DNA from: a virus | Lineage: Duplodnaviria > Caudoviricetes | DNA: 64,000 nt | Strand: one strand, 5' to 3' | Virus record (IMG/VR): IMGVR_UViG_3300032244_000155 | Coordinates: 5,306-69,305 of that record | In this document: in pieces, positions 1 to 64,000 of the stretch | Layout: every line of letters begins with the position of its first letter | How positions within the stretch are numbered: the first letter of the stretch is position 1 | The notes under the pieces: model-generated | What the model saw: the letters and a program-made list of their open reading frames with translations, nothing else | Told to the model about the DNA's origin: nothing | The model's database searches: none | Translations under genes and position numbers: made by a program

Positions 1-235
1 CTTGATTATTTGCTAATTTGACTTCTAATTCTTTTACTTTCGCTTCCCAAGATTCCCTTTCACTATTGATGCCCATCATCATACAACTAAAACATAGAAC
101 AAAAACTCCAATAATTTTAATAGTAATTTTGTAGAGATTATCTGGAATAAACTCAGAAATCACAATTGCAAGAATGCCAAGTAAAAAACTTAATTGCGAA
201 ATCCAATTGGGAATAAATTCAAGAATCCATAACAT
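1..235 (-). CDS. Membrane protein running off the window edge; two hydrophobic segments then a coiled coil (possibly i-spanin-like)
   Basis: Hand translation from ATG at 235: MLWILEFIPNWISQLSFLLGILAIVISEFIPDNLYKITIKIIGVFVLCFSCMMMGINSERESWEAKVKELEVKLANNQ, open to position 1. Not in the ORF track. Spanin role is a guess from topology. Confidence 0.5.
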   Translation of the reverse strand, partial: MLWILEFIPNWISQLSFLLGILAIVISEFIPDNLYKITIKIIGVFVLCFSCMMMGINSERESWEAKVKELEVKLANNQ

Positions 236-248
236 AATATTTCTCTTT

Positions 249-1301
249 TTACACGGATAGTTTTTGATTCTGAGTCATGAAATTCTTTTTACGCATAACA
301 GTCTTTGCGACTAGATCCAACTCTTGAGAGTTTCTATCCCAATTCAAAACGAATGGCATATTGATATTTGTTCTCATATCATTAAGTACAGCTTCAGCGT
401 CTGGACCTAGCTTTGAAATTTTCTTTCCATACTTCTCATAAGATTTTCTAAAAAGATCAGTCAATTCATCTGGAGTAATTTGTTTAACATTTCTTGCATC
501 ATTTACACGATCCAAAAAGTGTCTTGTGAAATTAACATCTATGCCTACAGCTTTGAATAACTTGTCTGCATAAACTTCAATAGTTTTTAAATCTGATTGA
601 GTGATTTCTTTTGGCTTGTTATCGAATTGCTCAGTAAACATACCACTTCTACCATGACGTAAAAAGATCATTGATCCAGTCTTTTCATCTTGTAGAATGA
701 TTGGCTTCTTTGGATACTTTCTTCCAAAGTCTCTAATTGCATTACCAACATCATCGGAACCAACATACTTTTCATACTTTACGAATTTCTTTTTACCCAT
801 TCTTGCATTGTTAAATCTTTGCTGATCAACAACGAATACATCATTTTGTGCAAATCTGCGCATCATTACTTTAGTTGGTCGAGGAGGATCGCCTTGTGTT
901 CCAGCAATATTACCACCACCAACATTATTTACCGGTGCATCTTCTTTGATAACATTTTTGTTTCTTCCAAACGATTCTCTATAATGCTTCATGAAACTCT
1001 CTTCAATATTGCTTTCAGTAAGATTCTTTTCTTCTTTTATAAGAAACAATGCTGCAGCATATGATGCTAGTTTTGTTTTTCCAAACGGCAATACACCTAA
1101 AACTTTTTTAAGTTTCAACATCAATAGATCAAACTTAGTAAAAGACTCTTGCTCTTCTGCTGTTCTACGATCATATGCTTTCTTTATAAGATTGCCTTCA
1201 GCATCAATTACGCCAGTCTTATATGCGTCCCAGTTTTCGAATGGAGTTGTCAATTGACGCAATACTCTATAAACAAGATATAAGTCTACTAAATTAGCCA
1301 T
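249..1301 (-). CDS. Modular conserved T4-like protein; N-terminus resembles T4 61.2-type proteins, C-terminus is a possible RegB/RelE-fold domain
   Basis: N-terminal LYLVYRVLRQLTTPFENWDAYKTGVIDAEG; internal IKEDAPVNNVGGG; C-terminal VNFTRHFLDRVND. Family links recalled, not searched. Confidence 0.5.
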   Translation of the reverse strand: MANLVDLYLVYRVLRQLTTPFENWDAYKTGVIDAEGNLIKKAYDRRTAEEQESFTKFDLLMLKLKKVLGVLPFGKTKLASYAAALFLIKEEKNLTESNIEESFMKHYRESFGRNKNVIKEDAPVNNVGGGNIAGTQGDPPRPTKVMMRRFAQNDVFVVDQQRFNNARMGKKKFVKYEKYVGSDDVGNAIRDFGRKYPKKPIILQDEKTGSMIFLRHGRSGMFTEQFDNKPKEITQSDLKTIEVYADKLFKAVGIDVNFTRHFLDRVNDARNVKQITPDELTDLFRKSYEKYGKKISKLGPDAEAVLNDMRTNINMPFVLNWDRNSQELDLVAKTVMRKKNFMTQNQKLSV

Positions 1302-1658
1302 TTAAATTTTCTTCTTTAATTGATTGTATAAATTTAAATCTAAAACATCCATATTTTCTAACGCATCATAATTTAGATAAAGAAAAAACGCATTGATGAT
1401 ATCGTGATTCTTTTTTTGAATCTTGAATCTCAACATATTAACAGTAGCTTCAACACCAAAAACATTTGAAAGAGAAATTATATGGTTTAATATCAATCTT
1501 TCTTTTAAGTCTTTTTTATCTGAGTATCTATTTACAAGTCTTTTAATGTATTTGATAGTTTGCAAATCATCAAGAAACTCTAAAATAGATACACAGTTTG
1601 GATTTATATAATTTTTTACTGCATATTCATCAAAATTATCATCAGTTAAAATATTCAT
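1302..1658 (-). CDS. Conserved T4-like hypothetical protein
   Basis: 118 aa ORF with YINPNC..EFLDDL..IKYIKRL and KERLILNHII..NVFG, familiar from T4-like marine and freshwater phages. Confidence 0.7.
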   Translation of the reverse strand: MNILTDDNFDEYAVKNYINPNCVSILEFLDDLQTIKYIKRLVNRYSDKKDLKERLILNHIISLSNVFGVEATVNMLRFKIQKKNHDIINAFFLYLNYDALENMDVLDLNLYNQLKKKI

Positions 1659-1661
1659 AAA

Positions 1662-2189
1662 TTAGAATGTGTTCAACGAAGCCCTCTTTGTTACTCCAGC
1701 ACTTGTTGTGACGTAAATATAGTTTGCGTCCCAAGTAATTGTTCCAACTTGCCAATTGACAGACGAACTTGCTGGTGTATTCGCTGTACGAATTCTAACC
1801 GAGTCTGCATTAATATCAAGTGCAGAGGTTGGATCATTTGTCATAACACCAATCTTATCTGCAGATGCTTTAACATAAAACATGTTCGCTTGATTGTCTG
1901 ACTTGATTTGTGTATCAGACGCAGTACCACCATCATTAATAACTACACCCTTAGTGAAAGTTACTGTATTCGCTGCAGTAAATGTAAAGTTGTTAGCTGT
2001 TAGCGAAGTGTCGCCAGATGCAATTAAAGAAATTGCATTTACTGTTAATGCTGATGTTGCTCCAAAAAAATTATCAACTGTAATTTTTTTGCTAATTGGT
2101 GACCCTAATGGATCATCGATAATCAATAACAAATCTTCTTTAACTGGCGCAGTTAAAGCTGTTAACTGCGTTACCTTTTTATCTGCCAT
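1662..2189 (-). CDS. Putative virion structural protein
   Basis: MADKKVTQLTALT N-terminus typical of phage fibre/structural proteins; beta-rich; GGAGA SD upstream. Confidence 0.6.
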   Translation of the reverse strand: MADKKVTQLTALTAPVKEDLLLIIDDPLGSPISKKITVDNFFGATSALTVNAISLIASGDTSLTANNFTFTAANTVTFTKGVVINDGGTASDTQIKSDNQANMFYVKASADKIGVMTNDPTSALDINADSVRIRTANTPASSSVNWQVGTITWDANYIYVTTSAGVTKRASLNTF

Positions 2190-2244
2190 TCTTTTCTCCT
2201 AATGTAAACCCAATTAAATGGGAATGCTACTTCCGGGACTCGGA

Positions 2245-2277
2245 CCAAAATGGGTGATAGTTTTACCTATCACCCAA
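2245..2277 (-). terminator. Rho-independent terminator
   Basis: Perfect 10-bp stem tgggtgatag/ctatcaccca (2251-2276), followed by a T run on the minus strand, just after the 2294 stop. Confidence 0.7.
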
Positions 2278-2293
2278 TCATAAGATAAAGTTT

Positions 2294-3100
2294 TTATACT
2301 GTGATCAATAGTGCGTTTGCGGATGTTGTGTTTGCAGACTGACCAACTGAAGACATTGTTACGCGGAAGATCGAATTCGATAGTCCACCACCACCAGCAG
2401 CAATTGTATTGTTTGCAATTAACAATATTGCTGTATTTGTGTTTGAGTATGTACCAGTGTTTGTTAGATCCACGAATGATGCATTTGCATTCGCAGCGCG
2501 CTGCCAACGGTAATTGATTGTATTTCCAGTAGGCTCGATTGTTGCAACAACTGTAAACGATGCTGGCGAATTGTTTGCACCAGTATTCGAACTTGGCTGA
2601 GTTACGATTGTAATGAAACTATCTGGGAATGTCGCATCATCATCAGAATCATTGTAAATTGATGGCATTGCAACTAATGTCTCATACTTTTTACGAGCAT
2701 TACCATGCATGTCAGTGTATCGAATAACGTTTACCCAACCAGCATGTGTGTGTGCATCAGCTCTAGCTTCGTTTGAATCGACACCAAATGTGTAGATTGT
2801 GTTTGCAAATTGTGAACTTTGAACAGTTGCACTATTAGCGGCTAAAAACTTTGGTGTGTCTCTTCCGAAAATAGTTGTAGCAACGTTAGCAGCTGTCCAA
2901 GCAGGTTCAAAAGTCAATGATGTATTGCTTGCAATTGAAATAACTTTACGACTTGAACCATTAATAATGATAGTATCGCCAACTTCAAGTTCTGTTGTGA
3001 AAACAGTTCCTGTTCCTGTTAAAATTGATGTATTAACTGTACTATTAGCAAATGCAGTTCCAGTTAATGTAAAAATATCTCTACTTCCCCATAGTGCCAT
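2294..3100 (-). CDS. Virion structural protein with C-terminal Ig-like domain
   Basis: MALWG start; C-terminal ITIVTQP..SFTVVAT..NYRWQR pattern of phage Ig-like domains. Confidence 0.65.
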   Translation of the reverse strand: MALWGSRDIFTLTGTAFANSTVNTSILTGTGTVFTTELEVGDTIIINGSSRKVISIASNTSLTFEPAWTAANVATTIFGRDTPKFLAANSATVQSSQFANTIYTFGVDSNEARADAHTHAGWVNVIRYTDMHGNARKKYETLVAMPSIYNDSDDDATFPDSFITIVTQPSSNTGANNSPASFTVVATIEPTGNTINYRWQRAANANASFVDLTNTGTYSNTNTAILLIANNTIAAGGGGLSNSIFRVTMSSVGQSANTTSANALLITV

Positions 3101-3112
3101 GGTGTTCTCCTT

Positions 3113-3607
3113 TTAGTATCCTAGTTTTCTTAATTGCGAAATTGTATTCATACTATTTATATGGCGAACTCCAACACCACCTTTAGCAACCCACTCTTTG
3201 ATATTCTTTTCGTAATCGTCAATTAAAAGATTTGGTCTTCCATCTTCACTTACTGCGTATTGTTGTTTATCTTCTCTTGGAACAAGAAGAATTTTTTCTA
3301 CATGACCTAAATGTTTTCTAACCCATTCAATCTTTTCTGGCTTACATGTAATCATGCGTTTAGATGGAGTCGATAGAATGTATGGATTGTGTGGACGAAT
3401 GAATCTCCAAAGTGTTAGTGCATCTGACATAGGTTCTAGATTCGCCCAAAACTTTGGAACTTGTTTCATTGCTTCCCACTTAGCATTCTTTTCTTCTTCT
3501 GGAAAAGGTTTTAGTCCAGCAGCAGCTAATACTTTATTAGCACCACCGACGAAGTTAACCAAAACCTGATCCATGTCACAATAAATTTGAGGCAATTCAT
3601 TCGTCAT
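3113..3607 (-). CDS. HAD-family 5'(3')-deoxyribonucleotidase/phosphatase
   Basis: Motif I IYCDMDQVL, motif II LSTP, motif III K, motif IV LLIDD. Confidence 0.85.
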   Translation of the reverse strand: MTNELPQIYCDMDQVLVNFVGGANKVLAAAGLKPFPEEEKNAKWEAMKQVPKFWANLEPMSDALTLWRFIRPHNPYILSTPSKRMITCKPEKIEWVRKHLGHVEKILLVPREDKQQYAVSEDGRPNLLIDDYEKNIKEWVAKGGVGVRHINSMNTISQLRKLGY

Positions 3608-3608
3608 T

Positions 3609-5126
3609 TTAACTCTTCATCTCTGGATTGACTTCAATTGGCTCTTTCTTTCCAGTCAATTGATCGCCCTTTTCGACGTTTGCTTTGCTTGGAGTTTCTT
3701 CTTCTTTCTTCATCATTTTCTTTTTAGCTAAGTCTTTAACACGTTTCACAACTCTAGATGCTTCTAGTACAACTTCTTCATTAGTTGAAATATTACCAAC
3801 AGTTTTGATTTTAACTTTAGCATCAACACCTAAGTCTTTAAACGCTTTGTTGAATTTCTTCTCTAAAGGCTTTCCGCCAGATTTGAATTCTGGAATCTTC
3901 TCTTCTTTTTTCATATTATCAGCACCAGTAGCAAGCCACTTAGCAACACCAGATTTTGTTACTTGTCCCTTCATCAATTTTTTTGTTTCTTGATTGATTG
4001 GCTGATTTTCATCTGTTAATTGCTTTTGGGCTTTATTCAATTTTTGATAATATGAACGCTCTAGACTATCTGACTTTGGACTGCCCATTTGTTCTAATTG
4101 AACTTCTTCTTTCTTAACGTCATGTCCATATTTCTTTTTATACCAATCTGGCATACCATTCTTTTGACGGAAGTATCTAACTGTCGCAGCATCATTAGCT
4201 TGGTCGCGATATTTGTTCTCAGCATTAGTATTGTGACCTTTCATTGCTTCTGCAGCTTTGTGTGCGTCTTTACCAATGTAAATTAATTCAGCATCACTCT
4301 TCTTGTGATAGTCATGACCTTCTAATGGATGACGCTGTGATGGACGCCCTTCATCCAATTGCGTTTCTTCTTTCTTCATGCCCATGCGATTGACACGATT
4401 TCTTGCAAGACCAGAAACAAACTTAATACCTGCGTCTGAAAGTGTCTGCAATTCTGTCTTACCTAACTTATCTAACATAGAAATAAGTTTCTTGTAGTTA
4501 TCGCTAGATGGATCAATTCTATCAATCTTAGAATACTCAGCTTTCATTCTTTGAATTTGTGCTGGAGTAATTCCTTCTTGCAATTCAACTTCTTCATCCA
4601 TATCATCTGGATCACTTTCATCTTTTCCTTTTGCAGTCCATTTAACGGATGATTGCTTCTTTCCGTCAACTTTTCTTGCAATTTTATTCTTGTCGTCAAA
4701 CCATGTATATGTGCCATCTGAATTTTGTTTAACTCTATGACCCATATTCATGTGCGCTTTCATTGCTGCATCATTTTCATCTAAAGTCTCGGACTCAGCA
4801 ACTTTCTTTTTCACTTCACCAGTCTTTGGATTTACATGATCGCCTTTGCTTACGCCAGACTTATAAACTTTTTCGCCAGTTGTTGGATGAACAAAATAGT
4901 CACCTTTCTTTGGATCATATCCAATAGATTTGACTTTGTATTGTTCACCACCTTCTTCTAAATCTTGATCTTCTTTACGCAGAATAGCAAGATCCTGACC
5001 ATCAATCTTGCCATTCTTATTCTTGTCGATTTTCTTTTGTTTTGGACTTAGTTCTTCAGACAATACGCCTTTAACCGCGTCCAAAAGACCTTTAGGCAAT
5101 CCCATTTTATCTGCTAGTGTTGACAT
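3609..5126 (-). CDS. Charged modular protein, probable internal head protein
   Basis: 505 aa, K/E-rich, repeated L-x-E sites, DKNKNGKIDGQD EF-hand/dockerin-like loop. Confidence 0.55.
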   Translation of the reverse strand: MSTLADKMGLPKGLLDAVKGVLSEELSPKQKKIDKNKNGKIDGQDLAILRKEDQDLEEGGEQYKVKSIGYDPKKGDYFVHPTTGEKVYKSGVSKGDHVNPKTGEVKKKVAESETLDENDAAMKAHMNMGHRVKQNSDGTYTWFDDKNKIARKVDGKKQSSVKWTAKGKDESDPDDMDEEVELQEGITPAQIQRMKAEYSKIDRIDPSSDNYKKLISMLDKLGKTELQTLSDAGIKFVSGLARNRVNRMGMKKEETQLDEGRPSQRHPLEGHDYHKKSDAELIYIGKDAHKAAEAMKGHNTNAENKYRDQANDAATVRYFRQKNGMPDWYKKKYGHDVKKEEVQLEQMGSPKSDSLERSYYQKLNKAQKQLTDENQPINQETKKLMKGQVTKSGVAKWLATGADNMKKEEKIPEFKSGGKPLEKKFNKAFKDLGVDAKVKIKTVGNISTNEEVVLEASRVVKRVKDLAKKKMMKKEEETPSKANVEKGDQLTGKKEPIEVNPEMKS

Positions 5127-5146
5127 GTTACTTTCTCCGTATGTTT

Positions 5147-8100
5147 TTAATCTAAATCGCCGACTGTTTTATCTGAACGCCACATTTGACAAGACCAATA
5201 ATTTGCTTTCCATTTCGGACCTGGATTATCGCATCCATGTCTCGCTCTATAACTTTTTAATCTTTCTGGATCATCACGTTTGATTTCCATGTTTGGATCA
5301 CCAAATCTAACAATCACAACATCACCATTTGGTCCCATAGTATAAACGCCAAACTTTTTATTTTCGCCAGGTGTTCTAAAAGGATCATTTAATTTAACAG
5401 TTTTACCTTGATAATCTGCTTCAACTAAAATATTTTCCCAATCTACAGTTTCGACAATCTCATCTTTACAATCACCACAACATGACGTTTCTTCATCAAA
5501 AATCTTTTTCTTTCTTTGTGTAGTGATATCATTCAATGTATTCATTACACTATTTGCTGAGTATTTAGCTGTAATGATATCTGGGCTTTGTCCTGGAGTT
5601 GCTCTTGCATAAGACATTCTTAGTGCATCTGTTCCCCATTCTAATGCTTCAGCGAATTTAGAGAATTCTTCATTCTTTTTTACTTTAGATGCTAAGTCAC
5701 TATCCGCTCCACCCCAGGTACCTTGACCTTTTGTAATGAATGAATTAACTCTAGCAAATGCCCATTGCTGTGGCGTAGTTCCTGGACGATGACCACCTTG
5801 CCATGCTGCCATACCACGATTGTAGACTTGTTTCAATATGCTATATGAAATGCCTGACTTTTCAGCTTTCTTTTGAAGTCCCTCAATTTCTTCGATGATT
5901 GGTCTAAATTCTTCATATGCTGAACCATAATCACTTGCTGGTGCGTCCATTGTGTATTGGTCAAGAACGGAATCATCGATTTCGCCAGAGTATTCTCCAT
6001 CGTCATCCTCTTCTTCATCATCAACTTCATTTGGATTGAAACCATCTTCAAATTGTAAATAGTCTGATGCAGTTGCAATGTAATCAGCAGCCTTTGTAAT
6101 CTTTGAAAGAACCCACTGATCTGGTTCTTCGTCCATTTCATCAAGCATATCTAATAAATCGTTTGCATCTTCAATCATGTTTGCTAATTCGATTTGAGCC
6201 ATTTCGACTCCATCCATTTCTGGAGAGTCTTCGTATTCATCTTCATAATCATCCATAGACTCTTTAACTACATTGAAATAGTCTTCAGCGTCTTTTTTAC
6301 TCTTAAATGTTCTAGTCTCGCTTGATAGTTTTCCAGTCACTTTCCATTCAGTTCCATTTCCAGACTTTCCTGCTGGAGTAGAAATCTTTTCAATCTTTGG
6401 TGTAGACTTTGTTGCTGGAGTAATATACTTTTTAAATTTATCATCAACAGATTCTTTTTGTAGTTGCTTCTTTGTCATTCCAAATAGACTATCAGAAGAT
6501 AAAACCATATCTAGAAGTGTGGATAGCAAATCATTTGTCGCAGACTTTTCTTGTGTGCTTAATTGATCGCCAGATTTTAGTTTCTCCAATGAACGCTTGA
6601 GAACAGATAACATCTTTGTGTCAGCTAATCCCATGCGAACTAATTGGTCTAGTCTTGATGATTCTTTTCTATCCATAGATTCGCCATACATCTTTTTAAA
6701 TTTAAGTGTGTGTTTGGATTGAGGCATTTCTTTTTCTCTCGCTTCTTTATCTCCTGGTGCATCTTCATAACCAGACTTATCTGAATCAGATTTTGGTCCA
6801 TTCTTTTCAAAATGAGCTGATCGTAATTCTTTTGTATTTTTATCTAATCCAGCATAATATTTTTTAGGCTGAGTGCCTTCTTTATTTTTAATATCTTGAT
6901 CTTGAGCAACTTCATTCAAATTAAAAGTCTGAGAAAACAATTCATCTATTGTGCTTTCTCTTCTCATCATTGCTTTTTGTTTTCTTTGCATTTCTTTTTG
7001 TCTTTCAGCACCAACTAGTCTTGCTGCAAGTTTTTTAATTCCAGGCAACATCTTCTGTAGTCTTGTGTCTACGCTAATCTTTTCGCCCGTGCTTAATGAT
7101 GCATAATTCTTGCCACCAGTGATTCTTGCTCTAAACAATTTGTATGCATCTTTAACTGCACGACCTTTTAGGCGTTTAGGATCAGCAAATCGTTTTGCTT
7201 GTGCAAGTCTTGTTCTGAGCAAACGCTTCTGCATTCTCTTAAATCTTTGACCTCTTGCAAGTCTTTGCGAATAGCCTAAAACAGATTCGTTTTTCTCGTC
7301 TTCTTTTTTCTTTTGATCGTGAGAATTAATCATTGCTGTCAATCTTCTTTCTCTATCTTGTGCTGCAGCGTATGGCTTGTTTTTCTCTCGTTCTCTTTCA
7401 ATTGCTCTCTGTATTTTTTGTGCAGCAGTTAGTTTGATCTTTGCTTCTTCTAATTCTTCGCTCATACCACCACCTATGTATTTGTCTAATAGTTTTTTGA
7501 CTTTAGATTTGTTTTTTGATTTTGGATATAAATCACTAATGATCTCATCTCTTCCATCTGAGTCTGCTTCTGCATACATTTTTCTAATTTGAGAACCAGA
7601 GAATGCAAGTTCGCCATTGACTTTAAAATCATGTTTCTTAGTTACAAAAATATATGCATGTTTATCGAACGATTCGCACTTATTAATACTAATAAATGGC
7701 TGATAATATGCCGGCGATCCATCTTTCTTTGTATATTTCATCGGATCTCGCTCTGAACGAACAAGAATAAGAATATCATTAGTTTCGTCATAACGATTCA
7801 TAATCTCTTTAGGATTAATTGGTTGTATCACTTGAACAAAATGATCCGTAACACCAGCCTGTTGTGCTAGAAACTCTTTATCTTTAAATGGAATTGGTCG
7901 CACTTTTGTATCATTGCTTGATGCAACATAAAAATCTGGAGTACGAAATTCACTTTTAGCTTGTGTATAACTACTTAAATGTCCAGCATGAAATGGCTGA
8001 AAGCCCCCACCATATACTACAACGATTTTTGGTTTAGTTTTTGCTTCTTTAATAAATGATTCTTTCATTGCGCTTCCTTTTTGCCAGCCTTTGATAATGT

Positions 8101-9301
8101 CTGGAGAAAAATTTGCATGACTAAATTGCATTCTATCAACTAATTTAACCGCATTACCTTTAATTTTGTCAATTGCAACATATCCTTCAACACCAGTCAC
8201 TTCGTAACCGTTTTTTGTCAATAAAAATGTATGCAACTGTTTTACTTCATCCATCTTTTTAATTAGAATCAATTTTGCTTCTGCTAATAGGTTGATTAGC
8301 GTGAAAATGTTTTCTAAATTTGATTTGTTTTTGTCAGAAAAGAAATTTAAAACGTTTTGTTTTTTTGTCATTTGGGTAGCGCGACCCTTTTCACCTTTAC
8401 CAGCAGCTTGTTTTTCGTAATATTCTTCAATATATTCTATCACTTCTTTAACATGCGCTTTGACGTTAGTAATTTTTAACTGAGCACGAACTTTTGAATT
8501 GTTGAATGTTTTAATTCTTTCGATTAAATCAGCATCAGTATTAATATAGTTTAAAGTTGATGCATCTAATTTTTGAAATACTTTTCCAGCTTCAGATAAT
8601 ACTGAAGTTACTTTATCATATTCATCTTTTGTTAGTGTTGCTTTACCAGAAACATCATGATAGTCTACACCAGTCATCCAAACATTTGAATTTTGAGTTA
8701 GTGAACCAATAACATCTTTTCCAAAGACTGCTTTCATTGTTTCAAATGATTCGCCTTCGTAAATTGTGTGCCAAACAATACCTAATTTTGCTCTTTTAAT
8801 ACTTTTAGCAAGTTCTGTATTTGTTGGGATTGCATAGACTAACGTATTTGGATGAAACGTGACGTATTCTTCTCCGTCAATTGTTTCTTGTTTTAAGTCT
8901 GATTCTGTAAATAATAGATCGCCTTGAATGACACCTTTGATGCCGATCTTAGGTAACCACATTAAACATGTTTTAAGTTTTTCTGCTAAATCTCCAGAGG
9001 TGTCTTCATCAATCTCTGCTGGAGTTTTATATACTTTTGGGTTTTTATTAAAGACGCCTTTCTTTGCAACAAAGAATTTTCCGTCTGTTGGATCTTGTCC
9101 TGCAAATATTGCTGGAGCACCATCCCATTTAACTGTTATGTTAACTTTCTTTTCGGAATGACCTGCAAGCATATTTCGCACATTTCTAAGTGCATTAATG
9201 CTATTTCTTGCACCATTGACACCACCATTTAGAACATCATCTTCTGCATGCTCTAGATGAACGTTTTTATTTTCTATAAGATATTGTTCAAATTTAAACA
9301 T
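5147..9301 (-). CDS. 1384-aa polyprotein: ligase-like nucleotidyltransferase domain (DUF6267-like), HxGH nucleotidyltransferase (cytidylyltransferase-like), and several small conserved phage domains
   Basis: KWDG, QGDLL, EGYV and VKL motifs in the N-domain; GGFQPFHAGH in the second domain; C-terminal KQVYNRGMAAW..GHRPG..QQWAFARVNSF and RFGDPNMEIKRDDP..RARHGC..YWSC modules. Confidence 0.7.
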   Translation of the reverse strand: MFKFEQYLIENKNVHLEHAEDDVLNGGVNGARNSINALRNVRNMLAGHSEKKVNITVKWDGAPAIFAGQDPTDGKFFVAKKGVFNKNPKVYKTPAEIDEDTSGDLAEKLKTCLMWLPKIGIKGVIQGDLLFTESDLKQETIDGEEYVTFHPNTLVYAIPTNTELAKSIKRAKLGIVWHTIYEGESFETMKAVFGKDVIGSLTQNSNVWMTGVDYHDVSGKATLTKDEYDKVTSVLSEAGKVFQKLDASTLNYINTDADLIERIKTFNNSKVRAQLKITNVKAHVKEVIEYIEEYYEKQAAGKGEKGRATQMTKKQNVLNFFSDKNKSNLENIFTLINLLAEAKLILIKKMDEVKQLHTFLLTKNGYEVTGVEGYVAIDKIKGNAVKLVDRMQFSHANFSPDIIKGWQKGSAMKESFIKEAKTKPKIVVVYGGGFQPFHAGHLSSYTQAKSEFRTPDFYVASSNDTKVRPIPFKDKEFLAQQAGVTDHFVQVIQPINPKEIMNRYDETNDILILVRSERDPMKYTKKDGSPAYYQPFISINKCESFDKHAYIFVTKKHDFKVNGELAFSGSQIRKMYAEADSDGRDEIISDLYPKSKNKSKVKKLLDKYIGGGMSEELEEAKIKLTAAQKIQRAIEREREKNKPYAAAQDRERRLTAMINSHDQKKKEDEKNESVLGYSQRLARGQRFKRMQKRLLRTRLAQAKRFADPKRLKGRAVKDAYKLFRARITGGKNYASLSTGEKISVDTRLQKMLPGIKKLAARLVGAERQKEMQRKQKAMMRRESTIDELFSQTFNLNEVAQDQDIKNKEGTQPKKYYAGLDKNTKELRSAHFEKNGPKSDSDKSGYEDAPGDKEAREKEMPQSKHTLKFKKMYGESMDRKESSRLDQLVRMGLADTKMLSVLKRSLEKLKSGDQLSTQEKSATNDLLSTLLDMVLSSDSLFGMTKKQLQKESVDDKFKKYITPATKSTPKIEKISTPAGKSGNGTEWKVTGKLSSETRTFKSKKDAEDYFNVVKESMDDYEDEYEDSPEMDGVEMAQIELANMIEDANDLLDMLDEMDEEPDQWVLSKITKAADYIATASDYLQFEDGFNPNEVDDEEEDDDGEYSGEIDDSVLDQYTMDAPASDYGSAYEEFRPIIEEIEGLQKKAEKSGISYSILKQVYNRGMAAWQGGHRPGTTPQQWAFARVNSFITKGQGTWGGADSDLASKVKKNEEFSKFAEALEWGTDALRMSYARATPGQSPDIITAKYSANSVMNTLNDITTQRKKKIFDEETSCCGDCKDEIVETVDWENILVEADYQGKTVKLNDPFRTPGENKKFGVYTMGPNGDVVIVRFGDPNMEIKRDDPERLKSYRARHGCDNPGPKWKANYWSCQMWRSDKTVGDLD

Positions 9302-9671
9302 ATCTAACTAAAATCCCTCTGGAAGATTTTTCTTTCTGTGCCATCCATTTCAATGATGAATATGGTATTAACTTATATTCATTGTAGAAATCCATAAGAC
9401 ATTCATAAATTTTTATTTCATTGTTTATGGTGACTTCGACTCTTTTAGATCTTCCATTATCGGATCCATAATGTGCAGTTAATTCAGCTGGCGCCCAATT
9501 TCTATTGGTACTTTTTGAACCAATTATTTTTTTGGTCTCTTCACTGTGCTTTTTTCCATAATGAGAATTGAAAACACCCTTTTGAGATTTTCCACACCAC
9601 TTGACATCTTGTGGCATCTCGTCTTTATGAGTTTTAGACCAAGTTTTAATATCTTCTAATAAGTCGTCCAT
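9294..9671 (-). CDS. NUMOD3-type DNA-binding protein, likely a homing endonuclease remnant
   Basis: NSHYGKKHSEETKKIIG (NUMOD3) and NGRSKRV; no GIY-YIG or HNH motif visible. Confidence 0.6.
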   Translation of the reverse strand: MDDLLEDIKTWSKTHKDEMPQDVKWCGKSQKGVFNSHYGKKHSEETKKIIGSKSTNRNWAPAELTAHYGSDNGRSKRVEVTINNEIKIYECLMDFYNEYKLIPYSSLKWMAQKEKSSRGILVRYV

Positions 9672-9740
9672 TTTTTTCCAATAGAGATTGCCTTAGCCTT
9701 ATCTGTTGCAGGTTTACCTTAGTCTAACTGCGTTATGCTT

Positions 9741-9748
9741 TATTTATA
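9741..9748 (-). promoter_or_regulatory. T4-type late promoter TATAAATA
   Basis: Exact match, intergenic, upstream of the 9671 ORF and the polyprotein. Confidence 0.75.
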
Positions 9749-9754
9749 ATATTA

Positions 9755-10777
9755 TTAAAGTTCGATTTTAATTAAACCCGTTCTTGTCGCCATTAGTTTT
9801 TGTGGATAGATACCTAATCTTACGCCATTATATCTTTTGTTTTTATATTCAAATCCTCTACCAGCCCTAAATGTTGCACCAAACACTGGTAAAAAGTTTC
9901 CAGTAAAGTGACTTAAATCTCCAGATAATCCCATTCCACCATCAAATGTTAATTCTGTATTTTTGCCACTAACAGTAAATTTTGCATGACCTTGACCAAT
10001 TGCTTGAACATGTTGTAATGAAAATGCTTTACCAAATTCTGGACCATAAATTGATAGATTCGACAATCTAACATCTTTAAATGTTCCCATAACTGGTGAT
10101 GGCAATTGATCTTTATCGCCAAGAACATTAACGACATTACCTAAAAATTTTTGAACTATAGGATGATTATAAATTTCTTCTCCAGCAAGTTCTGATAACC
10201 CACCATATTGCTGAAACGCTTCAGCTCCACCAGCTTTTTTATGTGACAAGTATATCGATCCTCTAACTAGAGGAGTTTTTATGTCTTTACATAGAATAAT
10301 GTCCGCTTTAGGATCTCCTCTCACTCCATCCTGACGTTTTAAATTTGTGTCAACTTTAATTGCATACGCAATATCTTTGTATATTGTGCTGTCACCTTTT
10401 AATTTTATGTCAACTTTACCACCACATTCTAAAATGTAATTATTGATTGCTTCGACAACTTCATCTTCGTATTGTGTGCTATTAGCATTCGTTGGTTTTC
10501 TAATTTTGTTGATTTCGATCATCCCTTCGACCGTACCAACTTTAACCTTAGCAAGTTTCAATCCAGAAATTTCATATAATTTTGTGTCTATAATCTTAAA
10601 CTTTGTTTCTGCTTTTAATTGTTTTACTATGACAAGACCAGTTTTAGCTACTTTGTATAAGTTTCCAATTAAGCCTTTCTCAATTTCATAATCAATTTCT
10701 GTATATCTTTTATTGTCAGTAACGTACTTTGTGAAAGATAGTCTTCCGTCGGTTGCTTTGGATGCTAAGTGTGCCAT
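9755..10777 (-). CDS. Putative PD-(D/E)xK-fold nuclease
   Basis: QYEDE..PKADIIL..YLSHK motif spacing of restriction-endonuclease-like folds. Confidence 0.55.
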   Translation of the reverse strand: MAHLASKATDGRLSFTKYVTDNKRYTEIDYEIEKGLIGNLYKVAKTGLVIVKQLKAETKFKIIDTKLYEISGLKLAKVKVGTVEGMIEINKIRKPTNANSTQYEDEVVEAINNYILECGGKVDIKLKGDSTIYKDIAYAIKVDTNLKRQDGVRGDPKADIILCKDIKTPLVRGSIYLSHKKAGGAEAFQQYGGLSELAGEEIYNHPIVQKFLGNVVNVLGDKDQLPSPVMGTFKDVRLSNLSIYGPEFGKAFSLQHVQAIGQGHAKFTVSGKNTELTFDGGMGLSGDLSHFTGNFLPVFGATFRAGRGFEYKNKRYNGVRLGIYPQKLMATRTGLIKIEL

Positions 10778-10794
10778 GTCTTTATTTCGTCCAA

Positions 10795-10824
10795 TAAAAA
10801 AAGCCTGTATTTGATTACAGGCTT
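10795..10824 (-). terminator. Rho-independent terminator
   Basis: Stem aagcctgta/tacaggctt (10801-10824) followed by a T run on the minus strand. Confidence 0.75.
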
Positions 10825-10831
10825 ATTTATG
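10824..10831 (-). promoter_or_regulatory. Late promoter variant CATAAATA abutting the terminator stem
   Basis: One mismatch to TATAAATA; intergenic upstream of 10777. Confidence 0.55.
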
Positions 10832-10846
10832 TCTCAGAATTTAAAG

Positions 10847-11182
10847 TTATCGGCGCATTGATGCTTGATCTTTTGCTTCCTCGTCTGTAAAGATTGGAAC
10901 TGCATTTGACTTATGCAACGTACCAATGCCAATCATCTTATCGCCAGTGTAGACTTTTCCATGAATTGGCTTTGTCGCAGCACCAACACCAGAATCATAA
11001 CTCTTTGCGTTATGAATTTCTCTATGCGGCAAAGGAGCAACTTCGTATTGTTTGGATTCTGCTTTGACTACAATCTTTTTTGGACTATACTTGTCGAGCA
11101 GTTTATTCCAATCAGCTTCAAGTTCTCTCTGCTTTGCATTAGGCTTGCGCCGCTTGGACTTCTGATGTGTATAGACTATCAT
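10847..11182 (-). CDS. Conserved phage hypothetical protein
   Basis: YTG..IGIGTLHKSNAVP motif familiar from T4-like phages; basic N-terminus. Confidence 0.7.
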   Translation of the reverse strand: MIVYTHQKSKRRKPNAKQRELEADWNKLLDKYSPKKIVVKAESKQYEVAPLPHREIHNAKSYDSGVGAATKPIHGKVYTGDKMIGIGTLHKSNAVPIFTDEEAKDQASMRR

Positions 11183-11376
11183 TGCAAATCTTCAAGAATC
11201 CTTTGAAAATCTTCATCATCCATTAGATATTCAAGAACTGTTTGAATTGCAGATTGCAATTGCTCACTATTGTCCAATGGTAGACTTGTATTCACTTCGA
11301 ATGTATGAAGCAAATAAGCAACTGCCAAATCTTTAACTGATTCTTCTGTAACTTCTAGATTAACGTTAATATTCAT
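11179..11376 (-). CDS. Hypothetical early protein
   Basis: 65 aa, GGAGA SD, ATGA overlaps with neighbours. Confidence 0.65.
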   Translation of the reverse strand: MNINVNLEVTEESVKDLAVAYLLHTFEVNTSLPLDNSEQLQSAIQTVLEYLMDDEDFQRILEDLQ

Positions 11377-11630
11377 TTAGTATCTCCATTTTGTGAAAGC
11401 ATGTATTTACTTAACGCAGCTTCTGCTGCAGAATAATCTAAAGCATTTAGAATGCTAATTTCTACTTGTTTGGCTGTAATGTACCACTTTGCTGTTTCGA
11501 GCAATTCTAGTGCATATGAAATGTCATCATCATCCATTTCTTGATGCCATTTTGATAGCACTTCATCACTTGCAAACAAAAGAAAATCCAAATTGTCTTG
11601 ATCGTATTCTGACATTTCTTCGAATTTCAT
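11373..11630 (-). CDS. Hypothetical acidic early protein
   Basis: Start moved to MKFEEMS (11630), which follows an AAGGAG SD. Confidence 0.65.
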   Translation of the reverse strand: MKFEEMSEYDQDNLDFLLFASDEVLSKWHQEMDDDDISYALELLETAKWYITAKQVEISILNALDYSAAEAALSKYMLSQNGDTK

Positions 11631-11644
11631 ATAACTCCTTTGAA

Positions 11645-12061
11645 TTAAGCGGTAACTTGATAAGGAGCATTCCACTTACCAATGTTAACATGCACATAAT
11701 ATGCGGTATCAAAATAATCGATCTGTGCATCACTGTTGTTATAGTAATCAGCAGAGTAAAGAATTGGAATAATTTCTTCCAACGCTTGCTTTGCAGCACC
11801 AGAATAATGACTCTGATAGTGGTAAGTATTCACTTGCTCATAGTCGGTTTTGTTAGGAACAAAACCGCGAGCAACCTGATAAAAGTCTTTCGAACAAGTC
11901 TCATTGGAGTTACCAATGAAATCAATTGGACCGCTCTTGATGGTCAAGCAAATCGAGGAATGATTGTGCACCGACAAAGAACCTTTGATGCCATACTTTT
12001 TTAGAACAGGCTTCAACTTGGCAGCAATCTTTGCTTTCTTTTCTTGGTTCATGTAAGCCAT
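11645..12061 (-). CDS. Conserved phage early protein
   Basis: Start moved to MAYMNQ (12061) after a GGAGA SD; C-terminal YFDTAYYVHVNIGKW. Confidence 0.7.
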   Translation of the reverse strand: MAYMNQEKKAKIAAKLKPVLKKYGIKGSLSVHNHSSICLTIKSGPIDFIGNSNETCSKDFYQVARGFVPNKTDYEQVNTYHYQSHYSGAAKQALEEIIPILYSADYYNNSDAQIDYFDTAYYVHVNIGKWNAPYQVTA

Positions 12062-12062
12062 T

Positions 12063-12278
12063 TCAAATGTCTCCAGCAATAATGGTAATACGCTCATTGA
12101 TATCGGCTTTCAACAACTTGCGCCGAGCCTTTGGAACTTGATTAATAAGATTGTTCTGAACGTAAGATCCTAGATAACCAAGAGCAAAAACTCGCGCATC
12201 GGTATCTGAAAGACCCTTTGACATTTCACGCTTGACAATAACGTCAATCAACATCTGCATTTCGGTTTTCTCTAACAT
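12063..12278 (-). CDS. Hypothetical early protein
   Basis: GGAG SD before MLEKTE; tightly packed with neighbours. Confidence 0.6.
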   Translation of the reverse strand: MLEKTEMQMLIDVIVKREMSKGLSDTDARVFALGYLGSYVQNNLINQVPKARRKLLKADINERITIIAGDI

Positions 12279-12283
12279 TCCAA

Positions 12284-12469
12284 TCACTCCCGAAAATTGT
12301 CAAAACCACGCTGAATTTCTGGATCACCAAGAACAGCCGCTTCGTAGGCCTCAATGTAATCATTGTAGAATGACAACACATCAGCAAGATTTAATCTGAA
12401 AACCGCAGCAACGGCTTCTGGCGACCAACCACAATCAAACGCATCAGCAATATCTGTACAAGTAATCAT
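12284..12469 (-). CDS. Small early protein, possibly HTH-like
   Basis: Start moved to MITCTD (12469) after a GGAG SD; the longer called start lies inside the promoter. Confidence 0.6.
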   Translation of the reverse strand: MITCTDIADAFDCGWSPEAVAAVFRLNLADVLSFYNDYIEAYEAAVLGDPEIQRGFDNFRE

Positions 12470-12506
12470 CTCTGGACTCCGCTGTTTCTCTCTCACCACA
12501 AGATCC

Positions 12507-12535
12507 ATTGTACGCTGGTTCTGGTCTGTTGTCAA
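12507..12535 (-). promoter_or_regulatory. Early sigma70 promoter
   Basis: TTGACA-17 bp-TACAAT. Confidence 0.85.
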
Positions 12536-12543
12536 GGCTTTTT

Positions 12544-12783
12544 TCAGCCGACCACTACAACGCGAGGGAAGGTTTTATTGTCACCAAACATTTGACCCTG
12601 CATGGGAGCGGTGAAGTAGTCGGTTTTGAATTTCGTATCCTCTTCATGTTCCCAAACCCGCTTGATGAATTTCGCACGAAAGAGACCATCGCTCTGGATT
12701 CCGACAACTTCGCCAACCATGTAGCAGCTATCGATTCCGTTGAAATCGAAGGACATTACTTTATCGCCTACTTTCATTTTCAA
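12544..12783 (-). CDS. Small early protein, beta-rich (SH3/KOW-like start)
   Basis: 79 aa, MKVGDKVMSFDF; GAGG SD. Confidence 0.65.
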   Translation of the reverse strand: MKMKVGDKVMSFDFNGIDSCYMVGEVVGIQSDGLFRAKFIKRVWEHEEDTKFKTDYFTAPMQGQMFGDNKTFPRVVVVG

Positions 12784-12791
12784 TTCCTCAA

Positions 12792-12890
12792 TTACTTAGC
12801 TAGGACTTCGACAATTGCATTCATAAGAATGAGAGTCGTGGTAACAACAAATCCGAGAAGGATCAAGTCAGCAATTTCGATCTTACGCAT
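12792..12890 (-). CDS. 32-aa single-transmembrane peptide
   Basis: MRKIEIADLILLGFVVTTTLILMNAIVEVLAK; ATG 1 nt after the upstream TGA; fills the gap; below the ORF-track cutoff. Confidence 0.6.
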   Translation of the reverse strand: MRKIEIADLILLGFVVTTTLILMNAIVEVLAK

Positions 12891-12891
12891 T

Positions 12892-13080
12892 TCAAGCAGC
12901 CTTTGGAGCAAACAGTTTGCTCATTTCGATACACACAACGCGATAGGCGCGGAGTTCTTCGCCAGTCATCTCTTCGCGGTTGCGTGGCACACTCATGAAT
13001 TCTAGGGTTTCGAGCAATCCAGGCAAGCACCAGGTTTCTTTGAATTCTTCAACAACGGTCATAGCTTCTTCGAAATTCAT
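12892..13080 (-). CDS. Small early protein
   Basis: Start moved to MNFEEAM (13080) after a GAGG SD and downstream of the promoter. Confidence 0.65.
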   Translation of the reverse strand: MNFEEAMTVVEEFKETWCLPGLLETLEFMSVPRNREEMTGEELRAYRVVCIEMSKLFAPKAA

Positions 13081-13116
13081 TTTCTGTTCCTCTGTTTCTC
13101 TCTCACCACAAGATCT

Positions 13117-13144
13117 ATTGTACTCTGATCGTGGAAAAAAGCAA
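13117..13144 (-). promoter_or_regulatory. Early sigma70 promoter
   Basis: TTGCTT-16 bp-TACAAT; homologous to the 29358-29385 promoter. Confidence 0.7.
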
Positions 13145-13157
13145 GGACTTTTTTGGT

Positions 13158-13189
13158 GTCGCACAAATACAACGTTGTAAATTTACAAC
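13158..13189. promoter_or_regulatory. Tandem palindromic operator-like sites GTTGT-N6-ACAAC
   Basis: gtcgc-acaaat-acaac (13158-13173) and perfect palindrome gttgtaaatttacaac (13174-13189). Confidence 0.55.
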
Positions 13190-13196
13190 AGTTTTG

Positions 13197-13278
13197 CGGC
13201 GCTATAGGAGCGTCTATAGGCGCCGTGTAGGGTAGTGTGGGCGAGTTAGCAAGAATCGCCTGGAGGCGCTTCCAGGCG
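13197..13278. other. GC-rich double hairpin after gp41
   Basis: cggcg-ctatag/ctatag-g-cgccg (13197-13225) and perfect cgcctgga/tccaggcg (13257-13278). Confidence 0.55.
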
Positions 13279-13303
13279 GGTTCCTGAGGTGGGCGTTAAA
13301 GTC

Positions 13304-14722
13304 TCATACCTTGAGATTTGAAAAATCTCTTTTATTTTTCAATGACTTACCAATTGCGCTTTTATCAAAGATTGGAGTATCGTCTTCTTTGCTATCGTAT
13401 TGACCGCTATCTGATATATTGTTTTGCGATGAATTGGGTGCATCATAAAGTTTCATCTTTGCTCTATCAACTCCAATTACAAATCGTTTATTTGTTGTTG
13501 GATCCGAATAACGATTCTTCAATTGCTTTACCATAATTTGATTCGCTTCTGCCAATTCTTCTGTTGAAATTAATGCAAACATTAAATCAGCAGTTGCAGG
13601 AAGACCAAAAGACTCTGATGTATCTTCCAATCCAACATCGGAATTAGAATAACCACTTCTTGTCGTTTGTGTAGCAGAAACAATTGGAACTCTATTCTCT
13701 ACAGCAAGACCACGCAATTCTTCTGCAATTGATTTGATATATGTATACGAATTGACGTTAGATCCATGTTTCATTCTTGATGATGCACAAATATTTAAAT
13801 AGTCGATGTAGATGATATCAGGAATAAATTGTCGTTTCAATTTCAATTCGTTTAGCAAATGACTAAAGTTTGTAGCACTTGCACTTGCGGTAGGATACTC
13901 TTTGATGATTAGCTTGCCTTTAGTCTTTTCTTTCACTTCTTGAATTCGTTTTAGATAAGTTGCTTTAGGCATTGCAACTAGATGATTCAATTCAATGTCA
14001 AGTAGATTAGCATCAATTCGTTCTGCAATTCTTTCTTCTGCCATCTCTAATGTAATGTATAGAACGTTCTTTCCCATTGTTAGATTAGCTGCAGCACAAT
14101 GACACATAAAAAGACTTTTACCGACACCAGTGCCAGCAAGAACAATGTTTAATGATTTCTCTGCGAGACCGCCTTTTGTAATTCTATTGAGGTAGTCCAA
14201 GTCGAATGGGATTCGCTTCTCAACTCTATGGTAGAATTCGTAGCGTGTTTCAGCGTCATCAATAAAATCATGACCAATGTGATTATCAAAAGAAACGGAT
14301 AGCGCATCTGCAAGTATTTTTGGAATTGAACCTTTATCTAATTTTTCGACTTTGTTTTTACTATCAAGAATCTGAATGCTTTGCATGATTCCATTGTAGA
14401 TAGCTTTTTCTTGACAAAAAGTTTCTGTAGCATCAATCAACCATTTTGTGTCTGACGTATCATCACTAGTGCAAACTTCAGAAATTAATTCAATAGTTCT
14501 CTTATGATGATCGTCAGTAAGATTTACTTTGTTGTCAATTTCAATGCTCAATGCCTCTTTTGAAGGCATCGAGTTATATTTAACAACATAGTTTTTTATC
14601 TCTTCGAAAAGAATTTTCTCAGAAGAATCTTGGAAGTATTCGCTTTTAATGAAAGGTAAAGTTTTTCTTGTGTACTCCTCATCCGTCAATAAATGTTTCA
14701 GTATTTTTTGCTCTAAGTTCAT
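13304..14722 (-). CDS. 41: Replicative DNA helicase gp41 (DnaB-like)
   Basis: Walker A AGTGVGKS, YITLEM, IYIDYLN, SATQTTRSG, KQLKNRY. Confidence 0.97.
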   Translation of the reverse strand: MNLEQKILKHLLTDEEYTRKTLPFIKSEYFQDSSEKILFEEIKNYVVKYNSMPSKEALSIEIDNKVNLTDDHHKRTIELISEVCTSDDTSDTKWLIDATETFCQEKAIYNGIMQSIQILDSKNKVEKLDKGSIPKILADALSVSFDNHIGHDFIDDAETRYEFYHRVEKRIPFDLDYLNRITKGGLAEKSLNIVLAGTGVGKSLFMCHCAAANLTMGKNVLYITLEMAEERIAERIDANLLDIELNHLVAMPKATYLKRIQEVKEKTKGKLIIKEYPTASASATNFSHLLNELKLKRQFIPDIIYIDYLNICASSRMKHGSNVNSYTYIKSIAEELRGLAVENRVPIVSATQTTRSGYSNSDVGLEDTSESFGLPATADLMFALISTEELAEANQIMVKQLKNRYSDPTTNKRFVIGVDRAKMKLYDAPNSSQNNISDSGQYDSKEDDTPIFDKSAIGKSLKNKRDFSNLKV

Positions 14723-15023
14723 CTTTGTACCTTTTCTCAGCTGCGTTTATTGATTCCAACAAAAGATCATTTAGAATTGTTCCAACAACTTTTTCGAAGT
14801 TTTCATCGCTCTTTAGATTTTTATATTCTTCTGGTAGAATATCATAATTGAAGCTGATTGTAAATGTTCCGTCAGGATTCTCTTCATCACCAAAACTAAT
14901 TTCTCCAAAGTTAAATTCTATACCAGCATAATCTCCAGTTAGAATTTTAATCGTAGCGACCGCATCTTTATCTTTGTACTTAATATCTGTTTCAGTTACT
15001 TGATAGTCTTCATTCATTTTCAT
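14679..15023 (-). CDS. 40: Head vertex assembly chaperone gp40-like
   Basis: Lies between uvsX and 41 as in T4; [17 protein letters not shown]; start moved to 15023 (15017 also possible). Confidence 0.65.
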
Positions 15024-16077
15024 ATTCTTCTTCCTCAACTCTATCTTCACCAACAATAGATTCTTGACCATATAAAAATTCTTTCTTACATGCTTCATCA
15101 ATCAAATCAAGAATTTCTTTAGTGTAATACTTTTCTGGCTCTTCGTTGATTGATTTGCCGAATACTTTGTTTCCATTAGGAAGTTCGTATCGTGTAGATA
15201 CTTTCTTAAAGATACCATACTTCTCAGCAATGTCAAGTAGACCATAGTAACGATCCAGACCCGTACTATAAGTTAGGCGAATCTCTACTGCAGAATGCTC
15301 TTTAGTGAATCGACTCTTTTGCAGTCTTGCTCTAATGATATTACCAACAACTTCTGTTCCATCTTTGTCTTTCTTCTTCGAAAGAAAAACAATTGTCGAA
15401 GCAGTATACTTTAGACCAGAACCACCAGACATTTCTTTTGTTGGAACATATGCACCAACAACATCGTAAACATGATTAGTCACAAGCAAAGGAACATTGA
15501 TTTTTGCAAGTTTCAAATTCAAAACCCTAAATGTTGCTTTTAGAATTGACGATTTGGTCATGTCTTTGGTTTCTTTGCCTTCTGCTGTGTCTTCCATTTC
15601 TTTTGTAGAAGATAGCTGACCCATAGAATCAAGAACCATTAACATTGGCTTACGCTTCGCTAATGGTTGTGCTGAATACTTATCAATGATCTGCAATGCT
15701 GTATGGCGAAACTTTTGAATTGTGTCTGGCTCAGAGATAACAACCCGTTTAGTGTCTACGCCACGAGACTCCATCATATGTTTGGTTACTGCAGCTTCGG
15801 TATCAAAATAAATTACACCACCTTCAGGATTATCGTCTAGGAATTGCTTTACAACACCAAGGACGAAAAACGTTTTACCTGTTGCAGATTCACCTGCAAA
15901 CGCTGTGACTTTGTTGTTAGGCACTCCCCCGTATATACTTCCACTAAGGACTGCGTTAAGAGCATATGAACCAGTATCAATAGTACCAGTAAATTCAGCA
16001 CTAGCATTCCCGTCAGCAAGTATTTTAGTGTCTTCATCTTTCAATTGCTCAACTAAATCTGTAAAAAAATTGCTCAT
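15010..16077 (-). CDS. uvsX: RecA-like recombinase UvsX
   Basis: [37 protein letters not shown]. Confidence 0.95.
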
Positions 16078-16093
16078 TCTTTAAAACTCCTTT

Positions 16094-17212
16094 TCAAATA
16101 AAGAAACTCTTTAGAGAGGAAACATGCTCGACATTCCAACCTATAGTATTAACGATTGTTCTAATCGGATCCAGATATGCTTTCTCAAACTGAGTTTCAT
16201 AGTCAATGTACTTCTCTAGTTTAAACTCTTTTGGTAGAATTGTCAAGATTGCAAACACGTTCTCTTGTACTGGATTTGGAACTTTCATGTAGCAGAATTT
16301 AATCTTCTCGCCATCTTTGATTGTCTGATACTTCTTTGTTAGTTTCTCTTTCTCCAAAAGATGATTGTAAAGAATAGCACCACGAACATGAATTGGTGTA
16401 CCCTTTGTGTAAATATCTTTTGAAGACTTGTACTTCTTTATATCACTAACTCCTCGAGGAAAAGCAATGTCCTCAAATGCTAGTGTTGTAAAAGTTTTTC
16501 TGAAATCTGCAACGAATTCCTGAAACTCCGATTCGGTACCATTCATCACAATCTTTAGAGAGTCCTTAATCTTATCTCTACATGACATTGGAGTCGAAGA
16601 CTTGACTGCTTCAATGCCCATCATCTTTAGTTTAGGTTCTGCAAAACGAACACCTTCCGAATCATAAACATTTAGAATGTATCGCTTCTTTGCTGTCCAG
16701 ATACCTTTGTTTGCAATCACTTCACGCTTCATCTGCATCTTCTGATCAAATGCATTCATGTAATCCGCTAGTTCTTGATATGCTTTATCAATGAACGGTT
16801 CAATTTTCTCTGTGCAAGCCTTGTCGATAAAATCAACAATTTTTTCTTTTTCAATATTCTTAGATCCGTAGACCATATGTACCAACGGACCAAGATTGAC
16901 GTATACAGAATCCGTATCTGAGGCAATGACATAATCCACACTCTTCGTCTTTAATAGTTTATTGAAGAAGCCGTTTAGCTTGTCTTCAATCCAACGAATA
17001 CTCAATTGCCCAGATAGTGTGATGGCTTCTGCTTGGCGAATGTCGAAGAATCGAAACCATTCGTTACCAAACTATCCGAGCGCACCGTATGCCGAATTGA
17101 GTTGCACTTTCTTTGCAAGCTGAAGATTCTTGTATTTAGAAATGTGCTGCTCAACTTGCATACGATACGCCCGAAGGTTCTCCGTAGTAAGTTGTTTTAA
17201 ATTTTTTTGCAT
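16094..17212 (-). CDS. 43B: DNA polymerase gp43, C-terminal subunit (43B), interrupted by an in-frame TAG at codon 47 (17072-17074)
   Basis: From ATG 17212: ..[40 protein letters not shown].., continuous in frame with the 303-aa ORF holding motif C (ASDTDSVY); 1119 nt = 373 codons. Confidence 0.85.
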
Positions 17213-17221
17213 ATCCAACCT

Positions 17222-18685
17222 TTATAAATTTCTAGATTTTAGTTCCAAATCGATTCGTTCGAGTTCTTTCTGCGCTTCAATCATTTTCTTTTTATACATT
17301 GAACGATCATCATACATGCGCTGCATCATTGCAGGCAGAAAGCCTTGCTTGTCACGTTTAAAGTAATAGCCATTTGCAGCCATACAATATTCGCTTGATG
17401 CTTGATGTTCTCCACTCAACAAATTATCAATAGAAATATTTTTGTGTATGCCTGAAACAATAGTCTCAGGCGAAACATTGTACTGCATGATCAGATGTGG
17501 ATAAAGAGAATTCAAATCAAAAGAAACAACCCATTCATGCATACCTACAATTGGATCTTTAACATATGCACCAGCATACTGTTCGCTTTTGATTGTCTTC
17601 ACTTTTTGTGGAACAACTACACCACGATCCATCAATTCATTATGAATGAGAACATCCCACATACGAACTTGAGAGAATACATCTTCATAATTAACCTTCG
17701 CATCATATGCAAGTGCAAGAGCCATGTCAATCAATTTCATCTTAGCATCAATGCGATCAACCAATTCAACGTCATGAATGTTATACTCGATAAACTTTTG
17801 AAAGTTGGTTCGATACAATTGATGCAGATTTTCTACTTCAGAATAATCTAGTTTCTTTTCTCCTAGTTCAACGAATGAGATATGATTAAGAGAAAAACTC
17901 TCATGCTGTGCATATGTAAACTTCTTATAAAGTTCAAGATAGTCTAGCGTAGCAATCCCAGTCAATTCATAATTGACAAATGATTTCCATGAAGTACCTT
18001 CTTTCTTTGAAGTGCTAGAATTCTTTTCGCCAACCTTTCTCCAAGGCGACAATCGTTTAACTGTATTCTCTCCCATCAATCGATTAATTCGATTAACAAG
18101 ATAAGGAATATCGAAAAACTTAATATTCCAACCAGTCACAATGTCGGGCGAAGTCTCTTCCCATTTTTCTAGAAAAAACATGATTAATTGGTTTTCATCA
18201 CGGCATTGTGTATACGTTACATCATTTCGATCATTATTGAATTGATCACAACCAAACACATAAAACATTCCATCAATCTTAAATGTAATTGCTGTGATTG
18301 GTTCAGACGCAGAAGCTGGCTCAGGAAATCCATTCTCGGAGCCAACCTCAATGTCAATGTTAGCAATTCGAATTACAGAAGTGTCGTAGTCTACTTTGCC
18401 GGGATACGCTTCATTTGCATAAACGTATTGATAGTTTGTCAATCCGTAGATAGAAAAGTTGTCTACATCCTCATACCTTTTGATGAACTCATTTGCATTT
18501 GACATTGATCCCTGACGAACTGGCGAAACGAATTCGCCAGACAGAGTTTTGAACTCCGTCTTTTCTTTTGATGGTATGTATAGAGTGGGATCATAATTTA
18601 TTTTGTCTATGTGTCGTTTGCCGTTGTTGTAGCCACGAACTAGAATCTGATTGCCATATCGAGAAAAATTTGTGTAGAATTTCAT
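17222..18685 (-). CDS. 43A: DNA polymerase gp43, N-terminal subunit (43A: exonuclease and motif A)
   Basis: ExoI DIEV, ExoII GWNIKFFDIPY, ExoIII YNIHDV, motif A SFDLNSLYPH; stops within the fingers. Confidence 0.95.
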   Translation of the reverse strand: MKFYTNFSRYGNQILVRGYNNGKRHIDKINYDPTLYIPSKEKTEFKTLSGEFVSPVRQGSMSNANEFIKRYEDVDNFSIYGLTNYQYVYANEAYPGKVDYDTSVIRIANIDIEVGSENGFPEPASASEPITAITFKIDGMFYVFGCDQFNNDRNDVTYTQCRDENQLIMFFLEKWEETSPDIVTGWNIKFFDIPYLVNRINRLMGENTVKRLSPWRKVGEKNSSTSKKEGTSWKSFVNYELTGIATLDYLELYKKFTYAQHESFSLNHISFVELGEKKLDYSEVENLHQLYRTNFQKFIEYNIHDVELVDRIDAKMKLIDMALALAYDAKVNYEDVFSQVRMWDVLIHNELMDRGVVVPQKVKTIKSEQYAGAYVKDPIVGMHEWVVSFDLNSLYPHLIMQYNVSPETIVSGIHKNISIDNLLSGEHQASSEYCMAANGYYFKRDKQGFLPAMMQRMYDDRSMYKKKMIEAQKELERIDLELKSRNL

Positions 18686-18990
18686 TAAATAAGAATAGAT
18701 GATTTCGGAGGAACGACGATTCCTGCACCGTAAATTTCATTATACTTGTTTTTGATCTCTGGTGCAACAGTCACATTGTAGACAATGTGACTGAGGTTAA
18801 ATTCCACAACTTTCTGTTCCGAAAACATTAGCATAGGCATCATGTTCAATCCAGCTTTACCATTTTGCGAATACGTCAATCCTAGCAAGCAAGGATTTTC
18901 CATTCTAACGATCTGATCATTGTCACTTGCGACAACATCACCAACTACCTCTTCACTGGTAATTAGTTTCAAAATTCTCAAATTTGCCAT
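18685..18990 (-). CDS. Conserved T4-like hypothetical protein (Sm-like fold)
   Basis: LKLITSEEVVGDV..MENPC pattern; GGAGA SD before MANLR. Confidence 0.65.
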   Translation of the reverse strand: MANLRILKLITSEEVVGDVVASDNDQIVRMENPCLLGLTYSQNGKAGLNMMPMLMFSEQKVVEFNLSHIVYNVTVAPEIKNKYNEIYGAGIVVPPKSSILI

Positions 18991-19002
18991 TTTAATCTCC
19001 AA

Positions 19003-19030
19003 AATTAAATGGGGGCTTAATTGCCCCCAT
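19003..19030 (-). terminator. Terminator-like hairpin
   Basis: atgggggc/gcccccat stem (19009-19030) with a T-rich tail on the minus strand. Confidence 0.6.
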
Positions 19031-19034
19031 CGTG

Positions 19035-19097
19035 TTACTTATGTGGGAAGTTTATTTGTTCCCACTCTTCATCGGTAACAGGCCACCAAGAATTCAC
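19035..19097 (-). CDS. 20-aa micropeptide MNSWWPVTDEEWEQINFPHK
   Basis: GTG start overlaps the upstream TGA; ends 4 nt before the terminator stem. Confidence 0.5.
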   Translation of the reverse strand: MNSWWPVTDEEWEQINFPHK

Positions 19098-19261
19098 AAT
19101 AGACCTCTAGCTTTCAATTTTTTAGTTCTATATTCAAGATCAGCATGATCTATCGATTGTGATAGATAAAAATCTACATAACCTTTTGCGCGATACCTTT
19201 TACTTGTTTCAATTCCTTCAAAGATTGAAGAAAATACTTTTTTGATTGTATCATAAACCAT
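19094..19261 (-). CDS. 55-aa protein resembling DUF3563
   Basis: Hand translation ending YLSQSIDHADLEYRTKKLKARGLL; overlaps the Hsp20 stop; family recalled, not searched. Confidence 0.6.
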   Translation of the reverse strand: MVYDTIKKVFSSIFEGIETSKRYRAKGYVDFYLSQSIDHADLEYRTKKLKARGLL

Positions 19262-19751
19262 GATTGCTATTCTCTGTTAGATACTGTTTCGAATTAGACT
19301 TTGAAGCAGAATCACCAATAGCAATTTTCTTTGGCTTGCGGTGTTCAGGAATAATCCTTTCTAAGAACACTTTCAACATGCCATTAAACATTTCTGCATT
19401 CTTTACCTCAATCTGATCATTGAGTGCAAATGTGCGAGAGAATGCGCGATTAGCGATTCCTTTAAACAAGAAACCTTCCGATTCATCTGACTTTGCATTT
19501 CCACTAACGATAAGTTTCCCATCATTTAGTTCAATTTCAATATCTTGCGTCCCGAAACCAGCAACAGCAATTTCAATAAGATAGGTATTCTCACCTGTCT
19601 TTTTGATATTGTATGGAGGATAGTTTGGTACATTTTTTGTAATATCGTCATGCATTTTTGCTAAACGATTATACTGATCATCGAATCCGACATAAAACTT
19701 GTCGAAGTCTTTAAACATTTCAAATGGCGAGCGAAGAGACAAATGTGTCAT
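19251..19751 (-). CDS. hsp20: Small heat-shock protein (Hsp20/IbpA-like)
   Basis: NYPPYNI, EIAVAGF, GIANRAFSRTF, NGML. Confidence 0.95.
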   Translation of the reverse strand: MTHLSLRSPFEMFKDFDKFYVGFDDQYNRLAKMHDDITKNVPNYPPYNIKKTGENTYLIEIAVAGFGTQDIEIELNDGKLIVSGNAKSDESEGFLFKGIANRAFSRTFALNDQIEVKNAEMFNGMLKVFLERIIPEHRKPKKIAIGDSASKSNSKQYLTENSNHGL

Positions 19752-19811
19752 AGTAGTTCTCCTTAAATAAGCGAGTTAAATTTCGTTGTCCTATAAAGGC
19801 ACAACTAATTG

Positions 19812-19841
19812 AAAAAGTGTCAGCAACGTGCTGACACTTTT
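19812..19841 (-). terminator. Rho-independent terminator
   Basis: aaaagtgtcagca/tgctgacactttt stem after the 19853 stop. Confidence 0.75.
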
Positions 19842-19848
19842 ATTTATA
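19841..19848 (-). promoter_or_regulatory. Late promoter TATAAATA for hsp20
   Basis: Exact match directly abutting the terminator stem. Confidence 0.7.
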
Positions 19849-19852
19849 CAGA

Positions 19853-20080
19853 TTAGACCTGACCAACCTTACGTCGAGACACAAAATATACAGTATTGCC
19901 AACGGTATTAATGTCGCGGCGAACTTTAAATCCAGCTTTACGAAGATCGCTGATTCGTGCGCTTAGATTTTTGATTCCAAAGATTGCCATTGCTTGTGCT
20001 GCAGAGATTCCGCGCTTTGTGCCACGAAGATACTTGACGAGCAACTGAACTTGGGTTTTGGTTGAATTTACGAAAGCCAT
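19853..20080 (-). CDS. Small winged-HTH DNA-binding protein
   Basis: ISAAQAMAIFGIKNLSARISDLRKAGF; has its own sigma70 promoter; GAGG SD. Confidence 0.75.
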   Translation of the reverse strand: MAFVNSTKTQVQLLVKYLRGTKRGISAAQAMAIFGIKNLSARISDLRKAGFKVRRDINTVGNTVYFVSRRKVGQV

Positions 20081-20134
20081 AATGTTACCTCATAGTTAAA
20101 AATAAAAGTGCTTTTAATTTCCTAAGCACAAAGG

Positions 20135-20163
20135 ATCATATCACGAAGGATATTCTTTGTCAA
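20135..20163 (-). promoter_or_regulatory. sigma70 promoter with extended -10
   Basis: TTGACA-17 bp-TATGAT, with TGn before the -10. Confidence 0.8.
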
Positions 20164-20164
20164 A

Positions 20165-20599
20165 TCAACGTAACGCGGATCTAATCATCCAGGCATGTTT
20201 CTTGAATGCGTCTTGCCGTTCTGCCACGAAATTGCTAAGGCCATGCTCACCTTGCTGTTCAGCTAGATTATAAACTCTATCAATACTTGCTTGCATCGTA
20301 TCAATATCATTAAGCAATCTTCTTAGCATCTCTTCTGAAACTGGAACGGAATCATCACCTTGAATTTGAGATAGCTGAATGAATCGTTGAAAACTTCCTG
20401 GAGCATATGCATTCATTGCACGAATTTCTTCAGCAATCTGATCTACTACTTCATACACTTCTGTATAGATATTTTCTAGAAATTCATGATATTGTGGAAA
20501 GTTTGGACCTGTAACATTCCAATGATAGTAGTGGGCTTTTAAATAAAATGAATAGTGATTAGCCAACAAAATTTTAGTTGCTTGAATTAACTCTTCCAT
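20165..20599 (-). CDS. dps: Dps / mini-ferritin
   Basis: KAHYYHWNVTGPNFPQYHEFLE..DQIAEEIR ferroxidase signature; KHAWMI. Confidence 0.92.
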   Translation of the reverse strand: MEELIQATKILLANHYSFYLKAHYYHWNVTGPNFPQYHEFLENIYTEVYEVVDQIAEEIRAMNAYAPGSFQRFIQLSQIQGDDSVPVSEEMLRRLLNDIDTMQASIDRVYNLAEQQGEHGLSNFVAERQDAFKKHAWMIRSALR

Positions 20600-20600
20600 T

Positions 20601-21011
20601 TTAGTTTGCTTCCCGTTTTTTTCCAATGTTATATTTAGCTGTAAGAGTCCACTCAGACTTTTCTTTGTAAGAAATTATTTTGATTTGAGATAGAGGAGCA
20701 ACTGGTTGTTGTTCTAAAGCTACTTTATTAACAATCTCAATCAATCCCCATTCAACTAGAAGTTTAGCAATTGCATTTCTTCTTCCCAAATCATTTTCTT
20801 CAAAGTCTGTTGGCTTTCCGTCTAATGCAAATAGTTCTTTAAAGTGGACGATATAGTATCTACCTTTCTTGTGTAGAATATGACAAGACTGATATAGAGT
20901 TTTATCTTTCCTAGAAGCCACGCCGATTCTAGTCAATGTCTCTTTAACCTTTAAGAAATCGTCTTCTTGCTTTAATCTGACTTCCAATAAATCATCAATG
21001 TTCACCGCCAT
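20601..21011 (-). CDS. regA: Translational repressor RegA
   Basis: DFLKVKETLTRIGVAS..LYQSCHILHK.GRYYIVHFKELFALDG. Confidence 0.96.
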   Translation of the reverse strand: MAVNIDDLLEVRLKQEDDFLKVKETLTRIGVASRKDKTLYQSCHILHKKGRYYIVHFKELFALDGKPTDFEENDLGRRNAIAKLLVEWGLIEIVNKVALEQQPVAPLSQIKIISYKEKSEWTLTAKYNIGKKREAN

Positions 21012-21405
21012 TCTTTTTCTCCTTGGTTGTTTTCACACCACCTTTTTCTAATCTAGTCTTCATGATTTTTAATTGATCCGGAGTAATGATATTCTGAATT
21101 TGTTTCGCTTTAGAATAGCTGTATCCGAAGTATTCGCTAATTACGCGAATGTCTTCAATTACCTCATTTTTAAACCACTTGCTGTAACGCTTTCGTGGTC
21201 TGACAATATTTAGTAAATAGAGAAATTGTGGTTTATTATCAAGAAGATGTTTACTATTCATTTCATTTGCATAGAAGACGGTATCACTAAAGTATGATAA
21301 GCCTTTGTTTACAATGAAAGGAACGTATTCTTTTTCTGAAAGATCGTCAACAATCAAGTTTTCTTTTGATTGATTGATTGCGTTTATGTAATCAAATGGA
21401 GTCAT
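20995..21405 (-). CDS. 62: Clamp loader small subunit gp62
   Basis: PFDYINAIN, YVPFIVNKGLSYF.DT..YANEMN; upstream of regA. Confidence 0.9.
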   Translation of the reverse strand: MTPFDYINAINQSKENLIVDDLSEKEYVPFIVNKGLSYFSDTVFYANEMNSKHLLDNKPQFLYLLNIVRPRKRYSKWFKNEVIEDIRVISEYFGYSYSKAKQIQNIITPDQLKIMKTRLEKGGVKTTKEKKNGGEH

Positions 21406-21406
21406 A

Positions 21407-21883
21407 TTAATATTTAGAAGTATTATACTTCATCATCTCGTTTATTGCATAGTCATCAATCTTATGTATTCTAGCGACTGCATCTTGTTCAATTGGAATT
21501 AAAAGCATTTCGCGAAATGTTCCGTCACCCCGAGGAACTTTCTTTGTTTTGCATTTAAATGTTTTTGGATCTACGCTATAGAGCCAACCAGTCAAATCAG
21601 ATTTAAACTTAAATGCTGGAATAGTAACGAAATACAATTCATCAACATATCTACATTTATCCAATTGAGACCTATGAACCGAGAATGCTCGCTCAGAGAT
21701 AAATGGAACTCCAGTCTTTACTTCGACAGTTTTTTTGCCATCGACAAGTAAATCTTTTCTTGAATCGAACTTATCCAATGAATGTTTTACTACACGATTG
21801 TTTTCTGCAAGATAGTTAGCAACATATTTTTCGCCAATCAATCCTAATGCTTCAATTTTCTGCTCAGTTGTCATGTATTGCAT
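21407..21883 (-). CDS. Putative PD-(D/E)xK nuclease between genes 44 and 62
   Basis: GLIGEKYV..KDLLVDG..VEVKT. Confidence 0.55.
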   Translation of the reverse strand: MQYMTTEQKIEALGLIGEKYVANYLAENNRVVKHSLDKFDSRKDLLVDGKKTVEVKTGVPFISERAFSVHRSQLDKCRYVDELYFVTIPAFKFKSDLTGWLYSVDPKTFKCKTKKVPRGDGTFREMLLIPIEQDAVARIHKIDDYAINEMMKYNTSKY

Positions 21884-21895
21884 GATATACTACCT

Positions 21896-22834
21896 TCACT
21901 TAAATTCGCAATCAGCCATTGCTTCTGCAAGGAATGCTACGAAATTAACTTCTTGATCAGCAACAAATGCTGATTTGTATTGATACTCTGCAAGCAGAAC
22001 AATCATTCGAGGAATAGATCTCGGCTGCATATGCTCATTGGTTGCATCGAAAATCTTTCGAAACAATGACGTTGGATCATTGTCTAAATTCTCCGCAACC
22101 CATTTACGCATGGCAGTGAAGTCTTTTTCTTTAAGAGTTTCTACAAGTTTCTTAAAGTTGTCTGCTGACATGTTTGAAAGAATGCCAGTATCAATTTTAC
22201 CAGTTGCAGCATAACGCTGCAGTTCATTTAGAACCCTACGCCAATCTGGAAAGTATTTTGTAATTAACTCTGCAATCACCCGCTCCTCATATTCTACTTT
22301 TTCTTGTTGTAGAATACCAATAACTCGCTTTAGAAACTTTGTTGCAAGTTTAGCACGATTGCCATTTACAATCTTGAATTGGACAACTGAACACCGACTA
22401 TGTAGTGGTGCAATAATTCTGTTGAGAAAATTACAAGTGAGAATAAAACCGCAATTAGCAGAAAACTCTTCCATAAAGTTTCGCAATGCTGGCTGAGTAG
22501 AATTCGGATTAAGGTAATCTGCTTCATCAAGAATGACATACTTTCTTCCGCCAGTAAACGAAACTGACGAAGCAAAATTCTGAATCTGATTTCGAAGAGT
22601 GTCAATATTTCCATTCATCGATCCATTAATTACAATGTAGGTGCATCCAATTTCTTCAAGCATTGCCTTTGCTACAGTAGTCTTACCTACACCCGGACCA
22701 CCAGCAAGAATTAGATTAGGAACGCTCTTATCGTCAACAAATTTCTGAAATGCAGTTTTAAGGTCTGGAGGAAGAATTGTATCTTCCACAGTCTTTGGTC
22801 TATATTTTTCGACCCAGAGGAAATCTTCTAACAT
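21896..22834 (-). CDS. 44: Clamp loader large subunit gp44
   Basis: LWVEKYRP, GPGVGKTT, ILDEAD, SRC. Confidence 0.96.
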   Translation of the reverse strand: MLEDFLWVEKYRPKTVEDTILPPDLKTAFQKFVDDKSVPNLILAGGPGVGKTTVAKAMLEEIGCTYIVINGSMNGNIDTLRNQIQNFASSVSFTGGRKYVILDEADYLNPNSTQPALRNFMEEFSANCGFILTCNFLNRIIAPLHSRCSVVQFKIVNGNRAKLATKFLKRVIGILQQEKVEYEERVIAELITKYFPDWRRVLNELQRYAATGKIDTGILSNMSADNFKKLVETLKEKDFTAMRKWVAENLDNDPTSLFRKIFDATNEHMQPRSIPRMIVLLAEYQYKSAFVADQEVNFVAFLAEAMADCEFK

Positions 22835-22900
22835 AGTTCGCCTTATTCATAATATAAAGAAGCATGATAACACAACCGATGCTATCATGCAAGAACGGCA

Positions 22901-23176
22901 TCACTTACCAGTCACGGTTTCATATAGAGATTCAACATCCTCTTGCTCTTTTTGAAATTGTGCAAAGTTTTGTTTGTGAAAAAACTTTGCAACTTTCCGC
23001 GTATACTTTTTAGGAATCTCGTAATTGTCTTCCACGGTTTGTAGAATGTCTTTAATCAAATCACGCTCGGCTTCCATGCGAGTTAGTGAAGATGAAATTT
23101 CATTCAATGCATCATTGATTTTTTTCAAATCAGCAGGTGAAGTTGGAAGTGCCCAGTTTTGATTCTTATTGCTCAT
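22901..23176 (-). CDS. DsbA-like dsDNA-binding protein
   Basis: Coiled-coil EISSSLTRMEAERDLIKDI..KVAKFFHKQNF pattern of T4 DsbA/GapR-like proteins. Confidence 0.65.
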   Translation of the reverse strand: MSNKNQNWALPTSPADLKKINDALNEISSSLTRMEAERDLIKDILQTVEDNYEIPKKYTRKVAKFFHKQNFAQFQKEQEDVESLYETVTGK

Positions 23177-23182
23177 AATATA

Positions 23183-23854
23183 TTAACCCTCGTATTTAGA
23201 ACCAGCTTCAGTCGCAAGCCAATATTCAATTGGACTTGTTGTATTTTTAAAATGGGAGATACCCTTTGATGAAATTTGAACATCATATGTTCCGGGAGTC
23301 ATTTTAAGATTCTCTGTATTAAAGATGATTTTAAACTTTGCTTTAGTGTCACCAACTTTAATTGAAAATAGATCGGAGTCGCCATTCTTTGCATCAGTTG
23401 TGCAAACTACAATCTCCGATCCATCACCAACAACAGCAATGTTTGGAAGTGCGAGCATACCAGCCAGCTTTAGAACCTTTGCATAGTTGTCTGCAGACAA
23501 TTGAAATTTAATTTCTGCATTCTCTACTTTTAATTCTTTTGACGGAGGAGCAACAATCAATGATTCATCAGAAAGACCATAGACGCATTTCGAAGTTCCA
23601 GAATTGATTTGAACCTTTTTCGTTTCAGCATTGAAAACAATATCTGGATTGTCTAGAGCAGACACTACAGATAAGAATCGATTCATATCATAGATTACGA
23701 AATCGGAATCAAATGTCTCAGAGACAGTTGCTTTACCCAAAACGTTTTGTTGTTTCGATACTGTTCGAACAATGTTTCCAGCTTTGAATTGCATACCAGG
23801 ATTAATGTTTGCAAAATTTCGCAAAATATTAATCGTATTTTCACTTAGTTTCAT
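23183..23854 (-). CDS. 45: Sliding clamp gp45
   Basis: MKLSENTINILRNFANIN, IYDMNRFL, position upstream of 44. Confidence 0.93.
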   Translation of the reverse strand: MKLSENTINILRNFANINPGMQFKAGNIVRTVSKQQNVLGKATVSETFDSDFVIYDMNRFLSVVSALDNPDIVFNAETKKVQINSGTSKCVYGLSDESLIVAPPSKELKVENAEIKFQLSADNYAKVLKLAGMLALPNIAVVGDGSEIVVCTTDAKNGDSDLFSIKVGDTKAKFKIIFNTENLKMTPGTYDVQISSKGISHFKNTTSPIEYWLATEAGSKYEG

Positions 23855-24213
23855 TTTATAGTTTCCTCTTTAAATTTAATCGTCATAGAGCCATTACTAT
23901 CCTGGTATTGCATCGGATTAGTTAGAGTGGAAAAAGTAGACTTTTTCTTTTCTTCTTGTTCATGGACATGAAGCATCATAATAGCATAGTGAATGATTTT
24001 CATCAAGTCTTTCTTGTTCCGTCCATCTTTCTTACCATATCGCTGTGCATACTTGAAAATATTTCCAATACAGAATCCTTCACCGTGACCAGCATCAATG
24101 ATGAATTCTGTAGCCTGGAATTTATTTTGCGAATAGTGCTGACCGTATGTCGCATCAATATAAGACTTCAGATCCTCCAAAGTCTTATCTTCATTATATC
24201 GATATTGAATCAT
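23851..24213 (-). CDS. DUF3310-like protein (putative nucleotide kinase/phosphotransferase family)
   Basis: YGQHY..GFCIGNIFKYAQRYGKK..DLMKIIHY. Confidence 0.7.
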   Translation of the reverse strand: MIQYRYNEDKTLEDLKSYIDATYGQHYSQNKFQATEFIIDAGHGEGFCIGNIFKYAQRYGKKDGRNKKDLMKIIHYAIMMLHVHEQEEKKKSTFSTLTNPMQYQDSNGSMTIKFKEETIK

Positions 24214-25082
24214 AGTGGCTTTCGTTTTCCTTTCGATCCGATTTCTTTCTTGACAACATCTTCACCTGCGGTTGGCGAAGCACCAATTGCTGCAATTGCT
24301 TGCAATGAACCACCGAAGATATAGGTGCCAGCATGTTTGAGTTTGATCCAAGGCAATAGCCAAACTTTAGCACCAGCTTTACGAACCCATTGACAGAACA
24401 TATAATCTTCTGACAAATAACGCTTAGACTCTGGATCAATAACGCAATCAAAGTAAGCCATGATTTCGCGAGAGCCATCAAAATTAACTGTACGAACATG
24501 ATCAGGTTTATAACTCTGCTCTGGAAACGCTGCATCATATTTTTCTAATGCTTCGCGGGTGATTAGCATAAAGCCAGTGCCACCTTCTTTCACTTCGACT
24601 GGCTGATCGATTCTAAACTGATTCGATCCATCTGCTGGATTGAAAACGTAGTCGCCAACGAATTCTTCCAATTGATTTGGATTCTCATCAGCAAACCCTT
24701 TATCAACTGCCATTTTGATTTTCTCCCAAGAAATTGCTTTCTTAGGATAGGGACCACAAAGAACATCCATGTCATTTCCAGTCGATGCAAAATGCATCAT
24801 TACCAAAATATCTTGGGCTTCGAAATGAATGTCCGAGTCAATGAACATCATATAATCATAACCACTTCGAACGAATTCATCTGTAAGATAATTTCTTGCT
24901 CGCTGTACAAGTGATTCATTGAAGATAAAAAACAATTTAGCTTCGATTCCATACTTGGTGCATAGGATCATAAGATCAGAAATTGCTTTAGTATATGAAC
25001 CATGACATTGCCCACCGTACATAGGTGTAGCAATGAATAGTTTTTTGGTTCTTAGTTTTTGTAGGTCAAGTTCAAATTGCAT
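24210..25082 (-). CDS. GT-A fold glycosyltransferase-like protein
   Basis: FIATPMYGG, FIDSDI (DxD), GTGFMLI, YLSEDYMFC. Confidence 0.75.
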   Translation of the reverse strand: MQFELDLQKLRTKKLFIATPMYGGQCHGSYTKAISDLMILCTKYGIEAKLFFIFNESLVQRARNYLTDEFVRSGYDYMMFIDSDIHFEAQDILVMMHFASTGNDMDVLCGPYPKKAISWEKIKMAVDKGFADENPNQLEEFVGDYVFNPADGSNQFRIDQPVEVKEGGTGFMLITREALEKYDAAFPEQSYKPDHVRTVNFDGSREIMAYFDCVIDPESKRYLSEDYMFCQWVRKAGAKVWLLPWIKLKHAGTYIFGGSLQAIAAIGASPTAGEDVVKKEIGSKGKRKPL

Positions 25083-25130
25083 AATATCTCCATACTATTT
25101 TGTAAAAAGTGAATCATCTATTATATGTAT

Positions 25131-25159
25131 AAAAAAAGAGGCTATTTTTCATAGCCTCT
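25131..25159 (-). terminator. Rho-independent terminator
   Basis: agaggctat/atagcctct stem plus T7 on the minus strand. Confidence 0.8.
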
Positions 25160-25182
25160 AAGGCATTACTGCCGGGAGAAAA

Positions 25183-26406
25183 TTAACTCTGTGGGAATTG
25201 GTCGGTACCCTGAGGAACCTGCGGAGCAGGAGCAACTTCGACCTTAGCATCAATTTTGCTATACAGGTCAAGGAATGCAGTCTTGGACTCTGCATCAAAG
25301 CGGTTCACGCAATACTTGATCGCCTCGAGTTTATCACCGAAGATAGTGTACGCTTCTGCGATATGCACCAGACGGCGAGTGGAAATCAATTCATCAATTG
25401 CACCCTCTTCGAAGGTCTTGCGAATGATATCAGCCCACTTGACTAGGTTGTCTGCAAACTCTTTGTCTGCGATACCAAGACTATCAAACACTTTCACTAG
25501 AATGCGAGTCTCGACCTTAGTGTCTGCATACTCTTGCTCAACGGTGATTGGGAACCGCTCTAGGAATGCATCATCAAGAATCGTCGCTGCCATGTAGCGA
25601 CCAGTTTCATCACCTTTACCTTTTGTGTTGGCAGTGGCGATCACATTGAAACCAGCAACTGGTTCGACAAATTCACCAGTCTTTTTAACGAAGATACCTT
25701 TACCTTCAAGGACTGCTTGCAGACACATCAGTTTGTTGGAACCACGATCAATTTCATCAAGGATGAGAATCGCACCAGACTTCATAGCCTGCAGGACAGG
25801 ACCATCAAACCAGCGAGTCTCGCCGTCAATCAAACGGAAGCCACCGATCAGATCATCTTCATCGGTCTCTGGAGAAATGTTCACTCGCAAGCATTCGGTC
25901 CGAGTAGCAGCACAAGCCTGTTCGACCATCAATGTCTTACCGTTACCAGACAAGCCAGAAACGAAGACTGGATAGAACCGCTTCGAAGAAACAATTTTCT
26001 TCATATGGTCAAAGAACCCGAACGGAACGAACAGTGGATTCACTTTAGGCACAATTGCGCCGTCTTGAATCCGAGCGACGGTAGAAATTTTAACTGGTGC
26101 TTTTTGAGCCACTGGCATCACCGCTGGTGCATGTGGTTCATATACAACCACGGATTCTGGGACTGAAACAACTTTAGGAGCTGACATCGGCACAACGTTG
26201 GAGATACCAGCAAGGCTTACACCGTACTCCTCAAGCGGAAGACGGTAGGTGCCGCGATCGACCCGATACTCGTCGGATTTAACCCAATTATTACGAGCCC
26301 AGCCTTCTTCGGCCATGGACACTAACTGCTGTCGGGTTACAACAGCACCGAAACGGCGAGCAGCTTCAGTAAGAAAAGCAACCTTGTCGTTTTTCGAAAT
26401 GGTCAT
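25183..26406 (-). CDS. MoxR/CobS-like AAA+ ATPase
   Basis: GLSGNGKT, ILDEIDRG, ATAN, LDDAFLERF, ISTRRL. Confidence 0.9.
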   Translation of the reverse strand: MTISKNDKVAFLTEAARRFGAVVTRQQLVSMAEEGWARNNWVKSDEYRVDRGTYRLPLEEYGVSLAGISNVVPMSAPKVVSVPESVVVYEPHAPAVMPVAQKAPVKISTVARIQDGAIVPKVNPLFVPFGFFDHMKKIVSSKRFYPVFVSGLSGNGKTLMVEQACAATRTECLRVNISPETDEDDLIGGFRLIDGETRWFDGPVLQAMKSGAILILDEIDRGSNKLMCLQAVLEGKGIFVKKTGEFVEPVAGFNVIATANTKGKGDETGRYMAATILDDAFLERFPITVEQEYADTKVETRILVKVFDSLGIADKEFADNLVKWADIIRKTFEEGAIDELISTRRLVHIAEAYTIFGDKLEAIKYCVNRFDAESKTAFLDLYSKIDAKVEVAPAPQVPQGTDQFPQS

Positions 26407-26451
26407 GATATAGAAACCTCAAAAAAATCAGAAAAATCAATCAACACAATC

Positions 26452-26480
26452 AGTCTACTCTGGTTTGGGTAGGCTGTCAA
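26452..26480 (-). promoter_or_regulatory. Early sigma70 promoter
   Basis: TTGACA-17 bp-TAGACT; the -35 contains the upstream TGA stop. Confidence 0.75.
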
Positions 26481-28666
26481 GCAATTTCCTCGATTACCTT
26501 GGAAAGCAACACTCGGTTGGTCAAGCGCCCACGGTTCATAGCCAGGAACGCTGTCTTGAGTTTGCGAGCAGAGACCGCACCTTCACCGAGAATATCTTCC
26601 AATGAATCATCATCCGTATTCAAATCACTTCCGCCAGGAATTAAAAAGTATTGATCATATCCGTAATTCGAAACTTGATAAAACTTTTGTGTACGGAACA
26701 CTTTCAATTCGGTATCAATTTTGAAAGAAGGGATTCCAAAACGTTGGGCTGCACTACTAAAAACACTCTTACTCTTACCGAGAATGTAGAACCCAATCAA
26801 ATTACATCCAGTCTTTTCTTTAAGAATCTGGAGTAATGTAGGAGTAACACCAGCAACTCCAACTTTGTAATTCTTTTTAGTGTCCTCATCTTGAATGTAT
26901 GACGATTCATATCGAGTTGGTGCTCCAATTCGCTCTATCGTTTCACCTGGAGCAATTGCAGTATAAAGTGTACTGGAATCTTCACCGTCAGTAATAAACG
27001 AAACGTTTACGATTTCGGTACGGGTACGCTTGCGAAAATCATTAATAACCGACGGAGCAACTTTAATTGTAGAATTTAAAGGAGTGCCTCCTAATCGCAT
27101 ATCATGGCTAATATGGACATAGTGATATCGCCGACTATATGAATAAGTTCGACTATTCGTTGGATTGTAGCACCGAGCATAATTCAATAGGTCATTCGCG
27201 AATTTGCGATATGAAGCATTCTTCATACTGCTTGAAAGAATATTCAGAAGACTAAAGTTATCGTAAAAACCTAATTCGCCTGGAATTTCAGAATGACGAT
27301 CTTCTTGCGACTCATGGATATACTGAGTGGTAAATGCATAAACATCAAAAGGAATATTCACTTTACGGCAAAATGTCGTAAGGGTAAGCAATTGCTCAAT
27401 TGTTCCTTCAATGTTATCTGTCATTGAACCAGACCAATCTACGAAAATTACAATCCCGTGATTCTTACCAGCTGCAACAGAACCAATCTTGCGGAAGATA
27501 TCGTCATTGAATTTGTAGGTATGCAGTTTGTTAGTATCTAACTTACCGCTATCTGCAACTGTAATGCGACGATTCTCTGTTGCTTTTTTACGCATTTCAA
27601 ATTCTTTTACAAGATAATTGATTGCATTTTTATTGCGCTGCTCAAAAGCATTCAGAAGAGTATTGTCGTAACCATCATTGTCGGTATAATAGTCTTCATT
27701 AAAGAATTTATTCTGCAATTCTTTCCAATGCACAATGTAATTCTTTGCTTGGAACTTAGTTTGACTTGGAAGAACACCAATAGCAATTTTGCGATCTTCG
27801 ACCAATTGACTTAAAGACTTAGCTAGGCTTTCATCTGTAAGAGACTTTACTGTTCCACGATAATCCGACAATTCTTCATCATCAGAATTATTATATGATT
27901 CATTGGAGAATCCACTACTTGAATTTTCACCGTCAGTTTCTGGATCAAAATCTTCTGGATTCTGATTCTCTAAATCACCCAATTCATCTGAGTAATTATC
28001 AAAATCATCTTCATCAAACCCACCAAAATCTTCCTCTTCATCAATGTCACCGCGTTGGCGCTGAGCCTCAGCATTTTGTTCAGCTTCTTTTTTGCGCTGC
28101 TCTAATTCACCTTTGCAATAATCGTAAAGGCGAGTGGCAATGCCTTTCACTTCATCAAAAGTCTGTGCATTCTCAATTTCTTGAACAAATGCATTCTCTT
28201 CTGCATTATTGAATCGAACGTTAGCGAAAGCGCCAATCTTGAAATGCAAATTGATTCGATCAATCAGCAATAGTTTGTTTACGTCTTTGCCTTTAATCTC
28301 GAAAAAATCACGCTCGACAAATTGGCGATAACCAATTGCAAACGATTTGCGCAGACCGGGATAACGATCTTTAATCATCCGTTCAATTCGGGCATCTTCA
28401 ACAACGTTTAAGAATGTACCGAATTCTGCACCACCAGCCTTATGGCATTCAATGTACTCAACTGGTGTATCTAATGCATGACCAATCTCATGGCCGTAAA
28501 GCAATTCTTGAATTTCTGGAGTAATGTCTTGCCACATTGGCAATGTGATCTTACGGTTTTTAAGATCAAACGAAGCAGTCGGAACCTTGCGGTGCTCTAC
28601 AATCAGATTCTCTGTTGCAAGCAATCGAACTAAGGTGGACTTGGTAAATTGTACGTTCTCAGTCAT
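26477..28666 (-). CDS. HExxH metallopeptidase-like plus VWA (MIDAS) protein, CobT-like partner of the AAA+ ATPase
   Basis: HEIGH, NVVEDARIE, FVDWSGSM, GGTPL, ITDGE; start moved to MTENVQ (28666). Confidence 0.85.
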   Translation of the reverse strand: MTENVQFTKSTLVRLLATENLIVEHRKVPTASFDLKNRKITLPMWQDITPEIQELLYGHEIGHALDTPVEYIECHKAGGAEFGTFLNVVEDARIERMIKDRYPGLRKSFAIGYRQFVERDFFEIKGKDVNKLLLIDRINLHFKIGAFANVRFNNAEENAFVQEIENAQTFDEVKGIATRLYDYCKGELEQRKKEAEQNAEAQRQRGDIDEEEDFGGFDEDDFDNYSDELGDLENQNPEDFDPETDGENSSSGFSNESYNNSDDEELSDYRGTVKSLTDESLAKSLSQLVEDRKIAIGVLPSQTKFQAKNYIVHWKELQNKFFNEDYYTDNDGYDNTLLNAFEQRNKNAINYLVKEFEMRKKATENRRITVADSGKLDTNKLHTYKFNDDIFRKIGSVAAGKNHGIVIFVDWSGSMTDNIEGTIEQLLTLTTFCRKVNIPFDVYAFTTQYIHESQEDRHSEIPGELGFYDNFSLLNILSSSMKNASYRKFANDLLNYARCYNPTNSRTYSYSRRYHYVHISHDMRLGGTPLNSTIKVAPSVINDFRKRTRTEIVNVSFITDGEDSSTLYTAIAPGETIERIGAPTRYESSYIQDEDTKKNYKVGVAGVTPTLLQILKEKTGCNLIGFYILGKSKSVFSSAAQRFGIPSFKIDTELKVFRTQKFYQVSNYGYDQYFLIPGGSDLNTDDDSLEDILGEGAVSARKLKTAFLAMNRGRLTNRVLLSKVIEEIA

Positions 28667-28689
28667 ATGAATTTCTCCCTTACCCACCT

Positions 28690-28718
28690 ATAGTAGCAAA
28701 CCACCAACGCGCTGTCAA
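28690..28718 (-). promoter_or_regulatory. Early sigma70 promoter
   Basis: TTGACA-17 bp-TACTAT; the -35 contains the upstream TGA stop. Confidence 0.8.
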
Positions 28719-29320
28719 GCAGCAACTGCTTCTTCCTCAACCTGTTGTGGCTGGACAACAGAGAGAATTTTTGGACGGCTGATCACCGTCTGAGGAGCAC
28801 CACGATACTCGCGATGGCTTTTCACAGTCGCAACCACTTGAGCCGTCTGACCCTTCGAAGGGAACTCAGCAGTGCCGGTATAAACTACAGCGTTACCGTT
28901 CTCATCCTCACAGATACGAAGGAGGGACATTCCCGAATCGCACCAGTGATAGCGAGTCCGCTCAACTTCAATTTCTGCCTTGACAGTCAAGGTCATGGTT
29001 ACTTTTTTACCTGGCTGACCGACGTGGGTCATAGTAGCAATCTTAGCAACACGTTCAGCTTCGAACTTTGCTTTACGCTCTGCTTGGGTTGCAATAGAAT
29101 TGCGAAGGGCGAGCACCTGCTTTTCGGTCAGCTTGCCATACTTGTCAAGAGCGGTCAACAGACTTTGATAGAACGGACTCTTGTTGGCGTTAGCCCACAG
29201 GAAGTCGAACATCTCCTGCGAGTCGGGATAGGTACGATTGAACGTGGTCCGAGCATTCATTACGATGTTACGCTTGATGCCAGCCTCATACGCGGACGGG
29301 TTGTGAATCTGTGAATGCAT
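28715..29320 (-). CDS. Early protein with probable C-terminal OB-fold
   Basis: Start moved to MHSQIH (29320); LDKYGKLTEKQV then HVGQPGKK..TVKSHREYRGAPQTVISRP. Confidence 0.65.
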   Translation of the reverse strand: MHSQIHNPSAYEAGIKRNIVMNARTTFNRTYPDSQEMFDFLWANANKSPFYQSLLTALDKYGKLTEKQVLALRNSIATQAERKAKFEAERVAKIATMTHVGQPGKKVTMTLTVKAEIEVERTRYHWCDSGMSLLRICEDENGNAVVYTGTAEFPSKGQTAQVVATVKSHREYRGAPQTVISRPKILSVVQPQQVEEEAVAA

Positions 29321-29357
29321 TTTCGAACTCCCTTGTTTCTGTCTCACCACAAGATCA

Positions 29358-29385
29358 ATTCTACTCTGATCACCACGAAAGTCAA
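29358..29385 (-). promoter_or_regulatory. Early sigma70 promoter
   Basis: TTGACT-16 bp-TAGAAT; homologous to 13117-13144. Confidence 0.75.
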
Positions 29386-29395
29386 GGACTTTCTC

Positions 29396-29438
29396 GGTGT
29401 TGTACAAAAACAACACCATGATGTTGTTTTTTTGCTAC
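29396..29438. promoter_or_regulatory. Operator-like palindromes GTTGT-N6-ACAAC
   Basis: ggtgttgt-acaaaa-acaacacc (29396-29417) and imperfect gttgt-tttttt-gctac (29423-29438). Confidence 0.55.
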
Positions 29439-30133
29439 TTTATTGCAATAAATGCTGTGAATCCGTGATTTTGCCAGAATGTATCCATGCGTTTAAAGTC
29501 AAATCCAGCACCAGCACAAATACTAATTAATTCATTTCGAGTATTCAATTTCATCATATGTCGCAATTCTCTCTCTTTATTTAGAATGTCATCTGATGTA
29601 AAATGCTCTCTTTTGTAATCGTAATAGGTAAATGTGCGAATGTCTTGGATCTTTGAGCATTCGGAAATAGTTTTCTCTGCAAAAATAAATGCACCACCAT
29701 GGCGTAATCCATTGTAAATTTGTTTTACAATATCTCGTCTTTGATTTTCTGGAATGAATTGCAAAGTGAAAATAGAAGTAATCAATGTCGAATCTTCAAA
29801 TTTAAAATCGCGAACATCACCACGATGATATTTCAAATGAAATCCAGATTCAGCATATAGTTCTTCATCTTTGTCGAAGCCTGAAAAGAAATCTTCTTCA
29901 ATTTCAATTCCAAAGTATTTTGCATTTGGTGCAAATGCAATGTTCTGTTCATGCATTGCTTTAAGTAGTTTACCAGTAGAGCAACCAACATCAACAACCG
30001 ATGCATCATTCTCTACGAAATACTCTGAATATTTCAATACGTCATTCCAAAGATTTGTGTATCCGCGAATAGAATGTTCAATGTGTGCATCGAAGCCTTC
30101 TTCTCTTTGTGCGAATGTAAATTTTTGTGCCAT
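29435..30133 (-). CDS. cmoA: CmoA-like carboxy-S-adenosylmethionine synthase
   Basis: FDAHIEHSIRGY, VDVGCSTG, GDVRD, FTLQF, IYNGL..GGAFIFAEK, FWQ..F..IAIK match the E. coli CmoA pattern (SVPGY, DLGCSLG, NFTLQF, GGALVLSEK, WFQ). Confidence 0.82.
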   Translation of the reverse strand: MAQKFTFAQREEGFDAHIEHSIRGYTNLWNDVLKYSEYFVENDASVVDVGCSTGKLLKAMHEQNIAFAPNAKYFGIEIEEDFFSGFDKDEELYAESGFHLKYHRGDVRDFKFEDSTLITSIFTLQFIPENQRRDIVKQIYNGLRHGGAFIFAEKTISECSKIQDIRTFTYYDYKREHFTSDDILNKERELRHMMKLNTRNELISICAGAGFDFKRMDTFWQNHGFTAFIAIK

Positions 30134-30134
30134 T

Positions 30135-31370
30135 TTATAATTCCTTGTACGGTTTCAATATTTTCTCATATACATTGGACGCAAGTGCAGCCATCATCTT
30201 GGGCGCAACCATTCTACCAATTCGTTCAGCCTTTTTATCGAAGTTACCAGTAAGAATAAAATCGTCAGGCATACCCATTATAATCTTTAATTCTTTGATT
30301 GTAAACTTCCGATTCTTTTCATAGTGGAAAACACCAGACACAGACTTCTGATTACCACGTTGTGTGATCGTTGGAGATGGTAAATCTGGGCATGGTCGAA
30401 TCATGTTAAATAATGATCGTTTAGGATTGATAGAGATAAACTCTTTGTCACTAGGTTTCATATGTCTTGACGGATTGAATGGAAGCATCTCAATCCATTT
30501 CTTTTGAAACCCATTCTGAACATAATCATACAATTCTTTTTCTTCTTCAGGATCATTCACTACATTACCAATTGCTGATTTTAGACTAATGTGCTTAGGA
30601 GTAGTCTTATCTGGACAAGTCATAGTATTGATGTTTAGAAAATTGATTCCAACTTTTTCTGCAACATCAGATCGAACACAAACAAAAAACAAACGTTCTC
30701 TAGTTTGTGGAACACCATAGTCTGCAGCACTCAATACATGATATGTTGTAACATATCCAGGTTCAATATTTTCAAATGCGTTTTTAAACTCAATTAACTT
30801 CTTTGCAGCTTCACCCATTGTGATGCCTTTCACGTTCTCTGCAATAATAACTTTTGGCTTAATCTCTTTTGCAATTCGAATGTACTCAAAAAACAAGTCT
30901 TCAATTGCTTCCACAACTTTACCATCAGAATAAACTTTGACACCAGAACTTACTGTAGACTCAGTAACATGTACAACTTCATCTGATTCAAAATCGAAAT
31001 AGCTTTCTGCAAAATGTTTCTCCGAACCTTTCCAATTCTTTTCACGCTTACCAGCAACAGAGAATGCAGAGCATGGAGGCGAACCATCAAGAATATCCAA
31101 TTCACCAGGTTCTAAATTTGCAACCTCGAGAAATGTTTTACCAGTCAATGTTTTAATGTCACCAGGAATAATCTTTGTGTCTGGAAAATTCATCGAATAA
31201 GTTTTAATTGCTTCTTCAACGAATTCATTGATTGCAATCACTTTACCGCCAGCCAATCGATATCCAGTCGAACTTCCACCACCACCAGCAAAGGTGCTAA
31301 CTACCGTAAATAAATTTCTATCTGATGATGCTTTTACATCAGCAATCGTATAGTGTTCGTATTTCGCCAT
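30135..31370 (-). CDS. DNA cytosine-C5 methyltransferase family protein, candidate carboxymethyltransferase
   Basis: Motif I FAGGGG, IV GSPPCSAFS, VI ENV, VIII QTRERLF, X altered to IGRMVAP; start moved to MAKYEH. Confidence 0.9.
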   Translation of the reverse strand: MAKYEHYTIADVKASSDRNLFTVVSTFAGGGGSSTGYRLAGGKVIAINEFVEEAIKTYSMNFPDTKIIPGDIKTLTGKTFLEVANLEPGELDILDGSPPCSAFSVAGKREKNWKGSEKHFAESYFDFESDEVVHVTESTVSSGVKVYSDGKVVEAIEDLFFEYIRIAKEIKPKVIIAENVKGITMGEAAKKLIEFKNAFENIEPGYVTTYHVLSAADYGVPQTRERLFFVCVRSDVAEKVGINFLNINTMTCPDKTTPKHISLKSAIGNVVNDPEEEKELYDYVQNGFQKKWIEMLPFNPSRHMKPSDKEFISINPKRSLFNMIRPCPDLPSPTITQRGNQKSVSGVFHYEKNRKFTIKELKIIMGMPDDFILTGNFDKKAERIGRMVAPKMMAALASNVYEKILKPYKEL

Positions 31371-32154
31371 AATTTTTCCAGTCCCTATAAACGTCAAGCA
31401 TACGCTTGCGGTTTTTAATATTGATATCTTTACATTCTAACAGAACTTCGAATGCTTTGTCAATCCCAGCACCAAGCTGAAGATTGATATGCGGTTTCGG
31501 TCTTCCTATTTTTTGGAACTCCGGAAACGCTTCTATAACATGATGTTTCTGGTAAGGTTTATTTAGCTGATACCAATCGTACTGCATGAAAAAATCTTTA
31601 ATGGTACTATCTAAGTAAGGCGCAATGAAATCTTTTTTATATTTTAAACAAAGGTATTTTTGTTGCATGTAACCAACGGGATTGCTACTGCCGAAGTATT
31701 CGGCACGAAACTGATCAAATAATTCTTTTGGTTCTTTGTAATGAATACATGCTTTCTTTGAAACTCCGTAGTGACCGTCTGCTGCCCAGCCAGAGATAAC
31801 TTCTTTCTCTTCTATTTTTGGATAGACGTACAAGAATGGAAACGTACACTCATAATGTGTTTTCTTAATGCAAGCAAACTTAGTTCTTAAAGTATGAAAG
31901 TCTTCAATTAAATTATTAATTGGAACTTCAACTTTAGTGCATCTCCAACCCATTATGTTTGATGCATCAATAGCTTTCTCAGAATCATATGTTGGATTGT
32001 TTTCTAAACAAAATGTGTATGCATGAACTTTTTTACCAAGTCTATGTGCAGTAAATGCTACAGATAAAGAATCAACTCCGCCAGAGAGTAGAACAGCAAC
32101 TTCATTCTCTCTGGAAGAATCTTTTATTTTATTCTCTAGTAGTTTATCAATCAT
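31339..32154 (-). CDS. Asparagine synthetase-like ATP-dependent amidoligase (synthetase domain only)
   Basis: PP-loop LLSGGVDS, SGWAADGHYG (cf. SGEGADE.FGGY), APYLD (cf. PFLD); no Ntn glutaminase domain. Confidence 0.8.
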   Translation of the reverse strand: MIDKLLENKIKDSSRENEVAVLLSGGVDSLSVAFTAHRLGKKVHAYTFCLENNPTYDSEKAIDASNIMGWRCTKVEVPINNLIEDFHTLRTKFACIKKTHYECTFPFLYVYPKIEEKEVISGWAADGHYGVSKKACIHYKEPKELFDQFRAEYFGSSNPVGYMQQKYLCLKYKKDFIAPYLDSTIKDFFMQYDWYQLNKPYQKHHVIEAFPEFQKIGRPKPHINLQLGAGIDKAFEVLLECKDINIKNRKRMLDVYRDWKNYGEIRTLYDC

Positions 32155-32596
32155 GAAGCAATCTTACTGAAATAATGCAACGCATAAGAAATTCTAATCC
32201 AGACTGATCGCGATAGTCTTCAGCATAAAAGACTTCTTTAATACCAGAAGCATATATCATTTTAGCACAGTCCATACATGGCGCACAAGTGACAAACATT
32301 GTAGCACCTTCACCAGATTCATTGGATCTCGCAAGTTTACCAATTGCATTTAATTCTGCATGAAGAACTTCTGGTTTAGTTTTTAAAGTCTTAATTGGAA
32401 TTCTATCAGAAAAATAATCAACAACTTCATCTTCGCAATTGTTATCCCAACCAGCAGGCATACCATTGTATCCAATAGAAATAATTCTATCATCTTTTAC
32501 AATGATTGCTCCAACTTTTCTTCTTCTTGCACTACTCAACTCTGCAAAGAGTTTTGCAGTTTTCATGTACGAACCAAGATACTTTTCTTTAATCAT
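32147..32596 (-). CDS. cd: dCMP deaminase
   Basis: GYNG, HAELNAI, PCMDC zinc ligands; start moved to MIKEKY. Confidence 0.93.
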   Translation of the reverse strand: MIKEKYLGSYMKTAKLFAELSSARRRKVGAIIVKDDRIISIGYNGMPAGWDNNCEDEVVDYFSDRIPIKTLKTKPEVLHAELNAIGKLARSNESGEGATMFVTCAPCMDCAKMIYASGIKEVFYAEDYRDQSGLEFLMRCIISVRLLHD

Positions 32597-32837
32597 CAAT
32601 AAACTCTTTTTGAAACAGGCGACGTTCTTGTATAGTTGGGATTTCAAATGTCTTTCTAGGATTAGCACACATAACGCATTTCGGATTTCCACAACTTATT
32701 GGAGATTGTTTTGCTAACTTATGTGGTTGCTTAACTGGAATAAGATGTTCTTTTGCAATTGCAACTTGTCGATTGATATGATTCTCTTTTTGTTGCAGTC
32801 TGCGGGAATGTTTGAATTTATCTTCTTCATTACTCAT
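32589..32837 (-). CDS. Conserved hypothetical protein with Cys cluster
   Basis: CGNPKCVMCANPR. Confidence 0.65.
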   Translation of the reverse strand: MSNEEDKFKHSRRLQQKENHINRQVAIAKEHLIPVKQPHKLAKQSPISCGNPKCVMCANPRKTFEIPTIQERRLFQKEFIDD

Positions 32838-34546
32838 TTTGTTATCCTCGAAAAATTGTTGACCTTTTCGAACTTTATTACGTTCATGAACTTATCTTGT
32901 AGCATGTCTCCTTTATGTGATATTACAAATAGATTAGAACCTTCAAGCATTCCAAGAATCTTCATCAAGTCTTCGGTTCCATTAGTATCTAGTGATGAAT
33001 CAAATATCTCATCAAGAATTAATATGTTTGTGCTTGCAGAATTTTTTAATTTAGCAACTGCTCGCCAAGTCAACATCAATGCCATATCAATTCTCTGTTT
33101 CTCACCTTCACTAAATGATGCATAAGTAAAATCATCACGATGCCTAGATTTGATTGTCTCTTTGAACGATTCGTCCAAATTGAAATTGACAAAGAAGTCT
33201 AATGATGCAAGATATTTGTTTACTAATTTATTAATGATTGGAATATATTGACGAATGATTTTCGTTTTGATTCCAGTATCTTTAAGTAAAGTAGTCGCAA
33301 CTTCATAGTATGCACGTTCTTCGGTGATCGATTTTATCTCCGTTTCAATTTGTAGTAGATTATCATTAAGCCCAGACAATTTCGTATTTTCAGTCTGTAA
33401 GTCACTTTTGTTTTCTTTTAGTCTTTCGATCTCCTTTTCCAACGATTTGCTATAACGCTGATTGACAATGATTTCGCTCTGCTCTGATGTTAGATATGAA
33501 TTTGTGTCTTGAATCTTTTCATCAATCAATTCAATTTCATCTTTACGATTTTTTAGAGTTTTGATTTCTTTATCAATTTCTGAGATAGCTTTTTCAACTT
33601 CCTTAAGTTTTTTGTTGCGCTCTTCTACAATATGTGTCTTATGGTCTTCCGCAATTCCTTGCTTGCATGTTGGACAGTCGCTATTGTCATGATAAAAATC
33701 AATATCTGTAGAAACTTTAGAAATAGTTTTTTGTAGATTACTCTTTATATCGGACAGCTTTACTAGTCTATCAGACACTTTCTTTTTGTCCGATATCTGC
33801 AAACGAAGATCAGACAATTCTGTTTCATATTCATTACATTTAACTTCGCTTTCGGTAATTAAATTAATTGTGTTTGCTAAGTCTTGTTCTTTTAGAGAAA
33901 CTTGTGTTGCAGTATTCTTTTTGATACTATCAATTAGTTGAATCTGATATTGAATTTGTTCTTTCTTCAAGTCTGATTGATACTTCGCTTGATGGTGTTG
34001 CTCTTTCAATAAAGCAAACTTATCTTTTAGAACTCCATTCATTCGCGAAAAGATTTGAATGTCCAACAAGTCTTCAATGATTGAACGCCTATCCGATGCA
34101 GACAATTGCATGAATGGAATAAACGAAGCAGATCCCAACAATACGATTTGAGTAAATGATTTGTAATTAAGTTTGAGAATAAACTTTTCCAAATACTCTT
34201 GATAGTCTTTTGCTGCAGCATCCTGATTGATCAACTCATCATTGCTATAAATTTCAAACACGTTAGGCTTGATACCACGAACTACTTTGAAAGATTTATT
34301 TCCAATATTGAATTCGATTTCAACCACGCAATCTTTTTGATTGATTGCGTTTACTAGCTGACCTTTGTTTATGTTTCGAAATGCTTTACCAAACAATACA
34401 AAACACAATGCATCAAGCATTGTAGACTTACCAGAACCATTAGCACCAACGATTAATGTTGTGCTATTGTCAAGTAAATTAATTTCTGTATTGAAGTTAC
34501 CAGTCGAAAGAAAGTTTTTAAATCTAAGTTTATTAAAAATAATCAT
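32834..34546 (-). CDS. 46: Recombination nuclease subunit gp46 (Rad50/SbcC-like)
   Basis: GANGSGKS, CPTC zinc hook, FSEGEK, ILDE. Confidence 0.96.
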   Translation of the reverse strand: MIIFNKLRFKNFLSTGNFNTEINLLDNSTTLIVGANGSGKSTMLDALCFVLFGKAFRNINKGQLVNAINQKDCVVEIEFNIGNKSFKVVRGIKPNVFEIYSNDELINQDAAAKDYQEYLEKFILKLNYKSFTQIVLLGSASFIPFMQLSASDRRSIIEDLLDIQIFSRMNGVLKDKFALLKEQHHQAKYQSDLKKEQIQYQIQLIDSIKKNTATQVSLKEQDLANTINLITESEVKCNEYETELSDLRLQISDKKKVSDRLVKLSDIKSNLQKTISKVSTDIDFYHDNSDCPTCKQGIAEDHKTHIVEERNKKLKEVEKAISEIDKEIKTLKNRKDEIELIDEKIQDTNSYLTSEQSEIIVNQRYSKSLEKEIERLKENKSDLQTENTKLSGLNDNLLQIETEIKSITEERAYYEVATTLLKDTGIKTKIIRQYIPIINKLVNKYLASLDFFVNFNLDESFKETIKSRHRDDFTYASFSEGEKQRIDMALMLTWRAVAKLKNSASTNILILDEIFDSSLDTNGTEDLMKILGMLEGSNLFVISHKGDMLQDKFMNVIKFEKVNNFSRITK

Positions 34547-35622
34547 TCTATATTTTCGGTTGAGAGTGCTTCAACATATAGTTCCCGCATTAGCATCTTT
34601 AATTTATTACTATCGACAGGACCAGTCAATGTTTGATTCTCAATAAACTTTGAGAGAATCGACATTGTATCTTCAGCTTGATTCACAATATCATCATTGT
34701 CTTCTGTAATTTGAGGTTCTGTAAAGTCTTCCACAATGTTCACATCTGTTGGGTTTACTTTATATATTTCATCAATCAATTTTTCAAATACATATGGGTT
34801 TTGTTTATTTAACACCACAACTTTTACATAAGCATTCGCATACCTCGAGTAGTCTGCACCTTTCAAATCTTCAATCTTTAGTTTTGAATCGTCATAATTA
34901 ACACGATAAAACATTCGATATGGATTCTCAATGTAATCAACTTCTGATGTTGTTGTGTCTAGAATTGCAAAATACTTTTTGTCGCGATAGTCTGACCAAA
35001 ACAATTCATATGGCACTCCAAGATAAGATACATTATCTTTTTTTGAATGTGTATGAAAGTGTCCGCTAAACACTTGATTATATCCGCTTAGAAACTTGTG
35101 GTCAAGTCCTTCGTGGCTTTTGATTTCTCCAATGAATGGAAAGTTTGCAAGTTCAAAATGTCCCATACATAACGGAGAATTGCTATTCTTGATGAATTCA
35201 AAGATTTCGTTTTCGTTACCTTTGCATATCCATGGAATCATATCAATCTTAACACCATCTAGTTCTAGTGTTCCATGATTTTGCCAGATATAAATGTTGT
35301 CATAGTCTTTCAATAGAAGACTAGGAGAATTGATATCGAGACTTTCTTTCCAGAAAATGTCATGATTGCCAACTAACGCATGAAGTGTGATTCCATCATC
35401 GACGCAACGATCAAAAAAATATCTGCGACTCTCTGTCAATGATAGAAAATTGATATATTTGCGACGATCAAACAGATCTCCTAGCTGAATGATCGTCTTT
35501 ACATTGCGCCGTTTTAGTTCTGGGAAAAAAACCTCATTATAGAATTTTTCATAAAACGCATGGAAAACTTTAGAGTCATTTCTGATTCCGAAATGTGTGT
35601 CGCCCAGTAGACATACCTTCAT
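34543..35622 (-). CDS. 47: Recombination nuclease subunit gp47 (Mre11/SbcD-like)
   Basis: GDTHFG, LGDLFD, VGNHD, GHFE, SGHFH. Confidence 0.96.
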   Translation of the reverse strand: MKVCLLGDTHFGIRNDSKVFHAFYEKFYNEVFFPELKRRNVKTIIQLGDLFDRRKYINFLSLTESRRYFFDRCVDDGITLHALVGNHDIFWKESLDINSPSLLLKDYDNIYIWQNHGTLELDGVKIDMIPWICKGNENEIFEFIKNSNSPLCMGHFELANFPFIGEIKSHEGLDHKFLSGYNQVFSGHFHTHSKKDNVSYLGVPYELFWSDYRDKKYFAILDTTTSEVDYIENPYRMFYRVNYDDSKLKIEDLKGADYSRYANAYVKVVVLNKQNPYVFEKLIDEIYKVNPTDVNIVEDFTEPQITEDNDDIVNQAEDTMSILSKFIENQTLTGPVDSNKLKMLMRELYVEALSTENIE

Positions 35623-35779
35623 TATTTTTTGTCCTCGTGTTTCCATTGATAGATTTATTGATTATATCACGGACATTCGTAAGATGCAAGAGTGCATGAT
35701 CCTTCAAATCCTGTGGAGACTTTTTATTCTCCAAAATCTTAATCCAATGTTCAAGCTGCACGGGCAATGGCGTCTGCAT
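35576..35779 (-). CDS. Small hypothetical protein between 55 and 47
   Basis: Probable start MQTPLP (35779); position typical of T4-like phages. Confidence 0.45.
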   Translation of the reverse strand: MQTPLPVQLEHWIKILENKKSPQDLKDHALLHLTNVRDIINKSINGNTRTKNNEGMSTGRHTFRNQK

Positions 35780-36350
35780 TTTGTTCTTCCTCCATAAATG
35801 AATCGAATGCTGTCTCTTCTTTTTTCTTCTTAGTCTTGGGTGCTTTCTTCTGTCTATTATCTTCAAACGTTACAATAAAGTCACGAATGAATTGTTCCGA
35901 ATAAGAATCATGTAAAACATCATTTAGATTTGAGGTAACGTATTTTTCTCCGTTGTTCTCAATCAATGAATTGATGACTTCATTTTCCATACTCTTATAC
36001 TTTATGTATAAATGTTTTTTCTCTTTTTGTATCCTACGAAGAAAAGCATAATATATAATTTGGGTGAAATATGCAAATGGATTTTTTGATTTCTCCGGAT
36101 CGAAGTTGTCAATATATAGCAAACAATTTTCAACGCCATCGGATACCATATCTTCTTTGAATGTGTAATTTGCAAAGTTTGGTTTTCGCGCTAAATGAGT
36201 AGCAATCTTGAAAAGACAATCTCCGATATACTCTGGAACTCGAGGTCTTTCAGAATCAGATTCTTTAGATTGTTTTACAGAATTTTTGAATTTTACCATC
36301 TCAGATAAAAACTGTTCGTTATTTACATAGTGTTTTTGTTTTGTAGTCAT
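35751..36350 (-). CDS. 55: Late sigma factor gp55
   Basis: HYVNN..F, IGDCLFKIA..L..KPNF.NYT, NFDPEKSKNPFAYFTQI.YYAFLRRI; GAGG SD before MTTKQK. Confidence 0.96.
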   Translation of the reverse strand: MTTKQKHYVNNEQFLSEMVKFKNSVKQSKESDSERPRVPEYIGDCLFKIATHLARKPNFANYTFKEDMVSDGVENCLLYIDNFDPEKSKNPFAYFTQIIYYAFLRRIQKEKKHLYIKYKSMENEVINSLIENNGEKYVTSNLNDVLHDSYSEQFIRDFIVTFEDNRQKKAPKTKKKKEETAFDSFMEEEQNADAIARAA

Positions 36351-36367
36351 TTTCGCCTCATTGGTAC

Positions 36368-36396
36368 TTGACATTTACTTGACAGGGGTGTAGAAT
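36368..36396 (+). promoter_or_regulatory. Plus-strand (antisense) sigma70 promoter
   Basis: TTGACA-17 bp-TAGAAT on the + strand, pointing into minus-strand genes. Confidence 0.65.
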
Positions 36397-36410
36397 CAGC
36401 GTGTTGGGTT

Positions 36411-36779
36411 TCAATGAAATACTTTATTAATTACTTTCTCCTCTGTTATCTCTTCTCTAGTTGTTTCATATTCATCTTCATTATTCAATGAAGCTACATG
36501 CTCTTCATAAAGTTCTTGATATGATGATACAACAGCTAATGTTGGTTCTGCAACAGCAACTATGCCATGTTTGAATAGTCTTAATGGGAGAGAATAGTTC
36601 ATTAGAGGATCCCATTTTGTAAGAGTCATACGAAATGATGTATCGTTTGGATCAACTGGTCTATGAGTAATCATAACTTTCATAGGGAAATCGACTTCAA
36701 CATATCCTCTACTTTCTTCAGATACATTACCAATAATTGTTTCTCCGTTAGCCATTTTAATTATTTTGCAGATCATCAT
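36411..36779 (-). CDS. Conserved Sm-like hypothetical protein after uvsW
   Basis: IIKMANGETIIG..FPM; usual position in cyanophage-like T4 genomes. Confidence 0.7.
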   Translation of the reverse strand: MMICKIIKMANGETIIGNVSEESRGYVEVDFPMKVMITHRPVDPNDTSFRMTLTKWDPLMNYSLPLRLFKHGIVAVAEPTLAVVSSYQELYEEHVASLNNEDEYETTREEITEEKVINKVFH

Positions 36780-38239
36780 TTTTCCTTTAAATTTATATTA
36801 TAAATTTTATACTCAAACTTTTCATCATTGTAAATTTTAATTCTTTCAGAAAAATGATCTAGAGTAAAGTTATTTTTACTATTATATGATAAATCATCCG
36901 CAATGTCAAATAGTGTAGCTTGCTCTTTATTAGATCCTAAACGTAATCCACGACCAATAGATTGAAGAGTTCTAATCTTACTCTTACTTGGTGAAGCAAA
37001 AACAACATTGTGTAAATTTCGAATATTTATACCAGTCGAAAATGTCCCGTAAGAAGCAACAATGATTGCATTACTTTCTGTTTCTGTTAATCTTCTAACT
37101 TCCTCTCTTTCTTCTGCATCAACATTACCATGTATGAAAAAGACTGGGCGAGATTCTTCATCAAGAGTGCTTTTAATTAATTCATGTAGAACTTTACCAT
37201 GTTTTTCTACGAATTGATATAATAATAGAGTATTACCTTTCAAATCCATAACTAGATTTCTTATGAATCTATTTCTAGACTCTTTACTAATAATATAATC
37301 GATTTCTTCTTGATAGCGAAGACCTTTACATTGTTCGCATGATTCTCTATCATGTTTTAGTAAAAGTGCTTTAATTTTAAACTTTGCTAGTTTACCTTCG
37401 TCAATTAATTTCTTTGTTGTTGTAATTTGCTTTACTCTACCAAACAATCCTTCAAGTACCAGTTTATGAGTTTGTGTGCCGTCAAGTGTTCCAGTTAAAC
37501 CAAAACGATATGCACATGTTGTCATGTTTGTTAAAATTGTAGTTAGAGATTTTGCTTTAAATAAGTGTGCTTCATCTCCTATGATCAAATCAAATTTATT
37601 AAACCATTCTTTTGGCATCTTGTAAACAGATTGCCATGTAGATATAACGATTGGTAGATTTGTATCTTTCTTTGATCCAGCAGTGATTTGATGTACGTTA
37701 GCATTGCTATCGTAACCATAAGATTCGAAGTCTTTATATAATTGAGCAACAAGAGAAATTGTTGGAACAATGATTAATGTTTTGCAATTTAAATATCTCG
37801 TAATGAGATATATGATTAGAGACTTACCAGAAGCTGTTGGAGATATTAGCAATCCTCTTCTTGCTCTTATTGCATAGATAAATGCATCTAATTGATAGTC
37901 TCTAACTTCAAATGGTAATCCAAGAGTATCAATAAATTCTTTAGCATCTGATGTAGAGAATTCATCATATAGATCAACAGACTTATCAAAAACTAATTCA
38001 TAATCTCTTTCTTTAGCAAAACTAATAAGATATGGTATAAGACCATAGTATAATTGTCTTGTTGCTAAAGTAAATAGACGAATCTTACCATCCCATATCT
38101 TGTTACGATATGCTGGCATGAATTTGTATCCTGGAACATAAAACGTAAAATATTCGTTTAGATCCATTGCGCTAGAACCTTCGCATTCGATTCTAGCGTA
38201 CACTTCATTTAATTTAGAGACAACGAGTTTATTATACAC
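36776..38239 (-). CDS. uvsW: DNA/RNA helicase UvsW
   Basis: VRDYQ, SPTASGKS, DEAH, GLTGT, QSIGRGLR. Confidence 0.96.
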   Translation of the reverse strand: MYNKLVVSKLNEVYARIECEGSSAMDLNEYFTFYVPGYKFMPAYRNKIWDGKIRLFTLATRQLYYGLIPYLISFAKERDYELVFDKSVDLYDEFSTSDAKEFIDTLGLPFEVRDYQLDAFIYAIRARRGLLISPTASGKSLIIYLITRYLNCKTLIIVPTISLVAQLYKDFESYGYDSNANVHQITAGSKKDTNLPIVISTWQSVYKMPKEWFNKFDLIIGDEAHLFKAKSLTTILTNMTTCAYRFGLTGTLDGTQTHKLVLEGLFGRVKQITTTKKLIDEGKLAKFKIKALLLKHDRESCEQCKGLRYQEEIDYIISKESRNRFIRNLVMDLKGNTLLLYQFVEKHGKVLHELIKSTLDEESRPVFFIHGNVDAEEREEVRRLTETESNAIIVASYGTFSTGINIRNLHNVVFASPSKSKIRTLQSIGRGLRLGSNKEQATLFDIADDLSYNSKNNFTLDHFSERIKIYNDEKFEYKIYNINLKEK

Positions 38240-38666
38240 CTTGTGTAAACTTCTTCCATTCTATAGCATTTTTAATTTGAAAATTTCTTTGATTGATGTT
38301 TTTAATAACTTCTTCAAGGAAGAATATTTTCTCTTTTTGATTCGTCTGGCGAACGTTTGATTGTATAATCTCTTTGTCAGAGTCTAGATACATATCAACT
38401 TCATTCTTCAATAGACGTTTCATAAAAGGTTCCCAATTCAATTCGTCCAACTCTTCTTGTGACATTTTACCATTATAATATTCATACTTCTTTAGTCCCA
38501 ACTCTTTACTTTGAAATTCAAGAGCCTTTAATTTTCTACGCTCATCAAAATAAATTTTAAGATACTTGCTATGTAGTTCTGGAATTTTGAGTGATTCTAA
38601 ACCAAGTTCTGTAGAATCTACTGTAGAATCTTCTCGCCACGCATCCATAATTTGATCTAAAGTCAT
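38232..38666 (-). CDS. uvsY: Recombination mediator UvsY
   Basis: ESLKIPELHSKYL, YYNG, RNFQIKNAIEWKKF. Confidence 0.93.
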   Translation of the reverse strand: MTLDQIMDAWREDSTVDSTELGLESLKIPELHSKYLKIYFDERRKLKALEFQSKELGLKKYEYYNGKMSQEELDELNWEPFMKRLLKNEVDMYLDSDKEIIQSNVRQTNQKEKIFFLEEVIKNINQRNFQIKNAIEWKKFTQGV

Positions 38667-38695
38667 GCATCACCCTTTCAATGAAATGATCTAAC

Positions 38696-38724
38696 ATCAT
38701 ATCATAGTTTTAAACAGGTGTCAA
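38696..38724 (-). promoter_or_regulatory. sigma70 promoter for uvsY-uvsW
   Basis: TTGACA-17 bp-TATGAT with extended TG. Confidence 0.75.
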
Positions 38725-39216
38725 TTCGTAATATGTGTAATTGAATGTGGCAGTTGAAGTAACGAATTCTTGTGAATCAGTTGTTGTAAAATCAATCCCA
38801 CCAAGATCTGTTGGATACACTTCATTAAATGTAATCTTCCACATAGGATTGTTTGCATTAGATTTTATGAATAAAATAGCATCTGATGTAATGCTATTAG
38901 CTTTTCCTGGGTCTTGTGTCAATGTTCCTAGTTTATTAAATGACGTAGGATTACCCAATTGAAATATCCAATTATAGATTTCATACCACGATTGCATATC
39001 TTCATCAACAATGAATGATAGATTCAATGTTCCGAATGTTATGATATCACCAGGAATGCTTACTGCAGCAAACGGAGTGTTTACTTGTGTTGATTGTAAT
39101 GTGAGTCCTGGTAGATTTACACTCTGAACAAAAAATGTAAAATTTGGAATTCTTCCTAACGTAAATTCAAATTTATTATTAGAAAGAAAACTTTTATTAA
39201 TCGGTGGAATGTTCAT
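38710..39216 (-). CDS. 3: Tail tube terminator/completion protein gp3
   Basis: FFVQSVNLPG, PGD.I.FG.L.LSFIVDEDM..W.EIYNW, FNYTYY. Confidence 0.88.
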   Translation of the reverse strand: MNIPPINKSFLSNNKFEFTLGRIPNFTFFVQSVNLPGLTLQSTQVNTPFAAVSIPGDIITFGTLNLSFIVDEDMQSWYEIYNWIFQLGNPTSFNKLGTLTQDPGKANSITSDAILFIKSNANNPMWKITFNEVYPTDLGGIDFTTTDSQEFVTSTATFNYTYYELTPV

Positions 39217-39233
39217 AATTATCTCCTTTCACA

Positions 39234-39241
39234 TATTTATA
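39234..39241 (-). promoter_or_regulatory. Late promoter TATAAATA
   Basis: Exact match upstream of gp3. Confidence 0.8.
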
Positions 39242-39246
39242 GGAAA

Positions 39247-39275
39247 TAAAAAAGGGGATCTTTTGGATCCCCTTT
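39247..39275 (-). terminator. Terminator after the major capsid gene
   Basis: aaaggggatc/gatccccttt stem plus T run. Confidence 0.85.
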
Positions 39276-39304
39276 AAAACCACTCTTACGGTGATTTAAT
39301 CAAA

Positions 39305-40645
39305 TTACATTAGATTTGTAATCGAAATTCTACGGTAGTAGATGTTCTTATTAGCAAATGCCAGTGTTCCGTCAGCTGCAGATGTTGCGAATGGGTTTGC
39401 AACCATTCCGTAACGTGTCTTGAAGCCGATCTTTGGCTGGAATGTATCCTGGCCAACTGCACGAACCATTTGTAGAGGAACGTATGGGCAGTAGAACAAG
39501 CCAGCGTCAAAAGCTGATGTGCCTTTGTAGCCGATTGTTGCATAGTGTGTGCCAGCTGTAGCTGCGAAGTATGGATCGATATAAACTTTGAAACGTCCAT
39601 TTAGAACACCAGCAAATGTATTACCGGTATCGTCAACTTGTAGGCTATTTGCTAGAGCAGGTGTATAGTCAAGAACACCAGCCATTTGCAATGCAGAAGC
39701 AACGTCTGAAGAGCAAATTAGGATGTTACCTTTACCACGGCGTGTTGCTTTAGCAATTGCGTTAGCTTCGCGCTCTAGTTGGAACATTAAGCCCTTGAAC
39801 TTCTCAACTGACCAACGACCGTTTGAGTCAACGTCTAGGTTGAAAGTACCAGCTGTTGTAACGTTCTCTTGTGCACCAACTGTTGCTGTCAAATTAATTG
39901 TACGAACGACTTCACGATTGATCTCAGCTAGGATCTCTGTCGAAAGAATGTTCGCCAACTCTTGCTCTGCGTCAAGACCGTGAACTGCTTTCAAGTCCTG
40001 TGCTAGTTCCATTGTGTACTCAGCTTTTAGCGCACGGCTACGAGCTGTTACAGCAATCTTTTCAATTGAAAAAGCCATTTCTTGGAACTGGTTACCAGCT
40101 GCATCGCCAAGTGCTTCAGCTTGTGCAGTTGTCATACCTGTACCGCGTGTGTACTCAGTACCAGCAGATAGATCAGCAGGTGAAGCACCTGTTTGTGTAA
40201 CTGCGTTTGTTGCATTAACAGACGAGAATGCTGTGTTAGCTTCGTTAAACAATGCTTCTGTTTGACCTTGACCTGTGTAACGTGAACGCATTGCGAAGAT
40301 CAAGCCTGTTGGGCCTGTCATTGGCTGAACACCGCAAATGTCATAAGCAATTAGATTAGGAGCAGCGCGGCGAACTAATGAAATTAGAACTGGATCGTAA
40401 ATGTCGATGTTGCCATCACCAGCTGTAGAAGAAGATGCGCCCATTGCGTTAGCTGGGGATGCTTCTGTTAGTAGTGATGTTTGATTGCGATAACCACCAG
40501 ATCCAGCAGCGTCTTCGCGGCATGAACGTTCTTGATTTTCAAGAAGTTGTGCTGTAACGGCGCGCTTGTGTGCGTCTTTGATTGTGTTTAGATCAGGATG
40601 ATCTAAAACTGGTGACCATTTCTTAACTAGATTTTCGATGCCCAT
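39305..40645 (-). CDS. 23: Major capsid protein gp23
   Basis: KWSPVL, CGVQPMTGPTGLIFAMR, SRALKAEYTMELAQDLKAVHGLDAE, YCPYVPLQ, FKTRYG. Confidence 0.99.
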   Translation of the reverse strand: MGIENLVKKWSPVLDHPDLNTIKDAHKRAVTAQLLENQERSCREDAAGSGGYRNQTSLLTEASPANAMGASSSTAGDGNIDIYDPVLISLVRRAAPNLIAYDICGVQPMTGPTGLIFAMRSRYTGQGQTEALFNEANTAFSSVNATNAVTQTGASPADLSAGTEYTRGTGMTTAQAEALGDAAGNQFQEMAFSIEKIAVTARSRALKAEYTMELAQDLKAVHGLDAEQELANILSTEILAEINREVVRTINLTATVGAQENVTTAGTFNLDVDSNGRWSVEKFKGLMFQLEREANAIAKATRRGKGNILICSSDVASALQMAGVLDYTPALANSLQVDDTGNTFAGVLNGRFKVYIDPYFAATAGTHYATIGYKGTSAFDAGLFYCPYVPLQMVRAVGQDTFQPKIGFKTRYGMVANPFATSAADGTLAFANKNIYYRRISITNLM

Positions 40646-40675
40646 GTTTTTCTCCTTTGAGATTTATGTTTAATT

Positions 40676-40683
40676 TATTTATA
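40676..40683 (-). promoter_or_regulatory. Late promoter TATAAATA
   Basis: Exact match upstream of gp23. Confidence 0.85.
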
Positions 40684-40688
40684 AAAAA

Positions 40689-41432
40689 TTATTTTTTGAG
40701 TGTTCTAGAAATATTCTGAACATAATGACTCATGACAGGAGAGAATGACTCTTCTAATGTAGATGTTTCTTCATCCATTTGATTCGATTTTGTAATGATT
40801 TCATCGCTGCCAGCTTCATCAAAATATTTCTTTTTTGTCAAAAGAAGTTTCTGCTTATAATCATTTTCTGTAATGAACTCAATGTTCTCAGACAATGATT
40901 TAAGTTTCGCCAATTGAACTTCAGTCAGTCCTTCCGAAATGTCAGCTACAATCTTTTCTTTCTTGTAGCCATTAATTTCTTCTGTTAGAGAGACATTATC
41001 TGTAATAGCTTTGTCTAATTCAGATTCTAAAATTTCAACTTGTTGTGCAAATTCTTCAACAATTTCAACTTTGTCTTCAGGAATGTCAACATAATGCTCA
41101 TTAAACAAATTCTTTAGTCCAATCATGAAGTCTTCAGCTAATTCAGCTTTAATTCCAGATTCTACAGCTAGTTTATTTTCTTCCATCCACTCTGTAACAA
41201 CGTATTCTAGATACTCATCAATTTTTGTAACTAGATTTTCATTGATAGACTGAACTTCTTCAACTAGCTTTGCTTCGAATTCTTCTTCTAGTCTTGCTGT
41301 TTCTTCAGAAACTTTCGCAAGAATTGCTGCTTCAAAGATTGATTTAGCATTGCTTTTGAATTCTTCAGAAAGCCCTTCGCCAGAAAAAATAGCAGCGATA
41401 TCAGCATTCGTGTCTTTTAATTGTTCTGTCAT
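40689..41432 (-). CDS. 22: Prohead core scaffold gp22
   Basis: LSEEFK..A..IFEAA, DEYLEYVV.EW, upstream of 23. Confidence 0.92.
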   Translation of the reverse strand: MTEQLKDTNADIAAIFSGEGLSEEFKSNAKSIFEAAILAKVSEETARLEEEFEAKLVEEVQSINENLVTKIDEYLEYVVTEWMEENKLAVESGIKAELAEDFMIGLKNLFNEHYVDIPEDKVEIVEEFAQQVEILESELDKAITDNVSLTEEINGYKKEKIVADISEGLTEVQLAKLKSLSENIEFITENDYKQKLLLTKKKYFDEAGSDEIITKSNQMDEETSTLEESFSPVMSHYVQNISRTLKK

Positions 41433-41471
41433 GACAGTCTCCTTGTAAAATGCTTTAATTTATTGATATTG

Positions 41472-41479
41472 TATTTATA
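41472..41479 (-). promoter_or_regulatory. Late promoter TATAAATA
   Basis: Exact match upstream of gp22. Confidence 0.8.
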
Positions 41480-41484
41480 AAATA

Positions 41485-42135
41485 TTATAGTTTGGAAATG
41501 AAATCTTTAAAAACTTGAATCATATTTTCTTCTAAGTTTTTCTTAGAAGACTCTTTGATGATCTGTTGATGTTGTGCAATTTCAACTTCTTTAAGAATTC
41601 CATTATCCCAAATCCACTGTTTGTTTTCCATGACTGCTCTAACGTATGCATCAGGAGCAGAGGGGTCAGCAACAATATCAGCAGCAGTAGCAAGATAGAA
41701 GTCGTCCATTACTACGTTGATTCCGTCTTTTCTCTTTTCCATTGAGCCAAGACCTCGAGTAGATACACCAACAGTAGCACCTTCGCTTAATAGATTTTTT
41801 ACAATATTTCCATAAGGTGTGTCCATGATCTTTGCTTTGCCGATGAAATCATTTCCATCTTGACGCAATTCTTTAATCATGTGAGATACACGTTCTAAAT
41901 TGATTGTTGGTCCTTCTGGATGACCTAACTCACCATATGCACGATTCTTATCAATGTATTCTGTTTTGTATCTATTACTTTCTTTTTGTAGAATTGAAAG
42001 TGGATACATTCTATTGTTTCTATTCTGGCGCTCAGCTTGCATGAAAACGCCTTCGATATAATATTGTTTACCGCCAGCTTCTGCTTGTTCGGTAAAGAAT
42101 TTAATCTCTTCGTTAATTTCTTGAATTAGTTTCAT
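41485..42135 (-). CDS. 21: Prohead protease gp21
   Basis: IEGVFMQAE..NRNNRMYP, GELGHP, VSTRGLGS, DIVADPSAPDA. Confidence 0.97.
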   Translation of the reverse strand: MKLIQEINEEIKFFTEQAEAGGKQYYIEGVFMQAERQNRNNRMYPLSILQKESNRYKTEYIDKNRAYGELGHPEGPTINLERVSHMIKELRQDGNDFIGKAKIMDTPYGNIVKNLLSEGATVGVSTRGLGSMEKRKDGINVVMDDFYLATAADIVADPSAPDAYVRAVMENKQWIWDNGILKEVEIAQHQQIIKESSKKNLEENMIQVFKDFISKL

Positions 42136-42401
42136 TTGATCCCCGCAGATTTTCTTTTTCTAATTGATATTGCTCTTTTTCTTAACATAGTCGCAATTTT
42201 TGAAACTCTTTTTCTTGCACCAACTCTTTGACCAAGTTTACGATGCATTTTTTCTTGCGAAGACATTTTTACAAGTTTTCCATTAACAACTTTGTATCCA
42301 GCCATTCCTGTCACAGCAACTCTTCTTTGAACTTGGCTGTGTCGAATTCTATTGACCTTAACAATTCCAGCTTCAGATAAAAAGTCTTTAAAGCCAAACA
42401 T
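42132..42401 (-). CDS. 68: Prohead core protein gp68-like
   Basis: Basic small protein just upstream of 21; GYKVVNGKLVKMS. Confidence 0.7.
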   Translation of the reverse strand: MFGFKDFLSEAGIVKVNRIRHSQVQRRVAVTGMAGYKVVNGKLVKMSSQEKMHRKLGQRVGARKRVSKIATMLRKRAISIRKRKSAGIK

Positions 42402-42403
42402 TT

Positions 42404-42853
42404 TTAAGGACTAATTCCGTCATCAGTAGTTTCACGACTTGTGTAACCAGTAGACTTCTTGCCTTCCATGATAATTGTATATGCACACCCGCTAGTAAAA
42501 CCAGCTGTCGATAAAAGAATATCGCCGTTAGCACCAGCACCAGCATTGTTTGTCAATGGCATACTACCTTCACCAACTAGATTCCAAGAACCAGTTCCAC
42601 TTAATGTTGTAATTAGAGTGTTTGTATTTCCGCGCCAAAGCAAATTAACTCTAGTATTTGCTGCTGAAACATTCCAAAACAATTTAGTGATTGATAATCT
42701 TTGTGTAGATGAATCTCCATTTGATGCAACTAACGTATTAGCAGAAATTTTAACTACGTTCGATTCGCCAGTTCCATCTGAAATGTTTGTTAATTTAACT
42801 GCCCATGCAGAAGCATGGTCTTTCAATATTTGTGTGCTTACTGCATCAGCCAT
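42404..42853 (-). CDS. Putative virion structural protein
   Basis: MADAVSTQIL..VKLTNISDGTGES; beta-rich; within the head operon. Confidence 0.6.
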   Translation of the reverse strand: MADAVSTQILKDHASAWAVKLTNISDGTGESNVVKISANTLVASNGDSSTQRLSITKLFWNVSAANTRVNLLWRGNTNTLITTLSGTGSWNLVGEGSMPLTNNAGAGANGDILLSTAGFTSGCAYTIIMEGKKSTGYTSRETTDDGISP

Positions 42854-42855
42854 GA

Positions 42856-43596
42856 TTATTCATCCATTGTTTGTTTAGCGAATTCTAGAAGGTCTGCTGC
42901 GCTTTCTTCTAATCTATTCATGAAAACTTGTTTGTTTGATTCACTCAAATTTGAATATACTTTATATAGAAGATCAGCATCTGCGCTTTCTTTCATCTTT
43001 GCTTTGATTGTGTTATATGCTTTTTGTGCAGCTTCTGGTTTGTTCTTTACCATTGCTGATGCAACTGCATATGGCCCACCTTTGTAAGTGTCACCAACTT
43101 TTTTCTTAGCAAACTCTTTGCCAATTGTGTGAGCCATCTTAGTTTGTTGTGGCGTAAAATCTTCTTCATCTAATTCTTCAACTTCTTCATTTTGTTTCTT
43201 TAGATCCATTTTCAAATGACCAGCATCATGTGCAGCTTTAAGAACTGCATGACGATCTTTATAGCTTCCATTAAATGTGTCTTTTGTTAGATGGGCTTTA
43301 TATTTATTGTGATGCTCAGGTTTAATGTGCTTCAATAAAGCTGCACCTGCAGGATGTAGATTGTCTTCAATTGCTTCGCCGAACGGCTGTTTATTGTCTA
43401 AACGATCTGCTGGACGCTTACCAGATGCAGTTTTAATTGATTTCGGACCAATTTCTTCTGGACCAACATGCTCCAAATCGCCCGGATCTTTAGTCTGTGC
43501 TAGATACGAAACGCCAGAAAGTTTGTTTGCAATACCTTCTTTGTATTTTGCACGTTCAACTTCATCTAATTGAATAAAAGATTTAAAGGTCTTCAT
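42856..43596 (-). CDS. Probable internal head protein
   Basis: N-terminal MKTFKSFIQLDE resembles the T4 capsid targeting sequence (MKTYQEFIAE type); several L-x-E sites. Confidence 0.6.
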   Translation of the reverse strand: MKTFKSFIQLDEVERAKYKEGIANKLSGVSYLAQTKDPGDLEHVGPEEIGPKSIKTASGKRPADRLDNKQPFGEAIEDNLHPAGAALLKHIKPEHHNKYKAHLTKDTFNGSYKDRHAVLKAAHDAGHLKMDLKKQNEEVEELDEEDFTPQQTKMAHTIGKEFAKKKVGDTYKGGPYAVASAMVKNKPEAAQKAYNTIKAKMKESADADLLYKVYSNLSESNKQVFMNRLEESAADLLEFAKQTMDE

Positions 43597-43804
43597 CTAC
43601 ATTTCCTTCTGAACTAAATTGAAACTCTTGTTGTTGGTCTTCTTGTTGTTGCCCCTCATCATTAAAAATTGAACCTGCCATTTCCATCTTTTTAACTGCT
43701 AAAAAATTTGAAACTTTATCAGCTAAAATATCTTCAATGTAACTCTTAAATTCGTGAGGCTTTCCTTGCGATGCATTATTAATTGCAGATTGAATATTTT
43801 CCAT
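43583..43804 (-). CDS. 67: Prohead core protein gp67-like
   Basis: Small protein, FKSYIEDILADKV..KKMEMAGSIF, acidic tail, first gene of the head operon. Confidence 0.65.
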   Translation of the reverse strand: MENIQSAINNASQGKPHEFKSYIEDILADKVSNFLAVKKMEMAGSIFNDEGQQQEDQQQEFQFSSEGNVDEDL

Positions 43805-43834
43805 AGTGTAATTTCTCCTAATTTTTTCTTTATA

Positions 43835-43842
43835 TATTTATA
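43835..43842 (-). promoter_or_regulatory. Late promoter TATAAATA
   Basis: Exact match upstream of gp67. Confidence 0.8.
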
Positions 43843-43844
43843 AA

Positions 43845-46745
43845 TTATGCTTGCGCTTCAAGCCAATTCAATCGTGCAAGAACTCCTGCAGTACCGCCAA
43901 TTGGAGTTACAGAAATTGTTAATGTGTCTGGACCATCCGGATACTTATTAGCATCCGTTGTTGGATAGGCTAAAGCATTACCGCCACCAAGAACACTATT
44001 TCCAATATCACGAACTTTAAGCAAGTCAACTGAGTTAAAACCGCCAGGTGGAGCAAAGAATGTCAAAATACTTTCACCACCACTAATAGTGTGTGAATTT
44101 AAATGATCTGCTCTTTGACATAGACTTGATCCACCAACAGGAACAAAGGTTCCACCTGAAATTCTAGCATTTAGAATCAATTCTACACGAACAGGGAAAG
44201 ATGTTGCATAAACACCAACACTAAATGGTTGCAATTGCATACGATTAAGAATTTCGCGTTGTCCCAATGTACCAGTGATACCACTATCTGCTGAAGGTGC
44301 TAAACGAATACTAAAAACTGGATATCTTACTCCTGACGTTGTTGCTGAGTATGAAGTATTAATACCATAGTTGAATAAGAATGATTTGTCATCATCAAAG
44401 CGTCCGTCCATAATTACGGAAGATCCCCAATGACTAATTGTAGTTGCACACTGTGGTCCCCAATATTCAACTAAGATGGGAGCTGTTGCGGAGTATGTAA
44501 ACGTTTGTGCTGTTACGTTGCCGCCCATACCAGTTAATGATCCAGGACCAGTTAAGTTTACAACTGCTCTCGTTAGTCCTGTGAATGTTGTCGCACTTTT
44601 ACCTGTATACCTTACAGCTTCAATTACTCCAGTTAAAGTTGGTGCTTTAATGAGTAACGTCCCTGAATCTGGAAATCCTGCTGTAGATGTCACATTTATC
44701 GTAGTTGCAATATTTGATAATGTGGATGTTATTGTAGTTAAAGGATATAAAGTATTTACTTCATAACGTGCTGGTAAGTTACCAGAACGCATGTATGCTT
44801 CAACCTGAGAATTACCATGCGCTATTCTATGACAGTAAGTAATTTCACCTTTGTTATTTCTAACTCCATAACGAATAACTCCAGCTCCATACCATGAATA
44901 ATCGATAAACCACATTTGCATCTTTGTGATATCTAAAGTCATTCCACTTGGACCAGTACCATCAAGTCTATCTAAATTCCATTGACTTTGAGGAATTCTT
45001 AGTTCAATCACTTTTGTGATCATTGCACGATTTGTGCCAGATAAAGAACTTCCACGATAATCTGGGTAGATTGTCATGCTCGTATCACTTTCAATGCTCA
45101 ATACTTTATAAGTTGAACCTCTAAGGGCTATAAAATCTCCTGGAGTTAAAGATTTTGACCAAGTCGTACTAACGCCAGTAACCGTTTGACTGCCTTGTGA
45201 AACTGTTGATACATATCCTGGAATTTGAGTTGTAGCATTTCTACGAACTGCATTTAAAGTTTGTCCGTCATATTCAAAGAACATGCCATTTTGAGCATCA
45301 AACATTCCAATACGAATACCAGCACCATACCATTGATATGGTTGAACTGTAAAAACATTATTCGCAATAGATGTTGCTGGAGTTGCACTTGGTGTAGATA
45401 AAGCAGTAAATGTGAAAGTTAAATCTGATGGAATAGCTGTTACAGTAAATGTACCATTATATTCAGCCTGATCTGCACCAGAGACTTTAATGACTGCACC
45501 AACACCTAAATTATGTAAATATTTTGTTGTGACTGTAACAGTTGTACCAGATGATGTTATACTTTCAACTTGCCAAGGTGAACAAAGATTTGATCCCGTT
45601 GAAAATTGAATACCTTTACCAGATTGATAGCGGAAATAACGTCTTGTTTGACGAACTAACTGGTTTCCGTGATAAGGATATCCATCAGTAAATGAAACAC
45701 CACCATCGAATGCGCGATGAATGCTTGATCCCCATGTTCTTGGATAGATACTAGCATTTAACACTGCGGTGATTGTACCAGTTGGTGTTCCAGTACTTCC
45801 TGTCGTATTAAACGTGAATGTTTGAGCATTTGGAGTTGTTTGAACAAAATGTGATCCATTTGGTGCATTTGTTGATGCTGTTGTTCCTACAATATAGATT
45901 GCTTGTCCTGGACTCAATCCGTGTGCTACGCTAGTAGTAACGGTAACAGTATCACCAACGTATGTTATTGCATTTGTTGCAGCAGGAATTGGTGCTCCAG
46001 TATAAAATGCACCAACGTAAAGATAAGTTTTTGTTGTATCAAAAATTGAACCGTTTGTTACGTTTGCTCTTGCATAGTATTGAAAACTTGTATTTGTTGT
46101 AATACTTCTTGGTAAATACCAACCATTAGCAGTTTGATCTATAGAATCTTGAATATAAATTGGTGTGCTTTCAGTTATACCTGTCGTATTATTAATAGTT
46201 ACTGTAACTAATCTTGTGCCATTTCCAGCAATGTTTGTAATTTGATATGTTCCTGGATTTTGATTAGGCAAACTTACTGTTCTTGATTCTGCACTAATCC
46301 CTTGAGTGGGATCAAAAAATGCTGATGGACGATTATTTGTTAAACCAACAGTTTCCCATTTTGTCGATTGATTTCCGTATTCAAAGTCAGTATCAATTAA
46401 TGATTGTGGTTGACTAACTCTAAATTTTTCTACAGGATCTCTATATGCTTCAGCTGGGAAAAAAGTTTCATTTACTTCATCAACTATAATGCTAAGAGGA
46501 TCACTTGATGACATGCTTGTCGTATCAAAAGTAAGTACAATTGTTGTACTTTCTGAATTAGGAGAACTTGTTACAGTATAAGAACTTGCCGTCAAAGATG
46601 AATCACTAAAATTATAAATGACAGTATTTGTTCTTGCATTTATAATGAGCAATAATTGATTTCTCTTTATTGCTTTATTTTGAATAAGAATAGTTCTACT
46701 AGAAGGTGTGAATACATAAGATTCACTTATGATACGTTTAGCCAT
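43845..46745 (-). CDS. Large tail/fibre-associated structural protein
   Basis: 966 aa, Thr/Ser-rich, repeated TVTVTT..HGL/HNL..G..I beta modules. Confidence 0.7.
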   Translation of the reverse strand: MAKRIISESYVFTPSSRTILIQNKAIKRNQLLLIINARTNTVIYNFSDSSLTASSYTVTSSPNSESTTIVLTFDTTSMSSSDPLSIIVDEVNETFFPAEAYRDPVEKFRVSQPQSLIDTDFEYGNQSTKWETVGLTNNRPSAFFDPTQGISAESRTVSLPNQNPGTYQITNIAGNGTRLVTVTINNTTGITESTPIYIQDSIDQTANGWYLPRSITTNTSFQYYARANVTNGSIFDTTKTYLYVGAFYTGAPIPAATNAITYVGDTVTVTTSVAHGLSPGQAIYIVGTTASTNAPNGSHFVQTTPNAQTFTFNTTGSTGTPTGTITAVLNASIYPRTWGSSIHRAFDGGVSFTDGYPYHGNQLVRQTRRYFRYQSGKGIQFSTGSNLCSPWQVESITSSGTTVTVTTKYLHNLGVGAVIKVSGADQAEYNGTFTVTAIPSDLTFTFTALSTPSATPATSIANNVFTVQPYQWYGAGIRIGMFDAQNGMFFEYDGQTLNAVRRNATTQIPGYVSTVSQGSQTVTGVSTTWSKSLTPGDFIALRGSTYKVLSIESDTSMTIYPDYRGSSLSGTNRAMITKVIELRIPQSQWNLDRLDGTGPSGMTLDITKMQMWFIDYSWYGAGVIRYGVRNNKGEITYCHRIAHGNSQVEAYMRSGNLPARYEVNTLYPLTTITSTLSNIATTINVTSTAGFPDSGTLLIKAPTLTGVIEAVRYTGKSATTFTGLTRAVVNLTGPGSLTGMGGNVTAQTFTYSATAPILVEYWGPQCATTISHWGSSVIMDGRFDDDKSFLFNYGINTSYSATTSGVRYPVFSIRLAPSADSGITGTLGQREILNRMQLQPFSVGVYATSFPVRVELILNARISGGTFVPVGGSSLCQRADHLNSHTISGGESILTFFAPPGGFNSVDLLKVRDIGNSVLGGGNALAYPTTDANKYPDGPDTLTISVTPIGGTAGVLARLNWLEAQA

Positions 46746-46751
46746 CTGTTT

Positions 46752-47009
46752 TTACTCTTTAATTTCAGTTACTTCAACATCAATTATATCAATCGGAGGA
46801 CCACCGATTAAGTTTAGCCATGGAATATCAACATAAGATAATTCATTTCCGGAAGCCAAAACAATTCTTCCTTGATAGTTAACAACGTGTCCTTCTGAAC
46901 CAAGAAGTCTAGCACATCTATCCATAGCATCGTTGATATTTAAACCAACGACTTCATAAAACCACCATTGATTTGGAAAAGCAGTATTTAATTGTTCATA
47001 TAGACTCAT
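46752..47009 (-). CDS. Hypothetical protein, possibly a fibre chaperone
   Basis: 85 aa with GAGG SD inside the fibre block. Confidence 0.6.
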   Translation of the reverse strand: MSLYEQLNTAFPNQWWFYEVVGLNINDAMDRCARLLGSEGHVVNYQGRIVLASGNELSYVDIPWLNLIGGPPIDIIDVEVTEIKE

Positions 47010-47040
47010 TTTTTATTCCCTCAAATGTTAAGTTACTTGT

Positions 47041-47048
47041 TATTTATA
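47041..47048 (-). promoter_or_regulatory. Late promoter TATAAATA
   Basis: Exact match, intergenic. Confidence 0.75.
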
Positions 47049-47055
47049 AAAAAAA

Positions 47056-49533
47056 TCAACTCCAAAATTGAATTGGAGCTTTTTTAATTGCTGTTGGATC
47101 TACAACTGATTGAATTTGTTTTGCAATATTATAAGGTTTTACAACTTCCAATGTAGATTCTGCATAATATGAACCATATCCGAAAGATTTTGTTGAATTT
47201 TTTCCAGGTGTTGCAATAGAAATATTCAAGTTTCTTAGGGGGTTTGGACCAATCGTTGTACTTAAAAGTTTGGAATATACAGTTGATCCAGATTCAATAA
47301 ATGTTCCAGAAATTTCCGGCAACAAGTCTGAACTTGTGAATGTAATTGAATTATTAGTGGCACTAGTTACATAAACATAATCAATATAACCAGAATTTGA
47401 ATTTCTAATCTTTACAAAATCACCAGCAAAAAACTTTTGATTGAATTGAATTGGAAAGTAAAGAGTTTTTGTCAAAGAAGACACAATCGACTGTTTATTC
47501 CATAGATAACTTTCGTTAGGATTATTTTCTGTGAAAATTGAATCTGTAGTATATCTAATAATTGAAGAATCTAAATTTTGTCCAGTAACTTCTATACTAA
47601 TTTCTGATAGATTTATATTATCTAATGGAGAATAAAATGATAATTTTTCAGAAATAAATTGTATTGGCAAATCCCTATAAAGAGGTTTTGATTCAAATAC
47701 ATTTATGTTTCTAATTTCAATATTTTCCACACTAGCATATGCTGATGTTCTATTATATACAGCTCCTCTTCTTAGACCAGGTGCAAGAGTTGCATAGTAT
47801 AGATTTTCTCTAGCGTTTATTGGAGCAGTAGTTGTCGAAACACTAGATTGACTAATATTTGCGCTAATGTTTGCAAGTAAATATTGATTACCTACGTTAG
47901 CATAAGAAGAAGTTGTATTATATACTGTTCTCCCCCTTAAACCACGTGCAACTATAGAGTAATATAGATTTTCTCTAGCGTTTATTGGAGAAGTAGTTGT
48001 TGAAACGGTAGATTGACTAATATTTGCGCTAATGTTTGCAACATCACGATTTGAGTTTATAACATCATAAGATGATGTTGTATTGTATATTGCACCTCTT
48101 CTTAAACCTTGAGCAAGATTAGCATAATATAGATTTTCTCTAGCGTTTATTGGAGCAGTAGTTGTTGAAACGGTAGATTGTAATGTATTGCTTGTAATAT
48201 TTGCTATTTCATAATTTGATAAAGCAATTGCTTTAATTGGTAATGCAAATTTACCAAAATTATAGTTTCTATCTATTACTTCATAAGATGATGTTGTATT
48301 GTATATTGCACCTCTTCTTAAACCTTGAGCAAGATTAGCATAATATAGATTTTCTCTAGCGTTTATTGGAGCAGTAGTTGTTGAAACGGTAGATTGTAAT
48401 ATATTACTTGCAATAATGTTTACTTTTCTAATATTGTTTGGAAATTCATTGATTGGAATATTGAATGAATTTACTTTTGTATTAACACCAACTGCATTTA
48501 AACGAATTAAAATTTTGTTTGGAGTTGCATAAAATTTAACTTCATTAAGTTTAATTGTGACTCGACCATAATATAACGTCGATGTTGAATCAATAGCTGG
48601 AGCAATAAATGGTGTTTTAAATTGTTGAACTTTTCCTGGTGTAGACGATAATCGATCACCATCATTTATAAGTTTAGTTATAGAAGATAGTTTATTAGGT
48701 AATTTTCTTAAATCTGCTACTTCTTTATATGTTGGACTTGAAAATGTGACTTTAGAAACATTTCTAAAGTCTGCTACTTCTTTATATGTTGGACTTGAAA
48801 ATGTGACTTTAGAAACATTTCTAAAGTCTGGAACTAAAGTTATTGGTGTAGCAGTTGATACGCCCCTTTTGCCTGGCGCCATAATCGACGTAAATAAATT
48901 TGTCGAACTTGTTGTGGCAGTATTTTTATCATAAGTTTGAAATTTATATAAAGTAGTTCCAGAATCAATAAATGTTCCAGATATTTCAGGTAATAAGTTA
49001 TTGCTACTATAAGATATCGAATTAAATGTTGATTCAGTTACAACAAATAATTCTGAATACAAATTGTTGACATTTCGGATTCTTACAGTATCACCAACTT
49101 CAAATCTAATTCTTCTCTGATCTGGGAAATATAATGTTTTTGTTGAAGACGATACGATAGATTGCTTATTCCACAGATAACTTTCGTTAGGATTATTTTC
49201 TGTGAAAATTGAATCTGTAGTATATCTATTAATTGAAGAATCTAAACTTTGCCCAGTTACACTAATACTAAAATCATAATTATTATCTGGAGTGTAATTT
49301 GTTTGTTTAAATAAACTTCTTCTATCCTCTATAGAGCGAATCTCTGCAATTTTTGGCAATTTACCAAAAGTATTGGATACTATGCTTGGAGATTTTACAG
49401 TAGGAATAAATTTAACTTTTTCGCCAGAATATGTTTGAATTCTTAGGGGCGACTTTAGTACAGAAAGAGCCTTAATTCTTCCTACACTAGTTTGATTTGA
49501 AATTTCTCCAAAGGAGTCTAATAGACGAGCCAT
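47056..49533 (-). CDS. Repeat-rich virion protein
   Basis: 825 aa with a duplicated ~110-aa domain at both ends and four internal TTAPINARENLYY repeats. Confidence 0.7.
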   Translation of the reverse strand: MARLLDSFGEISNQTSVGRIKALSVLKSPLRIQTYSGEKVKFIPTVKSPSIVSNTFGKLPKIAEIRSIEDRRSLFKQTNYTPDNNYDFSISVTGQSLDSSINRYTTDSIFTENNPNESYLWNKQSIVSSSTKTLYFPDQRRIRFEVGDTVRIRNVNNLYSELFVVTESTFNSISYSSNNLLPEISGTFIDSGTTLYKFQTYDKNTATTSSTNLFTSIMAPGKRGVSTATPITLVPDFRNVSKVTFSSPTYKEVADFRNVSKVTFSSPTYKEVADLRKLPNKLSSITKLINDGDRLSSTPGKVQQFKTPFIAPAIDSTSTLYYGRVTIKLNEVKFYATPNKILIRLNAVGVNTKVNSFNIPINEFPNNIRKVNIIASNILQSTVSTTTAPINARENLYYANLAQGLRRGAIYNTTSSYEVIDRNYNFGKFALPIKAIALSNYEIANITSNTLQSTVSTTTAPINARENLYYANLAQGLRRGAIYNTTSSYDVINSNRDVANISANISQSTVSTTTSPINARENLYYSIVARGLRGRTVYNTTSSYANVGNQYLLANISANISQSSVSTTTAPINARENLYYATLAPGLRRGAVYNRTSAYASVENIEIRNINVFESKPLYRDLPIQFISEKLSFYSPLDNINLSEISIEVTGQNLDSSIIRYTTDSIFTENNPNESYLWNKQSIVSSLTKTLYFPIQFNQKFFAGDFVKIRNSNSGYIDYVYVTSATNNSITFTSSDLLPEISGTFIESGSTVYSKLLSTTIGPNPLRNLNISIATPGKNSTKSFGYGSYYAESTLEVVKPYNIAKQIQSVVDPTAIKKAPIQFWS
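47740..48400 (-). repeat. Four intragenic ~45-aa repeats; two copies identical over 120 nt
   Basis: 48065-48184 equals 48281-48400; diverged copies near 47915-48040 and 47740-47880. Confidence 0.85.
48713..48830 (-). repeat. Perfect 57-nt tandem duplication (DFRNVSKVTFSSPTYKEVA x2)
   Basis: 48713-48769 equals 48770-48826. Confidence 0.9.
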
Positions 49534-49544
49534 TAATAGTCATT

Positions 49545-49571
49545 TTTAAAAGGCGGAACCGAAGTTCCGCC
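49545..49571 (-). terminator. Terminator with UUCG loop
   Basis: GGCGGAAC-TTCG-GTTCCGCC then TTTT on the minus strand. Confidence 0.8.
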
Positions 49572-49584
49572 AGTTGAAAAGTTA

Positions 49585-52500
49585 TTAAGCAGGTAAAGCA
49601 AATCTGAACGAGTTAGCGTATGTGGTCACACCGTTAGTTGCTTGAGTTGCTCCGTCTTCCAAACTTCTCCACGATTGTTGAATCTGTGTGTTTGATTGTC
49701 TCAATGTCATACGATAAGTCTGAACAGATGAACTTAGAACCCAATGATCTGTAGCTGTTTGAGCCGCGTCATAGAATAGATTGCTATCAATTGTGATACT
49801 TACAGTGTCCATCAATGTTCCTAAACCACTTGGAATAACTTTCATACCATATAGTCTACCACGAACGTCAGGATCATATGCTGGTCCTAGAACGACCACT
49901 GGACTAAACATGAAACGTTTAGCATTGTAGACGTTTGTGAATGTTGGTACAATCTGACCCATATGAATTTGTGGAATCATATCGACTGGTTGAGCAATCA
50001 ATGCGCTGCCTGAAGGTGTGCCAGGACTTACATATGATCCAGTAGCGCCAAATTCGATTTGGTGTCCCCAACGACCTGTAGTAATTGTCAAAGCACTATA
50101 TGTGTGAGCATTTACGCCAACCAAATCAGTTGCTGAGTTTCTTACTCTTGGTACCGAGATAACGTTTCCGTGAACTGGTGCATTACCAGGGTTAGGTAAT
50201 GTCGGATACTGAGATGCACCAACAGGGAATCTAGCACCATTAACATAACCGAAGCATGGCCATGGAGAAATGTTAGGAGTACCATAAACCGCAGATGCGC
50301 CCATACCTTGGAATGTTTGTGAACCACCAGCAATTGCTGTCAAGCTGAATGTATTGTAAGATACACCAGAAGTTGTTCCAAGTCCATTACCAGTATCTTC
50401 TGGCTGCGCTCTTTCAAATTCAACACAACCAATCCAGTTTGTTGGTACGTTCGAAAAACTCTTACCTTGAAGAATAAAGTATCTTGGATTTGCAAAGAGA
50501 TACAAGAAGCCGCCAGTAGTTTGTGAACCAACTTGAGTATCAAACGCAGTACCAATAGCACCAATAGTTACGCTTGATGCACCAATCGTGAGTGATGTGG
50601 GACCAGCATATGTTGAAGTACCTTGGTTGATTGTGCCACCAGAAGATGTGATAGTGTTATTCGCAAAACCTAATGATGTTGGGGGATGTTGCGCTGATGT
50701 TGTTGGAACAGTAATACTACCAGCAATTAAGTTTGCTAAAGTAAATGTAGTTGTTGTTTGTGAACCAATTGCTACAGTTCCGCCAGAACAGTCTGCAAGA
50801 TTAATACCTACACCATTTGTTTGTCCATGTGCTGCAACCCAACGCTCATAAACTGGAGTGTTCCATCCACCAAGTGCTGTAGCAATTGTCGCAGCTGATT
50901 GTGGATGATATCCCGTTATGACTGATCCTGATTGTACAACAACGTTTTGCATCAATGGATAGAAACGGAAACCAACGTATTTTCTATCTAAACTTGTATT
51001 GAATAACGTTGTAGACGCTTCTGCAGACTTATTCGGACACGAATAAACATATTCAATAAAGTCTCCTCCAGTGTTACATGTGTAAACGAGTGCTGGATTT
51101 GTTGTAGTTGCGTAAATAGTATTTTTTAGTGGGTGTCCAAGTGTAATAATGGCACCAGCGATTGCAGCAATATATGTGTATAGCGGAACTGTTCTTGAGA
51201 AAGGAACAGGATTAGCAATAGCAGCCATTGATTGTTGAACTGTAGCAGATGTATCCGATGCAATTGCTGTAACAACAAGATATTGTCCAGCTGCATAAAT
51301 TTCTGTACCAACGTGAAGTTGAGTTAAGAATGCTGTTCCAGATCCAGTTATTGTAGTTCCAGAAGCTGTAATAGTACCACTTAATACTACTGATGGTCCG
51401 CCTGCTCCAGAGATCTTAATAAAGTTATATAGACCAACTGTTGGTGCAGAAGCCACTGTTAAAGTATTTGTTCCAATCGGATAAGTTTGATGTACAGTTG
51501 CAAGCATTGTTGTTGCTTGACTCCACTTAGTTCCTGGTAAGTTGGTACCAGCAGGAGCAACTGTTCCACCATCTCTTGTACCTTCTAAAACGTAACCATG
51601 AATTTTCTTTTTCTTATAGAAAGTCGATGATGTTGAAAGACTATGAGTAAAATCTTGATTAATTCTAAATCTAGTATTACTTAGAATCTGTGTAACGGTG
51701 ACTTCACTGCCATCAATAATTAGTTCGTCACCAACACGAAGTTCAGTTGTAAAAGAGGTGCCTAAACCATTAATATAACTATCTTCTCTACGATATGTAA
51801 TACCTTGTAGAACTTGACGAATTAAACCTACAGGTGTAGCAGCATATCCAGAATAGTCTGTCGTATATGCTAAATTGATTGGATTACCAGCAATATTATT
51901 TTGAATACCAGTGCCATTACTTGCAAAATTGAGTGTTCTTAACTCTTCACCAATCCAAACTTGATCCCCAGTAACCATGTCCCAAGCAAAGTTTACACCT
52001 GTTCCAATAATTGTACTAAATGGTACAGTTGCTGGTCCTGAAAATGCGATTGTGGGTGTCTGACTAATCGTATAAACACCTGCACCACCAGGAGTAAATA
52101 AAGAAACCGATGTTGTAGAAAGATTTCCAGTAAGATTTTTACTAAGTCCAATAGTTGTGCCAGAAATCGATGTAACATATGTGCTATTTGCAATACCAGC
52201 AACAGTAGCACCATTACCAGAAATCAATTGACCAACAAGAACGCCTGTTGCTGATGCTAGAGTGACAGTATTTGCACCACTTGTTCCTGTTGCAGTTGTT
52301 GTTGCAATACCTGTACCTGTAGCACCAAATGCTTGTTCAACAATTGTTGTTCCTGCAATAGGAGTTCCAGTTCCAGCACTTGGTACACCTAAAACTGCAC
52401 CAACTTGAATAACACCAGTTACCGTACCACCAACAGTCAATGTTGTTCCACTTGATGTTACACTAGTCGATTGAATGAGTGTGTTTGAAAGTGCGTTTGC

Positions 52501-53349
52501 TACAGTACCGCGAGCATATGTTTTATAGCGTAGATTGCTATCGGTAAAATCCATTGGAACCGTTACCGCCATTAATGAATTTGTCGAGATAGATTCAACT
52601 TGACGAATTCTGCCATTAATATTAACAGTTCTACCAGCAACACCATTTGTAGCTTTTGTAATTACACCACCAGATACGTTTGCACTAGCATTTGATGTAA
52701 GAACAGCAGTAGTATCGTTTGTGACGCTATCGACTGTAAAGAAATAAGTTGCACCATTTGAAACAATTGTAATTGAATCACCGGGATAAAGTCCATTAAT
52801 GGTTCCTTGTCCAGTTGTAAATGATGTTGATGATCCAGTTAATGTGTTTGAGCCACTTGTTAAAGAAACTGTACCAGTCATTGGTACTGCAGTTACGGAG
52901 TTAGTAGCATCTGATAAGAAATAAGTATTTGCTCCAACAATGTTTTTCGAGCCGTTTGTGACTGACACTGTACCAAAAGTATTATCACGAATTGTAGTTG
53001 TGTCTGAAGTTCCAGTCAATGTCGTATTGATAACTTTAATTGCGCTTGGAACCGTAATTGCTGGGCTAAATGCAACAGTTACACTTAATGATGTGTCGCT
53101 AGTCGGAGTGCTTGCCACAGTTCTCATTTGTCCAGCAATCATGATTACATCACCAGCGCGAACTTGTGTGACAAAAATTGAACCAACTCCTGTTACTGTT
53201 GTTGATGCTGCTGTCGCAGTTCCTTGCAATGTGTCGTTTCTTAGCCATTGATCAACGAGTGCAAATGTTGGCCAAAGATCGGCGCCTGTTCCTGTACCAC
53301 CATATGTGATAGATGCGCTATTTCTACCAAGTTCGTTAATTGTTGCCAT
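49585..53349 (-). CDS. Long tail-fibre-like/adhesin protein
   Basis: 1254 aa, Thr/Gly-rich, recurring GT.F.T.L..GD.I beta repeats. Confidence 0.7.
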   Translation of the reverse strand: MATINELGRNSASITYGGTGTGADLWPTFALVDQWLRNDTLQGTATAASTTVTGVGSIFVTQVRAGDVIMIAGQMRTVASTPTSDTSLSVTVAFSPAITVPSAIKVINTTLTGTSDTTTIRDNTFGTVSVTNGSKNIVGANTYFLSDATNSVTAVPMTGTVSLTSGSNTLTGSSTSFTTGQGTINGLYPGDSITIVSNGATYFFTVDSVTNDTTAVLTSNASANVSGGVITKATNGVAGRTVNINGRIRQVESISTNSLMAVTVPMDFTDSNLRYKTYARGTVANALSNTLIQSTSVTSSGTTLTVGGTVTGVIQVGAVLGVPSAGTGTPIAGTTIVEQAFGATGTGIATTTATGTSGANTVTLASATGVLVGQLISGNGATVAGIANSTYVTSISGTTIGLSKNLTGNLSTTSVSLFTPGGAGVYTISQTPTIAFSGPATVPFSTIIGTGVNFAWDMVTGDQVWIGEELRTLNFASNGTGIQNNIAGNPINLAYTTDYSGYAATPVGLIRQVLQGITYRREDSYINGLGTSFTTELRVGDELIIDGSEVTVTQILSNTRFRINQDFTHSLSTSSTFYKKKKIHGYVLEGTRDGGTVAPAGTNLPGTKWSQATTMLATVHQTYPIGTNTLTVASAPTVGLYNFIKISGAGGPSVVLSGTITASGTTITGSGTAFLTQLHVGTEIYAAGQYLVVTAIASDTSATVQQSMAAIANPVPFSRTVPLYTYIAAIAGAIITLGHPLKNTIYATTTNPALVYTCNTGGDFIEYVYSCPNKSAEASTTLFNTSLDRKYVGFRFYPLMQNVVVQSGSVITGYHPQSAATIATALGGWNTPVYERWVAAHGQTNGVGINLADCSGGTVAIGSQTTTTFTLANLIAGSITVPTTSAQHPPTSLGFANNTITSSGGTINQGTSTYAGPTSLTIGASSVTIGAIGTAFDTQVGSQTTGGFLYLFANPRYFILQGKSFSNVPTNWIGCVEFERAQPEDTGNGLGTTSGVSYNTFSLTAIAGGSQTFQGMGASAVYGTPNISPWPCFGYVNGARFPVGASQYPTLPNPGNAPVHGNVISVPRVRNSATDLVGVNAHTYSALTITTGRWGHQIEFGATGSYVSPGTPSGSALIAQPVDMIPQIHMGQIVPTFTNVYNAKRFMFSPVVVLGPAYDPDVRGRLYGMKVIPSGLGTLMDTVSITIDSNLFYDAAQTATDHWVLSSSVQTYRMTLRQSNTQIQQSWRSLEDGATQATNGVTTYANSFRFALPA

Positions 53350-53396
53350 GTAAATGCTCTCCTAATTTTTTACTAGATTTTTTCAAATTCATGCTG

Positions 53397-53447
53397 TATT
53401 TATAAAATCGATTCATTTAATCTACAGTTATGTTTCCTTTATTTATA
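53397..53447 (-). promoter_or_regulatory. Two tandem late promoters TATAAATA (53397-53404, 53440-53447)
   Basis: Two exact matches upstream of the 1254-aa gene. Confidence 0.75.
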
Positions 53448-53451
53448 ATTA

Positions 53452-55035
53452 TTAATCGTCAAAGATAGTCATCATTAAATTTTTACCCGATCCCGAAACA
53501 ACGTTCACCGTAATATAATCATTAGTTTGAATATAGAAACTTAAACCTGTTATTGTTGTTGATATATTACCAGATGGTAGAGTTAAAAATGTGATTAACT
53601 CATTATTTTTATATAGTCCTAACATAATATCAACACCAGCAACTTCGCCATTTGTGATTTGAACTTTAGTAATTGTTGTGGATTGAATTGGAACAAAAAT
53701 TTGAGTGCCAAGTAAAGGAGCTGAAAAGTCATTTAAAATGTTATAAGTTTTAACTACACCAGTTGAGGTTCCCCCACCTCCAGTATTCGCTTGATTATAA
53801 GCAGCTTGTGCTACAGAAAGTGCAGTATTTGCTTGATTAAATGCATTGTTTGCTTGAACATATGCTACGTTTGCTTGATTGTATGCATTATATACATTTT
53901 GATTTAAATTTGAATATGACGTTTCTGTAATAGTCACATTGCCCAAATAAATGCTTGTGCCGACATAGATATCTTTAAATCTAAAATTCGGTAGACCTAA
54001 ACTATAAACATTGTTTGAAGTTGGTATAATGTTTTGAGAATTTGTATTCCCAGTTATTGTTAATTCAGCAAAAGAAACTGAATTAGAAGTGTTTAAATCT
54101 TGATCGTACAATACAACATTATTTGCAGCATTATAAGCTGCTTGCGCCAATGATGATGCATTATTAGCTTGAACGTAAGCAGCATTTGCTGTTGAATATG
54201 CATTGTTAGCTAATGATGTTCCAGTATTTGCTTGAGCATATGCTGCATTAGAAGTTGAAAATGCACTATTAGCTAGTGCAGTTCCGGTATTTGCTTGTGC
54301 GTAAGCATTATTTGCTATTGTAGAACTAGTATTTGCTTGATTGAAAGCACTTAATGCAATATTGTTAGCGGTAGAAGAATTGTTAGTAGCTGTGTTGGCT
54401 TGTTCGTATGCGCTATTAGCGGTAGACCAAACTAAATTAACTGTAGTATTAGTTGCATATCCACTCAAACTAGGCACAACAATCGTATTTGCGTAATCAT
54501 ATGCCGCTTGCGCTTTATCATTTGCAGTAGAAGCATTAGATGTTGCTGTGTTTGCTTGATTGAATGCGCTGTTCGCCTGACTTCTAGCAAATGGATCAAT
54601 CTGAGTATCACTTACAATTGTATTGGCAAAATCGTAAGCGGCTTGTGCTTTTGCATTTGCTGTATTTGCTGTAGAGAATGCAGCTGCCGCTTGATTGTTT
54701 GCTGTGGCGGCATTAGTAGTAGCAGTATTTGCTTGAGTGTATGAAGCATTGGCTGTAGACCAAGCAGAATTTGCAGTATTTCTAGCAAATTGATCTAATG
54801 TGCCACCAGATAATACTAAAGTGTTAGCATAATCATATGCTGCTTGTGCTAATGATGTTCCAGTATTTGCTTGAGAATATGCTGCATTAGCAGTAGACCA
54901 AGCATACGATAAATTATTTGATGATGCAGAATCTTGTAATTGAAGATCCCAAGCATATCCATTCCATTTCCACGTCTTTGTGCCGACTGTGTGGGTCTGA
55001 TTTAACGTTGGTGATATTGGAAAATTAAGTGCCAT
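53452..55035 (-). CDS. Fibre protein with AYxQAN coiled-coil repeats
   Basis: MALNFPISP..W.WNGYAW N-domain; many AYSQANT/AFNQANT repeats. Confidence 0.72.
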   Translation of the reverse strand: MALNFPISPTLNQTHTVGTKTWKWNGYAWDLQLQDSASSNNLSYAWSTANAAYSQANTGTSLAQAAYDYANTLVLSGGTLDQFARNTANSAWSTANASYTQANTATTNAATANNQAAAAFSTANTANAKAQAAYDFANTIVSDTQIDPFARSQANSAFNQANTATSNASTANDKAQAAYDYANTIVVPSLSGYATNTTVNLVWSTANSAYEQANTATNNSSTANNIALSAFNQANTSSTIANNAYAQANTGTALANSAFSTSNAAYAQANTGTSLANNAYSTANAAYVQANNASSLAQAAYNAANNVVLYDQDLNTSNSVSFAELTITGNTNSQNIIPTSNNVYSLGLPNFRFKDIYVGTSIYLGNVTITETSYSNLNQNVYNAYNQANVAYVQANNAFNQANTALSVAQAAYNQANTGGGGTSTGVVKTYNILNDFSAPLLGTQIFVPIQSTTITKVQITNGEVAGVDIMLGLYKNNELITFLTLPSGNISTTITGLSFYIQTNDYITVNVVSGSGKNLMMTIFDD

Positions 55036-55050
55036 GAATTTATATACCTA

Positions 55051-58000
55051 TCATAGGTTTGCTATTCTTGTTTGAAAATCAGCAAAACTAGTACTGTTGG
55101 CCACTACTGATTTTAGTGTGCTTAACTTTATGTATGAATTAGCCGAATAGCCGCCAAGATAATTTGCATTATTTGCAGTACCGGCAATGTCGTTTGGAAT
55201 AACAATAGATGATGTTTGCTGAACGTTGACAATAACGGCAGGTATTGCGGGCATCACTGGATTAATTTGTGCAGGATATGATGCTATCTTTGTAATACCT
55301 GAAGTGGATGCAATCTCAAACTGAACTCTATCGGCAGCATTCAAAGTTAATAAAAATGGCGTGACAGCAATAAGACTTCCAGGCTCATTACTATTTTCTT
55401 TTTTATGAACGGTAAACTTGCTACCCGTATTTGCTAAGTTTACTCCATTCACTCGAACCCAAACATCAACGTCATCAGACTGATTTCCGCTGTTTTCTAA
55501 CTGAATGGAATACTCAACGTGATAATTTCCTGCATGAGCAATCAAAATATCATTATTGCCGCCAGTAGTTACGCCATTCGTACCACCATATGATCCTGTA
55601 ATAGGAACAGTATATGCGAGTGATGTGTTTGACATTGCAACGTTTGCGCCGTTGTAATAGAACGAACCAAAATAGCCTGTCGTTAGATTGTTAGCAGAGA
55701 TACCAATTGCTTGATTAATCCATTGACCAGTTGCAGTATTAAATGTTAAAACTTGATCATTCAATGGACTTAGAGCTGTCACATCACTCAATCCATCAAG
55801 TGTTGTGACAAGTGTTGGTTTGTTTCTAATATACGCTACATTAGCAGTATCAGAAACGTTCCAATCTGATTGTGTATTAGCAGTTGTCCATGCTGAATTT
55901 GCAGTAGAGTATGCAGTATTAGTAGTTGACCAGATTGTATTAACAGTTGTATTGACTGCATAGCCCGCATTATTTGCGGCAGTAATCTGTCTTGTACCAT
56001 CATTAAATGTAATACCAATATTAGCATTAAATATGTTGCCAGTTGGTTGAACAAAACTTAAACCAGTGCTATCTATTTGTGATGAAAAATTTCTGGTATT
56101 TGATCCTAATGGAGCATTATAGAATCTTTGTGCTGATCCTCTTGTGGCCAATGTAGTATGTTCAAGTGATACTATATCAATGCTTGATGGACTTTGTCCA
56201 GCAGTAACACCACCAAATCCAGTGTCTTCTCTCCAACCACTAGCTACTATTCTAAAAAGAGTATCATTAGCTTCTGTAGCTAAAGGATTGTCTGATGTGC
56301 CTCTTGCTTGACGAGCAACTAAAGCGTTAAAACTTGCAGCACTATTTGCGCTATAATTATCTAAACTTACTCTTGTAGCTGCACCATCATTTCCAGTAAT
56401 ATGTAACATACCACCAGCAGATGTTACTGGTTGATATACCCCATTAGCACTACCAACAATATTTAATCCTCCGGAATCTCCTGCTGGAATATTTGGCACA
56501 TTAACTTGAACACGACCACTTCTGGTAATAGAAAAACTATTAAAACCATTAGCAGTATTTACTTGTATTGCACGATTGAATACAACATTTGCTGTTGCAC
56601 CAATAGTACCAACAATCATGTCTCTTGCATTATTAGCAATTTTTATTTGATTGTCTAAAAGTGTGAATTCACCAACTTCAAGTCCAGCACCGCCTTTGAT
56701 GTAGAAGTTTCCATCTTTAGCGCCAAGTGCTTGGTCATTACCTAATGTTTCATCTTGAACGTAGATAGTGCCTGCGCCAAGCCAAATTTCTTTGAATCGT
56801 TTTGCAGGAGTTCCGAGTGACCATATATTTGTTGTATATGGAATAATATCTGAGTGAGGAACAATATAACCGCCAGCACCAGGATTCAATGTAATATCAG
56901 TATTTGCTAGAGTAGAAATTGATAGTCCAGCATTGACAATTTGTCTAGCAAAAGTCAATACTGTATTGGATGGTGGAATTGGTGCTGACGGTGCAAAATT
57001 TGTATTTGTTATGATGACGTTTGCGTTTGCACCAGTACCTACTGCTAAAATTGCACTATTGCTTGGAATAGATGCACCACCAACAATGTCTCCAACTTGA
57101 AGAGATATCGTTGGAATATTTTTTAATTGATATACAACATAAGGAACACCAGTGATACCATTTGTTAATCCGTAGTTACCAATGACTAAATTTGCAGTAT
57201 TGCCATATTCTAAAACTGCATTTAACGATTCATTTAAAATACTAGCAATAATACTATCAGAACCGCTCAAAAGAGAACCAACGGGAATGTTTACTGCTAA
57301 TACTGAGATTGCATTGTTAGTTGTATTGCCTCGAGTGGTAACAGAGTTTAATGTTTCTGTGTTTGATGATGTAGTATTTCCTCCAGTGCTTGTTCCAGTT
57401 GGACCAAACTCTCCCCAAATAGGATATGAAGTATTTCCGAAGTTGTAATATACGAATGCTGTATCTGTGTTTACCCAAAGATCGTTTATATTTGCAGTTG
57501 TTGGTGCTGTGTTTTGATGAAACGTATATGTCTTGCTATTTGCTAAATCAAAAGCAAGATTCGCTTGATAATATGCGCTATTGGCTTGTAAGTATGCTGA
57601 GTTTGCTGTGTACCAAGCAGTGTTTGCTCTTGTTCTAGCAAATAAATCTATTGTTCCACCACCACCAGTTTGTTCTACAAAAACAAACTTTTTTGTTGAT
57701 TCATTATAAGATAAAACATAACCATCAGTAATGCTATCTCTATCAACATCGTCTAAGTAGCGTAGATTAACTTCACCACCACCATGAGATCCGCCACCGA
57801 ATCCTTGACCAATGATCGCATTAACTTTATTTTTGTATTGATTTACATCCTGTAGTAGAAACTCTTTGAATTTGTTGACTTGCTCTTCTACTACTCTTAC
57901 ATCAGCATCTTGACCGGGATCGCCCCTTTCACCTTGTGGACCCTGCTCTCCTTGAGGTCCTTGTGCACCTGTTGGACCAATGTCTCCCTTCTCACCTTTT

Positions 58001-58590
58001 GCTCCTTGTGCGCCAGGTTTTCCGTCTTTTCCTTGTGCACCATCTCTACCATCAACACCATCCCTACCATCTAAGCCGTCGCGTCCAGGTAAGCCATTGA
58101 TTCCGTCGCGACCATCTTTTCCAGCAGAACCATCTTTGCCGTCTACTCCAGCAGGACCTTGAATACCCTGTTCGCCTTGAATTCCCTGTTCGCCGCGATC
58201 ACCTTTGTCGCCCTGATCGCCTTTTTCTCCACGTTCGCCTTTAGGACCAGTAGCGCCCAAGTATCCTTGAGGACCAACTTCACCAGTGTCGCCTTTTTCA
58301 CCTTGTGGACCCTGTTCGCCAGTGTCACCCTTTGGACCAACTGGACCTTGAGCACCAGTCTGACCAATGAATCCACGAGGACCAACGATACCCCGTTCTC
58401 CTTGTGGACCTTCGACATACTCAACGAGAGTTTTCTGTTCTTTACTTTTTTCTTCAACGAAATTAAAAAATTCTTTTTTTAATTTCTGAATTTCTTTTTT
58501 AGTATAAGCAACTGATGTTGCTACAGAAAGTGCTTCGCTGATAATATCCTTTTGCGAATTACTCTTTGTTGTCACCCCTAGCCTCTTCAA
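55051..58590 (-). CDS. Collagen-like fibre protein with probable C1q-like C-terminal head
   Basis: 56 uninterrupted G-X-Y triplets (aa 61-228); GGGEVNLRYLDDV; C-terminal GSFY..GNYHVEYSIQL. Confidence 0.8.
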   Translation of the reverse strand: MKRLGVTTKSNSQKDIISEALSVATSVAYTKKEIQKLKKEFFNFVEEKSKEQKTLVEYVEGPQGERGIVGPRGFIGQTGAQGPVGPKGDTGEQGPQGEKGDTGEVGPQGYLGATGPKGERGEKGDQGDKGDRGEQGIQGEQGIQGPAGVDGKDGSAGKDGRDGINGLPGRDGLDGRDGVDGRDGAQGKDGKPGAQGAKGEKGDIGPTGAQGPQGEQGPQGERGDPGQDADVRVVEEQVNKFKEFLLQDVNQYKNKVNAIIGQGFGGGSHGGGEVNLRYLDDVDRDSITDGYVLSYNESTKKFVFVEQTGGGGTIDLFARTRANTAWYTANSAYLQANSAYYQANLAFDLANSKTYTFHQNTAPTTANINDLWVNTDTAFVYYNFGNTSYPIWGEFGPTGTSTGGNTTSSNTETLNSVTTRGNTTNNAISVLAVNIPVGSLLSGSDSIIASILNESLNAVLEYGNTANLVIGNYGLTNGITGVPYVVYQLKNIPTISLQVGDIVGGASIPSNSAILAVGTGANANVIITNTNFAPSAPIPPSNTVLTFARQIVNAGLSISTLANTDITLNPGAGGYIVPHSDIIPYTTNIWSLGTPAKRFKEIWLGAGTIYVQDETLGNDQALGAKDGNFYIKGGAGLEVGEFTLLDNQIKIANNARDMIVGTIGATANVVFNRAIQVNTANGFNSFSITRSGRVQVNVPNIPAGDSGGLNIVGSANGVYQPVTSAGGMLHITGNDGAATRVSLDNYSANSAASFNALVARQARGTSDNPLATEANDTLFRIVASGWREDTGFGGVTAGQSPSSIDIVSLEHTTLATRGSAQRFYNAPLGSNTRNFSSQIDSTGLSFVQPTGNIFNANIGITFNDGTRQITAANNAGYAVNTTVNTIWSTTNTAYSTANSAWTTANTQSDWNVSDTANVAYIRNKPTLVTTLDGLSDVTALSPLNDQVLTFNTATGQWINQAIGISANNLTTGYFGSFYYNGANVAMSNTSLAYTVPITGSYGGTNGVTTGGNNDILIAHAGNYHVEYSIQLENSGNQSDDVDVWVRVNGVNLANTGSKFTVHKKENSNEPGSLIAVTPFLLTLNAADRVQFEIASTSGITKIASYPAQINPVMPAIPAVIVNVQQTSSIVIPNDIAGTANNANYLGGYSANSYIKLSTLKSVVANSTSFADFQTRIANL
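57907..58410 (-). repeat. Collagen G-X-Y repeat
   Basis: GPQGER..GDPGQD, 56 triplets counted by hand. Confidence 0.95.
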
Positions 58591-60220
58591 CTAAAGTATC
58601 AAAAAATCTTGTCATTGATTTTGATAATTCTTTTTGATCAGAATCATCAATTTCTCTTTCATACTCTTCGCCTTTTACTTTAATATTAACCTGATGGGAT
58701 GTTGGTGCTGGTGGTGCTTCTTGAGGCATTTCTTCCTGAGGAGGAGTATTCTCTTCTTGCTCTGCAGCTTCTTCTTCCATTTCTTTATCAATTTCTTTAA
58801 TATCTTCTTCGCTTTGTTGCAACACTTTATTACGAATATGACGAACTGAAAAATACTTTCCAACAAATGGATCGATTGCTTCTAACAAACCAAGTCTTTC
58901 TTTTAGAATCTCAGCATGTTTAAGTTCTGCAAAATGCAAATCTGATTGATAATCATAAGAAATTTCTTCTTTCATTTGTTGCCATTCTTTACGAGTACAG
59001 ATACCCTTTAGCAACAATTGTGTTTCAAGCATTTTGTCAAATAAATGTGAAAATCTCAAACGTAAACGATTGATAAATTTTGAAAACTTTAATTCATCTC
59101 TTGTGATTTCTGACGCTCTACCCAAAGAGAATCCATTCTCTGCATCTAATCTTGAGATAGGAACATTTAATGCTTTAAATACTTTCTTTTGAAAATATAG
59201 AACGTCTTCAATCTCACCTAGATTTTGACCGCCCTGAAGAGTTGTGATTTCAGTTCCTTTACCACCCTCTCTTCTTGGCAACCAAAAGTCTTCAAGCATA
59301 GTTTGGAATCTTCTATCATCACGAATCTCGCCAGTCTGTGCATCATACACAATCTTGTTTTTATATCTTTGCATAATGTCGCGAAGATATTGCTCAGCCT
59401 TCATTTTTGGTAAATTTCCAACATCAATATAAAAAATTCTACGTTCTGGTGCTCTTGAAATGCGATAGATGACTGTTGCATCTTCAAGCATTCTTAATTG
59501 ATTTAGTGGCTTGATTGCTTTATGCAAATGAGAAATGATGACTTTACCATCTTTATCTGTAATTCCAGAATTTGTATAACAAATAGCATCAGAAGCAATT
59601 TTAATGCCTTGAGATCCATCTCTAGCAAAACCTTTATCCGAGTAAATATAATAATCTACATAATTTTGTGAAGGAAGTGCATTTACATTGATTAGATTCT
59701 TGTCTCTCTTCTGCTCTCTAACTTTACGAATCTTTCTAGGATCAACATAACGAACTTCCTTTAAACCGGCTCTAGGATTCTTTTCATCAATGACCATGTG
59801 ATAGTAAAGTCTACCATCAACATACCATCTACGGAAAATATCATATCCTTGATTATTAAAATCAAGAAGTTTCATAATGAAATAATATTCATCACGGATT
59901 TTCTTTTTGATTGATTCTGGTTGTTCTAGTTTATCTAAAATAATTTGAACTGGATAGTCTCCATCTTCAAACACTAAAGATTCATTAACAATGTCTTCAA
60001 TAGCAGTATCACATTCTGGTTGAAGTGCCATTTCGCGATATTTTTTAATTAAATCAGCATCAGATCTGATCTGACCTTCTAAATCAATATATGTACCGTA
60101 TACTCCGCCTCCAGCTATCGATACTGATGCATCATCATCATTAGCTGGAACGAACGATTTTAATTTCTCTGATTCGGCATCTTCTTTGCCGATCTTATAT
60201 CCGAAAAGTTTTATGGCCAT
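58559..60220 (-). CDS. 20: Portal protein gp20
   Basis: RRWYVDGR, LHKAIKPLNQLRMLEDA, RAPERRIFYIDVGNLP, EDFWLPRREGGKGTEITTL. Confidence 0.99.
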   Translation of the reverse strand: MAIKLFGYKIGKEDAESEKLKSFVPANDDDASVSIAGGGVYGTYIDLEGQIRSDADLIKKYREMALQPECDTAIEDIVNESLVFEDGDYPVQIILDKLEQPESIKKKIRDEYYFIMKLLDFNNQGYDIFRRWYVDGRLYYHMVIDEKNPRAGLKEVRYVDPRKIRKVREQKRDKNLINVNALPSQNYVDYYIYSDKGFARDGSQGIKIASDAICYTNSGITDKDGKVIISHLHKAIKPLNQLRMLEDATVIYRISRAPERRIFYIDVGNLPKMKAEQYLRDIMQRYKNKIVYDAQTGEIRDDRRFQTMLEDFWLPRREGGKGTEITTLQGGQNLGEIEDVLYFQKKVFKALNVPISRLDAENGFSLGRASEITRDELKFSKFINRLRLRFSHLFDKMLETQLLLKGICTRKEWQQMKEEISYDYQSDLHFAELKHAEILKERLGLLEAIDPFVGKYFSVRHIRNKVLQQSEEDIKEIDKEMEEEAAEQEENTPPQEEMPQEAPPAPTSHQVNIKVKGEEYEREIDDSDQKELSKSMTRFFDTLVEEARGDNKE

Positions 60221-60235
60221 TTTTTATTCCTAAAA

Positions 60236-60260
60236 AACGAACGGGGGCATAATAGCCCCC
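60236..60260 (-). terminator. Terminator-like hairpin in the gp20 leader
   Basis: gggggc/gccccc stem (60243-60260), then GTTCGTTTTT. Confidence 0.55.
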
Positions 60261-60272
60261 ATTCCGACACTA

Positions 60273-60298
60273 TTACGCATTTATTTATGTATGCGTAA
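60273..60298 (-). promoter_or_regulatory. Late promoter variant CATAAATA inside an inverted repeat
   Basis: ttacgcat/atgcgtaa arms flank tatttatg (60282-60289). Confidence 0.55.
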
Positions 60299-60318
60299 AA
60301 TTCATATTGGAACGAATA

Positions 60319-60906
60319 TTATGTTGTTGTTGGCACCGCTGGTGCATCAGCATCAATATTTGCTGCAGTATCACCAAATAAAACGTGGTTATACATGAAT
60401 GTTACTGTAAACTCTTGAATTGCATCAGTTGTGTCATACGACAAATCGATTGCTGAAACATCTACAGGAAAAGCGTCAACTAATTTATATCTACGGCTCG
60501 CTTTACCATTAATTTTTAAGTGTGCAATGTCAACAGAAACTTTATAGTCAATATTTTGTGTAGTACGAATGTCTTCAATAGCGTTTGGATTGTTGATGTA
60601 TTTCAACCATCTATCAAATGCTTTACGCATCAATTGTTTGTTATCATTAACGATTGTGACTGTCCAATCGCCATAAGTTCTATCACCAGGAAGTTTAATT
60701 CTTCTTCCTCTATACGGAACTTCGATAACTCCAACAGACAATGCTGGAATTGCTGCAGATTTGCATAGAACTGTAAAGTTGCTCGCAATAGCATTTCCAG
60801 TATCAGCAACTCCAGCAGGCAATCTCAAATCTACTGAAAATAGATTTGGTTTTGCTCCAGCACTAAGTGCAGCTCTAAAACTTGAGATATTAAAAAATGA
60901 GGCCAT
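60319..60906 (-). CDS. 19: Tail tube protein gp19 (paralogue 2)
   Basis: GAKPNLFSV, CKSAAIPA, YRGRRIKLPGDRTY.DWTVT, IQEFTVTF.Y. Confidence 0.93.
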   Translation of the reverse strand: MASFFNISSFRAALSAGAKPNLFSVDLRLPAGVADTGNAIASNFTVLCKSAAIPALSVGVIEVPYRGRRIKLPGDRTYGDWTVTIVNDNKQLMRKAFDRWLKYINNPNAIEDIRTTQNIDYKVSVDIAHLKINGKASRRYKLVDAFPVDVSAIDLSYDTTDAIQEFTVTFMYNHVLFGDTAANIDADAPAVPTTT

Positions 60907-60932
60907 GATTATTCCTTATTTTGATATTTTTA

Positions 60933-61478
60933 TTATAGTTCAGTATAAACAAAATAATCGTATGACCAAGTACATGTAAATTCTTCAAGTGTATCTGTAG
61001 AGTCATATGATAAATCGATTGTCGAAATATCACTTGGCCAAGCGTTTCTTAGTTCACATTTATATACTGCAGTTCCACTTAAATCAAATTGAGTTACTGT
61101 GATAGTTCCAAAATCAGAATCAGTAGCGCCAGTTCTTGATGCATATGCATTTACATCACCAAGATTAGTTGGCGCATATAGTCTTTGCAAATCTTCTAGC
61201 GACTTTCTAATTTTTTGATTCTGATCGGACATGATTGTAGTTGTCCAATCGGAGAATGTTCTGTCTCCAGCAAGTTTGTAGCGGCGACCAGCAACGAATG
61301 GAATTTCAATCGCTCCTAGAGTCGATCCAGGAAGCTGCGCCGCTTTACACAAATATTGGAACTTTTCTATCAAACCATTGTCATTTAAATCTGGGATTGC
61401 TAAAGTAACTGTAAATAGATTTGATCTAGCTCCAGTAGCAATCGCTGATTTTAATCTTTCTAAACTGGTGAATGCCAT
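60933..61478 (-). CDS. 19: Tail tube protein gp19 (paralogue 1)
   Basis: GARSNLFTV, CKAAQLPGS, GRRYKLAGDRTFSDWT, LEEFTCTWSYDY. Confidence 0.93.
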   Translation of the reverse strand: MAFTSLERLKSAIATGARSNLFTVTLAIPDLNDNGLIEKFQYLCKAAQLPGSTLGAIEIPFVAGRRYKLAGDRTFSDWTTTIMSDQNQKIRKSLEDLQRLYAPTNLGDVNAYASRTGATDSDFGTITVTQFDLSGTAVYKCELRNAWPSDISTIDLSYDSTDTLEEFTCTWSYDYFVYTEL

Positions 61479-61508
61479 TTTATTCTCCGTTGTGTTTATA
61501 TGCTATAT

Positions 61509-63413
61509 TTATCCGCCAGTCACTTCGGTAAACGCAACAGTTCCTGCAACGGAAACAAAATTAAGCTGAATAAAGTTAACAGAGCGAATTGGCTGAACGT
61601 AAATGTCACAAATAAATTCATTATTATTTACAACAGTTGGAGGATTGTTTCTTTCGTCACAAATCACGCTAAATGCTGTAATACCTCTTCTAGCTTGTAC
61701 ACTTCTTAGATAAGGAACAATCAAGTTAACGAATGATGCTCTTGTTGTTTCATCATTCTGATCAAATAGAACTGCATTTGCTGCATCGGAAATTGTTCTT
61801 TGTAATTCAATGAACAATTTACGAACGTTGATTCTATTTGTTGAAACAGGCTTTGTTGTGAAAGTCTTATCACCGAATAGAACAGTTCCACGACCAACTT
61901 GCGTAAACACAGGATTGACTGCAGTCTTATAAAGTGTGTCGCGCTCATCTTGATTTGGATTAAATGCTAGTCTAACTAGATTCTGAACACCGCCGTTTGC
62001 ATACCCAGCAGGCGATAACCAAGGATCTCTTGTAGCGTCATTTCTAGCAATGATACCAGCAGTATCTGGATTCAATGGAACATAAACATATGTGTCATTG
62101 TATTTGTCGTACTGATATTTCCATCCACTATCTGCAACTACATATGTTGAACGTGTGATTGTGTCCGCCCATGTTGCAATTGCGCTTGCTTCAGATCCAG
62201 CATTGTTTACAACGTTTGCTCTTAGTGGAGAGATACATGCAACAATGTCTCTTCTTGTTTCAGCAACGTCAGAGATGATTCTGTTAACAACAGAAGCGTT
62301 TCCTTGACCAGCGATAATAATTGTTGCTGGAACTTCTTGCTTGTTTGAAAGTTTTCCAAACGCTGTTGTACGATCACCATCAGTTACTGTGTTGCCGTCA
62401 GATCCGCCAGCTAAAGAATAAGTCTTTGGTTTAGTAACTGCTGTATATGTAACCCCTGCGCCAGATGTGACGAACGCATTGCCCCAGTTGGTTCCAGCAT
62501 TGTCATGCGCCGCCCACCAAACATATTGTGAACGATCATTGATAACTGTTTTATAGTAGTTTGTGCCGCCATTGTCTGATTTAGCATTAGATCCTTTTGA
62601 TAGATAACCAAACTTCTCTAAAACTGTTCCAGCTGTACCAGTAATGTCACCTTCTTCGTCAACAATTGCAACGTGCATTTCGTCGTTCGATGCGCCCTGC
62701 AATCCAGCCATTGTCGATGTTCCTGGAGCTGAGTCAAACTCGCTAAAGTATTCCCATCTACGAGTTGCTGTTGCAGCTGTTGCACCAGTCAAGTGTGCTG
62801 TTGATAGACTAAACGCATTCGCATTGATTGTGTTGGAAACTCTAATTGTGCGTCCATTTAAAGTAACATAGTCACCAATTGTTAGTTCTGTATTAGCTGC
62901 AGAACCTGAACCCACAACTAATGTTCCACCAGTATCAACTGTAAATGTTCCAGTTAGTGTTGATGACCATGCAGTTGCACTTGGACAAATAGAAACTTTA
63001 ATTGAGTTTCCTAATGCACCAGCATACTTTGCTAGCCATGGTCCGACGTTAAATGAAACAGTATTCAAATAAACGTCTTGATTCTTGATTAGAATTCCAG
63101 TACCAGATGTACCAGATCCTGTTGTTGCTTCTGCAGTAGCATTTAGTGGTGTGTTTGCTGTTCTAACAACGAATAGTTGATTAGAATATCCTAGAAAGTT
63201 AGCTGCTGAAAGAAAATCAACAATGTTAGTCGCATTTGGTTTTCCAAATCTTCCGACTAGATCAGTTTCAGAAGTTACTAGTGTTGGATATTCAATTGGT
63301 CCCCAACGGAACTGACCAGCAAATCCGCCAGCAGTAGAAGCAGTTACGGGTTGGGAAGATACTAAATCTTGTTCAGTGACCTTGATTCCTGGTGAAATTA
63401 GACTAATAGCCAT
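61509..63413 (-). CDS. 18: Tail sheath protein gp18
   Basis: SPGIKVTE.D, GQFRWGP, WLSPAG, RINVRKLF, IYVQPIRSVNFIQLNFV. Confidence 0.98.
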   Translation of the reverse strand: MAISLISPGIKVTEQDLVSSQPVTASTAGGFAGQFRWGPIEYPTLVTSETDLVGRFGKPNATNIVDFLSAANFLGYSNQLFVVRTANTPLNATAEATTGSGTSGTGILIKNQDVYLNTVSFNVGPWLAKYAGALGNSIKVSICPSATAWSSTLTGTFTVDTGGTLVVGSGSAANTELTIGDYVTLNGRTIRVSNTINANAFSLSTAHLTGATAATATRRWEYFSEFDSAPGTSTMAGLQGASNDEMHVAIVDEEGDITGTAGTVLEKFGYLSKGSNAKSDNGGTNYYKTVINDRSQYVWWAAHDNAGTNWGNAFVTSGAGVTYTAVTKPKTYSLAGGSDGNTVTDGDRTTAFGKLSNKQEVPATIIIAGQGNASVVNRIISDVAETRRDIVACISPLRANVVNNAGSEASAIATWADTITRSTYVVADSGWKYQYDKYNDTYVYVPLNPDTAGIIARNDATRDPWLSPAGYANGGVQNLVRLAFNPNQDERDTLYKTAVNPVFTQVGRGTVLFGDKTFTTKPVSTNRINVRKLFIELQRTISDAANAVLFDQNDETTRASFVNLIVPYLRSVQARRGITAFSVICDERNNPPTVVNNNEFICDIYVQPIRSVNFIQLNFVSVAGTVAFTEVTGG

Positions 63414-63460
63414 TGAATTCTCCTTGTTATAATAATTTTATATTTGAGTTTACTTCAATT

Positions 63461-63468
63461 TATTTATA
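63461..63468 (-). promoter_or_regulatory. Late promoter TATAAATA overlapping the gp17 stop
   Basis: Exact match upstream of gp18. Confidence 0.8.
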
Positions 63469-64000
63469 AAAAATCGCTTTTGTGTGTGCTTGCTGTATCC
63501 CATACTTGCCCACCAGAATCGACAAATTGCGTTTCTTCTTTTCCCGTATTTATAAAGCCAAAAGGTGTGATCTCATCTTCAATCATCTTAATGCGAGCAT
63601 CGTATAATTCTTTTCTGATGTTTATGTTTGTTAATTCTTTGAAGTATGAGTTTGTTGTGAGCCATGAAAATAGCACTAGAGGCATTACTAAATCATCATG
63701 ATATCCCTCATCGGCAGAAAAGCTGTCACGCTTTTGAATGAATGTTGAGATTTCTGAGATTGTGTCTGCATCATGAATTAGAAGTTTCTTTTCTTCAAGC
63801 ATTGATTTAAAGTTTGAACATCCAATACGTTTTACTTTTTTGTCTGTGATAACACCAAGTTGTGTTTTGCCGTTACCAAAGCCACCGTTAACGACTTGTC
63901 CTTGAGTTGTTCTGGAAACAGATATGATATTTTCATATTCATATTCGCTATAAAGAATTTCTGCGACTTGTTCTGATGTATTGATTTCAATTAGAACGTA
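63464..64000 (-). CDS. 17: Terminase large subunit gp17, C-terminal part (5' end outside the window)
   Basis: Frame open to the edge: YVLIEIN..KVKRIGCSNFKSMLE..ADEGYHDDLVM. Confidence 0.93.
   Translation of the reverse strand, partial: YVLIEINTSEQVAEILYSEYEYENIISVSRTTQGQVVNGGFGNGKTQLGVITDKKVKRIGCSNFKSMLEEKKLLIHDADTISEISTFIQKRDSFSADEGYHDDLVMPLVLFSWLTTNSYFKELTNINIRKELYDARIKMIEDEITPFGFINTGKEETQFVDSGGQVWDTASTHKSDFL

Follow-up and report, generated by a model that had tools for sequence, protein, structure and literature searches.

How does a phage obtain an essential DNA polymerase when a stop codon stands within the most conserved motif of its gene? This question is raised by an uncultured freshwater T4-like phage represented by a 69.3-kb IMG/VR fragment (36% G+C, no N, no tRNA), of which a stretch of 64,000 nt, the window, was analysed. 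Two minus-strand cistrons encode the polymerase, the break lying between motifs A and B as in the split gp43 of T4-related phages. The N-terminal subunit, gp43A (17222–18685, 487 residues, from the open reading frame and its translation), contains the exonuclease domain, motif A and the first fingers helix, and matches PF00136 above its cut-off. Its TAA stop (17222–17224) is followed by a spacer of nine bases (17213–17221) and then by the ATG of gp43B (17210–17212). The first 46 codons of gp43B (17075–17212) consist of a 23-residue N-terminal tail and the motif-B stretch as far as NSAYGALG. At this point (17063–17080), the minus strand reads CTC GGA TAG TTT GGT AAC, in the wider context TAC GGT GCG CTC GGA TAG TTT GGT AAC GAA TGG. 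Counted from the ATG, GGA (17075–17077), the proposed take-off codon, is codon 46 and the in-frame TAG (17072–17074) is codon 47. The next six bases (17066–17071) comprise a TTT spacer (17069–17071) and the proposed landing codon GGT (17066–17068).

The remainder of gp43B (16094–17065) begins with AAC (Asn; 17063–17065) and encodes the rest of the palm, with motif C (DTDS), and the thumb, ending in a TAA stop (16094–16096); past the TAG, the frame is open for a further 325 codons, to 16094. This portion is 99% identical in protein sequence to unsplit relatives. Downstream of the TAG (326 codons), the window differs from the related locus L001 at 51 synonymous and 9 non-synonymous codons, which indicates that this frame is under purifying selection. 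The nine extra nucleotides can be described equally well as TAG TTT GGT or as GGA TAG TTT, and 19 of 19 aligned homologues have YGAL-GNxxFRFF without the three extra codons. The initial annotation had reported an in-frame UAG within a 9-nt insertion directly after motif B, and this observation is confirmed in every detail it described.

As the contig comes from a metagenomic assembly, an assembly or sequencing artefact has to be weighed. However, identical CTC GGA TAG TTT GG(T/C) AA(C/T) occurs in L001–L006, which come from ENA, Logan and IMG/VR assemblies of different samples (L001 from ENA, L002 from a 144-kb ENA scaffold, L003 from Logan, L004 and L005/L006 from IMG). The landing codon is GGC instead of GGT in L004/L005, and the flanks around the insert differ from the window at synonymous sites only. 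Additionally, a contig from an independent 2017 freshwater run (X2) spans the site and retains the 9 nt, and five different 46-residue open reading frames ending in NSAYGALG (P0123, P0124, P0127, P0130 and P0132) were found in JGI, ENA and Logan assemblies. The insertion that the initial annotation had suggested seeking in related genomes is therefore present in at least five other assemblies besides the X2 contig. Three ENA long-contig assemblies (L082–L084) show one-base 'deletions' at the same spot that resemble homopolymer errors, as an artefact would; they were judged to be such errors and rejected as real variants. Since the ENA, Logan and JGI copies of the insert come from different samples and years and carry allele-specific synonymous differences, the assembly error that had been listed as an alternative is excluded, and we give an artefact of any kind a negligible chance. 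These comparisons show that the insert is real and recurrent. An insert-free, unsplit allele was present at higher depth in a 2025 run. Two metatranscriptome runs (X19 and X20) contained no contig over 17051–17077 and are, hence, uninformative on the insert.

A mobile cassette and its endonuclease

Comparison of the window with the cassette-free locus L007 delimits a cassette-derived block of ~210 nt (17066–17276, minus strand), the right edge of which is the 9-nt insert. Identity is 93–100% outside this block and 23–57% inside it (82% in one 40-column block); it drops only between ~17276 and 17070 and is 100% from 17070 onward. The block contains the C-terminal tail of gp43A, its stop, the 9-nt spacer, the start of gp43B, the N-terminal tail, a recoded motif-B stretch and the insert. 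The residues of the motif-B stretch are unchanged with respect to L007, while many synonymous sites differ. The N-terminal-tail stretch is 93–95% identical to that of L009, whereas the polymerases are just 60–75% identical elsewhere. A tail shared despite such divergence indicates that the block is a horizontally moving cassette, with the insert as its right edge. The comparisons with L007 and L009 also reveal a co-converted flanking tract that is common to otherwise divergent hosts. In the nearest insert-free relatives (L007, L008 and P0129), the polymerase is also unsplit.

In relatives of the window, an open reading frame of 232–246 residues lies between 43A and 43B (232 residues in L004, L005, L009 and L010; also present in L014, L020, L021 and others). 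Members of this family share 44–75% pairwise identity and match GIY-YIG homing endonucleases annotated as Seg-like in cultured T4-like phages (tblastn, E down to 1e-31); the Pfam models SegE_GIY-YIG and GIY-YIG match six and five of nine members, respectively. The full cassette consists of the gp43A tail and stop, the free-standing Seg-like GIY-YIG gene, the gp43B start with its ~23-residue tail, the recoded motif B and the insert, with the gp43B start and tail overlapping the end of the endonuclease gene out of frame. The GIY-YIG frame is absent from the window, where the gap between gp43A and gp43B is only 9 nt. L001 retains a 52-residue remnant of the endonuclease at the same position, and in the X2 contig an additional 711 nt lie between 17221 and 17223. 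On this comparison, the window contains a cassette remnant from which the endonuclease gene has been lost. The insert also stands without the endonuclease at many other loci (L002, L003, L016, L019, L058–L064, L066 and the P0165 type, the last on 16 contigs).

The endonuclease and the interruption are tightly associated. Motif B is interrupted in 20 of 20 polymerase-adjacent loci that were found through the endonuclease alone, and the endonuclease occurs in none of the 62 uninterrupted polymerase loci among the matches listed, 60 of which are unsplit (Fisher p = 1.6e-19 for 20/20 versus 0/62 among these matches). Because of this association, and because of the precedents of MobA and seg43(25) discussed below, we infer that the endonuclease cuts targets without the insert but not those that contain it. 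The insert would break the endonuclease target within the most conserved DNA of the gene. With the target broken, carriers would be immune to cleavage, also after loss of the endonuclease as in the window.

Stop-led inserts in divergent T4-like polymerases

IMG/VR was scanned for motif B followed by a stop and, independently, with the endonuclease; look-ups of short open reading frames added further loci. More than 45 contigs have the same cassette architecture in divergent T4-like polymerases, with the shared order gp43A with a helical tail, endonuclease, gp43B start, ~23-residue tail, motif B, stop, 1–8 bases and the remainder of the polymerase. The endonuclease is full, truncated, a remnant or absent, and the stop immediately follows the codon for Leu or Gly in YGALG. 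Seven pattern matches outside polymerase genes (L011, L013, L017, L022, L029, L030 and L068) were discarded as chance.

The comparisons show stop-led inserts of many lengths flanked by matching codons. There are 23 insert types of 4–11 nt, most with lengths that are not multiples of three, and the first insert triplet is a stop (TAG, TAA or TGA) in all 23. The codon directly 5′ of the stop encodes Gly, Leu or, in one class, Ser. With Gly as the candidate take-off codon, the types are GGA-TAG-TTT-GGT/GGC (the window type); GGT-TAG-GT (5 nt, in at least five polymerase lineages); GGT-TAG-C (4 nt); GGC-TAG-CTA-GGC and GGT-TAG-TTA-GGT/GGA; GGT-TAA-CT-GGT and GGT-TAA-TT-GGA; GGC-TGA-ATAA-GGT, GGA-TGA-CTAA-GGT and GGC-TGA-CTAA-GGC; and GGA-TGA-CTAT-GGT and GGA-TAG-CTAT-GGT. 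Leu precedes the stop in CTT-TAG-CTT/CTC/CTA, CTT-TGA-CTT, CTT-TAG-C-CTT, CTT-TAG-TGA-CTC and CTG-TAG-CGAAT-CTG, and the Ser class is TCC-TAG-TT-ACC/ACT. Two otherwise identical inserts differ in the stop itself (GGA-TAG-CTAT-GGT in L228 and GGA-TGA-CTAT-GGT in L085), and this interchange of TAG and TGA argues that the stop is selected as such.

The codon before the resume codon agrees with the take-off codon at positions 1 and 2 in 20 of 23 types and is identical to it in about ten; for the 21 types known when the match was evaluated, the count was 18 (binomial p = 2e-19, the types not being fully independent by descent). In the window, GGA agrees with GGT or GGC at two of three positions, and it is one of eight types among the 23 with a mismatch at the wobble base. 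Skipping from the take-off to the landing codon restores the exact ancestral protein. The three remaining types, GGT-TAG-C and TCC-TAG-TT-ACC/ACT, agree at positions 2 and 3 only and may use a +1 or other shift instead of a hop. A Shine-Dalgarno-like GGAG (17180–17183, minus strand, in the window) precedes the motif-B Leu codon by ~100–103 nt and is conserved at the nucleotide level in 21 of 23 cassette types. As regards a possible nascent-peptide signal, the distance from the start to the take-off codon is 44–50 codons in nearly all types and 41 in the P0165 type, and the conserved residues may equally reflect polymerase motif B and a role of the tail in subunit assembly.

One carrier genome is complete. 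The contig that contains L021, G001, is 178,609 nt long and bears terminal repeats (CheckV completeness 100%), and its single PolB locus carries both the endonuclease and GGT-TAG-GT; since this is the only PolB locus of a complete genome, cassette carriers look viable. Searches with the cassette or its C-terminal domain (blastn and tblastn) identified no cultured phage with the cassette or an insert. In the cultured split-polymerase phages PVA8 and S-N03, 43B is uninterrupted, and Pseudoalteromonas phage XG4 has related endonucleases elsewhere in its genome, not in the polymerase.

Decoding of the interrupted message

We consider it fairly probable that the insert shields the cassette from its own endonuclease and that ribosomes pass over it by a hop that starts on the codon preceding the stop and ends on the matching one; we infer both the immunity role and the hop from sequence comparison. 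In the window, peptidyl-tRNA-Gly would occupy GGA in the P site when the ribosome meets the stop. Because decoding of the stop would be slow, this tRNA would unpair, the mRNA would slide by 9 nt, and the tRNA would re-pair on GGU, so that translation restarts at AAC. The product would be exactly the ancestral polymerase sequence, with no residues encoded by the gap. Across the family, the peptidyl-tRNA would re-pair 4–11 nt downstream of the stop-stalled codon.

The window insert keeps the frame, as do the other 6- and 9-nt types, and it could instead be read through by a near-cognate or suppressor tRNA, with three additional residues (G-X-F-G) then following motif B. In favour of this explanation over a hop, no single standard tRNA is cognate to both GGA and GGU, and an ENA pipeline could merge the open reading frame under TAG=Q (P0131). 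However, readthrough cannot repair the 4-, 5-, 7-, 8-, 10- and 11-nt inserts of sister cassettes; it would face two consecutive stops, TAG TGA, in L077; and it would lengthen a motif that is otherwise invariant. Ordinary genes here end in TAG, for example a methyltransferase gene. The search for a CUA-anticodon tRNA that the initial annotation had proposed found no such or other suppressor tRNA, either in the window contig, which has no tRNA at all, or in the arrays of the related carriers G001 (25–27 tRNAs), G004 and G005. Genome-wide recoding of TAG was rejected, as TAG-joined pairs of open reading frames are separate genes and only the polymerase gene is affected. The protein P0131 (372 residues, Gln at the site) was likewise set aside as merely a TAG=Q gene call, the underlying DNA having TAG. 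We regard readthrough as quite improbable.

A different possibility is that the insert is an immunity scar at the DNA level only, a costly allele yielding little or no full-length gp43B. Its carriers would persist by homing drive, complementation during co-infection, trace recoding or a three-piece enzyme made of gp43A, the 46-residue peptide and a reinitiated C-terminal piece. Cassette-free alleles do co-occur and can dominate (in X5, depth 59 versus 3–7 for cassette-specific pieces), homing elements can spread despite a cost, and Manning and Atkins consider that MobA may be slightly deleterious. The lack of identified stimulatory signals around the inserts also fits a scar. However, the sequence from the stop to the conserved GNxxFRFFD residues contains no ATG, GTG or TTG, and the first in-frame start in the window is a TTG at 17005, 22 codons downstream of the invariant residues. 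The insert persists at many loci without the endonuclease, and the interrupted PolB is the sole PolB in one complete genome (G001). In X2, the cassette-specific piece reaches a depth of 21.8 versus 51–67 on the flanks, which also counts against a scar. Moreover, a scar predicts neither the universal leading stop nor the matching flanking codons. We consider this explanation unlikely.

The insert could also be removed from the RNA before translation, by an endonuclease-ligase or an editing step. Short direct repeats flank most inserts, excision would likewise restore the ancestral message, and T4-like phages encode RNA repair enzymes. Against this, we know of no mechanism for the excision of 4–11 nt from bacterial or phage mRNA, no conserved structure was found around the site, and removal from RNA would not need a stop as the first triplet. 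It appears very improbable. Of the readings considered, only hopping would cover all insert lengths by one mechanism and predict both the leading stop and the matching codons.

Several observations weigh against a hop. For a standard tRNA-Gly(UCC), the move from GGA to GGU or GGC would entail a mismatch on re-pairing (U:U or U:C). In E. coli, stop-hops without stimulation have an efficiency of ~1%, a rate that seems low for an essential enzyme, and the matching codons could partly be a by-product of insertions arising as short duplications. Folding of 27 loci gave z-scores from -2.0 to +2.0 with no shared helix and, thus, no conserved stimulatory RNA structure; the gaps of 4–11 nt are too short for a take-off stem-loop of the gene 60 type or for a Shine-Dalgarno sequence within the gap. 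In the window type, CGGAUAGU pairs with ACUAUCUGG ~55 nt downstream, with a z-score of only -0.7. The initial annotation had pointed to a CC-UUCG-GG element like the gene 60 loop; CCTTCGGG is indeed present at 17170–17177, but its hairpin (CCUUCGGG) is not supported as a signal and was rejected, the fold being neither significant (z = -0.67) nor conserved, with the element absent from most other cassette types.

The comparative evidence (cassette layout, non-triplet inserts and matching codons) supports the gene-60-like hop suggested in the initial annotation as a candidate mechanism with a predicted full-length product; in the in-frame 9-nt form of the window, the hop from GGA to GGU rather than readthrough would be the route. 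On balance, we lean towards the broader proposal that short, natural, programmed hops, of 4–11 nt, triggered by a stop and with take-off at Leu or Gly, are widespread in the T4-like polymerase and constitute the self-immunity device of the GIY-YIG cassette.

Comparison with known systems

Full-text literature searches returned no description of such inserts in polymerase genes. Gene callers break these polymerases into orphan open reading frames of 41–49 residues, so that such cases are invisible in current annotations. Programmed bypassing in bacteria and phages has so far been essentially one case, the topoisomerase cassette of T4 gene 60 with its homologues. If the hop reading is true, the inserts would be the first natural stop-hops, and T4 gene 60 would be joined by a second system of independent origin, which affects another essential gene and involves an endonuclease of another family. 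The two dozen natural variants in gap length, stop identity and take-off and landing codons would then form a mutational series for minimal hop signals. They would also point to a general route by which a homing endonuclease protects its target in invariant coding DNA without an intron or intein.

The T4 gene 60/MobA bypass cassette is reportedly the subject of Huang 1988 and Bonocora 2011. In both systems, a free-standing homing endonuclease splits a gene that is essential for replication, and the cassette provides a C-terminal tail, a start, an N-terminal tail that overlaps the endonuclease out of frame and a recoded stretch. A stop-led insert after a Gly codon, ~46 codons into the downstream gene, marks the end of the cassette, and it outlasts the endonuclease, which is lost by degrees. 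The published account of the MobA element itself lists extensions at the C and N termini, an overlap with the endonuclease in another frame, a recoded homologous stretch and a bypass cassette that ends at the landing codon; there too, gradual loss of the endonuclease leaves the insert in place, and self-cleavage is blocked by this insert (bioRxiv 10.1101/2022.08.31.505936). The same preprint, by Manning and Atkins, does not mention the polymerase and calls the topoisomerase cassette unique (bioRxiv 10.1101/2022.08.31.505936). The host gene here is a PolB polymerase, whereas there it is a topoisomerase, and the endonuclease is GIY-YIG rather than HNH as in MobA. In contrast to T4 gene 60, with its gap of 20–50 nt, the gaps here are 4–11 nt, with no take-off stem-loop and no Shine-Dalgarno sequence within them; take-off would occur at Leu as well, the landing codon often matches at only two of three positions, and bypass is a candidate mechanism.

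The closest counterpart of the gene arrangement is gene 43 of Aeromonas phages 25 and phiAS4, which is described as split and as accompanied by the seg43(25) GIY-YIG endonuclease and, within 43B, a group I intron that self-splices (Petrov 2010, as relayed in PMC2988022 and PMC2677866). According to the same accounts, split polymerase subunits of the phage 25 type co-purify and are active (PMC2988022, PMC2677866). There as here, the polymerase is split at the fingers with a GIY-YIG gene between 43A and 43B, and a short first piece of 43B (57 residues there) ends in motif B, with the interruption within the YGALG codons. In the cultured Aeromonas phage phiAS4, exon 1 of 43B, downstream of the GIY-YIG gene, breaks within the Leu codon of YGALG, and ~210 nt intervene. 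Unlike this intron, inserts of 4–11 nt cannot self-splice, and the C-terminal domains of the endonucleases differ. As the MobA insert blocks self-cleavage and the phiAS4 interruption falls at the same codons, the short inserts probably disrupt the endonuclease target.

In Magnusiomyces mitochondria, 81 'byps' skipped by ribosomes are recounted in a review (PMC5009743). The polymerase inserts resemble byps in being short mobile inserts in coding sequence with matching take-off and landing codons. Byps are 27–55 nt long, mitochondrial and without a homing-endonuclease cassette. Finally, the review's account of the synthetic E. coli stop-hops of Weiss, Dunn, Atkins and Gesteland (1987) has matched codons flanking a stop, with 9 nt decoded as one amino acid (PMC5009743). 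Natural in-frame stop-hops, which synthetic constructs had long led one to expect, were not known according to this 2016 review (PMC5009743). Insert types found here (L040 and L009) have exact counterparts in these constructs, namely CUU-UAG-CUA and the shifts of +5 and +6, and these synthetic hops are the direct precedent for the decoding proposed. Unlike the synthetic stop-hops, which were engineered and of low efficiency, the inserts described here are natural, recurrent and located in an essential gene.

A Shine-Dalgarno-like element in the cassette

Among the 23 types of the mobile cassette, which combines a Seg-like GIY-YIG homing endonuclease with a short stop-led insert, 21 carry a GGAG/GAGG motif, often as AAGGAGG, at a constant distance of 100–103 nt 5′ of the motif-B leucine codon. 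The copy in the window is a Shine-Dalgarno-like GGAG at 17180–17183 on the minus strand, and the equivalent position is occupied in the cassette relatives L001 and L009 and in loci L012–L085. The same motif is present in just 12% of 36-nt windows further downstream (p about 1e-17). The element is conserved as nucleotides, with variable encoded residues (T/M/K/R, then E, then E/D/G/A/N); downstream of it, GAA is the preferred glutamate codon (215:84). The motif looks like an RNA-level element belonging to the cassette.

Pairing at the insert and glycine tRNAs

In the window-type allele, the segment comprising the take-off codon, stop and spacer (CUCGGAUAGU; 17066–17080) can pair with ACUAUCUGGG (17008–17020), approximately 55 nt downstream. 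This CUCGGAUAGU/ACUAUCUGGG pairing is conserved in the cassette relatives L001 and L004; the fold of the window-type allele is not better than that of shuffled sequences (z = −0.7). Two related carrier phages have a tRNA-Gly(UCC) gene of their own, located at 346–419 of L102 (G004) and at 3034–3107 of L103 (G005), in both cases inside a large tRNA array. With a U34 tRNA that reads all GGN codons, the take-off and landing codons of the GGA/GGY pairs would both be cognate.

Endonuclease decay and probable assembly artefacts

The endonuclease copy of L018/L049 (168–179 aa) starts after the nuclease motifs and is missing the entire GIY-YIG catalytic domain. It retains the C-terminal portion for DNA binding, along with the 9-nt insert, and marks an intermediate stage of decay.

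Three split polymerases without the cassette (L082–L084, ENA contigs of 128–135 kb) lack a single base precisely where the Leu and Gly codons meet (TTGG[G]A / TTGG[G]T). The simplest explanation is a homopolymer error introduced by long-read assembly, with some small probability left to a real −1 site, in favor of which the loss is seen again in two alleles. The gene calls of the cassette-free ENA scaffolds L007 and L008 begin mid-gene because the polymerase gene holds N-filled scaffold gaps with duplicated flanks; a biological split was rejected as the origin of these starts, for which the gaps account.

The gp43A/gp43B split

In the window, the gp43A TAA and the gp43B ATG (TAA AGG TTG GAT ATG; 17213–17224, minus strand) share one frame with three codons between them, and the split therefore consists of a single stop codon and a restart. 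Other split polymerases contain unrelated small ORFs between 43A and 43B (L085, 2227–2976; L082, 2729–3001), and one such product, of 89–90 aa, is similar to the small ORF upstream of gp43A. Thus, the fingers-tip split is a general landing pad.

Follow-up and report, generated by a model that had tools for sequence, protein, structure and literature searches.

Genes at the locus

The window, that is, the whole stretch of 64,000 nucleotides that was analysed, carries four consecutive open reading frames on the minus strand (32147-32692, 31339-32154, 30135-31397 and 29435-30133 in the list of open reading frames). Three of them belong to the same enzyme families, with 45-50% identity, as SpCmoY, SpCmoX and SpCmoA of the cyanophage S-B43 (Synechococcus phage), which make carboxy-SAM (Cx-SAM), write 5-carboxymethylcytosine (5cxmC) at GC sites and ligate glycine with ATP (Yang et al., Nat Commun 2025;17:281, PMC12783734; SpCmoX, PDB 8YF3). 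The genes and the features that follow them are listed below.

32147..32692, minus strand: cd, dCMP deaminase, upstream neighbour in the gene string, 181 aa (PF00383)
31339..32154, minus strand: cmoY, AsnB-type synthetase domain without a partner domain, 271 aa (PF00733 and SpCmoY homology)
30135..31370, minus strand: cmoX, homologue of DNA cytosine C5-carboxymethyltransferase, 411 aa from ATG (PF00145 and PDB 8YF3 match)
29435..30133, minus strand: cmoA, carboxy-SAM synthase homologue, 232 aa (TIGR00740 and SpCmoA homology)
29406..29431, minus strand: A/T-rich inverted repeat of 10 bp, directly after the cmoA stop (sequence read directly)
29385-29358, minus strand: promoter-like site TTGACT-16-TAGAAT, beyond the inverted repeat (promoter scan; no more frequent than in shuffles)

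The genes are tightly packed, with an 8 nt overlap between cd and cmoY, a 32 nt overlap between cmoY and cmoX and a gap of 1 nt from the cmoX stop to the cmoA start. The cmoX reading frame extends upstream to a TTG at 31397 (420 aa, which would extend the overlap with cmoY to 59 nt); the probable start is the ATG at 31370, which agrees with the N-terminus of SpCmoX in alignments. The deaminase was identified by Pfam as dCMP_cyt_deam_1 (PF00383, E 9.8e-23). An earlier note, made from the sequence alone, had described three abutting or overlapping genes downstream of a dCMP deaminase, and this was confirmed by the list of open reading frames and by the Pfam/NCBIfam searches. The same note had remarked on the absence of CmoB and tRNA genes, which was borne out: no match to CmoB (PF08003) was found across the whole 69.3-kb contig, an estimated 38% of the genome, and no tRNA gene was found in the window.

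In this phage the gene string lies after gp46/cd and before cobT/cobS-like genes, and its 3' end is probably marked by the inverted repeat and the promoter-like site. Between 28.5 and 33.2 kb, predicted promoters and terminators were no more numerous than in shuffles, therefore no promoter was assigned to the operon.

The predicted Cx-SAM synthase and cytosine transferase

The cmoA product matched the CmoA family TIGR00740 over its full length (NCBIfam, E 2.9e-27), scoring 95.9 bits, which is under the curated cut-off of 193.3. SpCmoA, which is experimentally active (kcat 2.33 per s, PMC12783734), also fell under this cut-off with 115.6 bits, therefore the cut-off delimits bacterial CmoA and not activity. 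Identity to SpCmoA was 45% over the full length (E 2e-70), and the E. coli CmoA structure 4GEK was matched with E 9e-20.

The E. coli CmoA/CmoB pathway to tRNA cmo5U (PDB 4GEK/4IWN; PMC3663124) has in common with the window the CmoA fold, most of the cofactor-contact residues and the predicted reaction, SAM and prephenate to Cx-SAM. Seven of the eight contact residues of the E. coli enzyme (Y39, D62, G64, S66, D89, D117, F137 and E164; PMC3663124) are identical in the window CmoA, the exception being D89, which is Glu. The window CmoA differs in being 27% identical to the E. coli protein, in having no accompanying CmoB and in carrying, by MAFFT alignment, Glu at the Arg199 column, and the predicted acceptor is cytosine in DNA, via a Dcm-type enzyme, rather than U34 of tRNA. 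The region around this column is as follows.

29561..29578, minus strand: CmoA segment K186-E187-R188-E189-L190-R191, aligned to E. coli K198-R199-S200-M-L-E203

The Glu at the Arg199 column had been raised as a caveat in the earlier note, and the alignments upheld it in part. In the E. coli enzyme, Arg199 forms a salt bridge with the carboxylate of Cx-SAM. Gap-free alignments by MAFFT pair this residue with Glu187 of the window protein, which has Arg188 and Arg191 close by, and 12/12 phage CmoAs, including the active SpCmoA, have Glu at this column, Arg or Lys at +1 and Arg at +4; one HMMER pairwise alignment, to 4GEK, instead places Arg188 on Arg199. As to function, SpCmoA is active with the same segment; both S-B43 and the window have a CmoA of the phage clade with the K-E-[RK]-x-L-R segment. 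R191 may, we infer, stand in for R199 as an i/i+4 charge swap (R199/E203 in E. coli, E187/R191 in the phage).

The cmoX product matched DNA_methylase (PF00145, Pfam, E 8e-54), was 48% identical to SpCmoX over the full length (E 7e-120) and matched PDB 8YF3, the structure of SpCmoX with Cx-SAM, with E 2.7e-102. Three features of the gene are as follows.

31071..31073, minus strand: catalytic Cys codon in the SPPC motif, Cys100 (ATG start) or Cys109 (TTG start), equivalent to SpCmoX Cys98 (HMMER alignment to 8YF3)
30968..31066, minus strand: expanded loop after the catalytic Cys, motifs IV-VI, ~20 residues longer than in SpCmoX (pairwise and multiple alignments)
30213..30215, minus strand: motif X Arg codon in GRMV, Arg386 (ATG start) or Arg395 (TTG start), equivalent to SpCmoX Arg350 (alignment to 8YF3)

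Both published CmoX signatures, SPPC and the equivalent of Arg350, were thus found in the transferase of the window, as they are in S-B43. SPPC aligns to S95-C98 of SpCmoX and is kept in all aligned CmoX homologues. The ENV (AENVKG) and QxRxR (PQTRER) motifs were also found and aligned; the active-site Glu and Arg of these motifs touch cytosine N4 and O2. In SpCmoX, Arg350 occupies the motif X position in place of Asn304 of M.HhaI and binds the carboxylate of Cx-SAM, R350N loses activity and the wild-type enzyme takes only Cx-SAM as cofactor (PMC12783734). The engineered M.MpeI N374K (PMC12783734) resembles the window CmoX in that a basic residue for the motif X Asn enables use of Cx-SAM, but its Lys is engineered and the enzyme is CpG-specific, while the Arg of the window is natural and the characterised member of the family is GpC-specific.

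The transferase could alternatively be an ordinary SAM-dependent 5mC enzyme, with CmoA serving host tRNA cmo5U or depleting SAM as an anti-defence measure. The closest non-CmoX relative in cultured phages, the methyltransferase of Methylophilales phage Melnitz (40% identical), adjoins a Tet/JBP oxygenase and is on that account presumably a 5mC enzyme, and SAM depletion by CmoA was raised as a possible side effect by the authors of PMC12783734. However, the motif X Arg was found in every CmoA-linked homologue in the multiple alignment, the window CmoX included, and the Tet-linked Melnitz homologue has Leu at this position; this, together with the strict use of Cx-SAM by SpCmoX and the inactivity of R350N, argues against a 5mC enzyme. 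A tRNA role for CmoA sits poorly with a contig that holds no CmoB, and a separate role of any kind with a cmoA gene 1 nt from cmoX and a pair that is linked in 15 other loci. This alternative is therefore considered very improbable, and CmoX is predicted to transfer carboxymethyl groups from Cx-SAM.

Phage systems that combine a C5-methyltransferase with a TET/JBP enzyme (Burke et al., PNAS 2021, PMC8256090), such as the pair carried by Melnitz, likewise place a handle on C5 of cytosine after replication and then elaborate it. They differ from the window in that the handle is methyl and then hydroxymethyl, not carboxymethyl, in having no CmoA and in elaboration by glycosylation and the like, where the step predicted here is amide ligation.

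GpC is preferred by the characterised TET-linked enzymes, as by SpCmoX (PMC8256090, PMC12783734), and is probably the target of the window CmoX. This specificity is an extrapolation because the target-recognition region has two indels relative to SpCmoX in the alignments and ~20 extra residues extend the catalytic loop. The loop expansion is common to two relatives (L009, L011) and is found in part in three others (L019, L023, L024), which marks it as a trait of the lineage rather than damage. GpC is not depleted in the DNA (observed/expected 1.22, with 22% of cytosines in GpC), a measure that is uninformative on the target.

The predicted ligase and its probable amine

The cmoY product matched Asn_synthase (PF00733, Pfam) with E 1.9e-8 and 34.8 bits, above the cut-off of 21, and no glutaminase domain was found in it by the Pfam/NCBIfam search. 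It was 50% identical to the S-B43 CmoY over 266 aa (E 3e-91), both proteins being 271 aa in length. The nucleotide-binding motif is located as follows.

32068..32085, minus strand: PP-loop SGGVDS, ATP pyrophosphatase motif, CmoY residues 24-29

SGG-DS is invariant in 12/12 aligned CmoY homologues and also occurs in SpCmoY, which resembles the window protein in combining a PP-loop with the lack of a glutaminase domain. When CmoY was searched by sequence against the PDB, no entry matched at E <= 0.01. The AF2 model (pLDDT 74.5) had its best fold matches in beta-lactam synthetase, carbapenam synthetase and the synthetase domain of AsnB (1MC1, 1Q19 and 1CT9; TMq 0.60-0.69). CmoY is accordingly predicted to use ATP to form an amide on 5cxmC in DNA.

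One other assignment would have the AsnB-like ligase use ammonia from the adjacent dCMP deaminase, giving 5-carbamoylmethylcytosine, or act at the nucleotide level. The overlap of cd with cmoY and the lack of a glutaminase domain to provide ammonia could be read in this way. However, the adjacency is not conserved: in relatives at 66% CmoY identity peptide deformylase stands in for the deaminase, which is absent from others, an unknown 384-aa gene, after polB, lies upstream of the cassette in the 53%-identity CmoY group, and CmoA takes this place in S-B43. Moreover, cd is a standard T4-type gene of nucleotide metabolism, and SpCmoY works on DNA and requires glycine (PMC12783734), so that coupling to the deaminase appears highly unlikely.

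With a ligase that acts on 5cxmC in DNA, the amine is likely, but not established, to be glycine. The S-B43 type of ligase, without a glutaminase domain, adds glycine to give 5gcxmdC (dC +115 Da, m/z 343.1; PMC12783734). The SpCmoY cluster was set by an SSN threshold of ~1e-56 (PMC12783734) and the E of 3e-91 lies well within it, although this is a pairwise E-value and the comparison is approximate. Glycine is only likely because, of the 79 CmoY positions that are invariant in the lineage, nine are different in SpCmoY and 70 are the same; the nine include His204-His205, which are Gln-Ile in SpCmoY and adjoin the conserved Lys203.

The same CmoA and CmoX chemistry could thus be followed by coupling of an amine other than glycine (ammonia, a polyamine or some other alpha-amino acid). 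The nine altered positions favour this reading, the overall identity, the E-value far inside the threshold and the 70 matching positions speak for glycine, and ammonia in particular is disfavoured by the absence of the glutaminase domain that PMC12783734 ties to ammonia use. A different amine is on balance unlikely. The earlier note had proposed a carbamoylmethyl or an amine-conjugated base; amine conjugation is supported, and glycine (+115 Da), which the characterised ligase type adds, is likelier than ammonia (+57 Da).

Predicted pathway, distribution and relatives

The stretch most probably represents an operon for DNA hypermodification, CmoY-CmoX-CmoA, in a T4-like phage that is uncultured and comes from freshwater, a reading to which we assign a probability of roughly 0.88. 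In the proposed pathway CmoA would convert SAM and host prephenate to carboxy-SAM, and CmoX, holding the cofactor carboxylate by the Arg that replaces the usual motif X Asn, would flip cytosines out of duplex phage DNA. Cys100 would attack C6, and the carboxymethyl group would be transferred to C5 to give 5-carboxymethylcytosine, probably at GpC. CmoY, a PP-loop enzyme without a glutaminase domain, would then adenylate the carboxylate of this base with ATP and couple an amine, most likely glycine, yielding 5-glycylcarboxymethylcytosine, and the modified DNA would withstand restriction. Every step is predicted for this phage by homology, and each has been shown experimentally for the S-B43 homologues.

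The route from Cx-SAM through 5-carboxymethylcytosine to a protective amidated base had been put forward in the earlier note, and it is supported by the S-B43 biochemistry, the 45-50% full-length identity and the diagnostic residues. The note had also suspected a recent report of a related phage pathway, correctly (PMC12783734, December 2025). Its novelty falls with that report: the pathway was proven in a cyanophage, therefore the present operon is a further example and not a discovery. Since the pathway has already been published, along with a crystal structure and a survey of 5,615 members, the operon carries little weight as a discovery, but the correct chemistry was derivable from raw sequence alone, which makes it a useful calibration point. 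It also documents that the full set of three genes occurs in a T4-like freshwater lineage that is abundant and uncultured.

S-B43 and the window share a T4-like (Kyanoviridae-type) background, and in both the genes adjoin one another on a single strand. They differ in gene order, which is Y-X-A in the window and A-Y-X in S-B43, and in location, the S-B43 locus lying between primase-helicase/pyrophosphatase and glutaredoxin. The window phage is in addition uncultured and from freshwater, and it differs from S-B43 in the longer CmoX loop, the two target-recognition indels and the nine CmoY residues. There is a slim chance that CmoX targets something other than plain GpC and CmoY selects a non-glycine amine, giving an undescribed virion base; the former is suggested by the enlarged catalytic loop and changed target-recognition region, the latter by lineage-specific CmoY residues such as His204-His205. 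These variations make the operon a reasonable candidate for sampling the diversity of target motifs and amines in the family.

The freshwater cyanomyovirus S-CRM01 (Synechococcus phage, HQ615693) also has adjacent CmoA (47%) and CmoX (46%, GRMV) genes on one strand but, unlike the window, no CmoY beside them; its predicted end product is therefore 5cxmC without an amide, provided that no ligase is encoded elsewhere.

A survey of co-occurrence of the three genes across phage genomes, proposed in the earlier note, was run on IMG/VR. CmoX lay directly downstream of CmoY in 15 of the 23 loci bearing CmoY, and CmoA came next wherever the contig ran beyond CmoX. The Y-X-A order was found in 15 loci of four divergence classes, and the cassette sits at three places in the genome, following gp46/cd, gp46/deformylase or polB. 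The last is the site of the 53%-identity cassettes, and the Melnitz methyltransferase occupies the same site, after polB and before MazG/RecA. Recurrence at three positions implies that the cassette is mobile and stays together, always as Y-X-A in these lineages. No CmoX match was found in five records with unlinked CmoY (L013, L015-L018), which are 5-20% complete and so uninformative.

The published survey, which mined IMG/VR, the source of the present contig, counted 5,615 CmoX, 4,257 CmoA and 2,251 ligases (PMC12783734); no IMG/VR identifiers of near-identical contigs were found in its supplementary files. The four-gene stretch had no megablast match among 50,697 phage records, while blastn and tblastn retrieved the S-B43 group, S-CRM01 and Melnitz from phage records. 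The stretch does occur in lake and freshwater metagenomes of several studies, as assembled contigs that show presence only and not base modification or expression, and one 10.2-kb contig (X11) spans the whole stretch with 127 differences.

Organization of the cmoY-cmoX-cmoA genes

Four consecutive minus-strand genes were found in the ORF list at the place singled out in the earlier note:

32147-32692, minus strand: cd, dCMP deaminase (PF00383, E 9.8e-23)
31339-32154, minus strand: cmoY, AsnB-type ligase of 271 aa, an Asn_synthase domain only, without a glutaminase domain (PF00733, 34.8 bits against a cut-off of 21)
30135-31397, minus strand: cmoX, C5 DNA methylase (PF00145, E 8e-54)
29435-30133, minus strand: cmoA, carboxy-SAM synthase homologue (best family TIGR00740 CmoA, E 2.9e-27 across the whole protein)

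The cmoX start is most likely the ATG at 31370 rather than an upstream TTG, as the ATG fits the N-terminus of the homologues. The cd and cmoY genes overlap by 8 nt, cmoY and cmoX overlap by 32 nt, and a gap of 1 nt lies between the cmoX stop and the cmoA start. The ORFs, protein families and junctions thus bear out the note's description of an AsnB-like ligase, a C5-methyltransferase and CmoA abutting or overlapping downstream of a dCMP deaminase. Its statement that the window holds no CmoB or tRNA gene also stood, since no tRNA gene was found in the window and no CmoB was found in the whole contig.

A 10-bp A/T-rich inverted repeat (29406-29431, loop TCATGG) begins 3 nt past the cmoA stop, and a promoter-like site (TTGACT-16-TAGAAT, 29358-29385) lies beyond it. 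The repeat overlaps the ATG at 29419 of a listed 234-aa ORF; the true start of this downstream gene is probably later, because the promoter-like site follows the repeat. The ORF (28715-29419; phrog_27218, weak OB_YrrC match, function unassigned) lies between cmoA and a cobT-like gene. One close relative (L007) retains this ORF at 94%, but it is missing from the 66%-identity relatives, where cobT directly follows cmoA. It is not part of the CmoY-CmoX-CmoA module.

Relationship to the pathway of phage S-B43

The earlier note suspected that a related pathway had recently been reported, which proved correct: Yang et al. published it on 7 December 2025 (Nat Commun 17:281; PMC12783734). CmoA of Synechococcus phage S-B43 converts SAM and prephenate to carboxy-SAM (Cx-SAM), CmoX, a methyltransferase homologue using Cx-SAM as its sole cofactor, generates 5-carboxymethylcytosine (5cxmC) at GC sites, and the AsnB-like CmoY ligates glycine to the 5cxmC carboxylate in an ATP-dependent reaction; virion DNA contains the glycine amide (PMC12783734). 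In full-length pairwise comparisons with proteins of the S-B43 locus, the window proteins were 45% (CmoA, E 2e-70), 50% (CmoY, E 3e-91) and 48% (CmoX, E 7e-120) identical. This homology supports the proposed route from Cx-SAM through 5cxmC to an amide, with a putative role in protection from restriction. The pathway itself is already known (PMC12783734), and any remaining interest lies in whether the target motif or the amine differs.

The top solved-structure match of window CmoX was the SpCmoX-Cx-SAM crystal structure 8YF3 (E 2.7e-102; SpCmoX being the S-B43 enzyme), followed by M.HaeIII and M.HhaI (E ~1e-22 to 1e-19). Candidate CmoX enzymes are defined by an SPPC motif and Arg350, which stands in place of M.HhaI Asn304; this Arg makes contact with the carboxymethyl group, and R350N abolishes activity (PMC12783734). 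Both features were present in window CmoX when aligned by HMMER to the 8YF3 chain, as were ENV and QxRxR. The codon equivalent to Arg350 in that alignment is:

30213-30215, minus strand: Arg codon of cmoX

The loop after the catalytic Cys is ~20 residues longer than in SpCmoX, but it is common to some relatives and therefore indicates no defect. Two indels also distinguish the target-recognition regions; given these and the loop, a GC target for window CmoX would be an extrapolation from S-B43.

Window CmoY carries the PP-loop SGGVDS. With 12 homologues as input, AlphaFold gave a model (pLDDT 74.5, pTM 0.79) closest in fold to beta-lactam synthetase, carbapenam synthetase and the synthetase domains of AsnB and human ASNS (TMq 0.60-0.69), all of which are carboxylate-adenylating amide or lactam formers. 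SpCmoY shares 70 of the 79 positions invariant in the window CmoY lineage; the nine that differ include His204-His205, beside the conserved Lys203. If the route is as in S-B43, glycine is the best guess for the coupled amine and a fairly probable one, and a different alpha-amino acid is possible. By analogy, the final nucleoside is expected to be dC +115 Da (glycine amide), in place of the carbamoylmethyl product (+57 Da) first suggested.

Window CmoA scored 95.9 bits, below the NCBIfam curated CmoA cut-off of 193.3, as did two other phage CmoAs and the experimentally active SpCmoA (115.6 bits); the cut-off therefore delimits bacterial CmoA and not activity. Arg199 of E. coli CmoA is salt-bridged to the cofactor carboxylate (PMC3663124). 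The Glu reported at this position in the earlier note was seen in MAFFT alignments that set window CmoA beside E. coli CmoA and 11 further phage CmoAs, where Glu187 aligns to Arg199, a placement backed by the hydrophobic register of the helix; one HMMER pairwise alignment instead placed Arg188 there. All 12 phage CmoAs have the segment K-E-[R/K]-x-L-R without variation, and one of them, SpCmoA, is tenfold faster than E. coli CmoA (PMC12783734). In the MAFFT placement the Glu is therefore a real feature of the phage clade and no argument against activity. Arg191 lies four residues past Glu187, as E. coli Glu203 lies four past Arg199, and judged from the alignment Arg191 could take over the carboxylate contact. 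Among the other listed cofactor-contact residues of E. coli CmoA, seven are identical in the window protein and Asp89 is replaced by Glu.

Distribution of the module among phages

IMG/VR was scanned with the window ligase, which yielded 23 loci, and neighbouring genes were placed by tblastn.

Gene order at the IMG/VR loci, by CmoY identity to the window (Y, X, A: cmoY, cmoX, cmoA)
96-99%, 4 loci (L005-L008): gp46, cd, Y, X, A, as in the window
66-68%, 5 loci (L009-L012, L027): gp46, peptide deformylase, Y, X, A, cobT; L027 stops inside Y
58-59%, 6 loci (L013-L018): ligase adjoins RNase H; X and A not within the flanks
50-55%, 8 loci (L019-L026): polB and an unknown 384-aa gene, Y-X-A, MazG/RecA, where flanks suffice; L020 stops after Y

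In 15 of the 23 loci X lies immediately downstream of Y, and A comes next wherever the contig extends beyond X. Every CmoA-linked transferase aligned has the motif X Arg (GRMV, or CRMV in one case). The overlapping dCMP deaminase might be thought to feed ammonia to the ligase, but relatives carry peptide deformylase or other genes upstream of Y, so that the deaminase is not a conserved partner, which speaks against this explanation.

In L013-L018 neither CmoX nor CmoA was found within 4-5 kb or elsewhere on the contigs. These records are only 5-20% complete, so X and A could sit in other parts of those genomes. The alternatives are a split module and a ligase with another substrate. The ligases of this group (e.g. 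L016:4046-4864) adjoin a T4-type RNase H and a DUF6433 gene.

The phage genome and the Melnitz locus

The source contig, an IMG/VR virus record, is linear, 69.3 kb and an estimated 38% complete, the window being its bases 5306-69305. The genes of the window are those of a T4-like phage, with a gp46/gp47-type SbcCD nuclease, a gp55 late sigma factor, a UvsW-type helicase and cobS/cobT-like genes. The gp46-type subunit (32834-34546) shares only ~49% identity with the cultured phages that match it best (Stenotrophomonas phage DLP6, cyanophage S-CAM3 and Melnitz), which places the phage in a T4-like lineage without a close cultured relative. Just downstream of the cmo genes and the 234-aa ORF (25183-28687) lie a CobS-like AAA ATPase (PF07728/CbbQ_C; phrog_249) and a 736-aa CobT-like protein (phrog_459); such pairs are typical for T4-like phages of aquatic habitats. 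Public runs containing the four-gene stretch, from ~ten studies, bore freshwater or lake-water metagenome labels. Contigs covered it fully in four runs, and a single 10.2-kb contig spanned it with 127 differences over 3,258 bases; as the run data are assembled contigs, they indicate presence only. The most depleted 4-base palindromes in the window were GGCC (observed/expected 0.44), AGCT (0.65) and CCGG (0.66); GCGC showed no depletion (1.04) and the GpC dinucleotide was over-represented (1.22).

Cultured-phage transferase homologues stronger than E 1e-40 came only from the S-B43 group, S-CRM01, which has an A-X pair without Y, and Methylophilales phage Melnitz. The Melnitz enzyme (locus L003:4010-6194, MZ577097; 40% identity) is the closest cultured-phage CmoX relative outside the CmoA-linked set. 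Its motif X residue is Leu, whereas that of CmoX is Arg; ordinary C5 methyltransferases have Asn at this position. Its gene overlaps that of a Tet/JBP-type 2OG oxygenase, whose only annotation is "hypothetical". Such pairing is of the 5mC-to-5hmC type described by Burke et al., whose methyltransferases likewise prefer GpC (PMC8256090). The Melnitz pair follows polB and precedes MazG/RecA, the site of the 53%-identity Y-X-A cassettes, so that the carboxymethyl and Tet-linked cytosine-handle systems look interchangeable at one locus.

Follow-up and report, generated by a model that had tools for sequence, protein, structure and literature searches.

The stretch of DNA analysed here, referred to as the window, comprises 64,000 nucleotides (positions 5,306 to 69,305 of IMG/VR record IMGVR_UViG_3300032244_000155). 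Its source record, a 69-kb IMG/VR fragment that is 38% complete, encodes a gp23-like capsid protein, sheath, gp41, UvsW, gp46/47 and CobS/CobT-like genes. It derives from an uncultured T4-like myovirus whose capsid protein shares ~65-68% identity with its counterparts in Stenotrophomonas, Pelagibacter, Methylophilales and cyanobacterial myophages. The genes of interest all lie on the minus strand and are named after their counterparts in Synechococcus phage S-B43, whose CmoX (SpCmoX) was described by Yang et al. (Nat Commun 17:281, December 2025; PMC12783734). The relevant features are as follows.

29435..30133, minus strand: cmoA, carboxy-SAM synthase ortholog, 232 aa, starting 1 nt past the cmoX stop
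30135..31370, minus strand: cmoX, DNA cytosine C5-carboxymethyltransferase ortholog, 411 aa from the ATG at 31370
30213..30215, minus strand: codon AGA of Arg386 (Arg395 if numbered from the TTG), equivalent to SpCmoX R350 and M.HhaI N304
30693..30707, minus strand: CmoX motif VIII, QTRER, residues 222-226, with Q222, R224 and R226 invariant
30831..30839, minus strand: CmoX motif VI, ENV, residues 178-180, invariant among relatives
30939..31022, minus strand: clade-specific insert of ~29 residues (about 116-144), past the catalytic loop and ahead of motif VI
31071..31082, minus strand: CmoX motif IV, SPPC, residues 97-100, invariant, with catalytic nucleophile Cys100 equivalent to SpCmoX C98
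31275..31292, minus strand: CmoX motif I, FAGGGG, residues 27-32, cofactor binding, in invariant columns, with F27 equivalent to SpCmoX F25
31339..32154, minus strand: cmoY, ATP-dependent amide ligase ortholog, 271 aa, matching PF00733 at 1.9e-8
32068..32085, minus strand: CmoY PP-loop SGGVDS, residues 24-29, an ATP pyrophosphatase signature conserved with SpCmoY
32147..32692, minus strand: dCMP deaminase gene, matching PF00383 at 9.8e-23, with an 8-nt overlap with the cmoY start

The mechanically called reading frame of cmoX (30135-31397, minus strand, 420 aa) reaches back to a TTG at 31397; we placed the start at the ATG at 31370 because orthologs begin there. The product matches PF00145 at 8e-54 and its translation ends in ...DKKAERIGRMVAPKMMAALASNVYEKILKPYKEL. 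On the plus strand, positions 30210-30218 read cat tct acc, so that the minus strand reads GGT AGA ATG, or Gly-Arg-Met, with AGA at 30213-30215. A preliminary description of this DNA had reported precisely this codon, giving GRM at motif X of an otherwise canonical C5-methyltransferase. The codon was confirmed directly from both strand and translation, and FAGGGG, SPPC, ENV and QTRER are all present and unvarying among relatives. Two plus-strand reading frames lying antisense over the arginine site (30074-30253 and 30127-30324) were set aside as by-products of the coding strand. The ~29-residue insert, found in nine of 19 aligned orthologs and short or missing in SpCmoX, follows the catalytic loop without a break and is modelled, at modest confidence, as a beta hairpin (predicted strands at residues 115-126 and 131-142, pLDDT 54-75).

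To place the arginine relative to characterised enzymes, a profile was built from eight family members, counting the M.HhaI position from chain residue 260. In this profile, 'riGrmvaP' pairs gap-free with 'qfGNSVvi' of M.HhaI, and the arginine therefore sits at the position of the conserved motif X asparagine, Asn304. M.HaeIII ('iGNAVp') aligns likewise, with the arginine on the asparagine of GNAV. The canonical GN(S/A)V, with its cofactor-pocket asparagine, is absent from CmoX, the same columns reading GRMV, and the substitution proposed in the preliminary description is thereby borne out. M.HhaI and M.HaeIII share with CmoX the fold (Z ~31) as well as motifs I, IV, VI and VIII, but they are SAM users from restriction-modification systems which carry GNSV and GNAV, respectively, where CmoX carries GRMV.

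The preliminary description had also pointed to an engineered precedent, and the literature agrees: in M.MpeI N374K, the introduced lysine forms a salt bridge to the carboxylate of Cx-SAM (carboxy-SAM) (PMC12015181). The HMMER match between CmoX and the M.MpeI structures 4DKJ and 8C56 covers the central motifs only, while the CmoX model matches 4DKJ over the whole fold (Z 28.7). M.MpeI N374K and M.MedI N377K thus resemble CmoX in the shared C5-methyltransferase fold and in having the motif X asparagine replaced by a basic residue. They differ in being engineered, CpG-specific lysine mutants which keep SAM activity, whereas the arginine of CmoX is natural. By analogy with SpCmoX, the window enzyme would, unlike these engineered enzymes, use Cx-SAM exclusively.

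The closest precedent is SpCmoX itself. This enzyme produces 5-carboxymethyl-dC (5-carboxymethylcytosine) at GpC sites, and the wild type accepts Cx-SAM as its sole cofactor (PMC12783734). Its R350 replaces Asn304 of HhaI and touches the carboxymethyl group of Cx-SAM in 8YF3, a 1.9 A crystal structure of SpCmoX with that cofactor (PMC12783734). The S-B43 CmoA is a fast Cx-SAM synthase; CmoY, an asparagine-synthetase homolog encoded beside SpCmoX, ligates glycine to the carboxyl group; and S-B43 virion DNA carries the resulting glycine amide, 5gcxmC (PMC12783734). The same authors called CmoX proteins by an SPPC motif together with an arginine at the R350 position, and gathered 5,615 candidates from IMG/VR, UniProtKB and MGnify (PMC12783734).

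CmoX of the window carries both features (S97-P98-P99-C100 and R386) and aligns with SpCmoX from end to end at 48% identity (E 5e-120), R386 pairing with R350 within the string ER(I/V)GRMV. Among PDB entries, 8YF3 is its top match by a wide margin (E 2.7e-102). The Cx-SAM contacts F25, E47, F48, D69 and C98 of SpCmoX are kept as F27, E49, F50, D71 and C100, in columns that do not vary among relatives. In structural comparison, an AlphaFold2 model based on an alignment of 19 orthologs (mean pLDDT 88.4) matched 8YF3 best, with Z 45.5 and an rmsd of 1.9 A over 332/333 residues; next came M.HaeIII and M.HhaI at Z ~31. The identity to SpCmoX, the equivalence of the arginine to R350, the kept contacts and the structural match together support the proposal, made in the preliminary description from the arginine, of a natural DNA carboxymethyltransferase. 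The R-to-N mutant suggested there as a test of cofactor use has a published counterpart which behaves otherwise than a simple switch: SpCmoX R350N is dead with both cofactors and does not return to SAM use (PMC12783734).

Both flanking genes point in the same direction. CmoA shares 45% identity with SpCmoA across 232 residues (E 2e-70) and is collinear at full length with E. coli CmoA (4GEK and 4IWN; E 9e-20 for 4GEK). Among NCBIfam models, TIGR00740 CmoA fits it best, at 2.9e-27 and 95.9 bits, a score below the curated cut-off of 193.3 bits. Arg199 of E. coli CmoA forms a salt bridge to the cofactor carboxylate (PMC3663124). Residue R188 of the window protein stands opposite Arg199 in the HMMER alignment to 4GEK and one residue off in that to 4IWN; SpCmoA has lysine in the R188 column, and R191 is conserved in both phage proteins. 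CmoY consists of an asparagine-synthetase-type PP-loop domain, has no glutaminase domain, and is 50% identical to SpCmoY over 266 residues (both 271 aa, E 3e-91). With orthologs of SpCmoA, SpCmoX and SpCmoY all present, the window carries the complete published cassette.

Beyond these identities, the two cassettes share SPPC, the motif X GRM and the same Cx-SAM contacts, and both phages are T4-like myoviruses. They differ in several respects. The gene order is cmoY-cmoX-cmoA in the window and cmoA-cmoY-cmoX in S-B43. Nothing in the SpCmoX crystal corresponds to the predicted hairpin insert near the catalytic loop, and the target-recognition region has indels and lower identity. The dCMP deaminase gene overlapping the cmoY start is a further difference; it accompanies cmoY only in the closest relatives (L006-L009, L030, L036, L039, L040) and is missing from that position in most others, for which reason we leave it out of the system. 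The differences in gene order (Y-X-A) and in the 29-residue insert are minor.

The 69-kb record contains no CmoB, the tRNA-directed user of Cx-SAM. A ParB domain, associated with many CmoX genes (PMC12783734), is likewise absent from this record, which is a fragment. A promoter and terminator scan of 28600-32900 returned 15 candidates against 13.5 in shuffled sequence, and since these counts are no higher than in the shuffles, no operon boundaries are claimed from it.

Some other genes of the window deserve mention in their own right. The reading frame downstream of cmoA (28715-29419, minus strand) has its probable start at an internal Met close to 29320, and a promoter-like TTGACT-16-TAGAAT (29385-29358) lies inside its longer form; the protein falls in PHROG families without an assigned function, with phrog_27218 as the best match. 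The DNA polymerase appears split across 16094-18685 (minus strand; reading frames 17222-18685, 16094-17005 and 15010-16077). Of the 856 positions of the full-length polymerase family phrog_262, the 487-aa product of 17222-18685 matches 7-494, the N-terminal half alone; it also matches the 502-position family phrog_2062 in its entirety. A 1,384-aa reading frame (5147-9301, minus strand) matches phrog_455, of unknown function, over residues 11-807 and has a short cytidyltransferase-family match near its C-terminus.

Conservation of the arginine was assessed in orthologs collected by two scans of IMG/VR, which yielded 96 with a readable motif X, 52-99% identical to the window protein. All 96 carry the arginine. 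Of these loci, 73 have cmoA and 65 have cmoY within 10 kb, the gene order varying among them; a Tet/JBP dioxygenase occurs in none of the 96. A Cx-SAM source encoded close by is thus usual for CmoX, though no requirement.

The nearest relatives outside this group offer an informative comparison. The closest cultured non-CmoX relative is a methyltransferase of Methylophilales phage Melnitz (L003:4010-6194, Melnitz-3), which is 40% identical, reads GLM at motif X, with leucine in place of arginine, and adjoins a Tet/JBP dioxygenase gene rather than cmoA. The clade of leucine-type loci to which it belongs comprises 80 loci (L112-L191), of which 64 have the dioxygenase and none has cmoA. On the question of whether the motif X arginine tracks with a neighbouring cmoA, the contrast is clean (73 of 96 arginine loci against 0 of 80 leucine loci), with the reservation that, only two clades being compared, it amounts to about a single evolutionary change. 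The contrast agrees with the TET-linked, GpC-directed phage 5mC methyltransferases described by Burke et al. (PNAS 2021; PMC8256090). Judged from its neighbour only, the Melnitz homolog is probably one of the TET-associated phage C5-methyltransferases of those clades. Such enzymes resemble CmoX in full-length identity (~40%), motif layout and occurrence in related T4-like marine phages, and, like CmoX, attach to cytosine C5 a group on which hypermodification can build. They are distinguished by GLM rather than GRM and by a Tet/JBP neighbour, with cmoA never nearby, and are expected to use SAM to form 5mC, which would then be oxidised to 5hmC. The hydrophobic residue at a cofactor-pocket position in these presumed 5mC methyltransferases may deserve a look.

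A wider view of motif X was obtained by an exhaustive HMMER search, which recovered 18,676 relatives. With each 50%-identity cluster represented by one sequence, 143 of the 150 top-ranked were usable. Among these 143, the representatives nearest the query, the position is held by arginine in 105, asparagine in 28 and leucine in four, with lysine (P0049, P0056) and aspartate (P0107, P0129) in two each, and tyrosine and methionine in one each. Taken with the 96 of 96 orthologs, this prevalence means that the arginine is not a product of chance. On a FastTree phylogeny, the arginine/lysine-versus-other state required 13 changes, whereas shuffling the labels 500 times gave 32 on average and never fewer than 26, so the motif X state is strongly clade-bound. 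Within the family, judging from these sequences, the Arg/Asn state seems to have changed over about a dozen times. Eight look-ups among representative contigs, mostly short and including those with aspartate, found no cmoA, cmoY or Tet gene on the asparagine-type and lysine-type contigs (5-20 kb); the two arginine-type contigs among these look-ups were too short to be informative, and the comparison, being underpowered, carries no weight here.

Several arrangements among the IMG/VR relatives depart from the simple trio. Twelve loci (L055-L064, L078, L081, L085; e.g. L057:10001-12312) carry cmoX in tandem between cmoY and cmoA, the two paralogs having 47-55% and 58-68% identity to the window protein; both copies keep SPPC, ENV and GRM, and the pairs may have two different target specificities. 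Five loci (L065, L068, L079, L090, L092) have an arginine-type cmoX with neither cmoA nor cmoY within 10 kb, in a shared slot running gp47, gp46, peptide deformylase, cmoX, CobT-like, CobS-like. In these phages, host CmoA may supply Cx-SAM and the modification may end at 5cxmC, or the missing genes may sit elsewhere. Two CmoX proteins (L092:8700-9983, L104:10001-11272) have a target-recognition region lengthened by an insertion of 53 residues, which is missing from all other aligned sequences.

Because orthologs of SpCmoA and SpCmoY flank the gene, the predicted product is 5-carboxymethylcytosine and then its glycine amide. In the pathway we envisage, CmoA (29435-30133) would convert SAM and prephenate to carboxy-SAM. 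CmoX would flip the target cytosine out of the helix, Cys100 would attack C6, and the carboxymethyl group would pass from Cx-SAM to cytosine C5, with Arg386 of motif X, standing where SAM-dependent enzymes have asparagine, holding the Cx-SAM carboxylate. CmoY (31339-32154) would then adenylate the carboxylate of 5-carboxymethylcytosine and join an amine, most likely glycine, to give 5gcxmC. Phage DNA modified in this way would be expected to resist host restriction enzymes.

We put at roughly 0.9 the probability that cmoX encodes a functional, Cx-SAM-dependent CmoX whose 5cxmC would be turned into an amino-acid amide, most likely that of glycine. The sequence, alignments, fold, conservation and synteny behind this reading come from the present analysis, while the chemistry would carry over from the S-B43 orthologs, from which we infer the same activity, GpC target and glycine substrate. 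The GpC specificity of the window enzyme is only assumed, given the indels and lower identity of its target-recognition region; it is a trait of SpCmoX that need not extend to the whole family. If the target is indeed GpC, up to 22% of the cytosines in the window (2,556 sites) would be substrates. Depletion of GpC, considered as a hint of the target, gave no consistent signal, with an observed/expected ratio of 1.22 for the window against 0.66-1.24 for related loci.

Assigning the details of the end product is where alternatives weigh most. A CmoX-type enzyme may lead to a different final base, either because CmoY adds another amino acid, ammonia or a polyamine, or because CmoX targets a sequence other than GpC, and we regard such an outcome as unlikely, though worth keeping in mind. 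The identity of CmoY to SpCmoY is just 50%, the published survey includes ligase clusters with other pocket residues and unidentified amines (PMC12783734), and the divergence of the CmoX target-recognition region, with its indels and the nearby 29-residue insert, leaves room for altered recognition. However, CmoY has the length of SpCmoY, aligns with it end to end and, like that glycine ligase, does not have a glutaminase domain. Its E value of 3e-91 is also far past the network threshold of 1e-56 that defines the SpCmoY cluster (PMC12783734), and related phage C5-methyltransferases are generally GpC-directed (PMC8256090). There is perhaps one chance in five that the hairpin insert and divergent target region give non-GpC recognition, or that CmoY adds an amine other than glycine. 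Were this so, the phage DNA would carry an undescribed cytosine hypermodification or modification pattern.

It is very improbable that cmoX encodes an ordinary SAM-dependent 5mC methyltransferase in which the arginine is simply tolerated, with cmoA serving SAM depletion or tRNA modification. Such a reading draws on the intactness of all C5-methyltransferase catalytic motifs and on the some SAM activity kept by engineered N-to-K enzymes (PMC12015181). Asparagine relatives are, moreover, interspersed with arginine ones, and the ~13 switches in 143 representatives make the motif X position evolutionarily labile. Against this, SpCmoX, with 48% identity and the same GRM, took Cx-SAM only, and the arginine does not vary across the 96 orthologs even at 52% identity. 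The neighbourhood is similarly difficult to reconcile with it: cmoA abuts cmoX with a 1-nt gap in a record without CmoB, and the closest non-arginine clade is paired with TET rather than cmoA. That cmoX is a decayed or non-catalytic remnant, binding DNA or cofactor without group transfer, is scarcely credible given its intact frame, the kept catalytic motifs and nucleophilic cysteine, the strong conservation across ~100 relatives and the confident fold.

A functional CmoX in a complete cassette thus remains our preferred reading, and the cassette of the window is a further example of a published system, not a discovery. Little is added in that respect, since the enzyme class, the role of the arginine, the crystal structure and the census of candidates are already in print. 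The locus does illustrate that a real cofactor-switch signature is recoverable from sequence alone. The clade combining leucine with TET, the interchange of arginine and asparagine, and the phages with tandem CmoX or with CmoX lacking cmoA may be of interest to specialists and enzyme engineers. For the biology of these viruses, the window indicates that the CmoA-CmoX-CmoY system reaches beyond cyanophages, into another uncultured T4-like lineage with ~100 close relatives in IMG/VR.
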